In this document: positions 1 through 64,000 of the stretch, piece after piece
Numbering within the stretch: position 1 is the first letter of the stretch
Layout of the letters: every line of letters starts with the position of its first letter
Translations under genes and position numbers: made by a program
Assembly (NCBI RefSeq): GCF_057098645.1
Contig: NZ_CM169472.1
Direction: 5' to 3' (one strand)
Length of the DNA: 64,000 nucleotides
Notes under the pieces: generated by a model
Databases searched by the model: none
Seen by the model: only the letters and a program-made list of their open reading frames with translations
What the model was told of the DNA's origin: nothing

Positions 1-902
1 TGTTTGTGCTGGTGCAAATCTCCATCATGGTGGTGTTTATCTTCCTGGTGGTTCAGGGACTGCATAAAGGAGAAGGCGTTGGCACCGTCTGGTCACTTCA
101 ACCGTTTATCAGCGAGAACGCGCACCTGATCCCGATTATTACCGGGGCGACGATTGTGTGCTTCTCGTTCCTCGGTTTCGATGCGGTGACCACGCTTTCG
201 GAAGAGACGCCGGACGCCGCACGCGTGATCCCGAAAGCCATCTTCCTGACGGCGGTCTACGGTGGCGTTATCTTTATCGCGGCGTCGTTCTTTATGCAGC
301 TGTTCTTTCCCGATATCAGCCGCTTTAAAGATCCGGACGCTGCACTGCCTGAAATTGCGCTGTACGTCGGCGGCAAGCTGTTCCAGTCTATTTTCCTCTG
401 CACCACATTTGTGAACACATTGGCCTCTGGCCTGGCTTCACATGCCAGCGTGTCGCGCCTGCTGTATGTAATGGGGCGTGACAATGTGTTCCCAGAACGT
501 GTGTTTGGCTATGTACACCCGAAATGGCGTACCCCGGCTCTGAACGTCATTATGGTCGGTATTGTCGCGATGTCGGCATTGTTCTTTGATTTAGTCACCG
601 CGACAGCATTGATTAACTTCGGTGCTCTGGTGGCGTTTACCTTCGTGAATCTGTCGGTGTTTAATCATTTCTGGCGGCGTAAAGGAATGAATAAAAGTTG
701 GAAGGAACACTTCCACTATTTATTAATGCCGCTGGTTGGCGCGCTGACGGTGGGCGTACTGTGGATTAACCTCGAAGCCACCTCGCTGACGCTGGGTCTG
801 GTGTGGGCCTCGCTGGGTGGGGCGTATCTGTGGTATCTGGTACGTCGTTATCGCAAAGTACCGCTGTACGAGGGTGACAGAACGCCGGTGAGCGAGACGT
901 AA
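1..902 (+). CDS. puuP: APC-family amino acid/polyamine permease, 3' portion (5' end lies before the window)
   Basis: ORF 6..902 is open to the window start; multi-helix hydrophobic translation; position immediately upstream of ymjA-sapA matches K-12 puuP from memory. Confidence 0.7.
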
Positions 903-1034
903 TTGTTGGATGCGGGCGCATTATCCGACCTGAGGGTAATGCGCCGCTCTATTAGCTATAAAAAGATGTATGACCCGGATCACGAGTGCTATTATCCGCC
1001 CCTATGCGTAGCGCATTAACCCCAGGGGCAAACA

Positions 1035-1280
1035 ATGAACCACGATATCCCATTAAAATATTTTGATATTGCCGATGAATACGCGACTGAATGCGCAGAA
1101 CCTGTCGCAGACGCAGAACGCACACCGCTGGCCCACTACTTCCAGTTACTACTCACCCGTTTGATGAACAATGAAGAGATCAGCGAAGAAGCCCAGCATG
1201 ACATGGCCGCTGAAGCGGGGATTAATTCCGCGCGCATTGATGAAATCGCAGAGTTTTTGAACCAATGGGGTAATGAGTAA
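1035..1280 (+). CDS. ymjA: small acidic protein YmjA (DUF2543-like)
   Basis: 81 aa ORF between puuP and sapA; translation recognised as YmjA. Confidence 0.75.
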
Positions 1281-1313
1281 TTATATCATTGCAGGCGCCT
1301 GGTCAGTATCGTT

Positions 1314-1344
1314 GCCCGGATAAAGCGTTCACGCCGCATCCGGC
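1314..1344. repeat. REP (repetitive extragenic palindromic) element
   Basis: gcccggataaagcgttcacgccgcatccggc is the reverse complement of the classical REP consensus GCCGGATGCGGCGTGAACGC...TTATCCGG. Confidence 0.7.
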
Positions 1345-1590
1345 TAAAAATGACGCACTACAGCCTGCTTTAATGGGTTTCTCACGATCGTACCTCTCCG
1401 TTCCTCGCTAAGTTATTCTGTGAGTTATAGTTATAGAGAAATCACGGGTACGAATGTTGAACAGATGGCGACGCCACCTGTTCAACGACCAACCACACGG
1501 CCCTCATTACGCCCCCTGAACACAAACGGTAATGGCAAATGTCATTAAATATTAGTAAGATAGCCTCTTTACATAAAATCCCTTAATATT

Positions 1591-3234
1591 ATGCGCCAGG
1601 TATTATCGTCTCTTTTGGTGATTGCTGGACTTGTGAATGGTCAGGCAATCGCCGCGCCTGAACCCACCCCGCATGCTGATATCCGCGACAGCGGTTTTGT
1701 CTATTGCGTCAGCGGGCAAGTCAACACCTTTAACCCATCCAAAGCGAGCAGTGGGTTAATTGTCGATACCCTTGCCGCCCAGTTTTATGATCGACTGCTG
1801 GATGTCGATCCGTATACCTATCGTCTGATGCCAGAACTTGCCGAAAGCTGGGAAGTGCTCGACAACGGCGCGACTTATCGCTTCCACCTGCGTCGCGATG
1901 TCCCGTTTCAAAAAACCGCCTGGTTTACTCCCACTCGCAAAATGAATGCCGATGATGTGGTGTTTACCTTCCAACGGATTTTTGACCGCAATAACCCGTG
2001 GCATAACGTCAACGGTAGTAACTTCCCCTATTTCGACAGTCTGCAATTTGCCGATAACGTTAAAAGCGTCCGCAAGCTGGATAATCATACCGTTGAGTTC
2101 CGTCTGGCTCAGCCGGATGCTTCTTTTTTGTGGCACCTCGCAACCCATTATGCTTCGGTCATGTCGGCAGAATATGCCCGGAAGTTAGAGAAAGAAGATC
2201 GCCAGGAGCAACTCGACCGTCAACCGGTCGGCACTGGACCGTATCAGTTGTCGGAATACCGCGCCGGGCAATTTATTCGCCTACAACGTCATGATGACTT
2301 CTGGCGCGGTAAACCGTTAATGCCGCAGGTGGTGGTGGATTTAGGCTCCGGCGGCACCGGACGTCTGTCGAAACTCCTGACCGGGGAATGCGACGTTCTG
2401 GCCTGGCCTGCTGCCAGCCAGCTATCCATTTTGCGTGACGACCCGCGCTTGCGTTTAACGCTGCGTCCTGGGATGAACGTCGCCTATCTGGCATTTAACA
2501 CCGCCAAACCGCCGCTAAATAATCCCGCTGTCCGCCATGCGCTGGCACTGGCGATTAATAACCAGCGCCTGATGCAATCCATCTATTATGGTACGGCTGA
2601 AACGGCGGCCTCTATTTTACCGCGCGCCTCGTGGGCCTATGACAACGAGGCTAAAATTACTGAATACAATCCGGCGAAATCGCGCGAACAGTTGAAGTCG
2701 TTGGGGCTGGAAAATTTAACGCTGAAACTGTGGGTGCCCACACGTTCGCAGGCGTGGAACCCCAGTCCACTGAAAACTGCCGAACTGATTCAGGCGGATA
2801 TGGCGCAGGTTGGCGTAAAAGTGGTGATTGTGCCGGTAGAAGGTCGCTTTCAGGAGGCGCGGTTGATGGATATGAGCCATGATCTGACGTTATCCGGTTG
2901 GGCGACGGACAGTAACGACCCGGACAGTTTCTTCCGTCCGTTACTGAGCTGCGCGGCAATTCATTCACAGACCAACCTCGCCCACTGGTGCGATCCGAAA
3001 TTCGACAGCGTGTTGCGTAAGGCGCTCTCCTCGCAGCAGCTGGCGGCGCGTATTGAAGCCTATGACGAAGCGCAGAGTATTCTGGCGCAGGAATTGCCCA
3101 TTTTGCCGCTGGCGTCGTCATTGCGTTTGCAGGCCTATCGGTACGATATCAAAGGTCTGGTGCTTAGCCCGTTTGGTAACGCCTCCTTTGCTGGGGTGTA
3201 TCGCGAGAAACAGGATGAGGTGAAAAAACCATGA
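1591..3234 (+). CDS. sapA: periplasmic substrate-binding protein of the Sap (peptide/putrescine) ABC transporter
   Basis: 547 aa with signal peptide; first gene of a five-gene ABC operon; recognised as SapA. Confidence 0.9.
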
Positions 3235-4196
3235 TTATCTTCACCTTACGCCGCATTTTGTTATTGATTGTCACCTTGTTCCTGCTGACCTTCGTTGGCT
3301 TCAGCTTGAGCTATTTCACTCCACACGCGCCGTTACAAGGCGCGTCACTGTGGAATGCCTGGGTGTTCTGGTTTAATGGCCTGATCCACTGGGATTTTGG
3401 TGTTTCCAGCATTAACGGTCAACCAATTGCCGAACAGTTAAAAGAGGTCTTCCCGGCGACGATGGAACTGTGCATCCTCGCCTTCGGTTTTGCGCTGATT
3501 GTTGGCATCCCCGTGGGGATGATTGCCGGGATTACGCGCCATAAGTGGCAGGATAACTTGATCAACGCCATCGCCTTACTGGGCTTTTCAATCCCGGTGT
3601 TCTGGCTGGCGCTTCTGTTGACACTGTTTTGTTCACTCACGCTAGGTTGGTTGCCCGTTTCAGGGCGTTTCGATCTGCTCTACGAAGTGAAACCGATTAC
3701 CGGTTTTGCGTTGATTGATGCCTGGCTTTCGGACTCACCATGGCGGGATGAAATGATCATGAGCGCAATCCGCCATATGATATTGCCCGTGATCACCCTG
3801 TCGGTTGCGCCAACAACTGAAGTGATCCGCCTGATGCGTATCAGCACTATCGAAGTGTATGACCAGAACTATGTAAAAGCGGCGGCGACCCGCGGTTTGT
3901 CGCGCTTTACTATTTTGCGTCGCCACGTTCTGCATAACGCGTTACCGCCGGTTATTCCTCGCCTGGGCTTACAGTTTTCCACCATGCTGACGCTGGCGAT
4001 GATCACCGAAATGGTTTTTAGCTGGCCGGGTTTAGGGCGCTGGTTAATTAACGCCATCCGCCAGCAGGATTACGCAGCCATTTCCGCCGGAGTGATGGTG
4101 TGTGGCTCACTGGTCATTATTGTTAACGTGATTTCTGATATTTTGGGTGCCATGGCTAACCCTCTGAAACATAAGGAATGGTATGCCTTACGATAG
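3231..4196 (+). CDS. sapB: Sap ABC transporter permease
   Basis: 321 aa membrane protein; start overlaps sapA stop by 4 nt. Confidence 0.9.
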
Positions 4197-5073
4197 CGTA
4201 TACAGCGAAAAGCGCCCGCCGGGCACGCTGCGTACCGCCTGGCGCAAATTTTATAGTGACGCCTCTGCGATGGTCGGCCTGTACGGCTGCGCGGGGCTGG
4301 CTGTACTGTGTATTTTTGGCGGCTGGTTTGCGCCTTACGGCATCGACCAGCAATTTCTCGGTTACCAATTATTGCCGCCATCATGGTCGCGCTATGGCGA
4401 AGTTTCTTTCTTCCTGGGGACTGACGACCTCGGACGCGATGTTTTAAGCCGTTTACTGAGCGGAGCTGCGCCAACCGTGGGTGGCGCATTTGTGGTGACA
4501 CTTGCCGCGACGATCTGTGGCCTGGTACTGGGCACCTTCGCCGGGGCGACGCACGGCCTCCGCTCAGCGGTGCTTAACCATATTCTGGATACCTTACTGG
4601 CGATCCCTTCCCTGCTGTTGGCAATTATCGTTGTAGCGTTTGCCGGACCGAGTTTGTCCCACGCTATGTTTGCTGTCTGGCTGGCATTGCTGCCGCGTAT
4701 GGTACGTTCGATTTACAGCATGGTGCATGACGAACTGGAAAAAGAGTACGTTATCGCCGCCCGTCTGGATGGCGCATCAACGCTGAATATTCTCTGGTTT
4801 GCTGTGATGCCTAACATCACCGCCGGGCTGGTCACCGAGATCACCCGCGCACTGTCGATGGCAATTCTCGATATCGCCGCGCTGGGCTTTCTCGATCTTG
4901 GCGCACAACTCCCCTCGCCTGAATGGGGAGCGATGCTCGGTGATGCGCTGGAACTGATTTATGTCGCCCCGTGGACTGTCATGCTGCCAGGTGCGGCAAT
5001 TATGATTAGCGTGCTGTTGGTTAACCTCCTTGGCGACGGTGTCCGTCGTGCAATTATTGCGGGGGTGGAATAA
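4183..5073 (+). CDS. sapC: Sap ABC transporter permease
   Basis: 296 aa membrane protein; overlaps sapB end by 14 nt. Confidence 0.9.
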
Positions 5074-6065
5074 TGCCATTACTCGATATTCGTAACCTGA
5101 CTATTGAATTTAAAACCGGTGATGAGTGGGTTAAAGCCGTTGACCGGGTAAGTATGACCTTAACCGAAGGTGAAATCCGCGGTCTTGTTGGCGAATCCGG
5201 TTCCGGCAAAAGTTTGATTGCGAAAGCGATTTGTGGGGTGAATAAAGATAACTGGCGTGTTACTGCAGACCGTATGCGTTTTGATGATATCGATTTGCTG
5301 CGTCTCTCCGCACGCGAACGGCGCAAGCTGGTTGGCCACAACGTGTCGATGATTTTCCAGGAACCGCAGTCGTGTCTAGATCCTTCAGAACGTGTGGGTC
5401 GCCAGTTGATGCAAAACATCCCAGCCTGGACCTATAAAGGCCGTTGGTGGCAGCGTTTTGGCTGGCGCAAACGGCGTGCCATTGAACTGCTGCACCGCGT
5501 GGGGATTAAAGATCACAAAGATGCGATGCGCAGTTTTCCCTATGAGTTGACCGAAGGTGAATGTCAGAAAGTGATGATAGCCATTGCACTGGCGAATCAA
5601 CCGCGTCTGCTGATTGCTGACGAACCGACCAACTCAATGGAGCCAACAACCCAGGCGCAAATCTTTCGCCTGCTGACGCGTCTCAACCAAAACAGCAATA
5701 CCACTATTTTGCTTATCAGCCATGACTTACAAATGCTTAGCCAATGGGCGGATAAAATTAACGTGCTTTACTGCGGTCAAACGGTGGAAACCGCGCCGAG
5801 TAAGGAGTTGGTGACGATGCCACATCATCCTTATACCCAGGCGCTGATCCGCGCGATACCAGACTTCGGCAGCGCGATGCCGCATAAAAGTCGCCTCAAT
5901 ACGCTGCCCGGCGCTATCCCACTGCTGGAACAGTTACCGATTGGTTGTCGTCTGGGGCCGCGTTGCCCGTACGCACAACGAGAATGCATTGTGACGCCAC
6001 GTTTGACGGGGGCGAAAAATCATCTCTATGCCTGTCATTTCCCGCTGAACATGGAGAAAGAGTGA
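5073..6065 (+). CDS. sapD: Sap ABC transporter ATP-binding protein
   Basis: 330 aa; Walker A GESGSGKS; start overlaps sapC stop. Confidence 0.9.
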
Positions 6066-6066
6066 G

Positions 6067-6873
6067 ATGATCGAAACGCTGCTTGAAGTGCGTAATTTAA
6101 GTAAAACGTTCCGCTACCGGACCGGTTGGTTTCGTCGTCAGACCGTAGAAGCGGTAAAACCCTTGAGCTTTACGCTACGTGAAGGCCAGACACTGGCGAT
6201 TATTGGCGAGAATGGTTCGGGTAAATCCACGCTGGCAAAAATGCTGGCGGGAATGATAGAACCTACCAGCGGCGAGTTATTGATTGACGATCATCCACTG
6301 CATTTTGGCGATTATTCCTTCCGCAGTCAGCGTATTCGCATGATTTTTCAGGATCCTTCGACCTCGTTGAATCCCCGTCAACGTATCTCGCAAATCCTGG
6401 ATTTTCCACTGCGCCTGAACACCAACCTGGAACCGGAACAGCGTCGCAAACAGATTATTGAAACGATGCGTATGGTTGGGCTGCTACCGGATCACGTCAG
6501 TTACTATCCGCATATGTTGGCCCCCGGGCAAAAACAGCGTCTGGGTCTGGCGCGCGCGCTGATATTGCGCCCAAAAGTCATTATTGCCGATGAAGCCCTC
6601 GCTTCACTGGATATGTCGATGCGTTCGCAGTTGATTAATCTGATGCTGGAATTACAGGAAAAACAGGGCATTTCGTATATTTATGTTACTCAGCATATCG
6701 GAATGATGAAGCACATTAGCGACCTGGTGCTGGTGATGCATCAGGGCGAGGTTGTCGAGCGAGGCAGCACCGCGGATGTGCTGGCATCGCCGCTGCATGA
6801 ACTCACCAAACGGCTGATTGCCGGTCATTTTGGCGAGGCATTGACAGCGGATGCGTGGCGTAAGGACCGTTAG
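6067..6873 (+). CDS. sapF: Sap ABC transporter ATP-binding protein
   Basis: 268 aa; Walker A GENGSGKST; begins 2 nt after sapD stop. Confidence 0.9.
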   Translation: MIETLLEVRNLSKTFRYRTGWFRRQTVEAVKPLSFTLREGQTLAIIGENGSGKSTLAKMLAGMIEPTSGELLIDDHPLHFGDYSFRSQRIRMIFQDPSTSLNPRQRISQILDFPLRLNTNLEPEQRRKQIIETMRMVGLLPDHVSYYPHMLAPGQKQRLGLARALILRPKVIIADEALASLDMSMRSQLINLMLELQEKQGISYIYVTQHIGMMKHISDLVLVMHQGEVVERGSTADVLASPLHELTKRLIAGHFGEALTADAWRKDR

Positions 6874-6881
6874 TGTTCTGC

Positions 6882-6918
6882 ACCTCATCCTGACAGGGGC
6901 CCCCCCTCAGGATGAGGT
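6882..6918. terminator. hairpin between convergent sapF and MFS genes (probable bidirectional terminator)
   Basis: inverted repeat acctcatcctga ... tcaggatgaggt with GC-rich loop in the 50 bp gap between the two stop codons. Confidence 0.5.
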
Positions 6919-6923
6919 ATTCA

Positions 6924-8087
6924 TTACTTTTGATTGTCGATTCTGGTGAGAGCAACCAGGAATGCCAGTGTATAACACACCGTAATTGCCAGACTCATTT
7001 TTAACAGTGTTTCTCCGCCAAATCCCGACAATGGCGCGGCTATACCGCCGAAGACAAACATGCTCATCCCCATCAACGCAGACGCCGTTCCAGATTCCTG
7101 TGTCCCTACTGCACTCATAGCCTCTGCCCCGCCAACAGTGCCGATGCCGCTACAAAATGCAATAGTGAAAAATAATGCCACCAGTGCCGGAATGGGCAAT
7201 TGTGTCCATGCGCATAAGACCGTGAGCAATGCACACAAAATTGCCGCTATCAGGCCACCTCGCAACAATGTCATCGCATTAATCCGTCGCGCCAGACGCG
7301 AAAAGATCCATGAAGCAATGATAAGTCCGATGCCGTTAAGGCCAAACACCAGGCTAAATTGCATTGGACTAAAGCCAAATTCCTTCTGCAACACGAACGA
7401 CGAAGAGCCGATATACGCAAACAAGCCTGCCAGCATAAAACTTTGAATCAGGCAAAAGCGCATAAAACGGCGGTTCTGCACCACGCTTCGTCCGGTTAAT
7501 AGCAATGATGAGCCCCTTTTATTTTCTGGCAAGGTCTCATTAATAAATAACACGCAGCCCAGCAACAATACGGCGCTAATTTCAGCCATTACCCAGAATA
7601 AAGTGCGCCAGTCAAAAGTGCTAACAATGTACCCGCCCAGCACTGGCGACAACACCGGTGCCAGGCCATTCACCGTCATTAACAGCGCAAAAAACTGGGT
7701 CAACGTTACTCCCTGATATTTGTCACGAGCAATAGAACGAGAGAGCACCGAACCACCCGCCCCCGCGATCCCTTGAATAAAACGCCAGACCACCAGCCAG
7801 TAAATATTGTTCGTTGTCGCGCACAAAATGGAAGAAACAATAAACAATAGCAACGACAAGATTAACGGACGTTTACGCCCTATTTTGTCGCTCAGAGGGC
7901 CAAATAACAGTTGTCCGACGCCAAGACCGATCAGTGATGCAGTCAGCGTTAATTGCGTTATGGTCGTGGTTGCCGCCAGTTGCTCAGACATCTCCGGCAA
8001 AGCCGGCAAATAAAGATCGGTACACATCGGGCCGATACCGGCTAAAAGACCAAGAATCAATGCCCATGAAAGAGAGACTCTAGCCAT
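6924..8087 (-). CDS. MFS transporter, Bcr/CflA-like drug-efflux subfamily
   Basis: 387 aa, about 12 predicted TM helices; N-terminal DLYLPALP-type motif; 9 bp downstream of the OMF gene on the same strand. Confidence 0.75.
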   Translation of the reverse strand: MARVSLSWALILGLLAGIGPMCTDLYLPALPEMSEQLAATTTITQLTLTASLIGLGVGQLLFGPLSDKIGRKRPLILSLLLFIVSSILCATTNNIYWLVVWRFIQGIAGAGGSVLSRSIARDKYQGVTLTQFFALLMTVNGLAPVLSPVLGGYIVSTFDWRTLFWVMAEISAVLLLGCVLFINETLPENKRGSSLLLTGRSVVQNRRFMRFCLIQSFMLAGLFAYIGSSSFVLQKEFGFSPMQFSLVFGLNGIGLIIASWIFSRLARRINAMTLLRGGLIAAILCALLTVLCAWTQLPIPALVALFFTIAFCSGIGTVGGAEAMSAVGTQESGTASALMGMSMFVFGGIAAPLSGFGGETLLKMSLAITVCYTLAFLVALTRIDNQK

Positions 8088-8095
8088 ATTATTCC

Positions 8096-9469
8096 TTACT
8101 TGAGTGATGACATGCCGCCGCCCAGCGACTGCCAGAGCGTGATTCGGTTTGTAAAATCAGTCAGTTGCAGTGCCAGTAGCTCCTGCTGTGCGCTCCACAA
8201 GCTGCGCTGCGCCGTCAACACGGTCAGGTAATCACCAACACCCGTCTGATAGCGACGCAAGCCAACATCGACCGTTTGTTGCTCAGCTTTAACATACTGG
8301 CGCTGTGCATCCAGTTGCTCTTCAAGCGTGGTCCGCCGCGCCAGTGCGTTAGCGACATCTTTAAATGCGCTCTGAACGGTTTTTTCATAGGTGGCAATGA
8401 GTCCACGCTTTTGTGCTTCTGCGTAACGAAGCTGCGCCAGATTACTTCCGCCAGTGAACAGCGGTAATGTGACCGATGGCGTAAATGACCAGATCTGCAT
8501 TCCGTGGCTGAACAACGACGACAATGCGTCACTGCCAACACCAGCGCTGGCAGTCAGCGAAATCGTCGGGAAAAAGTTAGCCCGCGCCGCGCCAATATCG
8601 GCATTGGCGCTCTTCAAATTATGTTCCGCTTCCTGGATATCCGGGCGACGCAGCAGAACGTCAGATGACACTCCCGCAGGAACCAGACTTATCATCTGTT
8701 CCGGCAGGCTTTCCAGTGTTCCCGGTAGCAAATTTTCCTCAAGCGTTGTACCTGCCAGTAAGTTCAGCGCATTTTTATCCTGCATCACTTGTGTCTGATA
8801 GCTGGCAACGCTGGCGCGCGCTTGCTGATAAACACTCATCGCCTCACTGACATCTGTCGCTGCCGCCGTGCCAACCTGTTGCTGGCGCTGGATAATTTTC
8901 AATGAGTTTTCTGCACTGGTCATCGTTTCTTTTGCCAGGGCCAGGTTGCTGTTATCGGCCGCCAGTGTCAGCCAGGCGGTGCTGATTTCAGCAATCAGCG
9001 TTAAACGGGTGTTCTGGGCTGTAAATTCACTGGCAAGCCAGGTTTCTCGCGCCGCCCGAGATAAACTCTGATTACGACCAAACAGATCTAACGTAAAACT
9101 GGACACCGTGCCGTCAGCCTCGGCAGTGGTTTCCGTACCATTCGCCAGCGAACGACTGCGGGTTGAACTTAAGGCCGCATTCACCGTCGGGAATAACGAC
9201 GCATTAGTTTGCCCATAGAGCGCCCGTGCTGAGTCAATATCAGCAATCGCTTTTTGCACATCGCGGTTACTGTTCAGTGCAATAGTCACCACCTGCTGCA
9301 ATCGGGGATCGTGGATCACCTGCTGCCAGTCATGGCTGATTGCCTTTCCCTGGCCCTGTGCTCCCGGCAAGGTCGCCGGGATTGGGGATTCAGGCGTGCT
9401 GTAGTGGGGATCGAGCGAGACACATCCCGCACTCAACAGCACCAGAAAAATAAGAGAACGACGCAACAT
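8096..9469 (-). CDS. outer-membrane efflux lipoprotein (NodT/OprM-type OMF)
   Basis: 457 aa; lipobox LSAGC near N-terminus; coiled-coil rich; follows the RND gene with a 4 bp gap. Confidence 0.8.
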   Translation of the reverse strand: MLRRSLIFLVLLSAGCVSLDPHYSTPESPIPATLPGAQGQGKAISHDWQQVIHDPRLQQVVTIALNSNRDVQKAIADIDSARALYGQTNASLFPTVNAALSSTRSRSLANGTETTAEADGTVSSFTLDLFGRNQSLSRAARETWLASEFTAQNTRLTLIAEISTAWLTLAADNSNLALAKETMTSAENSLKIIQRQQQVGTAAATDVSEAMSVYQQARASVASYQTQVMQDKNALNLLAGTTLEENLLPGTLESLPEQMISLVPAGVSSDVLLRRPDIQEAEHNLKSANADIGAARANFFPTISLTASAGVGSDALSSLFSHGMQIWSFTPSVTLPLFTGGSNLAQLRYAEAQKRGLIATYEKTVQSAFKDVANALARRTTLEEQLDAQRQYVKAEQQTVDVGLRRYQTGVGDYLTVLTAQRSLWSAQQELLALQLTDFTNRITLWQSLGGGMSSLK

Positions 9470-9472
9470 AAC

Positions 9473-12400
9473 TTACTCCTGACGGCGCGGTTTACCGGCA
9501 AACAAACGTTTCACCAGTACAAAAAACAGAGGAACAAAGAAAATAGCCAGCAACGTAGCGGTCAGCGTACCGCCAATAATGCCCGTACCAATGGCGATGC
9601 GGCTGTTCGCCCCTGCGCCGGTTGCTATCGCCAGCGGCATTACCCCCGCAATAAACGCCAGCGAGGTCAAGATGATTGGGCGTAAACGAGTCTGCGCCGC
9701 GCGTAATGCCGCACGACTCAAGGAATAACCCTCTGCAACCGCCGCTTCAGCAAATTCCACAATCAGAATGGCGTTTTTCGACGACAAGCCGATAGTGGTT
9801 AATAGCGCCACCTGGAAGTAAACATCGTTGTTTAAATCACGCATCCAGGCCGCCAGCGCCGCGCCAAGAAGCCCCAGAGGGATCACCAGAATGACCGAGA
9901 ACGGGACTGACCAGCTTTCGTACAGTGCTGCAAGGCAGAGGAAAACCACCAGAATAGAAACTGCATACAGACTCAATGCCTGACCGCTGGCCAGTTTCTC
10001 CTGCAATGACAAACCACTCCAGGCCCAGGTTGTTCCCGCAGGAAGACTGTTTGCCAGTTCCTCCATTTTTGTCATTGCATCGCCGGAACTAAAGCCAGTC
10101 GCATTTTCCCCCTGAATTTCATAGGCTGCAGAACCGTTGTAGCGCACCAGTCTTTCCGGTCCATACAGCCAGCGGGTGGTCGCAAAAGCAGAGAATGGTG
10201 TCATGGCGTTATCGCTACCGCGCACACACCATTTACCTAAGTCTGACGGCGCGGAACGAAATTCACTGTCGCCCTGAATGTAGACTTTTTTCACACGACC
10301 ACGGTCAATAAAGTCATTCACATAAGTACCGCCCCACGCACTGGACAGGGTGTCGGTGACATCATTCAAACTCAACCCTAATGACACCGCTTTATTACTA
10401 TCAATATCTACCTGCAATTGCGGCATTTGTGGCAAATCATTGGCACGAACAGAATGTAACTCCGGACTTTGATTCGCTTTTTCTATCAACTGATTACGCA
10501 TTTGCAGTAGTGTTTCGCGATCGGTTCCACCGTTAGCTAACAATTCAAACGTAAAACCATTGCTTTGCCCCAGCCCATCAACGGCTGGCGGCGTCATCGC
10601 AAATACCGTGGCATCACGAATTGTGCCCAGCTCTTTGGTTGCCCGTAGGGCGATAGCCTGGGCGGTGTTTTCTGCCCCTTTACGTTGAGACCAGTTTTTC
10701 AACGAAACAAACGCCATCCCGGTGTTCTGTCCGCTGCCGCTAAAACTGAAACCATCAACGGTAAAAATGACATCGGTATTTGCTTTCTCGTTAATCAGGA
10801 ACCAGTCAACAATCTGGCGATTCACTTCTGCTGTACGGGCAGCGGTCGCCCCGGCCGGCAGCGTGTACTGCACCATGATTTCGCCCTGGTCTTCAGTGGG
10901 TAAGAAACTGCCCGGCAGTTTCCACATCATCAGGGCCATTCCACCACCCAGTACGAGATAAAGCCCCATCGTTCGAGCAGCACGGCGCAGGACATAAATT
11001 ACGCCTCGCTGATATTTATCTTCAGTACGGCGGTAAAAGCGGTTAAATGCGCCGAAAAAGCCTTTTTTATGTGGCGGAACATGCTGGAGGACGGAACCGC
11101 ACAGGGCGGGAGTCAAGGTCAATGCCACCACCACGGAAAGCAGCATTGCGGAGATAATGGTTATCGAAAACTGACGATAAATTACCCCCGTAGATCCCCC
11201 AAAGAAGGCCATAGGCAGGAATACGGCTGACAACACCAGCGCAATGGCAACCAGTGCGCCAGAAATCTCGCCCATTGATTTTTCCGTGGCTTCACGCGCG
11301 GGCAACCCTTCGTCACGCATAATGCGTTCGACGTTCTCCACTACCACAATGGCATCGTCCACCAGCAAGCCGATCGCCAGCACCATTGCAAACAACGTCA
11401 GGGTATTAATCGAATAGCCAAACAACGCAAGAACGCCGAATGTGCCCAGCAAAACGACGGGGACAGCTAACCCCGGAATCAGTGTGGCACGCAGGTTTTG
11501 CAGGAATAAATACATCACGCAAACCACCAATACGATGGCTTCAAACAGCGTCTGAATTACGTCCTCTACAGAGATTTTAATAAATTCAGTGCTGTCTTTC
11601 GGGTAAGCGATGTCGTATCCCTGCGGCATGTTCCGCTGGAATTCGGCAATCTTATCCTTGACCAGCGTCGCCGTATTCAGCGCATTCGCACCGGGCGAAA
11701 GCATTACAGCAACCCCGGCAGACGGGTGACCGTTAAGTTTGCCGATAGCGGTATAATCTTCACTGCCCATCTCAACGCGAGCCACATCTTTTATACGAAC
11801 AACTGCGCCGTCTGACTGGCTTTTCACGATAATATTTTTGAACTGATCCACCGTCTGCAAGCGAGACTGCGCACGTACCGTTGCGGTCAGTTGCTGAGTA
11901 TTCGGTGAAGGCAATGCCCCTATTTTCCCGGCAGTAACCTGCACGTTTTGCGCTTCAATAGCACTTTGCACGTCTGAAGGCATTAGCGAGTAAGACGCCA
12001 GTTTGGCCGGGTCAAGCCAGATGCGCATAGCGTATTCCGCGCCAAAGACTTGCAGACTCCCCACACCTTCAACACGCGCCAGCGGGTCCTGAACGTTACT
12101 AACCAACCAGTCGGCGATATCCGAACTAGAGGCTTTGTCAGTGGTGTCATACACGGCAGCAATCAGCAAAAAGTTGCTTTGTGATTTCTCCACCGTAACA
12201 CCCGTTTGCTGCACTTCGCTAGGTAGGCGCGACTCCGCCTGCTGAATTTTATTCTGCACCTGAACCTGTGCAGTATCTGGATCGGTACCTTGTTCAAAGG
12301 TCACATTAATACTGACCGAACCATCAGAGCTGCTGGTTGAGCTGAAATAGAGTAAATTATCAAGCCCAGTGAGTTGTTGCTCGATAACCTGAGTCACGCT

Positions 12401-12580
12401 GTTCTCCAGCGTTTCGGCAGAAGCACCAGTATAAGTGGCTGAAATTTTAATGGTCGGTGGCGCAACGTCAGGATATTGCGCGACGGGCAATGTGCGAATA
12501 GCCAGAATCCCCGCCAACATAATCAAAATGGCGATAACCCAGGCAAAGACCGGGCGGCGAACAAAAAAGCGCGAAAACAT
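9473..12580 (-). CDS. RND (HAE1-type) inner-membrane efflux pump
   Basis: 1035 aa; AcrB-like N-terminus MFSRFFVRRPVFAWVIAILIML; two large periplasmic loops and 12 TM pattern. Confidence 0.9.
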   Translation of the reverse strand: MFSRFFVRRPVFAWVIAILIMLAGILAIRTLPVAQYPDVAPPTIKISATYTGASAETLENSVTQVIEQQLTGLDNLLYFSSTSSSDGSVSINVTFEQGTDPDTAQVQVQNKIQQAESRLPSEVQQTGVTVEKSQSNFLLIAAVYDTTDKASSSDIADWLVSNVQDPLARVEGVGSLQVFGAEYAMRIWLDPAKLASYSLMPSDVQSAIEAQNVQVTAGKIGALPSPNTQQLTATVRAQSRLQTVDQFKNIIVKSQSDGAVVRIKDVARVEMGSEDYTAIGKLNGHPSAGVAVMLSPGANALNTATLVKDKIAEFQRNMPQGYDIAYPKDSTEFIKISVEDVIQTLFEAIVLVVCVMYLFLQNLRATLIPGLAVPVVLLGTFGVLALFGYSINTLTLFAMVLAIGLLVDDAIVVVENVERIMRDEGLPAREATEKSMGEISGALVAIALVLSAVFLPMAFFGGSTGVIYRQFSITIISAMLLSVVVALTLTPALCGSVLQHVPPHKKGFFGAFNRFYRRTEDKYQRGVIYVLRRAARTMGLYLVLGGGMALMMWKLPGSFLPTEDQGEIMVQYTLPAGATAARTAEVNRQIVDWFLINEKANTDVIFTVDGFSFSGSGQNTGMAFVSLKNWSQRKGAENTAQAIALRATKELGTIRDATVFAMTPPAVDGLGQSNGFTFELLANGGTDRETLLQMRNQLIEKANQSPELHSVRANDLPQMPQLQVDIDSNKAVSLGLSLNDVTDTLSSAWGGTYVNDFIDRGRVKKVYIQGDSEFRSAPSDLGKWCVRGSDNAMTPFSAFATTRWLYGPERLVRYNGSAAYEIQGENATGFSSGDAMTKMEELANSLPAGTTWAWSGLSLQEKLASGQALSLYAVSILVVFLCLAALYESWSVPFSVILVIPLGLLGAALAAWMRDLNNDVYFQVALLTTIGLSSKNAILIVEFAEAAVAEGYSLSRAALRAAQTRLRPIILTSLAFIAGVMPLAIATGAGANSRIAIGTGIIGGTLTATLLAIFFVPLFFVLVKRLFAGKPRRQE

Positions 12581-13701
12581 CAGGCGTTGCCTCCATTAGC
12601 CTGAACTTCAACAGCCTTGACCGTCTGCCCTGAAGTGACTTTGGCAGAACCTTCAACAATCAGTCGGTCGCCGTTGTGCAGGCCGTTTAGCACCAGCCAT
12701 TTATCACCATATGTTTCTCCCGTTTCGAGCGTTCGCTGCTCTACTTTATTGTCTTTATTCACCACCAGCGCAGTTGCATTGCCTTTAGCATCGCGCGTGA
12801 CGCCCTGTTGCGGCGCGAGAATAGCGTCTTCCATCACGCCTTCATCGACACGAGCGCCAACAAACATTCCCGGTAATAACTGCTGTTGTGGATTGGGGAA
12901 AATCGCCCGTAATGTCACCGAACCGGTAGACTCATCTACAGCGACTTCGGTGAGTTCCAGACGCCCTTTTTCGCTGTAGGTTGTGCCATCTTCCAGAATA
13001 AGTGAGACGCTCATGGTGTCACTGTTGGTCGCCAGTGACTGTTTACGCAGACGTAATAAATCGACACTGGAGCGAGTGAGGTCGACATACATTGTATCCA
13101 GACCACGAATAGTCGTTAACGCTGTATCTTGCGACGCGGTCACCAGTGCGCCAGGGGTTACCGACGAAATGCCAATGCGCCCTGAAATCGGTGCGGTTAC
13201 CGTGGTCCAGTCAAGATTAATGCGCGCAGTTTCCAGTGCGGCTTTTTTCGCCTCTACACTGGCTTTATCTTGTGCACAGGTAGACTGAGCATCATCAGCA
13301 TCCTGTTGTGAAACACCGTTCTCTTTCACCAGTCGGGCATAACGCTGCGCTTTCTGGCAATCGGCTTTTACCAGTGCCTGTGCTTGTTGTAATGCAGCCC
13401 GAGCTTCATTCCATGCAGCCTGATAACTGGCCGCATCAATCTGGTAGAGCGGCTGTCCAGCCTTGACCAGATCACCTTCCTTAAATAAGCGTTTCTGGAT
13501 AATTCCCCCAACCTGCGGACGTACTTCGGCACTGAGCGCAGCACTGGTGCGTCCGGTTAATTCACTGACTACCGAGACCGGTTGAGATTTGACTGTAACA
13601 ACGCCGACTTCTGTTTCTGACGGGGATGAATTGTCACTTTGCGTATTATCACAACCAGATAAGAGCAGCATTGCCACTACAGATGTTGCTATATACTTCA
13701 T
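12580..13701 (-). CDS. RND periplasmic adaptor (membrane fusion protein), lipoprotein
   Basis: start chosen at MKYIATS (lipobox LLSGC) preceded by GGAG; biotinyl-lipoyl/beta-barrel MFP-like translation; stop overlaps RND start. Confidence 0.8.
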   Translation of the reverse strand: MKYIATSVVAMLLLSGCDNTQSDNSSPSETEVGVVTVKSQPVSVVSELTGRTSAALSAEVRPQVGGIIQKRLFKEGDLVKAGQPLYQIDAASYQAAWNEARAALQQAQALVKADCQKAQRYARLVKENGVSQQDADDAQSTCAQDKASVEAKKAALETARINLDWTTVTAPISGRIGISSVTPGALVTASQDTALTTIRGLDTMYVDLTRSSVDLLRLRKQSLATNSDTMSVSLILEDGTTYSEKGRLELTEVAVDESTGSVTLRAIFPNPQQQLLPGMFVGARVDEGVMEDAILAPQQGVTRDAKGNATALVVNKDNKVEQRTLETGETYGDKWLVLNGLHNGDRLIVEGSAKVTSGQTVKAVEVQANGGNA

Positions 13702-13849
13702 TATTTTCTCCAGGGTGAGAAATACCCTCCTCATTAAAATCAATGAGGATATATCAGGGATATTCAGTTATAACGAACCCGCATCGCGAAATGAATTTCG
13801 CAATGAAATAAGGGGGATTAATATCCCCCGCTATTGGTTAATTCTGTTC

Positions 13850-14416
13850 TTATTTATTTATCAACATACTAACAATATCCTGATATATTTCCTGCAGATG
13901 TTGTGGATCGCTTTTTTGCGGTGTTAAACGACGATAAACCGTACCTTCCATCATGGTAGCAAACACTTCAACGCAGCAACGAATGTGCTCGTCGCTAAGA
14001 TGGGGATGCATTCTTTTCATATGTGCACAACCGTTAGCGAACATTCTGGCGTCAGCTTCTTCAAGCATTGCCATAACCCGCGGGTTGCGTGTGGCTTCTG
14101 CAGCCACTTCCAGCATCAGCGCGTCGTCGTCCTCATTTAAGGATTTACGCAAGGCAAGGACTTCCGGGAAGTGATCGGTACGCGCGTCAATGTCCATTTG
14201 GGCAATACGAAAGTCGATGATACGGCGAACCATCTCTTCAATAATGGCGTCTTTGTTGGCGAAGTAACGATATATCTGACCCACGCTAAGCTGAGCTTCG
14301 CTGGCAATTTGCGACATACTGGCGGCATGAAACCCGCAGCGACGAAAACACCGACGGGCGGCGTTAATGATTTCATCCTGACGCTGTTTGTGGCGTATCT
14401 CCAGCTTGCTGGTCAT
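13850..14416 (-). CDS. TetR-family transcriptional regulator
   Basis: N-terminal HTH (AARRCFRRCGFHAASMSQIASEAQLSVGQIYRYF); start chosen at MTSKLE preceded by AGGAGA; a longer ORF to 14515 is possible. Confidence 0.75.
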   Translation of the reverse strand: MTSKLEIRHKQRQDEIINAARRCFRRCGFHAASMSQIASEAQLSVGQIYRYFANKDAIIEEMVRRIIDFRIAQMDIDARTDHFPEVLALRKSLNEDDDALMLEVAAEATRNPRVMAMLEEADARMFANGCAHMKRMHPHLSDEHIRCCVEVFATMMEGTVYRRLTPQKSDPQHLQEIYQDIVSMLINK

Positions 14417-14893
14417 TTCTGTCTCCTGGCCTATCACTTGGTGAGAATGATCGTTCTCATTTTTGCTGATTATACGTTTCTCCAAAGTAATGGAAAGTAT
14501 TTTTATCTTATTCATGGTGCATATTCTGATAATGAAGAGATTGTGGAGATTCTGTGAAGATAGTTGACAATATTAAGTTGGGGTCAATTCATCAGAAAGG
14601 CTGCTACTTGTTGTCGCCAGTTCTGTTTTCATCATCAAACTTATCGGAGCTAATACGAATAGTTTCATAGTCAGATTCTATAAGATATTTCCCCAACCTA
14701 CCCCTTGCAGGCGTCAAGAGTAGATAACGCAAAATGCTCTGTACCGCAGCTTCTCTCCGGTACAGAAAGCGCAACTATAGCCACCCACAGCCAGGTTGAT
14801 TATAATAACCGTTTATCTGTTCGTACTGTTTACTAAAACGACGAATCGCCTGATTTTCAGGCACAACAAGCATCAACAATAAGGATTAAAGCT

Positions 14894-15682
14894 ATGGGTT
14901 TTCTTTCCGGTAAGCGCATTCTGGTAACCGGTGTTGCCAGCAAACTGTCCATCGCCTACGGTATCGCTCAGGCGATGCACCGCGAAGGAGCTGAACTGGC
15001 ATTCACCTACCAGAACGACAAACTGAAAGGCCGCGTAGAAGAATTTGCCGCTCAATTGGGTTCTGACATCGTTCTGCAGTGCGATGTTGCCGAAGATGCC
15101 AGCATCGACACCATGTTCGCTGAACTGGGGAAAGTTTGGCCGAAATTTGACGGTTTCGTACACTCTATTGGTTTTGCACCTGGCGATCAGCTGGATGGTG
15201 ACTATGTTAACGCCGTTACTCGTGAAGGCTTCAAAATTGCCCACGACATCAGCTCCTACAGCTTCGTTGCAATGGCAAAAGCTTGCCGCTCCATGCTGAA
15301 TCCGGGTTCTGCCCTGCTGACCCTTTCCTACCTTGGCGCTGAGCGCGCTATCCCGAACTACAACGTTATGGGTCTGGCAAAAGCGTCTCTGGAAGCGAAC
15401 GTGCGCTATATGGCGAACGCGATGGGTCCGGAAGGTGTGCGTGTTAACGCCATCTCTGCTGGTCCGATCCGTACTCTGGCGGCCTCCGGTATCAAAGACT
15501 TCCGCAAAATGCTGGCTCATTGCGAAGCCGTTACCCCGATTCGCCGTACCGTTACTATTGAAGATGTGGGTAACTCTGCGGCATTCCTGTGCTCCGATCT
15601 CTCTGCCGGTATCTCGGGTGAAGTGGTCCACGTTGACGGCGGTTTCAGCATTGCTGCAATGAACGAACTCGAACTGAAATAA
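14894..15682 (+). CDS. fabI: enoyl-ACP reductase (NADH)
   Basis: 262 aa; Rossmann motif [13 protein letters not shown]; recognised as FabI. Confidence 0.95.
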
Positions 15683-15825
15683 TCGTTCTGTTGGTAAAGA
15701 TGGGCGGCGTTCTGCCGCCCGTTATCTCTGTTATACCTTTCTGATATTTGTTATCGCCGATCCGTCTTTCTCCCCTTCCCGCCTTGCGTCAGGATAACGA
15801 TTTCCTTTACGACCAAGGAGCGCCC

Positions 15826-16953
15826 ATGGAACAACGCCACATCACCGGCAAAAGCCACTGGTATCATGAAACGCAATCCAGTACTACGGAGTATGACGTT
15901 CTGCCTCTGGTCCCGGAAGCCGCAAAGGTCAGCGATCCCTTTCTACTCGACGTGATACTTGAAAAAGAAACGCTGGCCCCCTTCCTTTCATGGCTGGACC
16001 CTGCGCGTGTTCTTGCAGTGGATTTGTTCCCTGACCAGCTTACCGTGACCCGTTCACAGACCTTCACCGCTTATGAACGCTTGTCGACGGCCCTGACGGT
16101 TGCTCAGGTTTGCGGCGTCCAGCGGTTATGTAACTACTATTCGGCGCGACTTACGCCGCTCCCCGGGCCTGATTCCACCAGGGAAAGTAATCATCGGTTG
16201 GCACAAATCACGCAATATGCCCGCCAACTGGCTAGCTCGCCTTCTATTATCGACAACCGATCGCGCCAGCATCTGAATGACGTCGGTCTTACTGCCTGGG
16301 ACTGTGTGATCATTAACCAAATCATTGGTTTTATTGGCTTTCAGGCGCGGACAATTGCGACATTTCAGGCTTATCTCGGGCATCCGGTACGCTGGTTACC
16401 CGGGCTGGAGATACAAAACTACGCCGACGCGTCACTGTTTGCTGATGAATCATTACGCTGGCGAAGCAGCTATGAGGTGGAAAAACTACCTGAAGAGCAC
16501 ACAAAAAGTTCAACTGCAGAACTTTGCCAACTGGCCGAAATACTCTCTCTCCACCCTATTTCACTTTCCCTTCTCGAAAAGTTATTAAACAGCACACGGG
16601 TCAATACACAGCCGAATAATCAGCTTGCGGCGTTGTTATGCGCGCGGATAAATGGCAGTCCTGCTTGTTTTGCCACCTGTATGGATTCATCAAATGAATA
16701 TAAAAAAATCAGCACCCTTCTGCGCAAGGGCGAAAATGAAATTAACCAATGGGCTGACCGTCATTCTGTTGAGCGCGCTACCGTTCAGGCGATACAATGG
16801 CTGACCCGAGCACCCGATCGCTTTAGCGCCGCCCAGTTCAGCCCTTTACTCGAACACGAAAAATCATCAACGCAGATTATTAATCTGCTGGTATGGAGCG
16901 GGCTGTGTGGCTGGATAAATCGCTTAAAAATCGCGTTGGGTGAGACATATTAA
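15826..16953 (+). CDS. yciW: YciW (CMD/AhpD-like domain protein)
   Basis: start taken at MEQRHITGK with AAGGAG RBS; the ORF extends 26 codons further upstream. Confidence 0.75.
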
Positions 16954-17020
16954 CCTTGCCGCGTCAGACAGATTCGCGTAAAACTGTCAGCCGCTCTAAT
17001 GGCCACCAAAATAGACAATT

Positions 17021-18955
17021 ATGTTTCAGGACAACCCGCTGCTAGCGCAGCTTAAACAGCAACTGCATTCCCAGACGCCACGCGCTGAAGGGGTGGTAAA
17101 AGCCACAGAAAAAGGCTTTGGCTTCCTGGAAGTCGACGCGCAAAAAAGTTATTTCATTCCGCCGCCGCAGATGAAAAAAGTCATGCATGGCGACCGAATT
17201 ATCGCGGTGATCCACAGTGAAAAAGAACGTGAATCCGCAGAGCCAGAAGAACTGGTTGAACCGTTCCTGACTCGTTTCGTGGGTAAAGTTCAGGGCAAAA
17301 ATGACCGTCTGGCCATCGTTCCTGATCATCCACTCTTAAAAGACGCCATTCCTTGCCGCGCAGCCCGTGGCCTGAACCACGAGTTTAAAGAAGGCGACTG
17401 GGCGGTTGCCGAAATGCGCCGTCATCCGCTGAAAGGCGATCGTTCTTTCTATGCTGAACTGACACAATACATCACTTTTGGTGACGACCACTTTGTACCG
17501 TGGTGGGTTACACTTGCGCGCCATAATCTGGAAAAAGAAGCACCAGACGGCGTCGCTACCGAAATGCTCGATGAAGGTCTGGTTCGTGAAGATCTGACCG
17601 CGCTGGATTTTGTCACCATCGACAGTGCCAGCACAGAAGATATGGATGACGCCCTTTTCGCTAAGGCGTTGCCGGATGACAAACTTCAGCTGATTGTGGC
17701 GATTGCCGATCCAACCGCGTGGATTGCTGAAGGCAGCAAGCTGGACAAAGCCGCGAAAATTCGCGCATTCACCAACTATCTGCCTGGCTTCAACATCCCT
17801 ATGCTTCCTCGCGAGCTTTCTGACGATCTCTGCTCACTGCGCGCCAATGAAGTCCGTCCGGTACTGGCATGCCGCATGACGCTCTCCGCTGATGGCACCA
17901 TTGAAGATAATATCGAATTCTTTGCCGCCACCATCGAATCCAAAGCGAAGCTGGTGTATGACCAGGTTTCTGACTGGCTGGAAAATACCGGTGACTGGCA
18001 GCCTGAAAGTGAAGCAATTGCCGAACAAGTCCGTTTGCTAGCGCAAATTTGCCAACGACGCGGCGAGTGGCGTCATAACCACGCACTGGTGTTTAAAGAT
18101 CGCCCGGATTACCGCTTTATTCTCGGTGAAAAAGGTGAAGTGCTGGATATCGTCGCCGAGCCTCGTCGCATTGCCAACCGTATCGTCGAAGAAGCGATGA
18201 TCGCCGCTAATATTTGTGCGGCCCGCGTACTGCGCGATAAGCTCGGTTTTGGCATCTATAACGTGCATATGGGCTTTGATCCGGCGAATGCCGACGCGCT
18301 GGCAGCGTTGCTGAAAACGCACGGTCTGCATGTCGATGCCGAAGAAGTGCTCACGCTGGACGGTTTCTGCAAACTGCGTCGTGAACTGGACGCGCAACCA
18401 ACTGGTTTCCTCGACAGCCGCATTCGTCGCTTCCAGTCATTTGCTGAAATTAGCACTGAACCCGGTCCTCACTTTGGCCTCGGTCTGGAGGCATACGCCA
18501 CCTGGACTTCGCCGATCCGTAAATATGGCGACATGATCAACCACCGTCTGCTGAAAGCGGTTATCAAAGGCGAAACTGCGACGCGTCCACAGGATGAAAT
18601 CACTGTTCAAATGGCCGAGCGTCGCCGTCTCAACCGGATGGCAGAACGTGATGTTGGCGACTGGTTATACGCACGCTTCCTGAAAGACAAAGCCGGGACC
18701 GACACCCGTTTCTCGGCGGAAATTGTCGATATCAGCCGTGGCGGCATGCGTGTTCGTTTGGTTGATAACGGCGCTATCGCCTTTATTCCGGCACCTTTCT
18801 TACACGCTGTGCGCGATGAACTGGTTTGCAGCCAGGAAAACGGCACTGTACAAATTAAAGGTGAAACGGTTTACAAAGTAACTGACGTTATTGACGTCAC
18901 CATTGCCGAAGTCCGCATGGAAACCCGCAGCATTATTGCGCGCCCGGTCGCGTAA
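17021..18955 (+). CDS. rnb: exoribonuclease II
   Basis: 644 aa; RNB catalytic domain plus C-terminal S1; recognised as RNase II. Confidence 0.95.
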
Positions 18956-18965
18956 TCTCCTTTCA

Positions 18966-18996
18966 CGGCCCATTCCTCATGGATGGGCCGTTTATT
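18966..18996 (+). terminator. rho-independent terminator after rnb
   Basis: stem ggcccat...atgggcc followed by tttattt. Confidence 0.7.
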
Positions 18997-19190
18997 TCCC
19001 CGCTCTACCTTCGTTATATCCAGGCAGATTTTTTAACTGACTTTCGTTTGAAAACTGGCGTTTTTCCAAAACTGGATTACAAATAAATATATAAAAAAAA
19101 CAATGCGTTTAGCCGCCGTTAATTTCATGTAAGTCATGTTGTTCCTTTTATTTAACCGCGGACTCCGCAGTTAACCGGAGGATATGCATC

Positions 19191-21176
19191 ATGAAAACCG
19201 TTAGGGAGTCCACAACGTTGTACAACTTTCTCGGATCGCACAATCCATACTGGCGGTTGACGGAAAGCAGCGATGTTTTGCGCTTTTCTACCACCGAAAC
19301 CACAGAACCTGATCGTACTTTGCAGTTATCTGCCGAACAGGCTGCTCGCATCAGGGAAATGACGGTCATCACCTCCAGCCTGATGATGAGTCTGACCGTC
19401 GATGAGAGCGATCTTTCTGTGCATCTGGTAGGACGAAAAATCAATAAACGGGAATGGGCTGGCAACGCGTCTGCATGGCATGACACACCGGCAGTTGCTC
19501 GTGATTTATCACACGGGCTTTCCTTTGCTGAGCAGGTAGTTTCTGAAGCACATTCCGCAATAGTGATTCTCGACAGCCGGGGGAATATCCAACGCTTCAA
19601 TCGGTTATGTGAAGATTACACAGGGTTGAACGAACACGACGTCATTGGGCAAAGCGTGTTTAAACTGTTTATGAGCCGTCGTGAAGCTGCGGCATCCAGG
19701 CGCAATAACCGTGTATTTTTTCGAAGCGGCAATGCATATGAAGTCGAACTGTGGATACCAACACGTAAAGGCCAGCGGCTGTTTCTGTTTCGCAATAAAT
19801 TTGTCCACAGCGGCAGTGGCAAAAACGAGATTTTTTTAATCTGTTCCGGCACCGACATTACCGAAGAGCGCCGCGCTCAGGAGCGACTGCGTATTCTGGC
19901 AAATACCGACAGTATCACCGGACTGCCGAATCGTAACGCAATGCAGGAGTTAATCGATCACGCTATTAATCATGCAGATAACAATAAAGTTGGGGTTGTG
20001 TATCTTGATTTGGATAATTTTAAAAAGGTCAACGACGCCTATGGGCATTTGTTTGGTGACCAGTTATTACGCGACGTGTCATTGGCTATTTTAAGCTGTC
20101 TCGAACATGACCAGGTTTTGGCGCGTCCGGGTGGCGATGAGTTTCTGGTACTGGCATCCAACACCTCACAAAGCGCGCTGGAAGCAATGGCATCACGAAT
20201 TTTGACCCGCTTACGGCTCCCCTTTCGCATTGGTTTAATTGAAGTTTATACCAGCTGTTCAGTAGGTATTGCACTCTCTCCCGAACATGGTTCGGACAGC
20301 GCGGCTATTATTCGTCACGCCGACACAGCAATGTACACAGCGAAGGAAGGCGGACGAGGACAATTTTGCGTTTTTACCCCAGAAATGAATCAACGGGTAT
20401 TTGAATATCTCTGGCTGGATACCAACTTGCGTAAAGCACTGGAAAACGATCAGTTGGTTATTCACTATCAACCGAAAATCACCTGGCGTGGCGAAGTGCG
20501 CAGTCTGGAAGCACTAGTACGTTGGCAGTCACCTGAACGTGGGTTGATTCCACCGTTGGACTTCATTTCCTACGCCGAAGAGTCAGGGCTAATTGTGCCT
20601 TTAGGCCGTTGGGTGATTCTCGATGTCGTACGCCAGGTGGCGAAGTGGCGGGATAAAGGCATTAACCTGCGAGTGGCGGTAAACATTTCTGCACGTCAGC
20701 TCGCCGATCAAACCATTTTCACCGCCCTGAAACAGGTTCTCCAGGAACTCAATTTTGAATACTGCCCTATTGATGTTGAATTGACAGAGAGTTGTCTGAT
20801 TGAGAATGATGAACTGGCACTGTCTGTTATTCAACAATTTAGCCAACTAGGTGCGCAAGTGCATCTGGATGATTTTGGTACCGGCTACTCTTCACTTTCG
20901 CAACTGGCGCGCTTTCCGATCGATGCCATCAAACTTGACCAGGTTTTTGTTCGAGATATTCACAAACAACTTGTCTCGCAGTCACTGGTCCGGGCGATCG
21001 TCGCTGTGGCCCAGGCATTGAATCTTCAGGTGATCGCCGAAGGTGTAGAGAGTGCAAAGGAAGATGCTTTTTTAACCAAAAACGGGATCAATGAGCGGCA
21101 AGGATTTTTGTTTGCCAAACCGATGCCCGCCGTCGCCTTCGAACGCTGGTATAAACGCTATCTGAAGCGCGCATAA
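19191..21176 (+). CDS. pdeR: c-di-GMP phosphodiesterase with PAS-GGDEF-EAL domains
   Basis: 661 aa; RPGGDEF and EAL-domain motifs; recognised as PdeR (YciR/Gmr). Confidence 0.9.
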   Translation: MKTVRESTTLYNFLGSHNPYWRLTESSDVLRFSTTETTEPDRTLQLSAEQAARIREMTVITSSLMMSLTVDESDLSVHLVGRKINKREWAGNASAWHDTPAVARDLSHGLSFAEQVVSEAHSAIVILDSRGNIQRFNRLCEDYTGLNEHDVIGQSVFKLFMSRREAAASRRNNRVFFRSGNAYEVELWIPTRKGQRLFLFRNKFVHSGSGKNEIFLICSGTDITEERRAQERLRILANTDSITGLPNRNAMQELIDHAINHADNNKVGVVYLDLDNFKKVNDAYGHLFGDQLLRDVSLAILSCLEHDQVLARPGGDEFLVLASNTSQSALEAMASRILTRLRLPFRIGLIEVYTSCSVGIALSPEHGSDSAAIIRHADTAMYTAKEGGRGQFCVFTPEMNQRVFEYLWLDTNLRKALENDQLVIHYQPKITWRGEVRSLEALVRWQSPERGLIPPLDFISYAEESGLIVPLGRWVILDVVRQVAKWRDKGINLRVAVNISARQLADQTIFTALKQVLQELNFEYCPIDVELTESCLIENDELALSVIQQFSQLGAQVHLDDFGTGYSSLSQLARFPIDAIKLDQVFVRDIHKQLVSQSLVRAIVAVAQALNLQVIAEGVESAKEDAFLTKNGINERQGFLFAKPMPAVAFERWYKRYLKRA

Positions 21177-21323
21177 GTAGATGAATATATATACTTAGCG
21201 CTATATTCCGTCATTATATATCGTATTCCCGGATGATAATTAGCCGTTGCTGTTAAACACTTCTCTTTTAGCGGCAATTTTTGCATTATTCATTTTCCCC
21301 CTTTTGCTATAAGGATGTCCTTG

Positions 21324-21497
21324 ATGTCTGAATTTGATGCCCAGCGCGTTGCCGAACGTATTGATATTGTGTTAGATATCCTTGTGGCAGGCGATTACCA
21401 CTCTGCGATCCATAATCTCGAGATTCTTAAAGCAGAACTCTTGCGCCAGGTTGCTGAATCTACGCCAGACATCCCGAAGGCACCGTGGGAGATTTAA
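21324..21497 (+). CDS. yciZ: small protein YciZ (UPF0509)
   Basis: 57 aa from [17 protein letters not shown] 8 nt upstream. Confidence 0.75.
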
Positions 21498-21586
21498 CAA
21501 TCGTGCCTTCAGGTTTTCCTATTTGAGGATGCCCGGCGCGTCAGTATTTTTTTATTTAGTATTATAACGTTATAAGAATTACAGCG

Positions 21587-22336
21587 ATGAATTCCCGACA
21601 ACAAACTATTCTACAGATGGTCATTGACCAGGGTCAGGTTAGCGTAACCGATCTGGCAAAAGCCACTGGAGTTTCTGAAGTTACCATTCGCCAGGATCTC
21701 AACACCCTCGAAAAACTGAGTTACCTCCGCCGTGCACATGGCTTTGCAGTTTCGCTTGATAGTGATGACGTCGAAACCCGTATGATGAGCAATTATACGC
21801 TGAAGCGTGAACTCGCCGAGTTTGCCGCGTCACTGGTTCAACCGGGCGAAACCATCTTTATCGAAAATGGCAGCAGCAATGCCCTGCTCGCTCGGACTCT
21901 GGGCGAGCAGAAGAAAAATGTCACTATCATCACGGTCAGCAGCTACATCGCGCATTTGCTGAAAGACGCGCCTTGTGAAGTTATTTTGCTCGGTGGCGTG
22001 TACCAGAAAAAAAGCGAAAGTATGGTTGGCCCTTTGACACGCCAGTGCATCCAACAGGTGCATTTCAGCAAAGCATTTATTGGTATTGATGGCTGGCAAC
22101 CTGAAACTGGATTTACCGGTCGCGATATGATGCGTACCGATGTGGTCAATGCCGTGCTGGAAAAAGAGTGCGAAGCGATAGTCCTGACTGACAGCTCGAA
22201 ATTTGGTGCTGTACATTCATACTCCATCGGTCCCGTTGAGCGATTCAATCGCGTGATTACCGATTCGAAAATACGCGCCAGCGATCTGATGCATCTTGAG
22301 CACAGTAAACTCACCGTTCACGTCGTTGACATTTAA
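21587..22336 (+). CDS. yciT: DeoR-family transcriptional regulator
   Basis: 249 aa; N-terminal HTH plus sugar-binding-type C-terminal domain. Confidence 0.85.
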
Positions 22337-22604
22337 CCATTTCCCTTCTCTACGGATGATTTGCAGTTTGGCAAATCATCCGCTCTAAGATGATTCCTGG
22401 TTGATAATTAAGACTATTTACCTGTTATTAACACTCTCAAGATATAAAATTATTATCAGCGATATAACAGGAAGTCATTATCACCTGCGTGATATAACCC
22501 TGCGCGCGAGCGGATTTCACGGAATAATTTCACCAGGCTTATTCTTAGCTATTATAGTTATAGAGAGCTTACTTCCGTGAATCATAAATTCAGGAGAGAG
22601 TATT

Positions 22605-22823
22605 ATGTTTGTAACGAGCAAAAAAATGACCGCGGCTGTTCTGGCAATTACCCTGGCAATGTCTCTGAGTGCCTGTTCTAACTGGTCTAAACGGGACCGC
22701 AACACCGCAATCGGCGCGGGTGCAGGGGCATTAGGCGGTGCAGTACTGACCGATGGCAGTACGTTGGGTACATTAGGTGGCGCAGCTGTCGGTGGTGTTA
22801 TTGGTCACCAGGTCGGTAAATAA
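22605..22823 (+). CDS. osmB: osmotically inducible lipoprotein B
   Basis: 72 aa; lipobox LSAC; glycine-rich GxxxG repeats. Confidence 0.9.
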   Translation: MFVTSKKMTAAVLAITLAMSLSACSNWSKRDRNTAIGAGAGALGGAVLTDGSTLGTLGGAAVGGVIGHQVGK

Positions 22824-22920
22824 TCGTAAATAAAAGTCGATTATCGACTCGTAATTATAATACGCTTGATTCTGTTCAGTACGAAATAACTGAATAATAC
22901 ACACAGTAAAATATTCGAAA

Positions 22921-22945
22921 GCCACGGATATATCCGTGGCTTTTT
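22921..22945. terminator. hairpin between convergent osmB and yciH
   Basis: gccacggatatatccgtggc followed by ttttt. Confidence 0.7.
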
Positions 22946-22948
22946 ATG

Positions 22949-23278
22949 TTAACCGCCTGCGAGTTTTACCTTCATCCCTTTCGCTTCAAGTAGTGATTTT
23001 AATAAATCACGCTTATCGCCCTGGATTTCAATAACTCCATCTTTAACTGATCCGCCGCAGCCGCATTTTTTCTTCAGTTCCGCTGCAAGTTTTGTCAGTT
23101 CGGCATCATCGAGATCGATACCGGTAATCAGGCAAACGCCCTTACCTTTACGTCCACTGGTCTGACGCTGAATACGCACCACACCATCGCCTTTAGAGCG
23201 TACTGGGGCCGCTTTGGGCTCATCAATACGCCCGGTTTCTGTTGAGTAGACCAGACGGCTGTTGGAATCACTCATCAT
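22949..23278 (-). CDS. yciH: SUI1/eIF1-family translation factor
   Basis: 109 aa; recognised as YciH; start overlaps pyrF stop. Confidence 0.85.
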
Positions 23279-36819: not shown

Positions 36820-37578
36820 ATGCATTACCAGCCAAAACAAGATTTACTCAATGATCGCATTATCCTGGTGACGGGAGCCAGTGATGGTATTGGTCGTGAA
36901 GCCGCGATGACGTATGCACGCTATGGTGCGACAGTGATTCTGTTGGGCCGTAATGAAGAAAAATTACGTCAGGTAGCCAGCCACATAAACGAAGAAACTG
37001 GGCGTCAGCCACAGTGGTTTATTCTCGATTTGCTGACCTGCAGGTCCGAAGATTGCCAACAACTGGCACAGCGCATTGCCGTTAATTATCCGCGTCTGGA
37101 TGGTGTTTTGCATAATGCCGGATTGCTCGGCGATGTTTGTCCAATGAGCGAACAAAATCCACAGGTCTGGCAGGACGTCATACAGGTCAACGTTAATGCC
37201 ACCTTTATGCTCACCCAGGCACTGCTTCCTTTATTACTCAAATCGGACGCCGGTTCACTGGTCTTTACTTCATCAAGCGTTGGACGTCAGGGACGAGCCA
37301 ACTGGGGCGCATATGCAGCGTCGAAATTTGCCACCGAAGGGATGATGCAGGTACTGGCCGATGAATATCAGCAGCGCCTGCGCGTCAACTGCATTAACCC
37401 AGGCGGTACGCGCACCGCAATGCGTGCCAGCGCCTTCCCGACCGAAGATCCACAGAAACTTAAAACACCCGCTGATATCATGCCGCTCTACCTCTGGCTG
37501 ATGGGCGATGACAGCCGCCGTAAAACCGGCATGACCTTTGACGCCCAACCGGGCCGTAAACCAGGAATTTCCCAATGA
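36820..37578 (+). CDS. yciK: short-chain dehydrogenase/reductase
   Basis: 252 aa; TGASDGIG Rossmann motif, YxxxK. Confidence 0.9.
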   Translation: MHYQPKQDLLNDRIILVTGASDGIGREAAMTYARYGATVILLGRNEEKLRQVASHINEETGRQPQWFILDLLTCRSEDCQQLAQRIAVNYPRLDGVLHNAGLLGDVCPMSEQNPQVWQDVIQVNVNATFMLTQALLPLLLKSDAGSLVFTSSSVGRQGRANWGAYAASKFATEGMMQVLADEYQQRLRVNCINPGGTRTAMRASAFPTEDPQKLKTPADIMPLYLWLMGDDSRRKTGMTFDAQPGRKPGISQ

Positions 37579-38165
37579 GTGATGAACGCTACCAACAGCG
37601 TCAGCAGCGAGTGAAAGAAAAAGTAGATGCTCGTGTGGCCCAGGCCCAGGATGAACGCGGTATTATCATCGTCTTTACCGGCAATGGAAAAGGCAAAACC
37701 ACCGCGGCATTTGGTACGGCAACACGCGCAGTTGGTCACGGAAAAAAAGTGGGCGTCGTGCAGTTTATTAAAGGCACCTGGCCTAATGGCGAACGCAATC
37801 TGCTGGAGCCACATGGCGTTGAGTTTCAGGTGATGGCAACGGGCTTTACCTGGGATACACAAAACCGCGAGTCTGATACCGCCGCCTGCCGCGAAGTCTG
37901 GCAACATGCAAAGCGGATGCTTGCTGATTCCTCACTGGATATGGTTTTGCTTGATGAGCTGACTTATATGGTGGCGTATGACTATTTGCCACTGGAGGAA
38001 GTGGTGCAGGCGTTAAATGAACGTCCACATCAACAGACGGTGATTATCACGGGTCGAGGCTGTCATCGGGATATTCTTGAACTGGCGGATACGGTGAGTG
38101 AGTTGCGCCCCATCAAACATGCGTTTGATGCCGGTGTAAAAGCGCAGATAGGGATCGATTATTAA
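37575..38165 (+). CDS. btuR: cob(I)yrinic acid a,c-diamide (cobalamin) adenosyltransferase
   Basis: 196 aa; P-loop GNGKGKTTAA; start overlaps yciK stop. Confidence 0.9.
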   Translation: MSDERYQQRQQRVKEKVDARVAQAQDERGIIIVFTGNGKGKTTAAFGTATRAVGHGKKVGVVQFIKGTWPNGERNLLEPHGVEFQVMATGFTWDTQNRESDTAACREVWQHAKRMLADSSLDMVLLDELTYMVAYDYLPLEEVVQALNERPHQQTVIITGRGCHRDILELADTVSELRPIKHAFDAGVKAQIGIDY

Positions 38166-38171
38166 TCTGTA

Positions 38172-38200
38172 AAAATGCCGGATATGACGTCCGGCATACT
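38172..38200. terminator. hairpin between convergent btuR and rluB
   Basis: atgccgga tatgacg tccggcat. Confidence 0.6.
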
Positions 38201-38204
38201 TTGA

Positions 38205-39080
38205 TTAACCGTTATTATTACGTCCGCCAGAACGACGACCGCCGCTCATCTGACTGTGACGTTTCACCGCACGACGAATCTGATTCGCCTTCATGCGACG
38301 ACGGTCTTTTTCTACAGCGACTTTAGAGCTGGTTTCTGGCGGTAGCTCCACCAGTTCGCGCAGATAGTTAGTCTGGGCGAGGTCCAGCTCCGTCCAGCCA
38401 CCGCGTGGCAGACCTTTTGGCAGTGGGATATCACCGTAACGAACACGGATCAGGCGGCTCACCTGCACACCAACCGCTTCCCACAGACGACGAACTTCAC
38501 GGTTACGGCCTTCGGTCAGAGTCACGTTGTACCACTGGTTGATCCCTTCGCCGCCGCTGAACTTGATGGTTTTAAAAGCTGCCGGACCATCTTCCAACTG
38601 CACGCCACGACTCAAATCACGCAGTTTCGCGTCGTCAACCTGACCAAATACACGCACGGCATATTCACGTTCAACTTCACGGCTTGGGTGCATTAAACGG
38701 TTTGCCAGTTCACCATCGGTGGTGAACAGCAGCAGACCACAGGTATTAACGTCCAAGCGACCCACGGCAATCCAGCGTGCGCCACGCAGTTTTGGCAGAC
38801 GGTCAAACACCGTTGGACGTCCTTCCGGATCGTTACGGGTACACAACTCACCTTCCGGTTTGTAATAGGCCAGAACGCGACAAATTTGTTCAGCGGACTC
38901 ACGTACCGAAATCAGGTGACCATCGATACGGATTTTCAATCCAGGGGTAACTTCAACACGATCGCCGAGTTTAGCAATTTTGCCATCAACACTCACACGA
39001 CCGGCTTCAATAATAGATTCGATTTCACGGCGAGAACCGTGGCCGGCACGCGCCAGCACTTTCTGTAGCTTTTCGCTCAT
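38205..39080 (-). CDS. rluB: 23S rRNA pseudouridine synthase B
   Basis: 291 aa; S4 domain plus RsuA-type catalytic domain; Arg/Gly-rich tail. Confidence 0.9.
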
Positions 39081-40011
39081 AGAGCTTCCTTTTGGTGTCG
39101 CCTTCCCAGGCGTCTGATATGCTTTTGTGCAACAGTGAGTCAGAACTTACATCTGACTCACTGATAGTAAAGTCTGTTTGAACTCTTCAGGCCTTAAGTA
39201 AACGACTCGACGTTTTAACTGGCCTGGCTTTGAGGCGCAACATACTACACTATCTTTATGGTTAAAGCTTGTTTCGATTAACATCAGCTTAATTACCAGC
39301 CACCACCGCCTCCGCCACCCGCGCCGCCAGCACCACCACCGGAATAACTTCGCCCCAACAAACTGGTATTGGCCCCCAGACTCAGGTGCATCTGTAATGA
39401 GAACAAAACGCCACTACGGGCAATTTCCGGGGCACTAACAGCCGCTGTGAGTGATGGGGTGATACGTGCGACCCATTCTCTTCCAAGGTTTGCTGAGACT
39501 GCCCAACCTAGCAACGCGTAATCCAGTTTCCGTGTTTCCCCTTTCCGCCGCCGCCCACTGTGTGTTGCTGCCTCTTTACGCGCAAGATAGTTAACGATAG
39601 CTTCACCGTGGGCATAACGTTGCTGCCCAGTTTGGGTAAACTTTGGCAGAAAAATATACCCCATACCAGTGAGATAACCGGTCAGGAAAACAGCGCTAAA
39701 ATAACCCGCTGGCATATACCAGTAAAAGAATACATCTCCGACATTGATATAGAGAGAATAAAAGGCCACGCCTGAACAAATCAGCGGTAAAAACAAAGTG
39801 ATGATGGCACGATTAACGCAAGGCTTGTCATCATCGCGGGCAAACAAAAGCTCAAGGGAACAAAATAAAAAAGGAAGAAGCCAGCAGATCATAATAAACA
39901 TATCGCCCACCAGACTCATTCCTGCCCAGCCTACAGGACTCAGGTTACCGTAAAGAATGAACCGCCCCGGGAATCCTGGAGACTAAACTCCCTGAGAAAG
40001 AGGTAAACAGG

Positions 40012-40338
40012 ATGACTAAAAATACACGTTTTTCCCCCGAGGTCCGTCAACGGGCAGTTCGTATGGTTCTGGAAAGTCAGGGCGAATATGACTCACAATG
40101 GGCGGCAATTTGTTCCATTGCCCCAAAGATTGGCTGTACACCAGAGACTCTGCGTGTGTGGGTTCGTCAGCATGAGCGGGATACCGGGAGTGGTGATGGT
40201 GGACTCACCACCGCTGAACGTCAGCGTCTGAAAGAGCTGGAACGTGAAAATCGTGAACTGCGCCGCAGTAACGATATCCTTCGCCAGGCTTCCGCTTATT
40301 TTGCGAAGGCGGAGTTCGACCGCCTCTGGAAAAAATAA
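40012..40338 (+). CDS. IS629 OrfA (HTH transposase subunit)
   Basis: 108 aa [19 protein letters not shown]..., leucine zipper C-terminus. Confidence 0.9.
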
Positions 40339-41225
40339 TGCCGCTGCTGGATAAGCTGCGTGAGCAGTACGGGGTCGGACCGGTATGCAGTGAACTGCAT
40401 ATTGCCCCGTCAACGTATTACCACTGTCAGCAACAGCGACATCATCCTGATAAACGCAGTGCCCGTGCTCAGCGCGATGACTGGCTGAAGAGAGAGATAC
40501 AGCGCGTATACGATGAAAATCACAAGGTATACGGTGTGCGTAAAGTCTGGCGTCAGTTGTTACGGGAAGGTATCAGAGTGGCCAGATGCACTGTGGCACG
40601 TCTCATGGCGGTTATGGGACTTGCCGGTGTTCTCCGGGGTAAAAAGGTCCGTACTACCGTCAGCCGGAAAGCCGTTTCCGCAGGCGACCGCGTAAACCGT
40701 CAGTTCGTGGCAGAACGTCCTGACCAGCTGTGGGTGGCTGATTTTACTTACGTCAGCACATGGCAGGGCTTCGTCTATGTGGCGTTCATCATTGATGTGT
40801 TTGCCGGATGTATCGTGGGGTGGCGAGTCTCATCGTCTATGGAAACGACATTCGTGCTGGATGCACTGGAGCAGGCGTTGTGGGCCCGTCGGCCGTCCGG
40901 CACAGTCCATCACAGTGATAAAGGTTCTCAGTATGTATCACTGGCCTATACGGAGCGACTAAAAGAAGCAAAACTGCTGGCATCAACAGGGAGTACAGGT
41001 GACTCGTATGACAACGCGATGGCGGAGAGCATCAATGGTCTTTACAAAGCGGAGGTAATACACCGTAAGAGCTGGAAAAACCGTGCAGAAGTGGAACTGG
41101 CCACACTCACGTGGGTGGACTGGTATAACAATCGACGATTGCTGGGAAGGCTGGGTCATATCCCTCCGGCAGAAGCAGAAAAAGCTTATTATGCTTCCAT
41201 CAGAAACGATGATCTGGCAGCCTGA
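40338..41225 (+). CDS. IS629 OrfB (DDE integrase-like catalytic subunit)
   Basis: 295 aa in the overlapping frame; rve/DDE domain. Confidence 0.9.
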   Translation: MPLLDKLREQYGVGPVCSELHIAPSTYYHCQQQRHHPDKRSARAQRDDWLKREIQRVYDENHKVYGVRKVWRQLLREGIRVARCTVARLMAVMGLAGVLRGKKVRTTVSRKAVSAGDRVNRQFVAERPDQLWVADFTYVSTWQGFVYVAFIIDVFAGCIVGWRVSSSMETTFVLDALEQALWARRPSGTVHHSDKGSQYVSLAYTERLKEAKLLASTGSTGDSYDNAMAESINGLYKAEVIHRKSWKNRAEVELATLTWVDWYNNRRLLGRLGHIPPAEAEKAYYASIRNDDLAA

Positions 41226-42525
41226 GTTCACAGATAAAACACTCTCCAGGAAAACCGGGGCGGTTCAGAATGACCGCCAATATTGCCAGTCCACCCCATT
41301 GCAAAAACGTATCAGGCCGGTAAAACGAAGACTGTTTACGCGGCAGATAAAATTTCTGCATCCGTAAAAATGCCCTGCGTAAGACTCTGTTGCGTCTCCC
41401 CGTAAGAACGACCTTATCGCCTTTACGAAATAACGCTTCCAGTAATAACTGTTCTGCGGGCAGTAATACCGCATTATTTCTGGTCACGCCTTCATTAACA
41501 CGAATCAGGATTTGCTGGTTCTTGTCAGACTGATCTTCCAGATGAATTTTTCCTTTCACAATCAGATTTACGATATCGGCACAAAAACCTTTATCGTCGT
41601 AAACCAGCTTCGCATCGAGACGTAACATGCCGGGCGTGTAATCTGGCGGAATGACATCGGTTTCAATCACATCTACCGGCGTAAATTGCGGCCTGCGCTT
41701 CCAGAGATATAACCATCCACAAACCAGGAATAGACACGGAAACCAAATTAACAACGATGACGTGGAGGGTAAAAGAAGATGGCTGAAAATATTCGTCGTT
41801 TGTGGAGTCGGGGCATTGCTAAGTAACGAGTGAGGCCAACGGTAGAGTACCGTAAAATCTTCACGATAAAACGGATCGCTGGATTCAATTCTTCCGTCCT
41901 CAAGGATGCGGCCATTTCGATATGTGTCGCCCTCTTCTCCAGTAAAGAGATCGATTTCGCTAAATGGATTACCCGCGATATCAGGGAACTTGAGTGAAAA
42001 TCGGGTCTTATAGATTTCAAACGGCCAGTGGTTACCAGTCACGTTCCAGATTAACAGATCTGAATCTCCCTCACGCAGGAAAGCATTTTTAACCTGATAA
42101 TGAATTTGATAATGATAGTCGCCTTGAGGCAAGAAACGTTGTTTATCGCCCACGACAATACTCATTAACCCGATATGCCAGTCATGATGCCAGGGTTCAG
42201 GAATACCATCACGGGTGACGCCAACAATATGATAGTTCAGCAGTGTAGCGTCCCCATCAGGCTGCATCCAGAGTCGTGGTAAATCACGATAAAAGCCGTG
42301 CTTAATCTGCTGATTTCGCGCCTGAAAATGAATATTTTCTTTGATGTCGAACACCCCATCCGGTTGCAGAGTGGCTTCAACATCAAAGAGCGAGATCCCT
42401 TCTTCATAAGAAGGGATCTCCGTGTTTTCTGCATAACTTAGAGATGATACAAACAGCCCTGCTATCAACAGCAAAATGCAGCGAAACTTCCCTGCCATAG
42501 TCTTCCATCCGTGGAACGCAATTTA

Positions 42526-43146
42526 TTATAAGAAAGGCTTCACATCACCTACGCCTTCACGCACCACGACCGGCGTATCATCGGTAAGATCAATAACCGT
42601 TGTTGGTTTCTGCCCGAGATAGCCGCCGTGAATAATCAAATCTACCTGTTTTTCCAGACGGTCTTTAATTTCTTCGGGATCGGATTCGGTAAATTCGCTG
42701 CCTGGCAGCATTAGCGAAGTGGAAAGCATCGGTTCGCCCAGTGCTTCAAGCAAAGCCTGCGCAATTGGGTTAGAAGGCACACGCATACCGATGGTTTTGC
42801 GTTTTTCCTGCAACAGACGGCGCGGCACTTCCTTCGTCCCCTTCAGGATGAAGGTATAGTTGCCCGGCGTGTTGTTTTTCATTAAACGAAACGCAACGTT
42901 ATCGACAAATGAATAGGTCGAGAGTTCAGAAAGATCGCGACACATCAGGGTAAAGTTGTGACCGTCCGGCAGCTGGCGAATACGACAAATACGCTCCATG
43001 GCGTTTTTATCTTCAATTTTACAGCCGAGCGCATAGCCGGAATCAGTTGGATAAACAATCACCCCGCCTTTACGCACGATCTCCACCGCCTGGTTGATCA
43101 AACGTTGCTGTGGGTTATCAGGATGAATATAAAAAAACTGGCTCAT
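42526..43146 (-). CDS. yciO: Sua5/YciO/YrdC-family protein
   Basis: start set at MSQFFYIHPDNPQQR (206 aa) with GAGGGA RBS; overlaps trpH stop. Confidence 0.85.
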   Translation of the reverse strand: MSQFFYIHPDNPQQRLINQAVEIVRKGGVIVYPTDSGYALGCKIEDKNAMERICRIRQLPDGHNFTLMCRDLSELSTYSFVDNVAFRLMKNNTPGNYTFILKGTKEVPRRLLQEKRKTIGMRVPSNPIAQALLEALGEPMLSTSLMLPGSEFTESDPEEIKDRLEKQVDLIIHGGYLGQKPTTVIDLTDDTPVVVREGVGDVKPFL

Positions 43147-44024
43147 AATTCCCTCTCTGTGGTGTTCTGCGGCTGTTCCCATAGCTGCCAGACGCCTTCA
43201 ACGCCTGCGGGCAGCCAGAGTTTACGACCCAGTTCGATCCACGGGCATGGCTGATGAAAATCAGATCCTTGTGATGCCCATAAATGATGCTGACGCGCAA
43301 GTGTCGCCAGCTGGGTGCGTTCATTGGGCGATTGCTGGCACTGCGCGACTTCCATCGCGTCGCCGTCGTGTTCGGCAAAATGCGCAACCAATCTTTTCAG
43401 CCATTTAGCACTAAGATTGTACCGCCCAGGATGAGCTAGCACCACCTTACCGCCAGAATGATGAATGACATCAATAGCTTGTTCTATTGTACACCACTGT
43501 GGCGGAACGTATCCGGTTTTCCCGCGCGCCAGATACTTTTTAAAGACATCCGCCATTGAACTGGCTTTGCCGCACTCAACAAGGAAACGCGCAAAATGAC
43601 CGCGCGTCACTGCGCCGCCCTGCGCCAGTCGTTGTGCGCCTTCCAGCGCCCCAGGTATTTGCGCTTTTTCAAGTCTTTCGGCAATTTGCTGCGCCCGCTG
43701 ATTGCGCCGTTCTGTCTGCTGCGCGAGGAACTCACACATTAGCGGATGAGTAATATCAATATTCAGCCCGACAATATGAATTTCATGATTTTCCCAGACC
43801 GTGGAAATTTCCACGCCGGGAATAAGATTCAGCGCCAGTCCCGAACGTGAAATTTCCTCTCTTGCTGGCGCGATTGCAGCTGTGGTGTCATGGTCGGTGA
43901 TCGCCAGGGTGCCGACGCGCATCTCGACTGCACGGTGCACCAATGCTTCTGGCGTCAGGCAGCCATCGGAAGCTGTGGTATGGCTGTGCAGGTCGTAAAT
44001 CACTGCGTAATTCGTGTCGCTCAA
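43143..44024 (-). CDS. trpH: PHP-domain 3',5'-nucleotide bisphosphate/RNA 5' phosphatase
   Basis: 293 aa; PHP histidine motifs (DLHSHT...); divergent from the trp promoter. Confidence 0.85.
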   Translation of the reverse strand: MSDTNYAVIYDLHSHTTASDGCLTPEALVHRAVEMRVGTLAITDHDTTAAIAPAREEISRSGLALNLIPGVEISTVWENHEIHIVGLNIDITHPLMCEFLAQQTERRNQRAQQIAERLEKAQIPGALEGAQRLAQGGAVTRGHFARFLVECGKASSMADVFKKYLARGKTGYVPPQWCTIEQAIDVIHHSGGKVVLAHPGRYNLSAKWLKRLVAHFAEHDGDAMEVAQCQQSPNERTQLATLARQHHLWASQGSDFHQPCPWIELGRKLWLPAGVEGVWQLWEQPQNTTEREL

Positions 44025-44099
44025 GGCGCACTCCCGTTCTGGATAATGTTTTTTGCGCCGACATCATAACGGTTCTGGCAAATATTCTGAAATGAGCTG

Positions 44100-44136
44100 T
44101 TGACAATTAATCATCGAACTAGTTAACTAGTACGCA
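44100..44136 (+). promoter_or_regulatory. trp promoter with TrpR operator
   Basis: TTGACA (44100-44105), 17 bp spacer, TTAACT (44123-44128); operator palindrome cgaactagttaactagtacg overlaps the -10. Confidence 0.9.
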
Positions 44137-44162
44137 AGTTCACGTAAATAAGGGTATCGACA

Positions 44163-44207
44163 ATGAAAGCAATTTTCGTACTGAAAGCTTGGTGGCGCAC
44201 TTCCTGA
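44163..44207 (+). CDS. trpL: trp operon leader peptide
   Basis: 14-codon ORF [14 protein letters not shown] with tandem Trp codons. Confidence 0.9.
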   Translation: [14 protein letters not shown]

Positions 44208-44249
44208 AACGGGCAGTGTATTCACCATGCGTAAAGCAATCAGATACCC

Positions 44250-44278
44250 AGCCCGCCTAATGAGCGGGCTTTTTTTTG
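44250..44278 (+). terminator. trp attenuator (3:4 terminator hairpin)
   Basis: agcccgcctaatgagcgggct followed by tttttttt, about 20 nt before trpE. Confidence 0.9.
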
Positions 44279-44298
44279 AACAAAATTAGAGAATAACA

Positions 44299-45861
44299 AT
44301 GCAAACACAAAAACCGACTCTCGAACTGCTAACCTGCGAAGGCGCTTATCGCGACAATCCCACCGCGCTTTTTCACCAATTGTGTGGGGATCGTCCGGCA
44401 ACGCTGCTGCTGGAATCCGCAGATATCGACAGCAAAGATGATTTAAAAAGCCTGCTGCTGGTAGACAGTGCGCTACGCATTACAGCTTTAGGTGACACTG
44501 TCACAATCCAGTCCCTTTCCGGCAACGGCGAAGCCCTGCTGACACTACTGGATAACGCCCTGCCTGCGGGTGTGGAAAATGAACAATTACCAAACTGCCG
44601 TGTGCTGCGCTTCCCCCCTGTTAGTCCACTGCTGGATGAAGACGCTCGCTTATGCTCCCTTTCGGTTTTTGACGCTTTCCGCTTATTGCTGAATCTGTTG
44701 AATGTACCTAAGGAAGAACGAGAAGCCATGTTCTTCGGCGGCCTGTTCTCTTATGACCTTGTGGCGGGGTTTGAAGATTTACCGCAACTGTCAGCGGAAA
44801 ATAACTGCCCTGATTTCTGTTTTTATCTCGCTGAAACGCTGATGGTGATTGACCATCAGAAAAAAAGCACCCGCATTCAGGCCAGCCTGTTTGCTCCGAA
44901 TGAAGAAGAAAAACAACGTCTCACTGCTCGCCTGAACGATCTTCGCCAGCAACTGACCGAAACCGCGCCACCGCTGCCGGTGGTTTCCGTGCCGCATATG
45001 CGTTGTGAATGTAACCAGAGCGATGAAGAGTTCGGTGGCGTAGTGCGTTTGTTGCAAAAAGCGATTCGCGCCGGAGAAATTTTCCAGGTGGTGCCATCTC
45101 GCCGTTTCTCTCTGCCCTGCCCGTCACCGCTGGCGGCCTATTACGTGCTGAAAAAGAGTAATCCCAGCCCGTACATGTTTTTTATGCAGGATAATGATTT
45201 CACCCTGTTTGGCGCGTCGCCGGAAAGTTCGCTCAAGTATGACGCCACCAGCCGCCAGATTGAGATCTACCCGATTGCCGGAACACGTCCACGCGGTCGT
45301 CGTGCCGATGGTTCACTGGACAGAGACCTCGACCACCGCATCGAACTGGAAATGCGTACCGATCATAAAGAGCTTTCTGAACATCTGATGTTGGTGGATC
45401 TCGCCCGTAATGACCTGGCACGCATTTGCACCCCCGGCAGCCGCTACGTCGCCGACCTCACCAAAGTTGACCGTTACTCTTACGTGATGCATCTGGTCTC
45501 CCGCGTGGTCGGTGAGCTGCGCCACGATCTCGACGCCCTGCACGCTTACCGCGCCTGTATGAATATGGGGACGTTAAGCGGTGCGCCGAAAGTGCGTGCT
45601 ATGCAGTTAATTGCCGAGGCGGAAGGTCGTCGCCGCGGCAGCTACGGCGGCGCGGTAGGTTATTTCACCGCGCATGGCGATCTCGACACCTGCATTGTGA
45701 TCCGCTCGGCGCTGGTGGAAAACGGTATCGCCACCGTGCAAGCCGGTGCTGGCGTAGTCCTTGATTCTGTTCCGCAGTCGGAAGCCGACGAAACCCGTAA
45801 TAAAGCCCGCGCTGTACTGCGCGCTATTGCCACCGCGCATCATGCACAGGAGACTTTCTGA
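44299..45861 (+). CDS. trpE: anthranilate synthase component I
   Basis: 520 aa; chorismate-binding domain. Confidence 0.95.
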
Positions 45862-47456
45862 TGGCTGATATTCTGCTGCTCGATAATATCGACTCTTTTA
45901 CGTACAACCTGGCAGATCAGTTGCGCAGCAATGGGCATAACGTGGTGATTTACCGCAACCATATCCCGGCGCAAACCTTAATTGCACGCCTGGCGACGAT
46001 GAGCAATCCGGTACTGATGCTTTCTCCTGGCCCCGGTGTGCCGAGCGAAGCCGGTTGTATGCCGGAACTCCTCACCCGCTTGCGTGGCAAGCTGCCCATT
46101 ATTGGCATTTGCCTCGGACATCAGGCGATTGTCGAAGCTTACGGGGGCTATGTCGGTCAGGCGGGCGAAATTCTCCACGGTAAAGCGTCGAGCATTGAAC
46201 ATGACGGTCAGGCGATGTTTGCCGGATTAACAAACCCGCTGCCGGTGGCGCGTTATCACTCGCTGGTTGGCAGTAACATTCCGGCCGGTTTAACCATCAA
46301 CGCCCATTTTAATGGCATGGTGATGGCAGTACGTCACGATGCGGATCGCGTTTGTGGATTCCAATTCCATCCGGAATCCATTCTTACTACCCAGGGAGCT
46401 CGCCTGCTGGAACAAACGCTGGCCTGGGCGCAGCAGAAGCTAGAGCCAGCCAACACGCTGCAACCGATTCTGGAAAAACTGTATCAGGCGCAGACGCTTA
46501 GCCAACAAGAAAGTCACCAGCTGTTTTCAGCGGTGGTGCGTGGCGAGCTGAAGCCGGAACAACTGGCGGCGGCGCTGGTGAGCATGAAAATTCGCGGTGA
46601 GCACCCGAACGAGATCGCTGGGGCAGCAACCGCGCTACTGGAAAACGCAGCGCCGTTCCCGCGCCCGGATTATCTGTTTGCTGATATCGTCGGTACTGGC
46701 GGTGACGGCAGCAACAGTATCAATATTTCCACCGCCAGTGCGTTTGTCGCCGCGGCCTGTGGGCTGAAAGTGGCGAAACACGGCAACCGTAGCGTCTCCA
46801 GTAAATCTGGTTCGTCGGATCTGCTGGCGGCGTTCGGTATTAATCTTGATATGAACGCCGATAAATCGCGCCAGGCGCTGGATGAGTTAGGTGTTTGTTT
46901 CCTCTTTGCGCCGAAGTATCACACCGGATTCCGCCACGCGATGCCGGTTCGCCAGCAACTGAAAACCCGCACCCTGTTCAATGTGCTGGGGCCATTGATT
47001 AACCCGGCGCATCCGCCGCTGGCGTTAATTGGTGTTTATAGTCCGGAACTGGTGCTGCCGATTGCCGAAACCTTGCGCGTGCTGGGGTATCAACGCGCGG
47101 CGGTGGTGCACAGCGGCGGGATGGATGAAGTTTCATTACACGCGCCGACAATCGTTGCCGAGCTGCATGACGGCGAAATTAAGAGCTATCAATTGACCGC
47201 TGAAGATTTTGGCCTGACGCCCTACCACCAGGAGCAACTGGCAGGCGGAACACCGGAAGAAAACCGTGACATTTTAACACGCTTGTTACAAGGTAAAGGC
47301 GACGCCGCCCATGAAGCAGCCGTCGCGGCGAATGTCGCCATGTTAATGCGCCTGCATGGCCATGAAGATCTGCAAGCCAATGCGCAAACCGTTCTTGAGG
47401 TACTGCGCAGTGGTTCCGCTTACGACAGAGTAACCGCACTGGCGGCACGAGGGTAA
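45861..47456 (+). CDS. trpD: anthranilate synthase component II / anthranilate phosphoribosyltransferase (bifunctional)
   Basis: 531 aa; N-terminal glutamine amidotransferase (GICLGHQ) fused to TrpD; start overlaps trpE stop. Confidence 0.95.
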
Positions 47457-48818
47457 ATGATGCAAACCGTTTTAGCGAAAATCGTCGCAGACAAGGCGAT
47501 TTGGGTAGAAGCCCGCAAACAGCAGCAACCGCTGGCCAGTTTTCAGAATGAGGTTCAGCCGAGCACGCGACATTTTTATGATGCGCTACAGGGTGCGCGC
47601 ACGGCGTTTATTCTGGAGTGCAAGAAAGCGTCGCCGTCAAAAGGCGTGATCCGTGATGATTTCGATCCAGCACGCATTGCCGCCATTTATAAACATTACG
47701 CTTCGGCAATTTCGGTGCTGACTGATGAGAAATATTTTCAGGGGAGCTTTGATTTCCTCCCCATCGTCAGCCAAATCGCCCCGCAGCCGATTTTATGTAA
47801 AGACTTCATTATCGACCCTTACCAGATCTATCTGGCGCGCTATTACCAGGCCGATGCCTGCTTATTAATGCTTTCAGTACTGGATGACGACCAATATCGC
47901 CAGCTTGCAGCCGTCGCTCACAGTCTGGAGATGGGGGTGCTGACCGAAGTCAGTAATGAAGAGGAACTGGAGCGCGCCATTGCATTGGGGGCAAAGGTCG
48001 TTGGCATCAACAACCGCGATCTGCGTGATTTGTCGATTGATCTCAACCGTACCCGCGAGCTTGCGCCGAAACTGGGGCACAACGTGACGGTAATCAGCGA
48101 ATCAGGCATCAATACTTACGCTCAGGTGCGCGAGTTAAGCCACTTCGCTAACGGTTTTCTGATTGGTTCGGCGTTGATGGCCCATGACGATTTGCACGCC
48201 GCCGTGCGTCGGGTGTTGCTGGGTGAGAATAAAGTGTGTGGCCTGACGCGTGGGCAAGATGCTAAAGCAGCTTATGACGCGGGCGCGATTTACGGTGGGT
48301 TGATTTTGGTTGCGACATCACCGCGTTGCGTCAACGTTGAACAGGCGCAGGAAGTGATGGCTGCGGCACCGTTGCAGTATGTTGGCGTGTTCCGCAATCA
48401 CGATATTGCCGATGTGGTGGACAAAGCTAAGGTGTTATCGCTGGCGGCAGTGCAACTGCATGGTAATGAAGATCAGCTGTATATCGATACGCTGCGTGAA
48501 GCTCTGCCAGCACACGTTGCCATCTGGAAAGCATTAAGCGTCGGTGAAACCCTGCCCGCCCGCGAGCTTCAGCACGTTGATAAATATGTTTTAGACAACG
48601 GCCAGGGTGGAAGCGGGCAACGTTTCGACTGGTCACTGTTAAACGGTCAATCGCTTGGCAACGTTCTGCTGGCGGGGGGCTTAGGCGCAGATAACTGCGT
48701 GGAAGCGGCACAAACCGGCTGCGCCGGACTTGATTTTAATTCTGCTGTAGAGTCGCAACCGGGCATCAAAGACGCACGTCTTTTGGCCTCGGTTTTCCAG
48801 ACGCTGCGCGCATATTAA
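47457..48818 (+). CDS. trpC: indole-3-glycerol phosphate synthase / PRA isomerase (bifunctional)
   Basis: 453 aa two-domain TIM-barrel protein directly after trpD stop. Confidence 0.95.
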
Positions 48819-48829
48819 GGAAAGGAACA

Positions 48830-64000: not shown

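What the first reader, a model, noticed from the sequence alone, without database searches (positions are those of the whole stretch)
1414..1440. Shared short motif upstream of sapA and upstream of osmB (probably weak)
ttattct...ttatagttatagagaa (1414-1440) and cttattcttag..ttatagttatagagag (22538-22567) share a 15/16 core with a ttattct box about 10 nt upstream. Both lie in 5' leader or promoter regions. An exact 15-mer match is expected by chance a few times in a window this size, so this may be coincidence; it is recorded because both copies are in comparable positions relative to a downstream gene.
Basis: seen in the sequence. Interest (0 to 1): 0.15.

Follow-up and report, generated by a model that had tools for sequence, protein, structure and literature searches.

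The report
Two promoters share one core sequence
The repeated 15-base motif is the RNA-polymerase recognition core (-10 box through the start base) of two separate stationary-phase/stress promoters in E. coli, the known osmB P2 promoter and the sapABCDF promoter; this is ordinary promoter biology, not a new regulatory element.

Summary
TTATAGTTATAGAGA occurs exactly twice in the window, at 1425-1439 and 22552-22566 on the + strand. The window is E. coli O145:H28.

Published start-site maps place a transcription start on the 14th base (G) of both copies. These are the sapABCDF start (window 1438) and osmB P2 (22564/22565). Each 15-mer therefore spans -13 to +2 of a promoter: -10 hexamer TATAGT, A/T-rich discriminator TATAGA, start G.

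Both transcription units fall strongly in a delta-rpoS mutant in stationary phase. osmB drops about 5.6 log2 and sapA-F drop 2.2-4.0 log2.

In other genera the osmB copy aligns to the canonical sigma-S -10 element, CTATACTTAA.

Nothing supports a transcription-factor site:
- Similarity outside the 15-mer is at random level (13/47).
- The exact 15-mer is confined to E. coli.
- Individual strains carry SNPs inside it.
- The TTATTCT box at sapA is TTGTTCT in all seven other E. coli sequences read; the box-containing 45-mer is exact in only 29 of 5422 records.

A repeated 15-mer is also unremarkable here: the window holds seven such pairs.

Verdict: ordinary, essentially known, low interest. One small physiological hint remains: the Sap putrescine exporter may be co-regulated with osmB.

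The parts
1425..1439 (+). 15-mer copy 1: positions -13 to +2 of the sapABCDF promoter
   Evidence: Exact match. The K-12 start site at NC_000913.2 1355287 maps to window 1438, checked on the K-12 sequence.
1426..1431 (+). -10 hexamer TATAGT of the sapA promoter
   Evidence: Its last base lies 7 nt before the mapped start at 1438. The orthologous position in Citrobacter and Pseudocitrobacter reads TATATT, TATATG, TACAGC or TATAAT.
1438..1438 (+). Main sapABCDF transcription start (G); the 5' UTR is 153 nt
   Evidence: Cho et al. 2014 Table S6: 659 reads, sigma-70 and sigma-S binding, transcription unit sapABCDF-ycjD. Coordinate conversion verified.
1443..1443 (+). Minor alternative start (C), which would use the second unit TATAGA (1432-1437) as its -10
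   Evidence: Kim et al. 2012 exponential-phase table: position 1355282, value 2, 5' UTR 148 nt. The printed upstream 51-mer matches the K-12 sequence.
1413..1419 (+). TTATTCT 'box' at sapA, at -25..-19 in the promoter spacer; A1415 is a variant confined to this lineage
   Evidence: TTGTTCT in all 7 other E. coli sequences read, K-12 MG1655 included. The 45-mer is exact in only 29 of 5422 records.
22552..22566 (+). 15-mer copy 2: positions -13 to +2 of osmB P2
   Evidence: Exact match. osmB 5' UTR lengths are 41 and 148 nt in K-12 and 147, 40 and 17 nt in EDL933, which puts the start at 22564/22565.
22553..22558 (+). -10 hexamer TATAGT of osmB P2
   Evidence: The promoter scan finds TTCACC-18-TATAGT. 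It aligns to CTATACT in 8 of the 16 other-genus loci, and 13 of those 16 have C at -13.
22529..22534 (+). -35-like hexamer TTCACC of osmB P2
   Evidence: Promoter scan, 9 of 12 matches with an 18-nt spacer.
22564..22565 (+). osmB P2 transcription start (A/G)
   Evidence: 5' UTR of 41 nt in K-12 and 40 nt in EDL933 Cappable-seq.
22539..22545 (+). TTATTCT at osmB, at -26..-20 in the P2 spacer; not conserved in other genera
   Evidence: Sequence read. This stretch varies between genera in the alignment.
22386..22423 (+). Context only: RcsB-type boxes of the upstream promoter osmB P1 (TAAGATGATTCCTG at 22386-22399; conserved TTAAGACTATTTACC at 22409-22423). The P1 start is near 22457.
   Evidence: Pattern scan, alignment, Salmonella RcsB box TAAGACTTTTCTGA at -73..-59, 5' UTR of 147/148 nt.

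Best explanation
The 15-mer is not a regulator-binding site. It is the core of two independent sigma-70-family promoters, both used by the stationary-phase/stress sigma factor sigma-S. Read from the start site it is: T at -13, -10 hexamer TATAGT at -12..-7, A/T-rich discriminator TATAGA at -6..-1, start G at +1, A at +2.

One copy is the long-known osmB P2 promoter. The other is the promoter of the sapABCDF(-ycjD) operon, which lies 153 nt upstream of sapA.

Because this segment largely fixes where RNA polymerase melts DNA and starts, identical sequence gives the same start base at both loci. Both promoters have poor -35 elements and A/T-rich discriminators, which fits sigma-S use.

Shown by data: the start sites, sigma binding and rpoS-dependent expression (published data), and the sigma-S-type -10 at the osmB position in other genera.

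Inferred: the exact 15/15 identity is convergence or chance between two A/T-rich -10 regions, not a duplication or a selected common operator. The TTATTCT box is a coincidence.
For: - Start sites. The sapA unit starts at NC_000913.2 1355287 (659 reads), which is window 1438 and the 14th base of the 15-mer. osmB has 5' UTRs of 41/40 nt, which put its start at 22564/22565, the 13th/14th base. A weak second sapA start lies 5 nt downstream.
- Sigma-S. ChIP-chip shows sigma-70 plus sigma-S binding at the sapA start. There is an RpoS-holoenzyme SELEX peak in the osmB/yciT spacer. osmB and its promoter region are preferentially transcribed by E-sigma-S in vitro.
- Expression in stationary phase, WT versus delta-rpoS, log2: osmB about 15.0 versus 9.5; sapA 9.7 versus 7.4; sapB 10.7 versus 6.7; sapC, sapD and sapF fall 2.2-3.3.
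- Other genera. The osmB copy aligns to gCTATACTTAAAGAG, the sigma-S consensus form. The sapA copy aligns to a TATAnT element in Citrobacter and Pseudocitrobacter.
- The promoter scan finds TTCACC-18-TATAGT at osmB.
- No extended similarity: 13/47 identical outside the core, and local alignment stops at 15 nt.
- Seven repeats of at least 15 nt exist in the window anyway.
- SapC and SapF proteins rise after a NaCl water-activity downshift in O157 Sakai, consistent with osmB-like control.
Against: - ChIP-chip resolution is coarse, and 'D+S' is the commonest class in that table.
- The delta-rpoS effect on sap could be indirect.
- Neither E. coli copy has the sigma-S-favoured C at -13; both have T.
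- The RpoS-holoenzyme SELEX list excerpt for this part of the map has no sapA/ymjA peak.
- The original osmB promoter papers were not readable. The P2 assignment therefore rests on 5' UTR lengths in a later comparison table plus my own knowledge of Boulanger et al. 2005.
- In a simple random model, a 15-mer pair with an extra nearby 7-mer occurs in only 1.5% of windows. Chance is therefore not a perfect account for this particular strain.
Confidence: 0.85

Rival explanations
1. The identical core, including the normally unconstrained discriminator and start base, is kept by selection. It would give the two promoters the same kinetic behaviour (sigma-S selectivity, and response to osmolarity, supercoiling or ppGpp). 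Putrescine export by SapBCDF would then be co-induced with osmB on osmotic stress and on entry into stationary phase.
For: Both units are rpoS-dependent. Both start at the same base of the motif. SapC and SapF are induced after NaCl upshift. The 15-mer is retained in most E. coli: the osmB 45-mer is exact in 4401 of 5422 records, and the sapA 45-mer has 1-2 mismatches in 5390.
Against: The identity is E. coli-specific. Other genera have different sequences at both sites. Natural strains carry SNPs inside the 15-mer at discriminator positions: sapA TTATAGTTATAAAGA, osmB TTATAGTTATAGTGA, and a divergent 'E. coli' genome with TTATAGTTAAAGAGA. One strain has an extra hexamer at sapA. Within-species conservation is no higher than in the flanks.
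Confidence: 0.15
2. The motif, with the TTATTCT box, is a binding site for a shared transcription factor such as an osmotic or envelope-stress regulator (RcsB, YciT) or an unknown protein.
For: Both sites are in regulatory regions. The motif is a tandem hexamer (TTATAG)x2, which could suit a direct-repeat binder. A 7-mer box lies nearby in this strain.
Against: There is no RcsB-box match over either copy; the RcsB-type boxes lie 130-180 nt upstream at osmB. The YciT motif is palindromic, and its named targets are ybiO, ybiV and fsaA. The unknown osmotic-activator motif from Reg-Seq has an RcsB-like half, TCCTAAAAT. The box is TTGTTCT at sapA in every other E. coli read and is one base out of register. 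The region upstream of the -10 is not conserved across genera. No third extended copy exists in any of 5421 E. coli genomes.
Confidence: 0.04
3. Pure coincidence, with no function at the sapA copy: a chance 15-mer in a 5' leader.
For: Seven 15-mer pairs occur in the window. Simulations give about 2 per 64 kb.
Against: A 659-read transcription start sits on the 14th base, at the correct distance from TATAGT, and it is the only start listed for a unit beginning at sapA.
Confidence: 0.03
4. Remnant of a duplication, gene conversion or small mobile element, or a slippage-prone contingency repeat.
For: The core is a tandem hexamer. Strain YP3 has a third unit (TTATAGTTATAGTTATAAAGA) at sapA. A REP element lies 70 nt upstream.
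Against: There is no flanking similarity: 13/47 outside the core. The REP element ends at about 1356 and does not include the motif. Fifteen bases is too short for homologous conversion (established knowledge). Length variants are very rare: 2 of 5422 records fall in the 80-90% identity band.
Confidence: 0.02

Closest known systems
osmB P2 (osmBp2), the sigma-S-dependent, osmotically and stationary-phase-induced promoter of E. coli osmB (Jung et al. 1990; Boulanger et al. 2005, cited)
   Same: The second copy is this promoter. The start is 40/41 nt upstream of osmB. Expression is strongly rpoS-dependent. The separate upstream P1 promoter with RcsB boxes is also present.
   Different: Nothing differs for copy 2. 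Copy 1 is a different locus that shares only the -13..+2 segment.
Consensus sigma-S promoter -10 region (KCTAYRCTTAA: C at -13, TATACT, TAA at -6..-4; described and in the general literature)
   Same: Both copies have a TATAnT hexamer with A-11 and T-7, an A/T-rich discriminator and a weak -35, and both show rpoS-dependent expression. Orthologous osmB promoters in other genera match the consensus almost perfectly.
   Different: The E. coli copies have T rather than C at -13, G rather than C at -8, and TAT rather than TAA at -6..-4.
RcsB box TN(G/A)GAN4TC(T/C)NA (PMC7913699)
   Same: RcsB is a known regulator of osmB, and TTATTCTTAG superficially resembles half a box.
   Different: No match with 1 mismatch or fewer over either copy. 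The real boxes belong to osmB P1, far upstream.

Membership tests
Sigma-70-family core promoter used by sigma-S | -10 hexamer close to TATAAT/TATACT, with A at -11 and T at -7 | tested here: met
   TATAGT at 1426-1431 and 22553-22558.
Sigma-70-family core promoter used by sigma-S | Experimentally mapped transcription start about 7 nt downstream of the hexamer | tested here: met
   Published maps retrieved and converted to window coordinates: sapA 1438 and osmB 22564/22565.
Sigma-70-family core promoter used by sigma-S | Sigma-S holoenzyme occupancy at the promoter | tested here: met
   sapA start: ChIP-chip class D+S. osmB: RpoS SELEX peak and E-sigma-S preference in vitro. Resolution is coarse.
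Sigma-70-family core promoter used by sigma-S | Expression depends on rpoS | tested here: met
   Cho et al. 2014 Table S7: osmB falls about 5.6 log2 and sapA-F fall 2.2-4.0 log2 in delta-rpoS. An indirect effect is not excluded.
Sigma-70-family core promoter used by sigma-S | C at -13 (a sigma-S selectivity determinant) | tested here: not met
   T at -13 in both E. coli copies. C is present in 13 of 16 other-genus osmB orthologues. This feature is typical rather than obligatory.
Sigma-70-family core promoter used by sigma-S | Direct in vitro initiation by E-sigma-S at the sapA start | not testable with these tools
   Needs in vitro transcription or a footprint.
RcsB box | Match to TN(G/A)GAN4TC(T/C)NA | tested here: not met
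   No hit with 1 mismatch or fewer at 1413-1440 or 22539-22566. The nearest is 22386-22399.
Shared transcription-factor operator (generic) | Conservation of the site across related species, and recurrence at further co-regulated promoters | tested here: not met
   The exact 15-mer occurs only in E. coli among 1.58 Mb of related loci. Upstream flanks are not conserved. No third extended copy exists in 5421 genomes. A true genome-wide count of the bare 15-mer could not be run.
Dispersed repeat, mobile element or segmental duplication | Similarity extending beyond a short core, with recognisable ends | tested here: not met
   Local alignment stops at 15 nt. 13/47 identical outside the core.
Simple-sequence contingency (phase-variable) locus | Frequent repeat-number variation among strains | tested here: not met
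   Two hexamer units in nearly all strains. A three-unit allele was seen in YP3, and only 2 of 5422 records fall in the low-identity band.

The most novel reading that the evidence does not exclude
The identical -13..+2 core, discriminator included, may be functionally tuned. It would make sapABCDF (the putrescine exporter) fire together with osmB under sigma-S on hyperosmotic shock and in stationary phase. That would give a transcriptional basis for the classical putrescine efflux that accompanies osmotic upshift.
Probability: 0.15. Interest if true: 0.35.

Novelty: already known. Interest (0 to 1): 0.12.

Why it matters
It matters little. It shows that a short repeat flagged by eye resolves into two ordinary core promoters. 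One has been characterised since 1990. The other is already present in genome-wide start-site, sigma-binding and delta-rpoS datasets.

The one useful by-product concerns the sap operon. Its only mapped start lies 153 nt upstream of sapA. It carries an osmB-P2-like core and depends on rpoS. This is worth a line in promoter annotation, and it offers a testable link between osmotic or stationary-phase stress and putrescine export.

Tried and rejected
- The original osmB promoter paper (Boulanger 2005) is not held, by DOI or by PMC id.
- No paper in the library prints the motif sequence, and 'osmBp1/osmBp2' returns nothing.
- The Cappable-seq K-12 start-site table is truncated before 1.35 Mb.
- The ROSE supplement has no sapA or osmB entry. 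The 3'-end mapping preprint does not mention either gene.
- Sheet 1 of the EDL933 table, with starts per condition, was cut before these genes.
- Searches for sap plus RpoS found no paper that discusses it.
- Rfam finds only a sub-threshold naRNA4/REP match upstream and nothing over the motif.
- The sigma-70 pattern scan finds no -35/-10 pair at sapA, consistent with a weak -35.
- The RpoD-SELEX paper's predicted sapA promoter, ATGACA-15-TTTAAT, lies about 60 nt upstream of the mapped start. It has a 13-nt spacer in this strain. I rejected it as a pattern-only guess.
- My first guess, that TTATTCTTAG was the RcsB box, was rejected.
- The E. albertii locus (L007) contained neither site.
- A genome-wide count of the bare 15-mer in E. 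coli is not possible with BLAST at this database size, because a 15-nt hit exceeds the E-value limit. Only the absence of longer third copies could be shown.

Full report
**What is there.** The window matches E. coli O145:H28 strain RM9872 at 100%. It runs puuP-ymjA-sapABCDF-(7-kb efflux island)-fabI-yciW-rnb-pdeR-yciZ-yciT-osmB. The 15-mer TTATAGTTATAGAGA occurs exactly twice, at 1425-1439 and 22552-22566, both on the + strand. There is no further match at up to 2 mismatches. TTATTCT lies at 1413-1419 and 22539-22545, 5 and 6 nt upstream of the core. K-12 MG1655 carries both 15-mers.

**Is it more than chance?**
- A repeated 15-mer is not unusual. The window has seven independent direct repeats of at least 15 nt. 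First-order Markov sequences of equal length give 1.9 +/- 1.4.
- Local alignment does not extend the match beyond 15 nt.
- An additional shared 7-mer within 25 nt at a similar offset is rarer: 0.8% per pair, and 1.5% of simulated windows.
- That 7-mer is not a stable feature. At sapA it reads TTGTTCT in all seven other E. coli sequences read, K-12 MG1655 and a K-12-like strain included. The 45-mer containing the window's version is exact in only 29 of 5422 records, and 5390 carry 1-2 mismatches.

**What the osmB copy is.** A supplementary table comparing K-12 and EDL933 start sites lists osmB 5' UTR lengths of 41 and 148 nt (K-12) and 147, 40 and 17 nt (EDL933 Cappable-seq).
- On the sequence, the 40/41-nt start is window 22565/22564, the 14th/13th base of the 15-mer.
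- The first unit, TATAGT (22553-22558), is therefore the -10 hexamer. The scan pairs it with TTCACC at an 18-nt spacing. The TTATTCT box falls inside that spacer.
- This is the downstream promoter, osmB P2. It is described as sigma-S-dependent by Boulanger et al. 2005, which is cited; I could not read the paper itself.
- The upstream start (147/148 nt, about 22457) has a TAAAAT -10. It is preceded by RcsB-type boxes at 22386-22399 and 22409-22423. These fit the Salmonella RcsB box TAAGACTTTTCTGA at -73..-59.
- I aligned the osmB upstream region from 17 other loci fetched through FabI: one divergent 'E. coli' genome and 16 loci from other genera. The E. coli TTATAGTTATAGAG aligns to gCTATACTTAAAGAG. 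Eight of the 16 other-genus loci read CTATACT, and 13 have C at -13. That is the textbook sigma-S -10 element.

**What the sapA copy is.**
- Cho et al. 2014 (Table S6) list one start for a unit beginning at sapA: NC_000913.2 position 1355287, minus strand, 659 reads. Sigma binding is 'DS' (sigma-70 and sigma-S) and the genes are sapA-B-C-D-F-ycjD.
- Converted and checked on the K-12 sequence, this is the G at window 1438, again the 14th base of the 15-mer, 7 nt after the T of TATAGT.
- Kim et al. 2012 (exponential phase) list a weak start 5 nt further downstream, with a value of 2. Their printed upstream 51-mer contains the motif.
- The contrast between 2 and 659 reads suggests the promoter is mainly active outside exponential growth. 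This is an inference; the per-condition table could not be opened.
- In Citrobacter and Pseudocitrobacter the same position carries TATATT, TATATG, TACAGC or TATAAT. In Enterobacter and more distant genera the sapA upstream region is organised differently.

**Regulation.** Cho et al. 2014 (Table S7) compare WT with delta-rpoS in stationary phase, as log2 values.

| Gene | WT | delta-rpoS |
|---|---|---|
| osmB | 15.06 / 15.04 / 14.94 | 9.65 / 10.34 / 8.37 |
| sapA | 9.99 / 9.28 / 9.96 | 7.37 / 7.47 / 7.31 |
| sapB | about 10.7 | about 6.7 |

- sapC, sapD and sapF fall by 3.3, 2.7 and 2.2. The known sigma-S gene osmC falls by 2.6.
- The neighbouring ymjA and puu genes rise.
- The osmB/yciT spacer carries an RpoS-holoenzyme SELEX peak, and osmB is preferentially transcribed by E-sigma-S in vitro.
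- SapC and SapF proteins increase after a NaCl water-activity downshift in O157 Sakai.

**Explanation.** Each 15-mer is the -13..+2 core of a sigma-S/sigma-70 promoter: -10 TATAGT, discriminator TATAGA, start G. Because this segment sets where the polymerase opens DNA and starts, the same sequence yields the same start base.
- Outside the core, start-registered identity is 13/47. That rules out a duplicated segment.
- The exact 15-mer is absent from 1.58 Mb of related loci outside E. coli.
- Natural E. coli strains carry SNPs within it: sapA TTATAGTTATAAAGA, osmB TTATAGTTATAGTGA, and TTATAGTTAAAGAGA in a divergent 'E. coli' genome. One strain has a third hexamer at sapA.
- Neither 45-mer finds a second place in any E. 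coli genome apart from duplications.
- I therefore read the 15/15 identity as convergence or coincidence between two A/T-rich -10 regions, not as a selected operator.

**Rivals.**
- A shared transcription-factor site is not supported. There is no RcsB-box match. The YciT motif is palindromic with other named targets. The Reg-Seq osmotic-activator motif is RcsB-like. The upstream flanks are not conserved.
- 'No function at sapA' is contradicted by the mapped start.
- Selection for an identical discriminator to co-tune the two promoters cannot be excluded. Lineage specificity and the SNPs argue against it.

**Caveats.**
- ChIP-chip is low resolution, and 'DS' is the commonest class.
- The delta-rpoS effect may be indirect.
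- Both copies lack C at -13.
- The excerpt of the RpoS-SELEX list covering this part of the map shows no sapA peak.
- The osmB 5' UTR table legend was truncated, so I interpreted its columns from context. They agree with the sequence anatomy.

**Novelty and score.** osmB P2 is long known. The sapA start, its sigma binding and its rpoS dependence sit in published supplements. No searchable paper prints the motif sequence, so I found no report that the two cores are identical. It is a curiosity of low interest.

Noticed in passing
window 6924-14515 (minus strand): A 7-kb block lies between sapF and fabI in this strain, where K-12 has ycjD. It encodes a TetR/AcrR regulator, an RND adaptor, permease and outer-membrane subunit, and an MFS efflux pump.
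   Followed up: partly
window 1281-1595: The ymjA-sapA intergenic region of this O145:H28 lineage is unusually divergent. Only 26 of 5422 E. coli records are at least 99% identical, and 5241 are at 90-95%. The osmB region, by contrast, is at least 99% identical in 3747 records. This suggests a recombination import or an old allele.
   Followed up: partly
window 1291-1356: A REP-type palindromic element lies just after ymjA. It gives only a sub-threshold Rfam naRNA4 match (24 bits against a gathering score of 59.5) and does not include the motif.
   Followed up: partly
window 1455-1487 and 1523-1565: The 153-nt sapA 5' UTR contains a strong hairpin (GUUGAACAG...CUGUUCAAC). It also contains a block, CAAACGGTAATGGCAAATGTCATTAAATATTAGTAAGATAGCC, that is conserved in Citrobacter and Pseudocitrobacter and includes the near-palindrome ATGGCAAATGTCAT (1532-1545). 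This could be a regulator or sRNA site. It vaguely recalls PuuR half-sites, from memory and untested. The whole-UTR fold z-score is only -1.3.
   Followed up: partly
L005:177-197 (E. coli YP3): There is a third hexamer unit at the sapA promoter (TTATAGTTATAGTTATAAAGA). This is a rare slippage-type length variant that would move the start relative to the first -10.
   Followed up: partly
L092 (E. coli OkiPb01684), equivalent to window about 22549: An IS1A element is inserted immediately upstream of the osmB P2 -10, removing the -35 and the whole P1/RcsB region. The -10 reads TATAAGT, with one extra A.
   Followed up: no
K-12 expression table, genes b1285-b1298: In delta-rpoS stationary phase, ymjA, puuP, puuA, puuD, yciT, rnb and yciW go up. 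The adjacent sap operon, pdeR and osmB go down. Neighbouring units therefore show opposite sigma-S effects.
   Followed up: no
window 53326-53355 and 55856-55885: This is the longest direct repeat in the window: a 17-nt exact core (TTTTCTTTACGATTTAT) within a 25/30 match, about 2.5 kb apart. It was not examined.
   Followed up: no
window 22386-22423: Two RcsB-like boxes lie upstream of osmB P1. Both are conserved across genera (TCTGAGAnnnTTCYGAC and ATTAAGACTnTTTACC). The Salmonella study validated the distal one.
   Followed up: partly

What the first reader, a model, noticed from the sequence alone, without database searches (positions are those of the whole stretch)
1456..1486. Perfect 9 bp inverted repeat in the sapA leader region
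gttgaacag-N13-ctgttcaac sits about 100 bp upstream of the sapA start, just downstream of a REP element. It could be a transcription-factor site or an RNA hairpin in the sapA 5' UTR. Regulation of the sap operon is not fully mapped as far as I know.
Basis: seen in the sequence. Interest (0 to 1): 0.25.

Follow-up and report, generated by a model that had tools for sequence, protein, structure and literature searches.

The report
Drifting palindrome in sapA leader
The inverted repeat upstream of E. coli sapA is real and is actually a 31-bp near-perfect palindrome in the gene's long leader, but it varies within E. coli, is eroded in sister species and shows no compensatory change, so it is most likely an ordinary hairpin without a conserved regulatory role.

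Summary
The repeat is at 1456-1486 exactly as described, and it is larger than reported. It is a 31-bp palindrome with 15-nt arms (14/15 complementary, 1 nt between them), the only one of that class in the 64-kb window; 3% of shuffles produce one.

The window is E. coli (O145-like): puuP, ymjA, a REP element, the palindrome, then sapA. One published TSS-seq entry for E. coli MG1655 (2 reads, 148-nt leader) puts the sapA start at window 1443. That places the palindrome at +14..+44 of the leader, where it folds into an isolated stem-loop (-21 kcal/mol).

- **Other genera:** no counterpart, and RNAalifold finds no consensus structure there.
- **Other Escherichia lineages:** arms are eroded to 8-12 of 15, with zero compensatory pairs.
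- **Within 5,426 E. coli genomes:** four main haplotypes. About 14% are perfect (15/15), and about 19% (the haplotype of two sampled strains I take to be phylogroup B2) carry a disrupting mismatch.

There is no Rfam match, no U-tract, no repeat family and no conserved ORF. My verdict is a drifting quasi-palindrome inherited from the Escherichia ancestor and transcribed as a passive leader hairpin. An E. coli-specific RNA role or a protein-binding role is not excluded but has no support. Interest is low. The conserved element in this leader is a different block, at 1525-1565.

The parts
1456..1486 (+). 31-bp near-perfect palindrome GTTGAACAGATGGCG-A-CGCCACCTGTTCAAC. As RNA it forms a stem-loop of 9 bp, an A.C mismatch, 4 bp and a 3-nt loop.
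1456..1470 (+). Left arm. Invariant in E. whittamii and the SCPM lineage, and semi-conserved with Citrobacter (GAATGTTGAcCAgGTcGCGA).
1472..1486 (+). Right arm, the variable half. Polymorphic at 1474 (C/T), 1477 (C/T) and 1486 (C/T) within E. coli, with 4-6 differences in the whittamii/SCPM lineages.
1443..1443 (+). Published sapA transcription start in E. coli MG1655 (148-nt leader, 2 reads), transferred to window coordinates.
   Evidence: Kim et al. 2012, PMC3415461, supplementary file 2
1426..1437 (+). Tandem -10-like hexamers TATAGT and TATAGA upstream of the mapped TSS. T1426, A1427 and A1429 are invariant and T1431 nearly invariant across 28 sequences from 5 or more genera.
1525..1565 (+). 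The most conserved block of the leader (AACGGTAATGGCAAATGTCATTAAATATTAGTAAGATAG). It contains a small palindrome/hairpin at 1531-1546 and a TAAGAT -10-like hexamer at 1556-1561. Listed for context; it is not part of the inverted repeat.
1591..3234 (+). sapA coding sequence (547 aa)
1035..1280 (+). ymjA coding sequence (81 aa, DUF2543), the upstream neighbour
1296..1345 (.). REP element between ymjA and the palindrome
   Evidence: (I2)

Best explanation
The site is a lineage-restricted quasi-palindrome with no conserved regulatory function.

**Shown:**
- It lies 13 nt downstream of the only mapped sapA TSS, so it is transcribed into the 148-nt sapA leader.
- It folds there as a self-contained stem-loop at +14..+44, which does not pair with the translation-initiation region.

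**Inferred from comparison with the E. albertii-type locus as outgroup:**
- The Escherichia ancestor already had a 13/15 palindrome, with right arm CGCCACCTGTGCAAC.
- One G-to-T change at 1482 made the outer 9 bp perfect in the lineage of E. coli and MOD1-EC7003.
- A later C-to-T change at 1477 made it 15/15 in some E. coli.
- Other single changes eroded it in the haplotype carried by strains SF-468 and MNCRE44 (which I take to be phylogroup B2, from memory), in E. albertii, in E. whittamii and in the SCPM lineage.

**Inferred mechanism:** the hairpin forms in the mRNA but is a passive passenger. At most it has a small, non-specific effect on leader stability. The partial self-complementarity came cheaply, because GTTGAAC and its reverse complement GTTCAAC differ only at the central base.
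For: - **Transcribed position:** TSS at window 1443.
- **Fold:** -21 kcal/mol, and an independent module in the fold of the whole leader.
- **Within E. coli (5,426 complete genomes):** window type 1,662-1,668; K-12 type with a G-U pair 1,713; perfect 15/15 type 745; SF-468/MNCRE44 type with a U.U mismatch plus a G-U pair 1,046.
- **Polymorphism density:** by my count on eight aligned strains, 4 variable sites in 31 nt against about 6-8% of sites in the flanks.
- **Sister lineages:** by my count on alignment A3, 8-12 of 15 arm positions remain complementary, and all departures are unpaired cells.
- **Covariation:** 0 of 14 pairs changed on both sides, 7 of 14 depart only by broken pairs, and column shuffles match or beat the observed values.
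- **Other genera:** no counterpart with up to 8 substitutions allowed, and RNAalifold on 28 sequences predicts nothing at these columns.
- **No family membership:** no Rfam hit, no U-tract terminator or sigma-70 consensus, single copy per genome.
- **Polarity:** sapA tree and the E. albertii-type locus.
Against: - A 15-nt-arm palindrome is statistically unusual (3% of shuffles).
- About 81% of E. coli genomes keep the outer 9 bp perfect, and one lineage improved it to 15/15.
- Three of the four E. coli polymorphisms are C/T changes that keep or improve pairing on one strand or the other. This is what weak selection for a hairpin would also produce.
- Lack of conservation does not exclude a young, E. 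coli-specific function.
- The TSS rests on 2 reads in one dataset. If the main promoter is the proximal TAAGAT region, the site is at about -83 to -113 and is not transcribed from it.
Confidence: 0.6

Rival explanations
1. It is an E. coli-specific functional RNA hairpin in the sapA leader. The stem-loop would modulate mRNA stability, processing or translation of sapA, for example as a binding site for an RNA-binding protein or as a polyamine-sensitive structure.
For: - It lies inside the mapped 148-nt leader.
- The fold is stable and autonomous.
- The outer stem is perfect in about 81% of E. coli genomes and was improved to 15/15 in about 14%.
- The polymorphisms at 1474 and 1486 give G-U pairs on the + strand.
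- sapA has no Shine-Dalgarno sequence, so unusual translational control is conceivable.
Against: - No covariation.
- It is eroded in four sister lineages.
- 19% of E. coli genomes carry a U.U mismatch.
- No Rfam family matches.
- The hairpin does not touch the start-codon region in the predicted fold.
- A 13-nt single-stranded 5' segment precedes it, so it would not act like an ompA-type 5'-terminal protective hairpin (established knowledge, not tested here).
Confidence: 0.2
2. It is a DNA operator for a dimeric transcription factor that controls sapA, or the weak promoter just upstream.
For: - It has palindromic symmetry.
- It sits at +14..+44 of the mapped TSS, a position from which a repressor could block elongation or initiation, and at about -97 from a putative proximal -10.
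- sapA regulation in E. coli is essentially uncharacterised.
Against: - The half-sites are not conserved in orthologous regions.
- The right half-site varies within Escherichia while the left does not.
- The palindrome runs through the centre, which is typical of a hairpin rather than of two half-sites with a free spacer.
- No TF site is reported in the searched literature.
- My comparisons from memory with the LexA, FadR, Cra, PhoP, MatP and PurR motifs gave no convincing match. These are leads, not tests.
Confidence: 0.08
3. It is a 3'-end hairpin for transcripts reading through from ymjA. Transcription from the much stronger ymjA promoter would end downstream without an intrinsic terminator, and exonucleases would trim back to this stable stem-loop.
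For: - The ymjA TSS has 94 reads against 2 for sapA.
- No intrinsic terminator is detected anywhere in 1200-1700.
- The stem-loop is stable and has no U-tract.
Against: - The REP element at 1296-1345 lies closer to ymjA and is the usual 3' stabiliser.
- The evolutionary argument is the same: no conservation and no covariation.
- In the 3'-end mapping paper I could search, neither gene occurs in the stored supplementary text. A second paper's files are not held.
Confidence: 0.08
4. It lies within a small protein-coding ORF or leader peptide: either 1420-1548 (42 aa, GTG start) or ATG 1454 (21 aa).
For: - An ORF spans the site.
- Several between-lineage differences fall on third codon positions of the 1420 frame (my reading).
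- Some Citrobacter species have an ATG-initiated ORF at the homologous place that ends in the same ...NTNGNGKCH.
Against: - The Citrobacter ATG is ACG in Escherichia and ATA in two Citrobacter species.
- In Klebsiella the ORF is only 4-8 codons long.
- MOD1-EC7003 has a 1-nt deletion in the frame.
- The SF-468/MNCRE44 allele turns codon 1486-1488 into TGA.
- The E. albertii-type and SCPM sequences stop 12 codons early.
- All of this is read.
Confidence: 0.02

Closest known systems
Quasi-palindromes (imperfect inverted repeats) in bacterial intergenic DNA, and hairpins created or perfected by mutation rather than by selection
   Same: It is a near-perfect palindrome running through its centre. 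Single substitutions move it towards or away from perfection in different lineages, and there is no compensatory pattern.
   Different: I looked for the signature of template-switch correction, meaning several clustered changes that jointly raise complementarity in one lineage. With the E. albertii-type outgroup, only single-step changes are needed.
5'-UTR stabilising stem-loops such as the ompA leader hairpin
   Same: It is a stable stem-loop near the 5' end of an mRNA leader.
   Different: It starts 13 nt from the mapped 5' end. By established knowledge, protective hairpins need to sit at or within a few nucleotides of the end. No effect on stability has been shown.
Intrinsic (Rho-independent) terminators and attenuators
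   Same: It has a G+C-containing stem-loop of comparable stability.
   Different: No U-tract follows on either strand, and the scan found none in 1200-1700.
REP/BIME extragenic palindromes
   Same: It is an intergenic palindrome, and a true REP lies 110 nt upstream.
   Different: It is single-copy per genome and unrelated to the REP consensus.

Membership tests
Intrinsic terminator | G+C-rich stem-loop | tested here: met
   13 paired positions, -21 kcal/mol on the + strand and -25.2 on the - strand
Intrinsic terminator | Run of U immediately 3' of the stem | tested here: not met
   The stem is followed by GACCAACCAC on the + strand and ATTCGTACCC on the - strand. The scan found 0 terminator-like sites in 1200-1700.
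Structured cis-regulatory leader RNA (Rfam-type) | Match to a curated covariance model | tested here: not met
   cmscan at E-values up to 10 over 900-1800 on both strands found nothing on 1456-1486.
Structured cis-regulatory leader RNA (Rfam-type) | Base pairs maintained by compensatory change in relatives | tested here: not met
   0 of 14 pairs changed on both sides, and shuffles equal or exceed the observed values. There is no consensus structure at these columns in 28 sequences.
Structured cis-regulatory leader RNA (Rfam-type) | Located in the transcribed 5' UTR | tested here: inconclusive
   One TSS-seq entry with 2 reads places it at +14..+44. No second dataset could be read.
Palindromic transcription-factor operator | Half-sites conserved in orthologous promoters | tested here: not met
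   The right arm diverges within Escherichia, and there is no counterpart in Citrobacter, Klebsiella, Salmonella or Enterobacter.
Palindromic transcription-factor operator | A protein known or shown to bind | not testable with these tools
   Literature searches found none. There is only RNA polymerase holoenzyme gSELEX binding somewhere in the spacer.
REP/BIME repeat family | Many copies per genome with a shared consensus | tested here: not met
   The median is 1 place per genome, and there is 1 match in the window with up to 3 mismatches allowed.
Template-switch (quasi-palindrome correction) product | Cluster of simultaneous changes in one arm that all raise complementarity in one lineage | tested here: not met
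   With the E. albertii-type outgroup, the E. coli lineage needs only G1482T and later C1477T. The clustered changes are in the whittamii/SCPM clade and lower complementarity.
Small ORF / leader peptide | Conserved start codon, frame and length | tested here: not met
   The start codon is lost (ACG, ATA), there is a frameshift in MOD1-EC7003, and there are premature stops in the SF-468/MNCRE44 allele, the E. albertii-type sequence, the SCPM lineage and Klebsiella.

The most novel reading that the evidence does not exclude
The hairpin is a young, E. coli-specific translational or stability element of the SD-less sapA leader. One possibility is a structure whose bulged A.C position responds to polyamines, which would link SapA synthesis to the putrescine-export role reported for SapBCDF. 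The natural alleles (perfect 15/15, A.C bulge, and the SF-468/MNCRE44 type with U.U) would then set different sapA expression levels among E. coli lineages.
Probability: 0.06. Interest if true: 0.45.

Novelty: new member of a known kind. Interest (0 to 1): 0.1.

Why it matters
It matters little as it stands. The work removes a plausible-looking candidate regulatory site from the list and gives a usable description of the ymjA-sapA region:
- a mapped but weak distal start at 1443;
- a 148-nt leader without a Shine-Dalgarno sequence;
- a genuinely conserved block at 1525-1565, which is a better target for anyone studying sapA control.

If the hairpin did prove functional, its natural allelic series across E. 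coli lineages would offer a ready-made experiment on how leader structure tunes expression.

Tried and rejected
1. **Template-switch origin in E. coli.** The right arm looked like a hot spot: 4-6 differences against whittamii/SCPM, and none in the left arm. The E. albertii-type locus showed that the E. coli right arm is close to ancestral, so I dropped the idea.

2. **Metagenome scan for alleles with a non-coli right arm.** The pattern AATGTTGAACWGATGGNGANNNNNNCVG gave 15 hits. All are unrelated chance matches in other organisms.

3. **Independent TSS and 3'-end data.**
   - Thomason 2015 is not held.
   - The Cappable-seq GTF was truncated when stored, and the coordinate prefixes I searched gave no match.
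   - Adams 2021 supplements have no occurrence of sapA or ymjA.
   - Conway 2014 and Dar & Sorek 2018 supplements are not held.
   - Mendoza-Vargas 2009 lists only a sapA primer in a supplementary primer table, not the result.
   - Sugiyama 2016 is not held.

4. **Klebsiella TSS for the homologous promoter.** It is not in the stored part of the Kim 2012 supplement.

5. **A conserved hairpin at the homologous place in Citrobacter and Klebsiella.** Small 5-6 bp stems exist, but in shifting registers and with insignificant z-scores. RNAalifold finds none.

6. **Small-ORF reading.** Rejected; see the rival explanations.

7. **Known TF motifs.** I compared LexA, FadR, Cra, PhoP, MatP/matS, PurR, Fur and Zur from memory only. 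There was no convincing match, and this was not a formal test.

8. **The promoter predicted by Shimada 2014 (ATGACA-15-TTTAAT).** It is present in K-12, but the window has a 2-bp deletion that shortens the spacer to 13, so it is unlikely to be the promoter here.

Full report
**Where we are.** The window is Escherichia coli. The ymjA-sapA spacer is 100% identical to O145 strain RM9872 and matches 5,421 of 5,426 complete E. coli genomes. On the + strand the order is as follows:

| Feature | Coordinates |
|---|---|
| puuP (3' part) | ends 902 |
| ymjA | 1035-1280 |
| REP element | about 1296-1345 |
| the reported repeat | 1456-1486 |
| sapA | 1591-3234 |
| sapB onward | after 3234 |

**The observation.** GTTGAACAG-N13-CTGTTCAAC is present at exactly 1456-1486. 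The site is a 31-bp palindrome, GTTGAACAGATGGCG-A-CGCCACCTGTTCAAC, with 14/15 complementary arms.
- A 9-bp perfect repeat with a spacer of 20 nt or less is common: about 17 places in the window against about 5 expected.
- The 15-nt-arm version is unique in the window and appears in only 3% of shuffles.
- As RNA it folds to -21 kcal/mol on the + strand (z = -4.0) and -25.2 on the - strand (z = -5.1).
- By energy alone it is ordinary: 34 other 41-nt windows on the + strand fold as well, against 9-19 in shuffles.
- It is single-copy.

**Is it transcribed?** The sigma-70 and terminator consensus scans find nothing in 1200-1700.
- Supplementary file 2 of Kim et al. 2012 (PMC3415461) lists one sapA TSS in MG1655. 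It has 2 reads and a 148-nt 5' UTR, and the upstream sequence ends ...GAGTTATAGTTATAGAGAAATC. That is window position 1443.
- The tandem hexamers TATAGT (1426-1431) and TATAGA (1432-1437) lie just upstream. T1426, A1427 and A1429 are invariant, and T1431 nearly so, in an alignment of 28 homologous regions from Escherichia, Citrobacter, Klebsiella, Raoultella, Lelliottia and others.
- On this evidence the palindrome is +14..+44 of the sapA leader. In a fold of the whole leader it is a self-contained module that does not pair with the start-codon region.
- The support is thin, and every other TSS or 3'-end dataset I tried was unavailable or silent.
- Shimada et al. 2014 (PMC3946193) report RNA polymerase holoenzyme binding in this spacer and predict ATGACA-15-TTTAAT. 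That motif exists in K-12, but the window has a 2-bp deletion in its spacer.
- A review (PMC9629497), citing Sugiyama 2016, says only that sapA has its own predicted sigma-70 promoter, separate from sapBCDF.

**Conservation across genera.** I fetched 80 sapA loci from Enterobacteriaceae. The upstream regions fall into two architectures.
- *First architecture.* In Salmonella, Enterobacter, Kluyvera, Kosakonia and others, sapA follows pspF or another gene. The upstream sequence reads ...TTGACGAC...GCAGACATTTTTAC...TAAGTGCGATACACTTTGCAG.
- *Second architecture.* Escherichia, many Citrobacter, Klebsiella, Raoultella and one Lelliottia share a different region. It contains GAGGTATAyTCrAAGT, GGTATGAAT, and a very conserved block AACGGTAATGGCAAATGTCATTAAATATTAGTAAGATAG.
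- The palindrome sits in a variable stretch of the second architecture. No locus outside Escherichia matches it even with 8 substitutions allowed.
- RNAalifold on 28 sequences predicts no structure at its columns. The only consensus hairpin is the small one at window 1531-1546, inside the conserved block.
- Per-species folds show small 5-6 bp stems near the homologous place in Citrobacter and Klebsiella, but in shifting registers and with insignificant z-scores.

**Conservation within Escherichia**. The complementarity figures are my counts on alignment A3.

| Lineage | Sequence at the site | Arm complementarity |
|---|---|---|
| window (O145) | GTTGAACAGATGGCGACGCCACCTGTTCAAC | 14/15 |
| MOD1-EC7003 | GTTGAACTGATGGAGACGCCACCTGTTCAAC | 12/15 |
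| SCPM-O-B-8794 lineage | GTTGAACAGATGGCGATACCACCAGTGCAAC | 10/15 |
| E. whittamii | GTTGAACAGATGGCGACACATCCAGTGCGAC | 8/15 |
| E. albertii-type (YmjA WP_137650746.1; sapA 88-89% identical) | GTTGAACAATCGGCGACGCCACCTGTGCAAC | 10/15 |

Counting the 14 pairs over nine Escherichia sequences gives 0 pairs with changes on both sides. Seven pairs depart only by broken cells, and column shuffles equal or exceed every measure.

**Variation inside E. coli.** Exact 35-mers searched against 5,426 complete genomes give four main haplotypes.

| Haplotype | Genomes | Feature |
|---|---|---|
| window type | 1,662-1,668 | A.C mismatch |
| K-12 type | 1,713 | CGTC, a G-U pair on the + strand |
| O157:H7 / O104:H4 type | 745 | C1477T, perfect 15/15 |
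| type of strains SF-468 and MNCRE44 | 1,046 | A1463T gives U.U; C1486T gives G-U |

- About 250 genomes carry other combinations, such as that of strain E166.
- I take SF-468 and MNCRE44 to be phylogroup B2. That assignment is from memory and was not tested here.
- No E. coli genome carries the SCPM or whittamii right arm.
- By my count on eight aligned strains, the 31 nt hold 4 polymorphic sites. That is a higher density than in the flanking leader, so there is no sign of purifying selection on the palindrome.

**History.**
- A sapA neighbour-joining tree gives ((window, K-12), MOD1), (SCPM, whittamii). The E. albertii-type locus is more distant from all of these (sapA 87-90% identical), so I used it as the outgroup.
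- By parsimony the ancestral right arm was CGCCACCTGTGCAAC, which is 13/15 complementary to the common left arm.
- G1482T made the outer 9 bp perfect in the lineage of E. coli and MOD1-EC7003. C1477T later made some E. coli perfect throughout.
- The whittamii/SCPM clade, the E. albertii-type lineage and the SF-468/MNCRE44 haplotype each lost pairs.
- This is a random walk around an old quasi-palindrome. I had suspected a multi-base template-switch event in E. coli, and the outgroup refutes it.
- The motif GTTGAAC is one central base away from its own reverse complement. Citrobacter carries TGTTGAc/TGTTGAa twice in direct orientation at the corresponding places. Partial self-complementarity was therefore cheap to acquire.

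**What it is not.**
- *Not an intrinsic terminator:* no U-tract on either strand.
- *Not a known RNA family:* no Rfam hit.
- *Not a REP-type repeat:* it is single-copy.
- *Not a conserved small ORF.* The 42-codon frame 1420-1548 loses its Citrobacter ATG (ACG or ATA elsewhere). It is frameshifted in MOD1-EC7003, and it stops early in the SF-468/MNCRE44 allele, the E. albertii-type sequence, the SCPM lineage and Klebsiella.
- *No support as an operator.* The half-sites are not conserved, and the palindrome runs through its centre. No binding protein is reported in the literature I could search.

**Verdict.**
- The placement in the sapA leader is consistent with the single mapped TSS.
- Best explanation (about 0.6): a drifting quasi-palindrome transcribed as a passive leader hairpin.
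- Rivals: an E. coli-specific functional RNA hairpin (about 0.2), a TF operator (about 0.08), a 3'-end hairpin for ymjA read-through (about 0.08), and a small ORF (about 0.02).
- Interest is low.
- The element worth a second look in this leader is the block at 1525-1565, which is conserved across at least five genera and carries the only consensus hairpin.

Noticed in passing
window 1525-1565: The block AACGGTAATGGCAAATGTCATTAAATATTAGTAAGATAG is the most conserved part of the sapA upstream region across Escherichia, Citrobacter, Klebsiella, Raoultella and Lelliottia. It contains an imperfect palindrome, AATGGCAAATGTCATT (1531-1546), which is the only RNAalifold consensus hairpin and has a few compensatory changes. 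It also contains a TAAGAT -10-like hexamer (1556-1561). It is a better candidate than the reported repeat for a sapA operator, promoter or leader element. No known motif was identified.
   Followed up: partly
loci L004-L083, the 200 nt upstream of sapA: Two unrelated architectures of the sapA upstream region exist in Enterobacteriaceae. One follows pspF or other genes (Salmonella, Enterobacter, Kluyvera and others). The other is shared by Escherichia, many Citrobacter and Klebsiella/Raoultella. Species of one genus (Citrobacter, Lelliottia) fall in both classes, which suggests replacement by recombination. Only the last roughly 45 nt before the ATG look homologous between the classes.
   Followed up: partly
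window 1566-1593: sapA has no recognisable Shine-Dalgarno sequence. An A/U-rich CCTTAAwATTATG is conserved in both upstream architectures, which suggests SD-independent initiation.
   Followed up: no
window 1281-1420: The ymjA-proximal part of the spacer in this strain is unusually divergent. Only 26 genomes are at least 99% identical over 1281-1590, and most are 90-95% identical. A 2-bp deletion relative to K-12 at about 1352 falls in the spacer of the promoter predicted by Shimada 2014.
   Followed up: partly
window 915-945: A perfect 9-bp inverted repeat, GGCGCATTA-N13-TAATGCGCC (-23.6 kcal/mol in a 41-nt window), starts 13 nt after the puuP stop codon and has no U-tract. The ymjA TSS (94 reads in Kim 2012, 31-nt leader) lies about 60 nt further on.
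   Followed up: no
window 6882-6918 and 6924-9469: A strong hairpin, ACCTCATCCTGA-CAGGGGCCCCCCC-TCAGGATGAGGT (-27 kcal/mol), lies right after sapF and before two convergent minus-strand ORFs of 387 and 457 aa. From memory, this does not look like the K-12 order (sapF, ycjD, fabI), so it may be a strain-specific insertion.
   Followed up: no
window 1620-1650: An 11-nt imperfect inverted repeat, GATTGCTGGAC/GTCAGGCAATC (-21.2 kcal/mol), lies inside the region that codes for the SapA signal peptide.
   Followed up: no
L001 and L002 annotation: RefSeq locus tags skip one number between ymjA and sapA in two genomes (RS07155 to RS07145, and RS08570 to RS08560) but not in others. A gene call in this spacer may have been made and later withdrawn.
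   Followed up: no
window 1035-1280 (ymjA): A 2026 overexpression screen (PMC12924614) reports that ymjA raises the nalidixic acid MIC more than 12-fold and the trimethoprim MIC 6-fold. The protein (DUF2543) has no known function, and among the fetched loci it was found only in Escherichia.
   Followed up: no

Follow-up and report, generated by a model that had tools for sequence, protein, structure and literature searches.

Genes of the sapF-fabI interval

The window (the whole stretch of 64,000 nucleotides that was analysed) contains five intact ORFs, all on the minus strand at 6924-14416, between sapF and fabI. The RefSeq record of the O145:H28 strain RM12761 holds a 100% identical block with the same annotation of all five genes, and the five co-oriented genes that an earlier reading from the letters alone (the sequence-only reading) had placed here were confirmed on both counts. 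The genes are as follows.

6067-6873, plus strand: sapF, flanking gene
6924-8087, minus strand: eefD, 387-aa Bcr/CflA-type (DHA1) MFS exporter (TIGR00710)
8096-9469, minus strand: eefC, 457-aa OprM/NodT-type outer-membrane factor lipoprotein (TIGR01845)
9473-12580, minus strand: eefB, 1035-aa HAE-1 RND transporter (TIGR00915)
12580-13701, minus strand: eefA, 373-aa periplasmic adaptor lipoprotein with lipobox LLSGC (TIGR01730)
13850-14416, minus strand: eefR, 188-aa TetR-family autorepressor (ORF; V45 and R50 present)
14894-15682, plus strand: fabI, flanking gene

The eefA and eefB genes overlap by 1 nt (TGATG), and the gaps are 3 bp between eefB and eefC, 8 bp between eefC and eefD, and 148 bp between eefR and eefA. 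The spacing, first described as tight, is not so throughout: the two short gaps had been given as 4 and 9 bp, and the eefR-eefA gap is long and carries a terminator-like hairpin.

Previous studies have described eefRABCD as the "seventh" RND efflux pump of pathogen-associated E. coli lineages (Pugh et al. 2024/2026, PMC12817139; Shen et al. 2025, PMC12482432), and have reported its site between sapF and fabI, its range over phylogroups B2/D/E/F/G, autorepression by EefR through the palindrome TGAGAACGATCATTCTCA, co-transcription by RT-PCR and multidrug efflux upon derepression. The operon was noted in E. coli SMS-3-5 in 2008, as Shen et al. cite (PMC12482432); it was described across >19,000 assemblies by Pugh et al. 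(PMC12817139) and characterised functionally in ATCC 35218 and ATCC 25922 by Shen et al. (PMC12482432).

The order of the genes in the window (TetR, adaptor, RND, OMF, MFS) and the lengths of their products (188, 373, 1035, 457 and 387 aa) are those of published eefRABCD. All published diagnostic residues stand at their published positions, namely V45 and R50 of EefR, the intact proton relay D408, D409, K935 and T972 of EefB, D206, G412, L415, T416, L418 and T419 of EefC, and the RLS motif R120/L124/S131/D136 of EefA, which also has R123, V125 and D134. With a 9.7-kb query that takes in short flanks, nucleotide identity was 98.2-100% across 2037 complete genomes, ST131 and O157:H7 among them, and about 98% to the B2 copies. 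We identify the block, with a probability of about 0.93, as the published eefRABCD operon, here in the chromosome of a phylogroup-E E. coli (O145:H28). The locus is real, and it had been named and characterised before the present analysis, so it is not new. The novelty implied by the sequence-only reading falls away, as the operon is in print (PMC12817139, PMC12482432); that reading had itself said that it would give way to an operon present and characterised in reference strains, and the work on ATCC 35218 and ATCC 25922 is such a case (PMC12482432). Its proposals of RT-PCR across the junctions and of MIC panels had likewise been anticipated, with junctions amplified and MIC shifts seen (PMC12482432).

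That eefRABCD matters as a silent, seventh RND system of the lineages responsible for most E. coli disease has already been argued in print. One-step multidrug resistance through eef is possible when AcrB is lost or inhibited, which bears on efflux-inhibitor strategies. The present analysis adds an intact canonical copy of eefRABCD in a Shiga-toxigenic O145:H28 background.

Pump components and exporter

Family membership was determined with NCBIfam profiles against their curated cut-offs at the subfamily and equivalog levels, and the scores bore out the gene classes proposed earlier (TetR, lipoprotein adaptor, 1035-aa RND, OprM/NodT-type OMF, Bcr/CflA-like MFS). EefA matched RND_mfp TIGR01730 with 274 bits (cut-off 95); its best-scoring models were MexA and AcrA, both below their equivalog cut-offs. 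EefB matched HAE-1 RND TIGR00915 with 1549 bits (cut-off 940), and its top solved relatives are AcrB and MexB. Judged from its sequence, EefB is a paralogue distinct from AcrB/AcrD. Assignment as the AcrB equivalog (1375 against a cut-off of 2150) or as AcrD (1405 against 1854) was rejected.

EefC reached 371 bits for NodT OMF TIGR01845 (cut-off 210); its lipobox LSAGC covers residues 12-16, and its best solved (PDB) relative is OprM at 343 bits. It was rejected as the TolC equivalog (57.7 bits, cut-off 495) and scored below the curated cut-off for the OprM-like AdeK equivalog. EefD matched Bcr/CflA TIGR00710 with 277.6 bits (cut-off 200.9), and its nearest solved relatives are EmrD and MdfA; the TcaB equivalog (314 against 475) and the Bcr equivalog (228 against 303) were both turned down. 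ORF order together with TIGR01845 and TIGR00710 shows that the dedicated OprM/NodT-type channel and the co-linear MFS gene had been recognised correctly.

EefR, its operator and predicted promoter

EefR has an N-terminal TetR HTH (PF00440, precomputed for a cluster of 99% identity), and its own promoter carries a palindromic operator, as is the case for TetR/AcrR members. Its closest solved relative is UidR, as published, and its orthologues across Enterobacterales are 59-72% identical. The score for the BetI equivalog (54 bits) was below the cut-off of 201 bits. Residues V45 and R50 are sites of resistance mutations (Shen et al., PMC12482432). The control elements are:

14442-14459, minus strand: EefR operator, 18-bp palindrome TGAGAACGATCATTCTCA, exact match to the EMSA-validated site (PMC12482432)
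14469-14496, minus strand: PeefR, predicted sigma-70 promoter (TTTCCA, 16 nt, TATAAT), from a consensus match alone, 10/12 positions

The exact operator occurs once in the 64 kb (0 expected by chance). It begins 9 nt downstream of the -10 of the predicted PeefR, which is the best promoter-like site on the minus strand of the region; about 316 bp upstream of eefR have been shown to possess promoter activity (Shen et al., PMC12482432). In 10 of the 10 scanned loci with eefA downstream of eefR, the operator was kept, with 0-1 mismatch, at -38 to -43 relative to the eefR ATG, and the same motif with two mismatches was found in Erwinia toletana.

A second candidate operator before eefA (13716-13733, 1 mismatch) was rejected as functional because its TTCTCA half is not kept in other Escherichia, and because single operator substitutions abolish EefR binding and no EMSA competition was seen with the 148-bp fragment that follows eefR (PMC12482432).

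The eefR-eefA spacer

The 148 nt between eefR and eefA contain three hairpins:

13702-13849, minus strand: eefR-eefA spacer, 148 nt, structured (fold z-score -3.6; terminator-like match)
13812-13829, minus strand: H1, terminator-like hairpin followed by UUAUUU (terminator scan)
about 13779-13802, minus strand: hairpin H2 (spacer fold)
13728-13749, minus strand: hairpin H3, about 30 nt before the eefA ATG (spacer fold)

The same three hairpins recur, with differing stem sequences, in the spacers of E. albertii, Kluyvera, Dryocola, Enterobacter, Cronobacter and Klebsiella. In a plain MAFFT alignment of the spacers the third hairpin was out of register, and this alignment was replaced by one based on a covariance model. 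In the latter, which leans towards the modelled structure, 91.8% of the cells pair and double changes occur in 14 of the 26 pairs. The observed covariation was reached in 0 of 500 shuffles, and slid controls paired at 47-58%. A search of the locus against Rfam families gave no match at gathering thresholds. The covarying three-hairpin spacer seems to go beyond the content of PMC12817139 and PMC12482432.

That a terminator-like hairpin is conserved immediately 3' of eefR speaks against simple co-transcription without interruption. Tentatively, the spacer may be a conserved cis-regulatory RNA leader, composed of a leaky intrinsic terminator and two covarying hairpins, which would set the read-through from PeefR to the pump genes; this is proposed jointly with an origin by cassette insertion, in which eefABC would have been put into an older overlapping eefR-eefD unit like that of Erwinia/Pantoea, and the two together are possible rather than probable. 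If true, the leader would explain why Shen et al. needed the native sequence upstream of eefA, and part of the disagreement between the two studies. An arrangement into two transcription units appears unlikely. Under it, an autoregulated eefR would end at its own terminator H1, eefABCD would be transcribed mainly from a promoter inside the 148-nt spacer, and the hairpins would serve as a 5' leader or stabiliser. It would fit the terminator-like hairpin with its T-rich tail directly 3' of the eefR stop and the structure kept across six genera, as well as the statement of Shen et al. that the multi-gene constructs show their phenotype only with the sequence upstream of eefA, where they suggest native promoter elements (PMC12482432). 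However, the eefR-eefA junction was amplified by RT-PCR, and eefA rose about 83-fold in eefR point mutants and in the eefR deletion (PMC12482432), yet the operator is single; the 1-mismatch site in the spacer, as noted above, is unconserved and its fragment did not compete; and within the spacer the minus-strand promoter scan gave no site at its threshold. The conserved structure between regulator and pump genes, whichever way it acts, is a modest addition to the published account.

Variable segment and distribution

The block belongs to a longer segment that differs between strains:

6881-14743, unstranded: variable segment; 7863 bp in the window, 633 bp (ycjD and repeat-like DNA) in K-12-type strains (blastn)
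6882-6918, unstranded: hairpin in the gap where sapF and eefD converge (inverted repeat I3; arms of 18 nt, 89% complementary)

The hairpin is probably a bidirectional terminator, and a related stem sits 3' of sapF in the ycjD allele. When an empty-site locus was compared with the window by blastn, homology stopped at 6880 (6895 with the terminator stem) and restarted at 14744. Genome comparison agreed with the earlier statement that ycjD alone occupies the interval in K-12-type genomes, and the block was accessory as had been supposed, present in 2037 of the 5426 complete E. coli genomes with ycjD in the rest. Remnants of eef in the K-12-type allele, implied by Fig. 3 of Pugh et al. (PMC12817139), were sought by blastn at word size 7; nothing colinear was found beyond the sapF terminator stem, and other matches between the eef and ycjD inserts were none better than E = 0.07 (blastn). 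The ycjD allele is therefore a replacement and not a plain deletion, an observation that seems to go beyond PMC12817139 and PMC12482432.

It is very improbable that the block is a recent mobile genomic island or plasmid-borne resistance module integrated between sapF and fabI. Its presence within E. coli is patchy, lateral transfer was suggested by Pugh et al. from the likeness to Pseudomonas Mex systems (PMC12817139), and five plasmid-borne copies were reported by Shen et al. (PMC12482432). Against this, the GC and GC3 of the block equal those of the flanks (a comparison that the sequence-only reading had proposed), the block has no integrase, transposase or flanking repeat, and the same site and gene order recur, with 94-97% amino-acid identity, in E. 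albertii, E. whittamii and a cryptic-clade Escherichia. Recent horizontal acquisition was rejected on these grounds: the composition, the absent repeats and mobility genes, and the slot occupied in three other Escherichia species. Moreover, the three E. coli 'plasmid' records of PLSDB are chromosome pieces, since they carry the flanks sapABCDF, fabI, yciW and rnb, lack both replicon and mobility typing, and include one of 4.9 Mb. That the inspected "plasmid" copies are chromosome fragments seems to go beyond PMC12817139 and PMC12482432, and such mislabelled pieces lower the claimed risk of plasmid spread.

Proposed mechanism and natural role

In the proposed mechanism, EefR would act as a TetR-family dimer: bound to the 18-bp palindrome that closely follows the -10 element of PeefR, it would keep the five-gene transcript almost silent. 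Once EefR is inactivated, by mutation (as in the publications) or by a presumed natural ligand, transcription would run from PeefR through the leaky, hairpin-rich 148-nt spacer into eefABCD, with the hairpins possibly modulating read-through. The lipoprotein adaptor EefA, a proton-driven AcrB/MexB-like RND trimer of EefB and the OprM-like channel EefC would then form a tripartite pump, and EefD would export across the inner membrane.

Repression, operator binding, co-transcription and efflux phenotypes have been published for loci about 98% identical to the window copy. Shen et al. reported EMSA, GFP reporters, RT-PCR over all junctions, MIC shifts and a 27- to 83-fold derepression upon deletion of eefR (PMC12482432), and ethidium efflux assays were performed by Pugh et al. 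(PMC12817139). By analogy with ATCC 35218 and ATCC 25922, the same regulation and activity would be expected in the O145:H28 strain. In the absence of AcrB, published work found lower susceptibility to sanguinarine, macrolides, chloramphenicol, tetracycline, clindamycin, fusidic acid, ethidium and rhodamine 6G; substrates, which along with the inducer had been held not to be inferable from the letters, are by now partly known.

Strain MG1655 lacks T7 polymerase; the constructs of Pugh et al. were therefore probably expressed at a very low level, and their negative drug-transport result may reflect the expression system. These were pET21a/24a constructs in MG1655 without IPTG, and no antibiotic MIC change was seen upon deletion or heterologous expression (PMC12817139).

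There is close to an even chance that drug efflux is incidental and that selection has favoured the export of another compound, sensed by EefR and relevant to gut or extra-intestinal life, which would be an endogenous metabolite or come from host, diet or plants. Conservation as high as that of acrAB-tolC, the restriction to B2/D/E/F/G and the unchanged MICs on deletion (Pugh et al., PMC12817139) point this way, as do the silence of the operon in laboratory conditions (PMC12482432), the glucuronide sensor UidR as the nearest characterised regulator, and the EefR-operator pair with an EefD-like MFS kept even in plant-associated Erwinia and Pantoea. However, metals and many drugs were tried without result (Pugh et al., PMC12817139), neither a substrate nor an inducer of this kind has come to light, and overexpression gives clear multidrug resistance in acrB-null hosts (PMC12482432). 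A non-drug role concerns natural function and is compatible with the proposed EefR-pump mechanism.

Comparison with known systems

The locus shares with the eefRABCD of E. coli SMS-3-5, ATCC 25922 and ATCC 35218 the sapF-fabI site, genes, order, lengths, operator and diagnostic residues; the allelic divergence of the phylogroup-E (O145:H28) copy is the only difference. EefABC of Klebsiella (Enterobacter) aerogenes and K. pneumoniae has an orthologous adaptor and RND pump, 75% and 84% identical in amino acids to those of the window in a K. aerogenes assembly (L052); Shen et al. gave 78%, 87% and 75% for EefA, EefB and EefC (PMC12482432). The Klebsiella system is cryptic in the laboratory and confers multidrug resistance when overproduced; it differs in its chromosomal site, in reported H-NS silencing and in a prototype described without eefR or eefD. 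On the K. aerogenes contig analysed here, however, a gene resembling eefR (59% identity) is present, and eefA is preceded by an operator with 1 mismatch.

Erwinia and Pantoea possess an eefR-MFS pair, with an EefR orthologue of 63-64% identity and an MFS 48-49% identical to EefD. It has no RND genes, regulator and MFS overlap by 4 nt, the context is bamE...nadE-cho, and Erwinia toletana has a similar operator downstream of a TATAAT. That the overlapping pair stands alone there seems to go beyond PMC12817139 and PMC12482432.

Among K-12 RND systems, AcrAB-TolC and the others resemble eef in the HAE-1 family, the trimeric proton-relay architecture and a local TetR-type repressor. EefB is 57% identical to AcrB. 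EefABC differs from AcrAB-TolC in having its own channel in place of TolC and a repressor that is co-transcribed, not divergent; the eefAB construct of Shen et al. worked even without eefC (PMC12482432).

Like eef, MexAB-OprM of Pseudomonas aeruginosa encodes an RND pump with its own OprM-family lipoprotein channel; OprM is the best solved relative of EefC, EefB is almost as near to MexB as to AcrB, and the MexA model is the best NCBIfam match of EefA, which at 401 bits stays below the cut-off of 750. The regulator of MexAB-OprM, MexR, is divergent and of the MarR type. The eef locus is set apart by its in-operon TetR regulator, its extra MFS gene and the unusual gate residues of EefC.

Identity of the efflux locus

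The locus in the window is the canonical eefRABCD operon, real, correctly annotated and already known, a reading to which we assign a probability of about 0.95 as far as locus identity is concerned. According to the ORF list and the translations, all five genes are intact:

6924-8087, minus strand: eefD, MFS exporter, 387 aa
8096-9469, minus strand: eefC, OprM-type channel, 457 aa
9473-12580, minus strand: eefB, RND pump, 1035 aa
12580-13701, minus strand: eefA, adaptor, 373 aa
13850-14416, minus strand: eefR, TetR regulator, 188 aa

The operon is convergent with sapF (6067-6873, plus strand), and fabI (14894-15682, plus strand) is divergent from eefR, with 477 bp between them. A sequence-only reading had placed five genes on one strand at 6924-14416, with which the ORF list and translations agree; the gaps that it gave as 4 and 9 bp were measured as 3 bp (eefB-eefC) and 8 bp (eefC-eefD). 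The eefA and eefB genes overlap by 1 nt, and eefR and eefA are separated by 148 bp.

The operon was described as the seventh RND system of E. coli, always positioned between sapF and fabI, found in phylogroups B2, D, E, F and G, whereas A, B1 and C have ycjD in its place, with diagnostic residues given for each Eef protein (Pugh et al., bioRxiv 2024; Microb Genom 2026, PMC12817139). In the window translations, these residues were found at the published positions in EefR (V45/R50), EefA (R120/L124/S131/D136), EefB (D408/D409/K935/T972) and EefC (D206/G412/L415/T416/L418/T419). The NCBIfam curated cut-offs of the expected subfamilies (HAE-1 RND, NodT-type OMF, RND adaptor and Bcr/CflA MFS) were exceeded, and no Eef protein reached the NCBIfam equivalog cut-offs for AcrB, AcrD, TolC, MexA, TcaB or BetI. 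Lipoboxes were present in EefA and EefC. The relatives of solved structure (AcrB/MexB, OprM, UidR and EmrD/MdfA) agree with the published ones. Since the operator, the diagnostic residues and the solved relatives all match the published operon, the window carries canonical eefRABCD; the block that had been singled out as an unusual architecture is thus present and characterised in reference strains, through the work of Pugh et al. and Shen et al.

Operator and regulation

EefR represses its own promoter, PeefR, through the palindrome TGAGAACGATCATTCTCA; cDNA was amplified across all eef junctions, and deletion of eefR raised eefA to eefD 27- to 83-fold (Shen et al., Virulence 2025, PMC12482432). 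An exact copy of this operator is present at 14442-14459 and nowhere else in the window; 9 nt separate it from a TATAAT on its upstream side and 25 nt from the eefR ATG on its downstream side. With no more than one mismatch, it recurs in 10/10 loci with eefA downstream of eefR, placed at -38 to -43 relative to the eefR ATG. Moreover, an EefR-type motif with two mismatches follows a TATAAT upstream of the eefR orthologue of Erwinia toletana. The published mechanism is the most likely one for the window operon, whose function in this strain we infer: EefR would sit on an operator that overlaps the region where PeefR transcription starts, and loss of its binding would let the five-gene transcript pass. 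A host- or plant-derived EefR ligand is a reasonable candidate.

A second candidate operator with one mismatch in its half-sites (TGAGGAGGGTATTTCTCA, 13716-13733, minus strand), within the spacer hairpin H3 just upstream of eefA, is probably a chance match, because other Escherichia do not conserve it and EMSA competition experiments in the literature speak against binding.

The structured eefR-eefA spacer

The 148-nt spacer (13702-13849, minus strand) was predicted to fold into three hairpins (z = -3.6), H1 to H3, the outer two being as follows:

13812-13829, minus strand: H1, directly after the eefR stop codon, with a T-rich tail
13728-13749, minus strand: H3, ending ~30 nt before the eefA ATG

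Other genera have the identical hairpin layout with differing stem sequences, and a covariance model built from four Escherichia sequences found the spacer again in Cronobacter, Kluyvera, Dryocola, Klebsiella and Enterobacter (E-values 3.5e-7 to 5e-4). The resulting alignment, itself fitted to the model, is small (ten sequences, half of them from Escherichia); 91.8% of its cells are paired, and double changes occur in 14 of 26 pairs; 0 of 500 shuffles reached these values, and slid controls gave 47-58% pairing and 1-6 double-change pairs. No Rfam family was found at the spacer. In the cryptic-clade Escherichia sp. MOD1-EC7003 (locus L003, ~8620-8745), an insertion of ~124 bp, perhaps of REP or MITE type, lies right after the eefR stop, upstream of H1.

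Because of the T-rich tail after the hairpin, H1 resembles an intrinsic terminator. It must be leaky, since eefA is derepressed in eefR point mutants and there is just one operator; an internal promoter in the spacer is the weaker alternative. The sequence upstream of eefA was essential for multi-gene constructs (Shen et al., PMC12482432), which would fit a functional leader in the spacer.

Efflux function

EefABC would assemble an OprM-type tripartite proton-driven pump, and EefD would export across the inner membrane. E. coli MG1655 is not known to carry T7 RNA polymerase. It was in this host, without IPTG, that Pugh et al. used pET21a/24a to express eefABC (PMC12817139), so that their negative drug-transport result may reflect very low expression. 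The authors also found efflux of ethidium and rhodamine 6G. Plasmid-borne eefABC and eefD in acrB-null hosts gave higher MICs of sanguinarine, erythromycin, chloramphenicol, tetracycline, clindamycin and fusidic acid (PMC12482432).

Replacement allele and 'plasmid' records

Over 9.7 kb, the region matches E. coli O145:H28 RM12761 with 100% identity, and 2037 of 5426 complete E. coli genomes contain it at a coverage of at least 80%. The remaining genomes, K-12 derivatives included, have sapF-ycjD-fabI, in agreement with the sequence-only reading, which gave ycjD as the only gene of the K-12 interval. Homology between the window and the K-12-type allele (locus L002) ends at 6880, or at 6895 with the shared sapF terminator stem, and restarts at 14744; between identical flanks lie 7863 bp of eef sequence (6881-14743) versus 633 bp with ycjD (L002 2882-3514). 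The best match between these segments had E = 0.07, with the sapF terminator stem alone in common. As meaningful similarity is lacking, the eef-negative state is a replacement by an unrelated insert and not a simple deletion. In O157:H7 strain 1130 (locus L055, 7083-9518), IS1203 interrupts eefA and the annotation gives a frameshift in eefB, so an intact operon is not universal in phylogroup E.

Plasmid transmission of the operon was inferred by Shen et al. (PMC12482432). PLSDB holds three E. coli 'plasmid' records with the operon, NZ_CP141085.1, CP054253.1 and NZ_CP134663.1, with sizes of 4.9 Mb (NZ_CP134663.1), 386 kb and 253 kb. All were typed as non-mobilizable, without replicon typing, and the operon is flanked in them by sapABCDF, the essential fabI, yciW and rnb, and also pdeR. 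These records are chromosome pieces, without evidence for plasmid spread, and the transmission inference is therefore doubtful for them.

Other features of the window

An IS3-family element of the IS629/IS1203 type (~39950-41270; ORFs 40012-40338 and 40338-41225, plus strand) with an ALIL pseudoknot (40293-40409) splits yciQ (DUF2207) into fragments 39293-39919 and 41200-42498. The yciQ gene is intact in the listed complete O145 genomes, RM12761 among them, and the IS-yciQ junction was covered by 0 of 5426 complete genomes; the window thus derives from a close relative of RM12761 and not from that strain. Past trpA-yciGFE (~50500-64000), the RM12761 annotation, shifted ~1.3 kb by the IS insertion, gives a truncated ompW. 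Beyond it come IS remnants, espM1 and nleG, which encode type III secretion effectors, and tail genes of a lambdoid prophage (gpJ, tail assembly, Ant). The arrangement resembles a prophage or effector exchangeable locus with ompW as its integration site. The only two other Rfam matches in the window, STnc180 sRNA (30231-30433, minus strand) and the trp operon leader (44184-44277, plus strand), are ordinary core-genome features.

Origin and comparison with known systems

The eef genes do not differ in GC from their flanks (0.48-0.54 versus 0.51-0.53 for sapD, sapF, fabI and rnb; GC3 0.46-0.57 versus 0.54-0.56), and no flanking repeats or mobility genes were found around the block. In Erwinia toletana (locus L051, 9001-10772) and Pantoea sp. 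(locus L053, 9001-10772), an eefR orthologue (63-64% identity) shares 4 nt with an overlapping MFS gene, whose product is 48-49% identical to EefD, in a syntenic bamE...nadE-cho setting and with no RND genes in the unit. As a minor lead, these RND-free overlapping units suggest that the TetR-MFS pair predates eefABC, which was later inserted between its two genes; loss of eefABC in Erwiniaceae is a possible alternative.

Apparently absent from both PMC12817139 and PMC12482432 are this two-gene form, the cross-locus operator conservation, the three-hairpin spacer (likewise a minor lead), the expression caveat and the chromosomal nature of the 'plasmid' records.

All five genes occupy the identical slot in E. 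albertii, E. whittamii and one cryptic-clade Escherichia (94-97% amino-acid identity) and other chromosomal sites in Kluyvera, Klebsiella, Kosakonia and one record labelled Salmonella; eefRABC without eefD was found in Dryocola, Cronobacter and an Enterobacter IncFIB plasmid. Because EefA, EefB and EefC share 74-89% amino-acid identity across these loci, the systems are clearly homologous. Judged by these identities, this contradicts the remark of Pugh et al. that the Enterobacter and E. coli operons are not homologous (PMC12817139).

What the first reader, a model, noticed from the sequence alone, without database searches (positions are those of the whole stretch)
13786..13829. Two palindromes in the tetR-MFP intergenic region: candidate TetR operator(s)
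The 148 bp between the regulator and the adaptor gene contains gcgaaat-GA-atttcgc (7 bp arms, 13786-13801) and gggggat-taa-tatccccc (13812-13829). TetR-family repressors typically bind about 15 bp palindromes overlapping the promoter of the pump they control. The second element could instead be the regulator's terminator hairpin.
Basis: seen in the sequence. Interest (0 to 1): 0.35.

Follow-up and report, generated by a model that had tools for sequence, protein, structure and literature searches.

The report
Conserved RNA hairpins, not repressor sites
The two palindromes between the eefR repressor gene and the eefA pump gene are real, but they are not the repressor's binding sites: they are conserved RNA hairpins, a terminator-like one after eefR and a stem-loop in the pump's leader, while the true operator lies upstream of eefR and is already published.

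Summary
The window is an E. coli O145:H28-type chromosome. The locus, on the minus strand, is the known accessory efflux operon eefRABCD between fabI and sapF.

Three perfect inverted repeats with 7-nt arms in 148 nt occurred in 3 of 5000 shuffles.

The operator reading fails on two counts:
- Shen et al. 2025 (PMC12482432) mapped the EefR operator, TGAGAACGATCATTCTCA, upstream of eefR (window 14442-14459).
- Their "nonspecific" EMSA competitor was this same gap fragment (window 13702-13847, same palindromes). It did not compete.

In 35 loci from about ten genera the exact operator box sits once, just upstream of eefR, and never in the gap.

The gap instead keeps four hairpins on the sense strand:
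- 92% of cells are paired, and 25 of 29 pairs changed on both sides.
- G·U pairs outnumber C·A by 107 to 23.
- Loop lengths vary.

Palindrome 2 (13812-13829, with a T-tract) is a terminator-like hairpin 20 nt after the eefR stop. Palindrome 1 (13782-13805) is a 10-bp stem-loop. No Rfam family matches.

My reading is a leaky terminator followed by a structured eefA leader. Termination itself was not measured. Interest is modest.

The parts
13812..13829 (-). RNA hairpin GGGGGAU-AUUA-AUCCCCC, starting 20 nt after the eefR stop codon. Terminator-like stem.
   Evidence: Flagged as terminator-like (7 pairs, 5 G-C, loop 4). Folds at -13.0 kcal/mol. Every orthologue has a G+C-rich hairpin at this position with a different stem sequence.
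13802..13811 (-). T-rich tail of H1 (UUAUUUCAUU on the RNA).
   Evidence: Orthologues have cleaner tracts, such as TTTTTGTCGTT and TTTTTTCATT.
13782..13805 (-). RNA stem-loop CAUUGCGAAA-UUCA-UUUCGCGAUG: 10 pairs including one U·G.
   Evidence: -10.9 kcal/mol on the sense strand against -7.8 on the antisense. RNAalifold recovers it on a plain MAFFT alignment, with 6 of 9 pairs covarying. 94.5% of cells are paired and 9 of 10 pairs changed on both sides.
13728..13749 (-).
   Evidence: -10.5 kcal/mol, z = -3.9. 95.4% of cells paired and 8 of 9 pairs changed on both sides.
13713..13727 (-). H4, a short hairpin (GGGU/ACCC in E. coli) just before the Shine-Dalgarno sequence. It lies inside the most conserved block of the gap (..TCGTTCACCCTGGA..).
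   Evidence: 4 pairs, 90.9% of cells paired, 3 pairs changed on both sides. The register in E. coli differs slightly from the model's.
13708..13711 (-). Shine-Dalgarno sequence GGAG of eefA; the ATG is at 13701-13699.
   Evidence: The lipoprotein signal MKYIATSVVAMLLLSGC starts at this ATG.
13716..13733 (+). The only EefR-box-like sequence in the gap: TGAGAAATACCCTCCTCA, one mismatch to TGAGAA-N6-TTCTCA. Probably a chance match.
   Evidence: The mismatch (TTCTCA to TCCTCA) is the same change as the published single mutant MT-1, which lost the EMSA shift. It is not conserved in other Escherichia.
13850..14416 (-). eefR, a TetR-family repressor of 188 aa.
14442..14459 (-). The experimentally defined EefR operator, TGAGAACGATCATTCTCA.
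   Evidence: The exact box is present once, 20-45 nt upstream of eefR, in 35 related loci.
14469..14496 (-). Predicted eefR promoter, TTTCCA-16-TATAAT.
   Evidence: 10 of 12 matches. The same promoter and box are present in K. pneumoniae.
12580..13701 (-). eefA, the periplasmic adaptor of the EefABC RND pump.

Best explanation
The palindromes act as RNA, not as protein-binding DNA.

1. Published: the whole eefRABCD operon is transcribed from the promoter upstream of eefR. EefR represses it by binding the box at 14442-14459.
2. Inferred: once the polymerase has passed the eefR stop codon, the transcript folds into H1 (13829-13812) followed by a U-rich tail. This is an intrinsic terminator that stops part of the transcripts. 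It yields a short eefR message and limits how much basal transcription reaches the pump genes.
3. Inferred: polymerases that read through make the eefA leader. These hairpins most likely protect or shape the 5' part of the eefABCD segment, affecting mRNA stability or translation initiation.

Shown here or published: the hairpins exist, they are conserved as structures on the sense strand, they are not EefR boxes, and the operator is elsewhere.

Inferred only: that H1 really terminates and how leaky it is, and what H2-H4 do.
For: **Not an operator**
- The published operator is upstream of eefR. The gap fragment did not compete in EMSA.
- The primers for that fragment map to 13702-13847. The tested strain has identical palindromes.
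- The exact EefR box occurs once per locus, always upstream of eefR and never in the gap, in 35 loci.

**RNA structure**
- Orthologous gaps of 134-155 nt from Escherichia, Raoultella, Enterobacter, Lelliottia, Kluyvera, Pseudocitrobacter, Leclercia, Cedecea, Phytobacter, Dryocola and Citrobacter all fold into the same hairpins with different stem sequences.
- On a plain MAFFT alignment, RNAalifold recovers H2 with 6 of 9 covarying pairs.
- On the structure-guided alignment, 92.0% of cells are paired and 25 of 29 pairs changed on both sides. The covariation score is 0.468, against 0.237 in shuffles (0 of 500 reach it) and 0.075-0.149 when partners are slid.
- G·U pairs on the sense strand fill 107 cells, against 23 C·A cells. 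Loop lengths vary.
- Within Escherichia, the two fixed H2 stem differences seen between species or lineages both preserve the stem: one G-C to A-U double change plus a G·U in E. albertii, and one A to G giving G·U in Escherichia sp. MOD1-EC7003 (L003). One E. coli strain (MS20673) has a disruptive A to C change.

**Terminator**
- H1 meets the scan's criteria on the minus strand.
- Every orthologue has a G+C-rich hairpin followed by a T-rich tail about 20 nt after the stop codon.

**A role for the leader**
- Shen et al. report that the eefA upstream sequences were essential for the phenotype of cloned eefAB, eefABC and eefABCD.
- K. pneumoniae, which has lost eefR, still keeps H1-H4 between the orphan promoter and operator and eefA.
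Against: - No 3'-end or read-through data were available, so termination at H1 is a prediction.
- In E. coli the tail (UUAUUUCAUU) is less U-rich than in the orthologues.
- RT-PCR shows transcripts that cross the eefR-eefA junction, and eefA rises 83-fold when eefR is inactivated. H1 therefore cannot be a tight stop.
- The structure-guided alignment is fitted to the model, which favours pairing. The MAFFT-based result covers H2 only.
- The published competition used only 1x and 2x cold fragment (legend), so weak EefR binding is not excluded.
- The role of H2-H4 in stability or translation is inferred from position alone.
- In a second Klebsiella-like genome (L083), H1 and H2 have decayed while eefA remains. 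They are therefore dispensable for having a pump gene.
Confidence: 0.72

Rival explanations
1. The four hairpins form a conditional attenuator or leader. In this reading, termination at H1 or access to the eefA ribosome-binding site is switched by a signal, protein or small RNA. The pump would then be gated a second time, independently of EefR.
For: - The whole motif is conserved over many genera with covariation.
- It is kept in K. pneumoniae after loss of eefR, where H1 sits in a 5' leader with no gene to terminate.
- The eefA upstream region is needed for function, and this is unexplained.
- The pump is cryptic under laboratory conditions.
Against: - I found no conserved alternative (antiterminator) pairing by inspection.
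- There is no multi-stem junction or conserved loop of the kind that ligand-binding RNAs have.
- No Rfam match.
- A candidate leader peptide is not conserved.
- The motif has decayed in L083.
Confidence: 0.2
2. Palindrome 1 is the DNA binding site of a different dimeric transcription factor that controls an internal eefA promoter.
For: - The outer parts of the palindrome (CATTTC...GAGATG) are conserved in sequence.
- Shen et al. speculate about native promoter elements or unidentified regulators in the eefA 5' region.
- K. aerogenes eefABC is reported to be silenced by H-NS.
Against: - The distance between the conserved outer parts varies from 21 to 24 nt, and the inner arms are replaced by unrelated complementary sequences.
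- The arms tolerate G·U on the sense strand: 41 G·U cells against 4 C·A cells in H2. That is a mismatch in DNA.
- No promoter-like site is predicted on the sense strand of the gap in E. coli or K. pneumoniae.
Confidence: 0.07
3. The palindromes are weak secondary EefR operators.
For: - The geometry fits: a TetR gene lies directly upstream.
- One box with a single mismatch lies in the gap at 13716-13733.
- The competitor was used only at 1-2x.
Against: - The fragment did not compete, while the specific fragment did at the same dose.
- The palindromes share nothing with TGAGAA-N6-TTCTCA.
- The one-mismatch box carries the very substitution (MT-1) that abolished binding. It is not conserved.
- The authors' genome-wide MAST search found no second site.
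- No box is present in the gap of any of 35 loci.
Confidence: 0.03
4. The palindromes are chance products of an A+T-rich spacer and have no function.
For: A single 7-nt-arm palindrome occurs in about 14% of shuffles.
Against: - Three together occur in 0.06% of shuffles and in no other tile of the window.
- The structure is conserved with compensatory changes across genera whose EefR proteins are only 60-70% identical.
Confidence: 0.03

Closest known systems
EefR operator of the E. coli eefRABCD operon (Shen et al. 2025, Virulence; PMC12482432)
   Same: It is in the same locus and is also an inverted repeat, and it explains the repression of eefA. The box is present in the window at 14442-14459.
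   Different: It lies upstream of eefR, not in the eefR-eefA gap. Its sequence (TGAGAA-N6-TTCTCA) is unrelated to either palindrome. It is conserved as sequence with fixed spacing, whereas the gap palindromes are conserved only as base pairing.
Intrinsic (Rho-independent) terminators and intra-operon attenuators, such as the rplL-rpoB attenuator of E. coli (textbook knowledge, not tested here)
   Same: H1 is a G+C-rich hairpin with a T-tract, located after a stop codon inside a co-transcribed operon. Read-through is documented by RT-PCR.
   Different: Termination efficiency is not measured, and the E. coli tail is imperfect. H1 is followed by three further conserved hairpins that a plain terminator does not need.
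Intercistronic stabilising stem-loops that set unequal expression within an operon, such as papB-papA, pufBA and the malE-malF REP (from general knowledge)
   Same: These are conserved hairpins between cistrons of one transcript. H1 could protect the 3' end of an upstream segment and H2 the 5' end of a downstream one.
   Different: No processing site or half-life data exist here. The element is single-copy per genome, unlike REP.
CmeR-type arrangement: a TetR gene upstream of the pump genes on the same strand, with the repressor binding an inverted repeat in the intergenic region (Campylobacter cmeR-cmeABC; from memory).
   Same: The gene order is the same (TetR, adaptor, RND pump) and there is an inverted repeat in the gap.
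   Different: In eefRABCD the repressor binds upstream of its own gene and the pump genes are co-transcribed with it.

Membership tests
EefR (TetR-family) operator | Matches the experimentally defined box TGAGAA-N6-TTCTCA | tested here: not met
Neither palindrome resembles the box. The exact box is at 14442-14459.
EefR (TetR-family) operator | Bound specifically by purified EefR | not testable with these tools
   Published: the unlabelled fragment 13702-13847, with identical palindromes in the strain used, did not compete with the operator probe at 1-2x, while the specific probe did.
EefR (TetR-family) operator | Overlaps the promoter of the regulated gene | tested here: not met
   No sigma-70-like site on the minus strand within 13702-13849. 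The best promoter in the region, TTTCCA-16-TATAAT, lies directly upstream of the true operator.
EefR (TetR-family) operator | Half-sites and spacing conserved as sequence in orthologous loci | tested here: not met
   The stem sequences are replaced and loop lengths vary. By contrast, the true box is letter-perfect in 35 loci.
Intrinsic (Rho-independent) terminator (palindrome 2 / H1) | G+C-rich stem of 5 or more pairs with a short loop | tested here: met
   7 pairs, 5 of them G-C, loop 4, -13.0 kcal/mol.
Intrinsic (Rho-independent) terminator (palindrome 2 / H1) | U-tract immediately 3' of the stem on the transcribed strand | tested here: met
   TTATTTCATT passes the scan's criterion of 5 T in 8. 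Orthologues mostly have 5-8 T in the 10 nt after the called stem; the lower values of 3-4 include cases where the stem call already absorbed part of the tract. The E. coli tract is interrupted.
Intrinsic (Rho-independent) terminator (palindrome 2 / H1) | Lies downstream of a stop codon on the same strand, and is conserved there | tested here: met
   20 nt after the eefR stop codon. A hairpin at the same place is present in all eefR-eefA loci, with 5 of 6 pairs changed on both sides.
Intrinsic (Rho-independent) terminator (palindrome 2 / H1) | RNA 3' ends and reduced downstream transcription in vivo or in vitro | not testable with these tools
   No 3'-end data were available. The published RT-PCR shows that at least some transcripts read through.
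Any described RNA family (Rfam 15) | Match reaching the family's gathering score | tested here: not met
   Best matches are 13-19 bits with E above 1, far below the gathering scores.
Repeated palindromic elements (REP, ERIC) | Many copies per genome | tested here: not met
   The gap sequence occurs once per genome in 2040 E. coli genomes. The covariance model finds one hit in the 64-kb window and one per locus.
Leader-peptide (ribosome-stalling) attenuator | A conserved short ORF preceding the regulated hairpin | tested here: not met
   A short ORF starts at the ATG in GATGCGG in E. coli and Enterobacter. No start codon is present there in Kluyvera, Cedecea or Dryocola, and the ORF lies downstream of the terminator-like hairpin.

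The most novel reading that the evidence does not exclude
The eefR-eefA spacer may be an undescribed cis-regulatory RNA: a four-hairpin leader, conserved in Enterobacteriaceae, whose terminator (H1) and ribosome-binding-site-proximal hairpins (H3, H4) gate expression of the cryptic EefABC pump in response to a signal, independently of the EefR repressor. This would explain two things. First, the eefA upstream region is required for pump function in clones. Second, K. pneumoniae keeps the leader after losing eefR.
Probability: 0.2. Interest if true: 0.5.

Novelty: new member of a known kind. Interest (0 to 1): 0.3.

Why it matters
For annotation, an inverted repeat next to a TetR gene should not be called its operator by default. 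Here the real operator is upstream of the repressor gene, and the gap palindromes work, if at all, as RNA.

For the eef system, two recent papers disagree on whether EefABC exports drugs. One of them attributes the difference partly to an unexplained need for the native eefA upstream sequence. The conserved hairpin leader described here is a concrete, testable candidate for that requirement, and for keeping the pump silent when the repressor is bound. In itself it is an ordinary kind of element: a terminator followed by a structured leader.

Tried and rejected
- **Second EefR operator in the gap.** Rejected.
- **Internal sigma-70 promoter overlapping palindrome 1.** My hand candidate, TTCATT-17-TATAAC, scores only 8 of 12. 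The scan finds nothing on the sense strand, and the -10-like letters are not conserved.
- **Leader peptide** (MRVRYN* in E. coli). The start codon is not conserved.
- **Known RNA family.** None matches.
- **Old tandem duplication** (H2 plus its tail, and H3 plus its tail). The tail similarity is no better than shuffles, median z = 0.49.
- **First covariance model (R1).** It was built on the MAFFT alignment with E. coli registers. It left H3 out of register, at 55% paired. It was replaced by R2, seeded on the Enterobacter and Lelliottia group.
- **Protein search with E. coli EefA.** The results were saturated with E. coli variants and gave no Klebsiella. Repeating the search with Raoultella EefA worked.
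- **Masi et al. 2005** (K. aerogenes eefABC, H-NS). The paper is not held in the library.
- **Nakashima-type K. pneumoniae RND paper** (PMC7331594). It has nothing on the eefA leader.
- **eefR homologues in Erwinia, Pantoea and Serratia.** They are followed directly by a membrane-protein-like reading frame (probably an MFS transporter, not verified) with no hairpin motif, so they are not informative.

Full report
**What the locus is.** The window matches E. coli O145:H28 chromosomes at 100% identity. On the minus strand, between fabI and sapF, lie five genes:
- a TetR-family gene (188 aa, 14416-13850)
- a 148-nt gap
- an RND adaptor gene (ATG at 13701)
- an RND permease gene
- an outer-membrane factor gene and an MFS transporter gene

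This is the accessory operon eefRABCD. Two recent papers describe it: Pugh et al. 2026 (PMC12817139) and Shen et al. 2025 (PMC12482432). In my search it is present in 2043 of 5426 complete E. coli genomes.

**The observation.** Both palindromes are at the stated coordinates.
- The first is really larger: 11-nt arms at 13782-13805 with one mismatch.
- The second splits as 7-4-7.
- A third perfect inverted repeat at 13728-13749 was not reported.
- One such palindrome in 148 nt of this composition is unremarkable (about 14% of shuffles). Three occurred in only 3 of 5000 shuffles and in none of the other 432 tiles of the window.
- The sense strand of the gap folds with z = -3.5.

**Why they are not the repressor's operators.**
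- Shen et al. showed by EMSA, deletion and point mutants that EefR binds TGAGAACGATCATTCTCA upstream of eefR. They also showed that eefR and eefABCD are co-transcribed and jointly derepressed when eefR is lost.
- That box is in the window at 14442-14459, directly after the best promoter match of the region, TTTCCA-16-TATAAT.
- Their "nonspecific" cold competitor was made with primers that map without mismatch to 13847-13828 and 13702-13722. It is therefore the gap itself.
- The sequence of their strain (Table S5) contains both palindromes letter for letter.
- The gap fragment did not compete, while the specific fragment did at the same 1-2x dose.
- The only box-like sequence in the gap (13716-13733, one mismatch) carries the same TTCTCA to TCCTCA change as their single mutant MT-1, which lost binding. 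It is not conserved in other Escherichia.
- In 35 related loci from many genera the exact box occurs once. It always lies 20-45 nt upstream of eefR and never in the gap.

**What they are.**
- *Data set.* I collected eefR loci from one genome per species. About 35 of them have eefA directly downstream, with a gap of 134-155 nt. The EefR proteins are only 60-70% identical to the E. coli protein.
- *Layout.* Every gap folds into the same arrangement on the sense strand:
  - H1: a G+C-rich hairpin with a T-rich tail about 20 nt after the stop codon
  - H2: a stem-loop of 8-10 bp
  - H3: a stem-loop of 7-9 bp
  - H4: a short hairpin in front of the Shine-Dalgarno sequence
- *Stem sequences differ between genera.* For example, the inner stem of H2 is GCGAAA/TTTCGC in E. 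coli, TCTGGC/GCCAGA in Enterobacter and TTCCG/CGGAA in Raoultella.
- *Unfitted test.* On a plain MAFFT alignment RNAalifold recovers H2, with 6 of 9 pairs changed on both sides.
- *Structure-guided test.* On a structure-guided alignment (model R2):
  - 92.0% of cells form standard pairs
  - 25 of 29 pairs changed on both sides
  - the covariation score is 0.468, against 0.237 in shuffles (0 of 500 reach it) and 0.075-0.149 when partners are slid by 1-3 columns
- *Caveat.* That alignment is fitted to the structure, which favours pairing. The slid controls keep relatedness and still fall far below.
- *RNA rather than a DNA site.* Two further features point to RNA on the transcribed strand rather than to a DNA site. 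G·U pairs on the sense strand fill 107 cells against 23 C·A cells, and loop lengths vary.
- *E. coli H2.* It folds at -10.9 kcal/mol on the sense strand but at -7.8 with an internal mismatch on the other strand.
- *Within Escherichia.* The two fixed H2 stem differences seen between species or lineages both preserve the stem: E. albertii has a G-C to A-U double change plus a G·U, and Escherichia sp. MOD1-EC7003 (L003) has an A to G change giving G·U. One E. coli strain (MS20673) has a disruptive A to C change. Most other polymorphism lies in loops and linkers.
- *Known families and copy number.* No Rfam family matches. The element is single-copy per genome.

**How it most likely works.**
- H1 has the anatomy of an intrinsic terminator and lies just beyond the footprint of a ribosome stopped at the eefR stop codon.
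- Transcripts crossing the junction exist, and eefA rises 83-fold without EefR. H1 must therefore be leaky.
- I read H1 as an attenuator that gives a short eefR message and damps pump expression from basal transcription.
- H2-H4 belong to the read-through RNA, as the leader of eefA. Shen et al. note, without explanation, that the eefA upstream sequences were essential for the phenotype of cloned eefAB, eefABC and eefABCD. Their insert starts inside eefR and contains the whole gap.
- In K. pneumoniae the promoter and a perfect EefR box are still present but eefR is deleted. H1-H4 are nevertheless retained in front of eefA.
- In another Klebsiella-like genome (L083) only half a box remains and H1 and H2 have decayed.
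- These points make a function for the leader plausible, but they do not show what it is.
- Termination at H1, its efficiency, and any effect of H2-H4 on stability or translation remain inferences.

**Comparison with what is known.**
- The operator question is already answered in the literature, and the answer is a different site.
- H1 is an ordinary intrinsic-terminator-like element.
- The four-hairpin leader as a conserved unit is described neither in the two eef papers I read nor in Rfam. I therefore rate it a new member of a known kind, a structured intercistronic leader or attenuator.
- A signal-responsive attenuator is not excluded, and I give it about 0.2. I found no conserved alternative pairing, no conserved leader peptide and no junction typical of ligand-binding RNAs.

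**Verdict.** The operator interpretation is refuted. The first palindrome is a conserved RNA stem-loop. Interest is modest, at 0.3.

Noticed in passing
L082 1745-2000 (K. pneumoniae JAYFKO010000027.1): The eefR promoter (TTTCCA-16-TATAAT) and a perfect EefR box (TGAGAATGATCATTCTCA, 1782-1799) are present, but eefR itself is deleted. About 85 nt later come H1-H4 and eefA. The Klebsiella 'eefABC without eefR' arrangement therefore looks like a deletion derivative of eefRABC with an orphan operator.
   Followed up: partly
L083 1800-2000 (GCA_023442745.1): This is a more decayed relic of the same kind. Only the -35 hexamer and the left half of the box (TGAGAAT) remain. H1 and H2 carry many mismatches, while H3 and H4 are kept.
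   Followed up: partly
L003 about 3078-3200 (Escherichia sp. MOD1-EC7003): A 124-nt insertion lies between the eefR stop codon and H1. It looks like an ERIC/IRU element (recognised from memory). Copies 90-95% identical occur elsewhere in 2760 of 5426 E. coli genomes, for example next to yafQ.
   Followed up: partly
L088 668-1510 (E. coli strain razor3): An IS1 element is inserted directly after H2, with a 9-nt duplication (CGATGCGGG). It separates eefR, H1 and H2 from H3, H4 and eefA, which makes it a natural test strain for the leader.
   Followed up: no
window 13699-13743, minus strand: An in-frame ATG (13734) and TTG (13743) lie upstream of the eefA start. This explains database versions of EefA with 384, 387 and 392 aa. 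The lipoprotein signal peptide and the orthologues point to the ATG at 13701.
   Followed up: partly
window 14417-14515, minus strand: The mechanical ORF for the regulator is 221 aa, starting at ATG 14515. That start lies upstream of the promoter's -35 hexamer and of the operator. The annotated and characterised protein is 188 aa, starting at ATG 14416.
   Followed up: yes
L031-L081 (Erwinia, Pantoea, Serratia, Lonsdalea, Brenneria): EefR homologues (48-64% identity) are followed at once by a membrane-protein-like reading frame (probably an MFS transporter; not verified) instead of eefA, with no hairpin spacer. In these genera the regulator family seems to be paired with a different transporter.
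   Followed up: no
window 13702-13849 compared with other E. coli: Only 27 of 2040 genomes are at least 99% identical to the window in the gap. Most differ at 2-3 positions, which fall mainly in the H3 loop and in the linker between H2 and H3.
   Followed up: partly

Follow-up and report, generated by a model that had tools for sequence, protein, structure and literature searches.

The window analyzed here, a 64-kb stretch of bacterial DNA, carries the gene order cobO-rluB-yciQ-yciO-rnm-trpLEDCBA. This order matches the annotated locus of Escherichia coli O145:H28, with rluB and yciO as the neighbors of yciQ and the trp operon adjacent. The yciQ gene is encoded on the minus strand and is split by an insertion sequence that is oriented on the plus strand. 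The features of this arrangement are as follows, with coordinates given as positions in the window.

39293..39957, minus strand: 3′ part of yciQ, comprising the last 221 codons and the stop codon, with a C-terminal hydrophobic cluster and a Gly-rich tail (comparison with strain RM12761)
39955..39957, no strand: left copy of the target-site duplication, GAA (only one GAA at the uninterrupted site of O145:H28 RM12761)
39958..41267, plus strand: IS629 (IS3 family), complete copy of 1310 bp (end-to-end alignment to copies from O145 and O103 EHEC genomes and plasmids, 10-11 mismatches, 99.2%)
39958..39984, plus strand: IRL, the left terminal inverted repeat, which begins with TG (complementarity to the right end)
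40012..40338, plus strand: orfA, 108 aa, helix-turn-helix transposase subunit (Pfam HTH_Tnp_1, E=1.4e-12)
40293..40409, plus strand: ALIL pseudoknot, an RNA structure that stimulates frameshifting in IS3-family elements (Rfam RF01497, match to the full model, positions 1-117, with 120.9 bits and a gathering score of 50)
40338..41225, plus strand: orfB, 295 aa, DDE catalytic domain (Pfam HTH_21, rve with E=1.1e-25, and rve_3)
40523..40601, plus strand: mosaic patch of 79 bp (IS positions 566-644) with 10 substitutions relative to EHEC-type IS629 (alignment to an O145 copy)
41241..41267, plus strand: IRR, the right terminal inverted repeat, which finishes with CA (complementarity to the left end)
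41268..41270, no strand: right copy of the target-site duplication, GAA (only one GAA at the uninterrupted site of O145:H28 RM12761)
41271..41278, plus strand: target sequence TGACCGCC, similar to the IS629 terminus TGAACCGCC and located 3 bp from IRR in inverted orientation
41271..42498, minus strand: 5′ part of yciQ, comprising codons 1-409 and one further base (Pfam DUF2207 N-terminal domain; comparison with RM12761)

The element begins with TGAACCGCCCCGGG at position 39958 and its last bases, CCGGGGCGGTTCA, end at position 41267, which gives a length of exactly 1310 bp. The initial annotation, which was made from the sequence alone, had described a 1310-bp IS629 together with its target duplication at 39955-41270, and this description is correct to the base. 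Closer alignment, on which that annotation had staked its reading, recovered the terminal inverted repeats (TGAACC...GGTTCA), with complementarity at 13/13 of the tip bases and at 22/25 of the first bases. The GAA direct repeat that had been described at both ends is also present. In E. coli O145:H28 RM12761, the corresponding uninterrupted sequence is CGTAAAGAATGACCGCC, with only one GAA, and therefore the repeat represents a genuine target-site duplication rather than a 1-in-64 chance match.

Members of the IS3 family are recognized by a length of approximately 1.2-1.55 kb, imperfect TG...CA inverted repeats, a short (3-5 bp) direct target duplication, and overlapping orfA (HTH) and orfB (rve) genes in a -1 frame arrangement that are linked through programmed frameshifting. 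Its length, its ends, and the GAA on both sides place the window element in this family. Likewise, the orfB frame is -1 relative to that of orfA (326-nt offset), and the orfB start codon overlaps the orfA stop codon (ATAATG). The complete ALIL pseudoknot predicted by Rfam spans this overlap. The sequence upstream of orfB is identical to a RefSeq sequence that is annotated as a “programmed frameshift.”

The usual isoform rule, as in ISfinder practice, treats two copies as the same element if they share more than 95% nucleotide identity. Alignment to a plasmid copy in AP019707.1 that is annotated as “IS629 transposase OrfA/OrfB” revealed 11 mismatches over 1310 bp (99.2%). Full-length comparisons to copies from O145 and O103 EHEC chromosomes gave 10 mismatches, and comparisons to plasmid copies gave 10-11. 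Copies that are named “IS629 family” in RefSeq are approximately 96.8% identical to the window element. All of these values exceed 95% and assign the element to IS629, with annotated database copies rather than the ISfinder type sequence serving as references. In the older literature, isoforms of this element appear under the names IS1203 and IS3411. By every sequence criterion given above, the element is a structurally intact IS629 of the IS3 family, and the description of the copy as intact was borne out by its inverted repeats, orfA, orfB, full-score pseudoknot, and rve domain.

The IS629 copies of EHEC strains (O157:H7 Sakai and EDL933, O145:H28, and O103:H2) have the same 1310-bp length, ends, orfA/orfB layout, pseudoknot, and 3-bp duplication. 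Relative to the O145 and O103 copies, 1300 of the 1310 bases are identical in the window, and the window copy carries a 79-bp patch with 10 substitutions. OrfA has the same protein sequence as in the O145 copies, and Q63K is the one amino-acid change in OrfB. All 10 of the differences from the O145 copy fall within the patch and none occur in the remaining 1231 bp.

A second IS629 subtype, annotated in RefSeq as “IS3-like element IS629 family transposase” (for example in NZ_CP025856.1), belongs to the same family and has the same architecture. Many copies of this subtype show 100% identity to a 140-bp probe that spans the patch. Over 795 bp, copies of the second subtype are approximately 96.7-96.9% identical to the window copy, with 25-26 differences, none of which lie at positions 536-694. 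The window copy is EHEC-type everywhere except in the patch. Because all 10 differences agree with the other subtype and are packed into 79 bp, they are best attributed to one recombination event and not to accumulated mutation. The patch looks like a short gene-conversion tract between IS629 subtypes, and it does not appear to reflect the age of the copy. For the same reason, we discarded the idea that the element is a diverged, old IS copy.

Neither the 5,426 complete E. coli genomes nor the 72,556 plasmids that were searched contain a full-length identical IS629 copy, and the best match was 99.2%. An exact-protein look-up of the OrfB variant likewise yielded no identical donor, as its only matches were GCA_001265875.1 and one ENA metagenome contig, whose IS copies agree with the window copy at just the first three of the patch positions. 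In GCA_001265875.1 (JHSG01000002.1, 1003-3430), a complete second-subtype IS629 lies directly beside a 5′-truncated EHEC-type IS629 in a prophage region. The EHEC-type copy in this assembly carries a shorter patch (3 of the 10 positions), and both subtypes are co-resident.

Since the copy has the parts listed above, it looks autonomous and would still be able to transpose. An intact-looking copy might nonetheless have lost this ability, for example if OrfB or OrfAB were impaired by the conversion patch or by Q63K. One OrfB residue does differ from the EHEC-type protein, and activity is predicted here from the sequence. However, the lysine at position 63, like each of the nine silent changes, is what the other widespread IS629 subtype normally carries, and no change affects the inverted repeats, the frameshift region, the pseudoknot, or the rve domain. 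We consider such a transposition defect to be improbable and favor a copy that has retained its mobility.

The insertion is antisense to yciQ and breaks the gene at codon 410. When the element and one GAA are removed, a continuous ORF of 630 aa is obtained. Because the duplication is 3 bp long, the frame is kept with or without the removal of one GAA copy. The rejoined protein carries both DUF2207 domains on one polypeptide (PF09972, E=7.2e-23; PF20990, E=1.1e-9), and the Pfam DUF2207_C match straddles the insertion junction. An alignment to an uninterrupted yciQ, which the initial annotation had called for, was run with the intact O145:H28 RM12761 allele (631 aa) and revealed 0 substitutions over 2087 bp and a single 3-bp indel. 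The annotated RM12761 YciQ protein is identical apart from one Gly. These results uphold the earlier statements that the two halves are colinear and in frame once the element is removed, and that the target encodes a DUF2207 protein. The indel, which corresponds to one Gly codon, is located near window position 39321, well away from the junction, where the gene encodes the Gly/Ala-rich C-terminal tail. It likely arose by replication slippage, as the tract is repetitive and rich in GCC/GGC.

In the interrupted gene, the 5′ ORF reads 23 codons into the element to yield a 432-aa ORF (41200-42498, minus strand). The break falls after a signal-like segment and a hydrophobic segment at residues 241-267, and before hydrophobic clusters at residues 418-450 and 456-482. 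The last 221 codons, including the predicted C-terminal transmembrane cluster, are cut off, and we conclude that this yciQ is most likely a null allele. The inactivation that the initial annotation had stated outright is therefore a probable outcome. Among the papers that mention yciQ in the literature searched, none reports an experimentally established function for YciQ. Engineered E. coli strains use yciQ as a site for chromosomal integration (PMC11943725), which is consistent with the gene being dispensable in culture. The loss of a conserved protein that is dispensable in this way would not be expected to cause a strong phenotype.

To establish how widely the insertion occurs, its junctions were sought in other genomes. 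A 400-bp probe of the left junction was not covered to 80% at a single place in any of the 5,426 RefSeq complete E. coli genomes (0/5,426). In O145 genomes, only the yciQ half of the probe matches, which corresponds to an empty site. In contrast to the complete genomes, exact-protein look-ups recovered the IS-yciQ fusion ORF in 4 NCBI draft contigs and the orphan 3′ ORF in 14 contigs. Both junctions are present in GCA_029357705.1, where the left-junction contig matches window positions 36293-40234 at 100% and reaches 277 bp into the element, and the right-junction contig matches window positions 41201-52498 with 2 mismatches (11.3 kb). Other carriers are GCA_032490195.1 (right junction) and the Logan assembly of run ERR12122442 (left junction). 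These draft contigs end inside the element, which is the expected outcome for a multi-copy repeat in short-read assemblies.

Such repeats are a frequent source of misassembly. IS629 is multi-copy in genomes of this kind, and the source genome is outside the 5,426 RefSeq complete genomes, so an artefact in which a repeat copy was misplaced into yciQ had to be weighed. However, independent drafts run from the unique yciQ flank into the element at the same base on both sides, and a misjoin would not yield a perfect 3-bp duplication. We therefore regard an assembly artefact as effectively refuted. Because both junctions recur in a few draft assemblies and in none of the complete genomes, the insertion is real and restricted to a small sub-clade.

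The insertion is also recent. The initial annotation had proposed this from the state of the two halves and the flanking GAA repeat, and the proposal gains support from the lack of decay in either yciQ half together with the occurrence of the junction in only a handful of drafts and in none of the 5,426 complete genomes. An old insertion, and thus a long-standing pseudogene, might be suspected from the distance of at least 10 bases between this IS copy and every other copy searched. However, those 10 differences form one 79-bp cluster that agrees throughout with another IS629 subtype, both yciQ halves are free of substitutions relative to the intact O145:H28 allele, and the site is empty in all complete O145 genomes among the matches listed. 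An old origin is thus very improbable, and we retain a recent insertion as the preferred reading.

The lineage of the host was assessed from the DNA that surrounds the element. Outside the IS, window positions 15998-57936 align to O145:H28 RM12761 over approximately 40.6 kb with 11 mismatches and 6 gap openings (99.95%). O157:H7 genomes are approximately 98.2% identical over a 25-kb probe that includes the IS. The trp-side island is as in O145:H28, with the type III secretion system (T3SS) effector genes espM1 and nleG and the lambdoid tail gene J. These flanks identify the host as an O145:H28-like enterohaemorrhagic E. coli. The earlier suggestion that IS629 points to an EHEC O157-type or to some Shigella genomes therefore stands for EHEC but fails for O157 and Shigella. 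An origin from either is ruled out by the flank identities (99.95% versus 98.2%) together with espM1, nleG, and the lambdoid tail gene.

IS629 itself contributes little to this assignment. IS629-like elements (at least 80% query coverage) occur in 3,043 of the 5,426 complete E. coli genomes, so a single copy is a weak lineage marker. Furthermore, no second IS629 copy or long repeat of at least 200 bp is present within the 64-kb window, and the abundance of IS629 therefore cannot be judged from it. In O145:H28 and in other EHEC, the most prevalent IS is reportedly IS629 (PMC3893438).

In the IS3 family, -1 frameshifting yields the OrfAB protein, which excises the element as a circle in which the two ends are abutted. 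This circle integrates at a target that receives a 3-bp staggered cut, and the duplication arises when the stagger is repaired. We conclude that an IS629 copy transposed in antisense orientation into codon 410 of yciQ in the chromosome of an O145:H28-like EHEC strain, and that staggered target cleavage followed by gap repair duplicated the GAA. The split gene would then be expected to specify a 409-residue N-terminal fragment extended by 23 IS-encoded residues, and an orphan 3′ part with the C-terminal transmembrane cluster. YciQ function would have been lost in this event, which is recent and confined to a small sub-clade. We are highly confident in the overall explanation of an IS629 insertion into an O145:H28-like yciQ gene. 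The element, the duplication, the frame restoration, and the distribution are observed, and the loss of YciQ function and the continued mobility of the copy are inferred. No evidence that contradicts the structural reading was found in the sequence comparisons made. Duplications of 3-4 bp have been reported for IS629 (PMC3271280), and the IEE protein promotes IS629 excision in EHEC (PMC9943667). Given this excision activity, the yciQ allele could in principle revert, although an IEE gene would not be expected within the window itself.

The choice of the insertion site is a separate matter. The junction beside IRR reads GAA-TGACCGCC (41268-41278), in which the eight-base sequence is one base short of TGAACCGCC and provides an imperfect 8/9 match. 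Apart from the one missing base, this arrangement is that of an IRR-3 bp-IRL junction. IS911, another member of the IS3 family, can insert next to IR-like sequences, and in that system an IS3-family end likewise abuts a look-alike of the opposite end with a 3-bp spacing. By analogy, IS629 might have been drawn to a mimic of its own end in yciQ rather than landing at random. In the IS-free window, equally similar sites occur by chance at a rate of 2.5e-4 per position and strand, and after two ends and a few spacings are allowed, the rate is roughly 1e-3. However, this is a single 8/9 instance, and no IR-like flank was found at the three other IS629 copies examined. Moreover, an examination of 25 bp on either side of IS629 sites in four O157:H7 genomes gave no target pattern (PMC3271280). 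Targeting of this site is consequently unlikely. The same doubt attaches to the joint proposal that this is an IR-targeted IS629 insertion, as for IS911, made by a copy that is a gene-conversion hybrid of two co-resident subtypes. If such a hybrid origin is true, it would mark a traceable new IS629 lineage.

Overall, the locus presents a known element, a routine event, and a non-essential target, and it is an ordinary strain-specific polymorphism. In this respect it resembles the polymorphisms exploited by IS-printing (Rump et al. 2011, PMC3271280), which also involve IS629 insertions in backbone genes with 3-4 bp duplications that vary among closely related strains. Unlike the IS-printing sites of O157:H7, the yciQ insertion occurs in an O145:H28-like host. 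No paper in the literature searched mentions IS629 together with yciQ. The yciQ-IS629 junction defines a small O145:H28-like sub-clade and is a possible target for PCR or in silico typing. It offers no new insight into the IS3 family, except in the event that the mosaic patch or the IR-like target is a general phenomenon.

Several other features of the window were noted. A 1331-bp IS2 element is present at 57937-59267, and close copies are annotated in RefSeq as “IS3-like element IS2 family.” A 5-bp duplication, CTTAG, borders it on both sides (57932-57936 and 59268-59272), and nleG lies just upstream. This element is absent from O145:H28 RM12761, where the empty site has one CTTAG. Beyond it, the lambdoid prophage tail region at 59268-64000 (tip protein J, 61059-63992) is 97.3% identical to RM12761. 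Because the adjacent backbone is 99.95% identical, this prophage differs or has recombined relative to that of RM12761.

Between sapF and fabI, five genes on the minus strand (6924-14515) encode a TetR-family regulator, an RND adaptor, an RND permease (1035 aa), a NodT-type outer-membrane factor, and a Bcr/CflA MFS transporter. This efflux cluster is not known from the E. coli K-12 map at that position. Finally, two structured RNAs are located where they are expected: the enterobacterial sRNA STnc180 (Rfam, 197.6 bits) between acnA and cysB at 30231-30433 on the minus strand, and the trp operon leader (Rfam, 91.4 bits) upstream of trpE at 44184-44277 on the plus strand.

Follow-up and report, generated by a model that had tools for sequence, protein, structure and literature searches.

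The trp leader peptide gene (trpL) in a 64,000-nucleotide stretch of DNA from NCBI RefSeq assembly GCF_057098645.1 (contig NZ_CM169472.1; hereafter the window) encodes Ala at codon 9 where Escherichia coli K-12 encodes Gly, and this Ala-9 allele is a real, natural, ordinary and already catalogued E. coli polymorphism. We consider it very probable that the locus is a normal attenuator carrying a common, naturally segregating allele that was derived within E. coli. Translation of the window revealed a reading frame of 14 codons and a TGA stop (ATG AAA GCA ATT TTC GTA CTG AAA GCT TGG TGG CGC ACT TCC TGA), and no comparable reading was found when the reverse strand over trpL was translated. Codon 9 is GCT and is directly followed by Trp codons 10 and 11. 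In the RefSeq record of K-12 MG1655 trpL (b1265) codon 9 is GGT, which confirms the first-pass annotation: it had read Ala in the window, had given Gly for K-12, and had named an Ala in the K-12 reference as the observation that would speak against it. Direct alignment showed that a G to C transversion at 44188, the second base of the codon, is the sole trpL difference between the window and K-12. K-12 leader numbering places this base at nt 52, in the codon directly before the Trp codons (nt 54-59), and the change creates a HindIII site (AAGCTT) at 44185-44190. When we aligned 401 bp of the window with K-12, there were four differences in all, the other three being an upstream SNP, an extra T at 44149 and a SNP in trpE, and the sequences were identical from 44189 up to the trpE start. 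Since these are direct base-level comparisons of orthologous sequence, chance is not at issue.

The elements surrounding codon 9 are listed in Table 1. The K-12 trpL attenuator (Rfam RF00513) is the textbook model of ribosome-mediated attenuation, and the structural examination of the window revealed the same arrangement. The short reading frame with its tandem Trp codons is preceded by a Shine-Dalgarno sequence and has the trp promoter/operator on one side and trpE on the other; the trpEDCBA operon is intact, and in the list of open reading frames trpD, trpC, trpB and trpA continue undamaged downstream of trpE to 50829. The closest annotated genome shows the same layout, labelled rnm, trpL, Trp leader region and trpE. 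The -35 and -10 hexamers and the TrpR operator were assigned from the textbook E. coli trp promoter, and so was the transcription start. The extra T makes the leader transcript one nucleotide longer in the window (142 nt) than in K-12 (141 nt). The Rfam Trp_leader model RF00513 matched 44184-44277 at full length with 91.4 bits (E = 1.2e-19; gathering score 41); the 3:4 terminator hairpin corresponds to the paired columns of the model, and the variant base falls in its unpaired 5' flank, opposite a strongly conserved G. Both the 1:2 and the 3:4 hairpins appeared in all folds, and regions 2, 3 and 4 are base-for-base identical to those of K-12. The Rfam match and the identity with K-12 from 44189 to trpE also bear out the earlier statement that the tandem Trp codons and the attenuator terminator are intact.

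When we compared the window with K-12 trpL (NP_415781.1 / WP_001700591.1) as a system, the promoter, the operator, the length of the reading frame, Trp codons 10 and 11, the 1:2 core, the 3:4 terminator, the U-run and the distance to trpE were shared. The differences are that K-12 has Gly9 (GGT) and lacks the T at +14, whereas the window has Ala9 (GCT), with nt 51-52 able to pair with nt 93-94. The 2:3 antiterminator alternative of K-12 has been established experimentally. This helix was not recovered as the equilibrium minimum free energy (MFE) structure in the ribosome-masked fold of the window leader, and its absence there is expected of a co-transcriptional structure. Judged from its sequence, the locus is a standard E. 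coli trp attenuator and should operate like that of K-12.

Table 1. Elements of the trp control region in the window (positions in the 64,000-nucleotide stretch).
Feature	Position	Strand	Evidence
trp promoter	-35 TTGACA 44100-44105; -10 TTAACT 44123-44128	+	identical to K-12 in alignment
TrpR operator palindrome ACTAGTTAACTAGT	44118-44131	+	overlaps the trp promoter; identical to K-12
trp leader transcript (attenuator RNA, rnTrpL)	44136-44277	+	begins at AAGTTCACG and ends with the T-run of the terminator
Shine-Dalgarno AAGGG of trpL	44150-44154	+	read from the sequence
trpL leader-peptide reading frame	44163-44207	+	same peptide annotated as WP_001386774.1, 'trp operon leader peptide'
trpL codon 9, GCT (Ala)	44187-44189	+	alignment with K-12; allele counts
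Tandem regulatory Trp codons TGG TGG	44190-44195	+	identical to K-12
1:2 hairpin (pause/protector)	44187-44230	+	ViennaRNA folds; core unchanged relative to K-12
3:4 intrinsic terminator (attenuator), AGCCCGCCTAATGAGCGGGCT then T8	44250-44277	+	identical to K-12; predicted in every fold
trpE (anthranilate synthase component I), 520 aa, intact	44299-45861	+	list of open reading frames

We counted the alleles in 5,426 complete E. coli genomes using 41-base queries centred on the variant base, a centring with which each 28-base megablast seed must span that base. The GCT (Ala) trpL was present in 325 genomes (~6%) and the GGT (Gly) trpL in 5,065, and approximately 31 genomes with a trp leader region matched neither 41-mer; further trpL alleles exist among these. 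Among the strains with Ala are O145:H28, O104:H4, O121, E. coli W and O169:H41-type ETEC, besides many unnamed ones, and the isolates came from humans, cattle, pigs, a baboon, rodents including a rock rat, water, and food including flour, on several continents. All O145:H28 genomes sampled carry Ala-9. Both peptides have RefSeq accessions, WP_001386774.1 for the Ala form and WP_001700591.1 for the Gly form, and the window peptide is identical to the former, which is the trpL translation in O145:H28 strain RM12761. The peptide and the trpL DNA of the window are identical to those of RM12761, O104:H4, E. coli W and O121, and the RM12761 leader is identical to that of the window from the start codon to trpE; these Ala-9 genomes differ from the window in lacking the extra T at 44149. 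Neither peptide string turned up in the literature searched, and a literature search on natural trp leader variation returned nothing relevant.

These counts also bear on whether the GCT codon could be a sequencing or assembly error, or an engineered HindIII site. The creation of AAGCTT by the substitution would fit such an origin, and so would several small indels relative to the nearest genome, two of them in homopolymer runs, which could mean imperfect assembly. But the identical base occurs in 325 independent complete genomes from varied hosts and sources, these include the O145:H28 strains to which the window is most closely related, and no vector or scar sequence flanks trpL codon 9. A sequencing error or an engineered site is thus ruled out by 325 natural genomes with the same base, and we give an artefact practically no probability.

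For the outgroup comparison, leaders were scanned for TGGTGGCGCACTTCCTGA in one genome per species and the codon before this string was read. GGT (Gly) was found in E. albertii, E. whittamii, Escherichia sp. MOD1-EC7003 and the E. coli representative, and Gly (GGT or GGC) in most Citrobacter, Salmonella diarizonae, Enterobacter, Leclercia and Lelliottia. Ser precedes the two Trp residues in Cedecea, Dryocola, one Citrobacter and one Enterobacter representative, Arg does so in Atlantibacter and Lys in Mangrovibacter, and Ala was found at this position in none of the enterobacterial species representatives retrieved. Since the outgroups carry Gly, this is the ancestral residue in Escherichia and the change to Ala took place inside E. 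coli, and since the position holds Gly, Ser, Arg or Lys across enterobacterial leaders, it is not strictly constrained. The leaders of Salmonella (MAATFALHGWWRTS), Citrobacter (...LHGWWRTS), Cedecea (...NSWWRTS), Atlantibacter (...NRWWRTS) and Mangrovibacter (...SKWWRTS) share the WWRTS-stop ending with the window, and the trp leaders of other Enterobacteriaceae are likewise followed by a T-rich terminator, although their N-terminal halves differ. The base and residue before the Trp codons tolerate natural change, which fits the view that attenuation does not depend critically on the leader peptide sequence outside the Trp codons.

The first-pass annotation had further called Ala-9 a simple lineage marker, which would imply a single origin and vertical inheritance in one E. 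coli lineage. This stood in so far as Ala-9 is a minority polymorphism that is fixed in the O145:H28 clone and behaves as a marker there, but it failed beyond that clone: the allele is shared with O104:H4, O121, E. coli W and O169:H41-type ETEC, which together with O145:H28 represent unrelated lineages, as well as with the many unnamed strains, and its flanks are mosaic. When we compared haplotypes over 3 kb around trpL in 10 Ala sequences (the window included) and 8 Gly sequences, with 212 variable sites, the Ala base was found on very different flanking haplotypes on both the rnm side and the trpE side. The rnm-side haplotype of O104:H4, E. coli W and A39 is identical or nearly so to that of the Gly strains 95_0274 and O27:H7; for O104:H4 the upstream haplotype is identical to these two Gly strains and differs at many sites from that of O145. 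The O145:H28 genomes and the window, in turn, carry an rnm-side haplotype quite unlike that of O104:H4, W and A39. In addition, all four combinations of the codon 9 allele with polymorphic site 44135, 53 bp upstream, exist (the four-gamete condition). Since Ala-9 lies on different haplotypes and occurs in all combinations with 44135, it marks no single lineage; the single-origin marker is unsupported by the haplotypes of the 10 Ala and 8 Gly sequences, and we regard it as highly improbable. Seen through these haplotypes, Ala-9 is a long-standing polymorphism that recombination has moved between backgrounds; recurrent mutation is the less probable source. Such a mosaic pattern is reportedly what the classical trp-region studies of natural E. 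coli isolates by Milkman and colleagues would lead one to expect. For typing, Ala-9 may be of modest use as one SNP among many, and it is not lineage-specific. Among the 18 E. coli sequences compared, sites 44132 (A/G) and 44135 (C/A) are polymorphic; they sit beside the right end of the trp operator and immediately ahead of the transcription start, and represent natural promoter/operator variation.

Folding with ViennaRNA predicted that C52 adds two pairs at the base of the 1:2 hairpin, across a U-U mismatch: G51-C94 (44187-44230) and C52-G93 (44188-44229), the latter with a probability of 0.70 in the Ala leader. The isolated 1:2 segment was calculated at -20.7 kcal/mol for Ala and -17.8 kcal/mol for Gly, making the Ala form ~2.9 kcal/mol more stable, and the MFE values of the full leader were -47.6 and -46.9 kcal/mol, respectively, only 0.7 apart. 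The 3:4 terminator and the 1:2 core helices were the same for both alleles. When the ribosome footprint over the Trp codons was masked, both alleles folded identically, by construction, because nt 52 lies under the ribosome. Transcription pauses near nt 92 of the trp leader, at which point nt 93-94 are not yet made. In these folds, the trpL Shine-Dalgarno segment GGGUAUC at 44151-44157 pairs with GAUACCC of region 3 at 44242-44248 (leader nt 16-22 with 107-113) in every full-leader equilibrium structure, and the same holds for K-12; to our knowledge this long-range pairing is not part of the classical attenuation model.

Under the attenuation model, when charged tRNA-Trp is plentiful the ribosome would reach the UGA and the 3:4 terminator would form, and when Trp is scarce the ribosome would stall on codons 10 and 11, region 2 would pair with region 3, and transcription would proceed into trpE. 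All that is predicted to differ with Ala-9 is the 1:2 hairpin, which would be slightly extended in RNA free of ribosomes. Since C52 lies under the footprint of the stalled ribosome and outside the core of region 1, the attenuation decision step should be unaffected. At most, the extra pairs might make basal termination marginally more frequent in untranslated leaders. The folding and comparative data agree in making functional neutrality of Ala-9 plausible, in line with the first-pass annotation, which had judged function probably unchanged.

It is also conceivable that Ala-9 is functional, altering basal attenuation or a trans role of the RNA or the peptide, and that selection maintains it in some lineages; the route would be the longer 1:2 hairpin, nt 52 of the released rnTrpL, or residue 9 of the leader peptide. 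It has been reported that E. coli rnTrpL destabilises dnaA mRNA and also affects sanA and mhpC (review PMC12612679), and in Sinorhizobium the trp leader peptide acts in trans (reviews PMC12612679 and PMC12310071). The rnTrpL/peTrpL systems, in Sinorhizobium meliloti and in the action of E. coli rnTrpL on dnaA, involve the same kind of locus as that in the window, with a released transcript that encodes a 14-aa peptide; the E. coli peptide, unlike that of Sinorhizobium, is not known to act in trans. We examined the rnTrpL:dnaA interaction by whole-molecule RNAduplex and cofold calculations followed by a short-window scan, an approach that is not strong evidence in either direction. The strongest compact duplex was formed by rnTrpL nt 54-80 with dnaA +29..+60 at -28.7 kcal/mol for both alleles, and long unconstrained duplexes that include nt 52 were 4-5 kcal/mol weaker with C52, although these are unrealistically long. 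A trans effect of Ala-9 through rnTrpL:dnaA is thereby not predicted.

In favour of a function, then, are the predicted C52-G93 and G51-C94 pairs with the stabilised isolated hairpin, the weaker long duplexes with dnaA, the reported regulation of dnaA, sanA and mhpC by rnTrpL (PMC12612679), the persistence of the allele in several unrelated backgrounds, and the strongly conserved G at the nt 52 position of the Rfam consensus. Against it, the compact dnaA site excludes nt 52 and has equal energy in both alleles, the full-leader MFE hardly changes, and the extra pairs need nt 93-94, which are untranscribed at the position-92 pause, and are impossible under a translating ribosome. Moreover, the residue varies among enterobacterial leaders, and an allele at 6% on mosaic haplotypes resembles a neutral, old E. 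coli polymorphism. Weighing these points, we regard a functional Ala-9 as very unlikely and prefer the reading of a normal attenuator with an ordinary segregating allele. For studies on the trans roles of rnTrpL and the leader peptide, it is still relevant that ~6% of strains differ at nt 52 and residue 9, among them the pathogens O104:H4, O121 and O145:H28 as well as strain W, which is used in industry.

Three rarer features were observed in the neighbourhood of codon 9, all overlooked by the first-pass annotation: the extra T, a substitution in TrpE, and two insertion sequences, which are described further below. The extra T at 44149 (GTAAA[T]AAGGGT) is located in the trpL 5' UTR at leader position +14, directly 5' of AAGGG and 39 bp upstream of the variant base of codon 9. 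According to the alignments and a 41-mer search, neither K-12 nor any O145:H28 genome has it, and a centred 41-mer found it in 1 of the 5,426 complete E. coli genomes, that of the Canadian pig isolate Res13-Sevr-PER07-33 (NZ_CP062811.1), which carries Ala-9 with different trpE and upstream SNPs; none of the 5,426 genomes combined the extra T with O145-type flanks. The extra T is probably real, since it is no change in homopolymer length and recurs in an independent assembly. The best duplex between the Shine-Dalgarno sequence and the anti-Shine-Dalgarno sequence was -6.4 with and without the extra T, and the accessibility of the start site was unchanged. When the canonical anti-Shine-Dalgarno tail was paired, the extra T gave one more U-A pair (-4.8 vs -4.2), and no change was found in the predicted leader fold. 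The predicted effects of the extra T are negligible.

The second feature is S346H in TrpE, in which codon 346 is CAC (His) for AGC (Ser) owing to a tandem two-base substitution at 45334-45335. It is the only amino-acid difference from the RM12761 TrpE, a centred 42-mer found it in 0 of the 5,426 complete genomes, and all 32 enterobacterial species representatives compared have Ser at residue 346. S346H is private to the window and may be an assembly error. Over 35.6 kb, ~15 small differences separate the window from its nearest sequenced relative, and a 1.2-kb stretch of trpL-trpE holds three of them, a clustering that might be due to selection acting on the synthesis of tryptophan or on its control. 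That Ala-9/C52, the T at +14 and TrpE S346H together retune the trp control region functionally seems to us very unlikely.

Over 36-56 kb, hardly anything separates the window from O145:H28 genomes such as RM12761, and over 35.6 kb the window and RM12761 differ by 10 SNPs, 5 small indels and two insertion sequences. Differences in homopolymer length from RM12761 occur at 24192 and 56657 (T7 vs T6 and A8 vs A7), and these may be genuine or may stem from misassembly of one genome or the other. The gene yciQ, encoding a DUF2207 protein, is interrupted by an IS3-family element of 1,310 bp at 39958-41267 with ends TGAACCGCCCCGGG..., flanked by a 3-bp GAA target duplication; the site is empty in O145:H28 RM12761, and by its ends the element is presumably IS629/IS1203-like. 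At ~39321, yciQ has further lost 3 bp of a CGC repeat, with the reading frame kept. An IS2 copy of 1,331 bp at 57937-59267, matching the annotation 'IS3-like element IS2 family transposase', lies between hypothetical genes in the region of the espM1/nleG effector island, with a 5-bp CTTAG target duplication and an empty site in RM12761. Beyond this IS2 copy, the sequence at 59268-64000 shows 97.3% identity with RM12761 (122 mismatches in 4.7 kb), and since the orthologous stretch of RM12761 belongs to the tail region of a prophage (gpJ and others), the two strains differ in this prophage.
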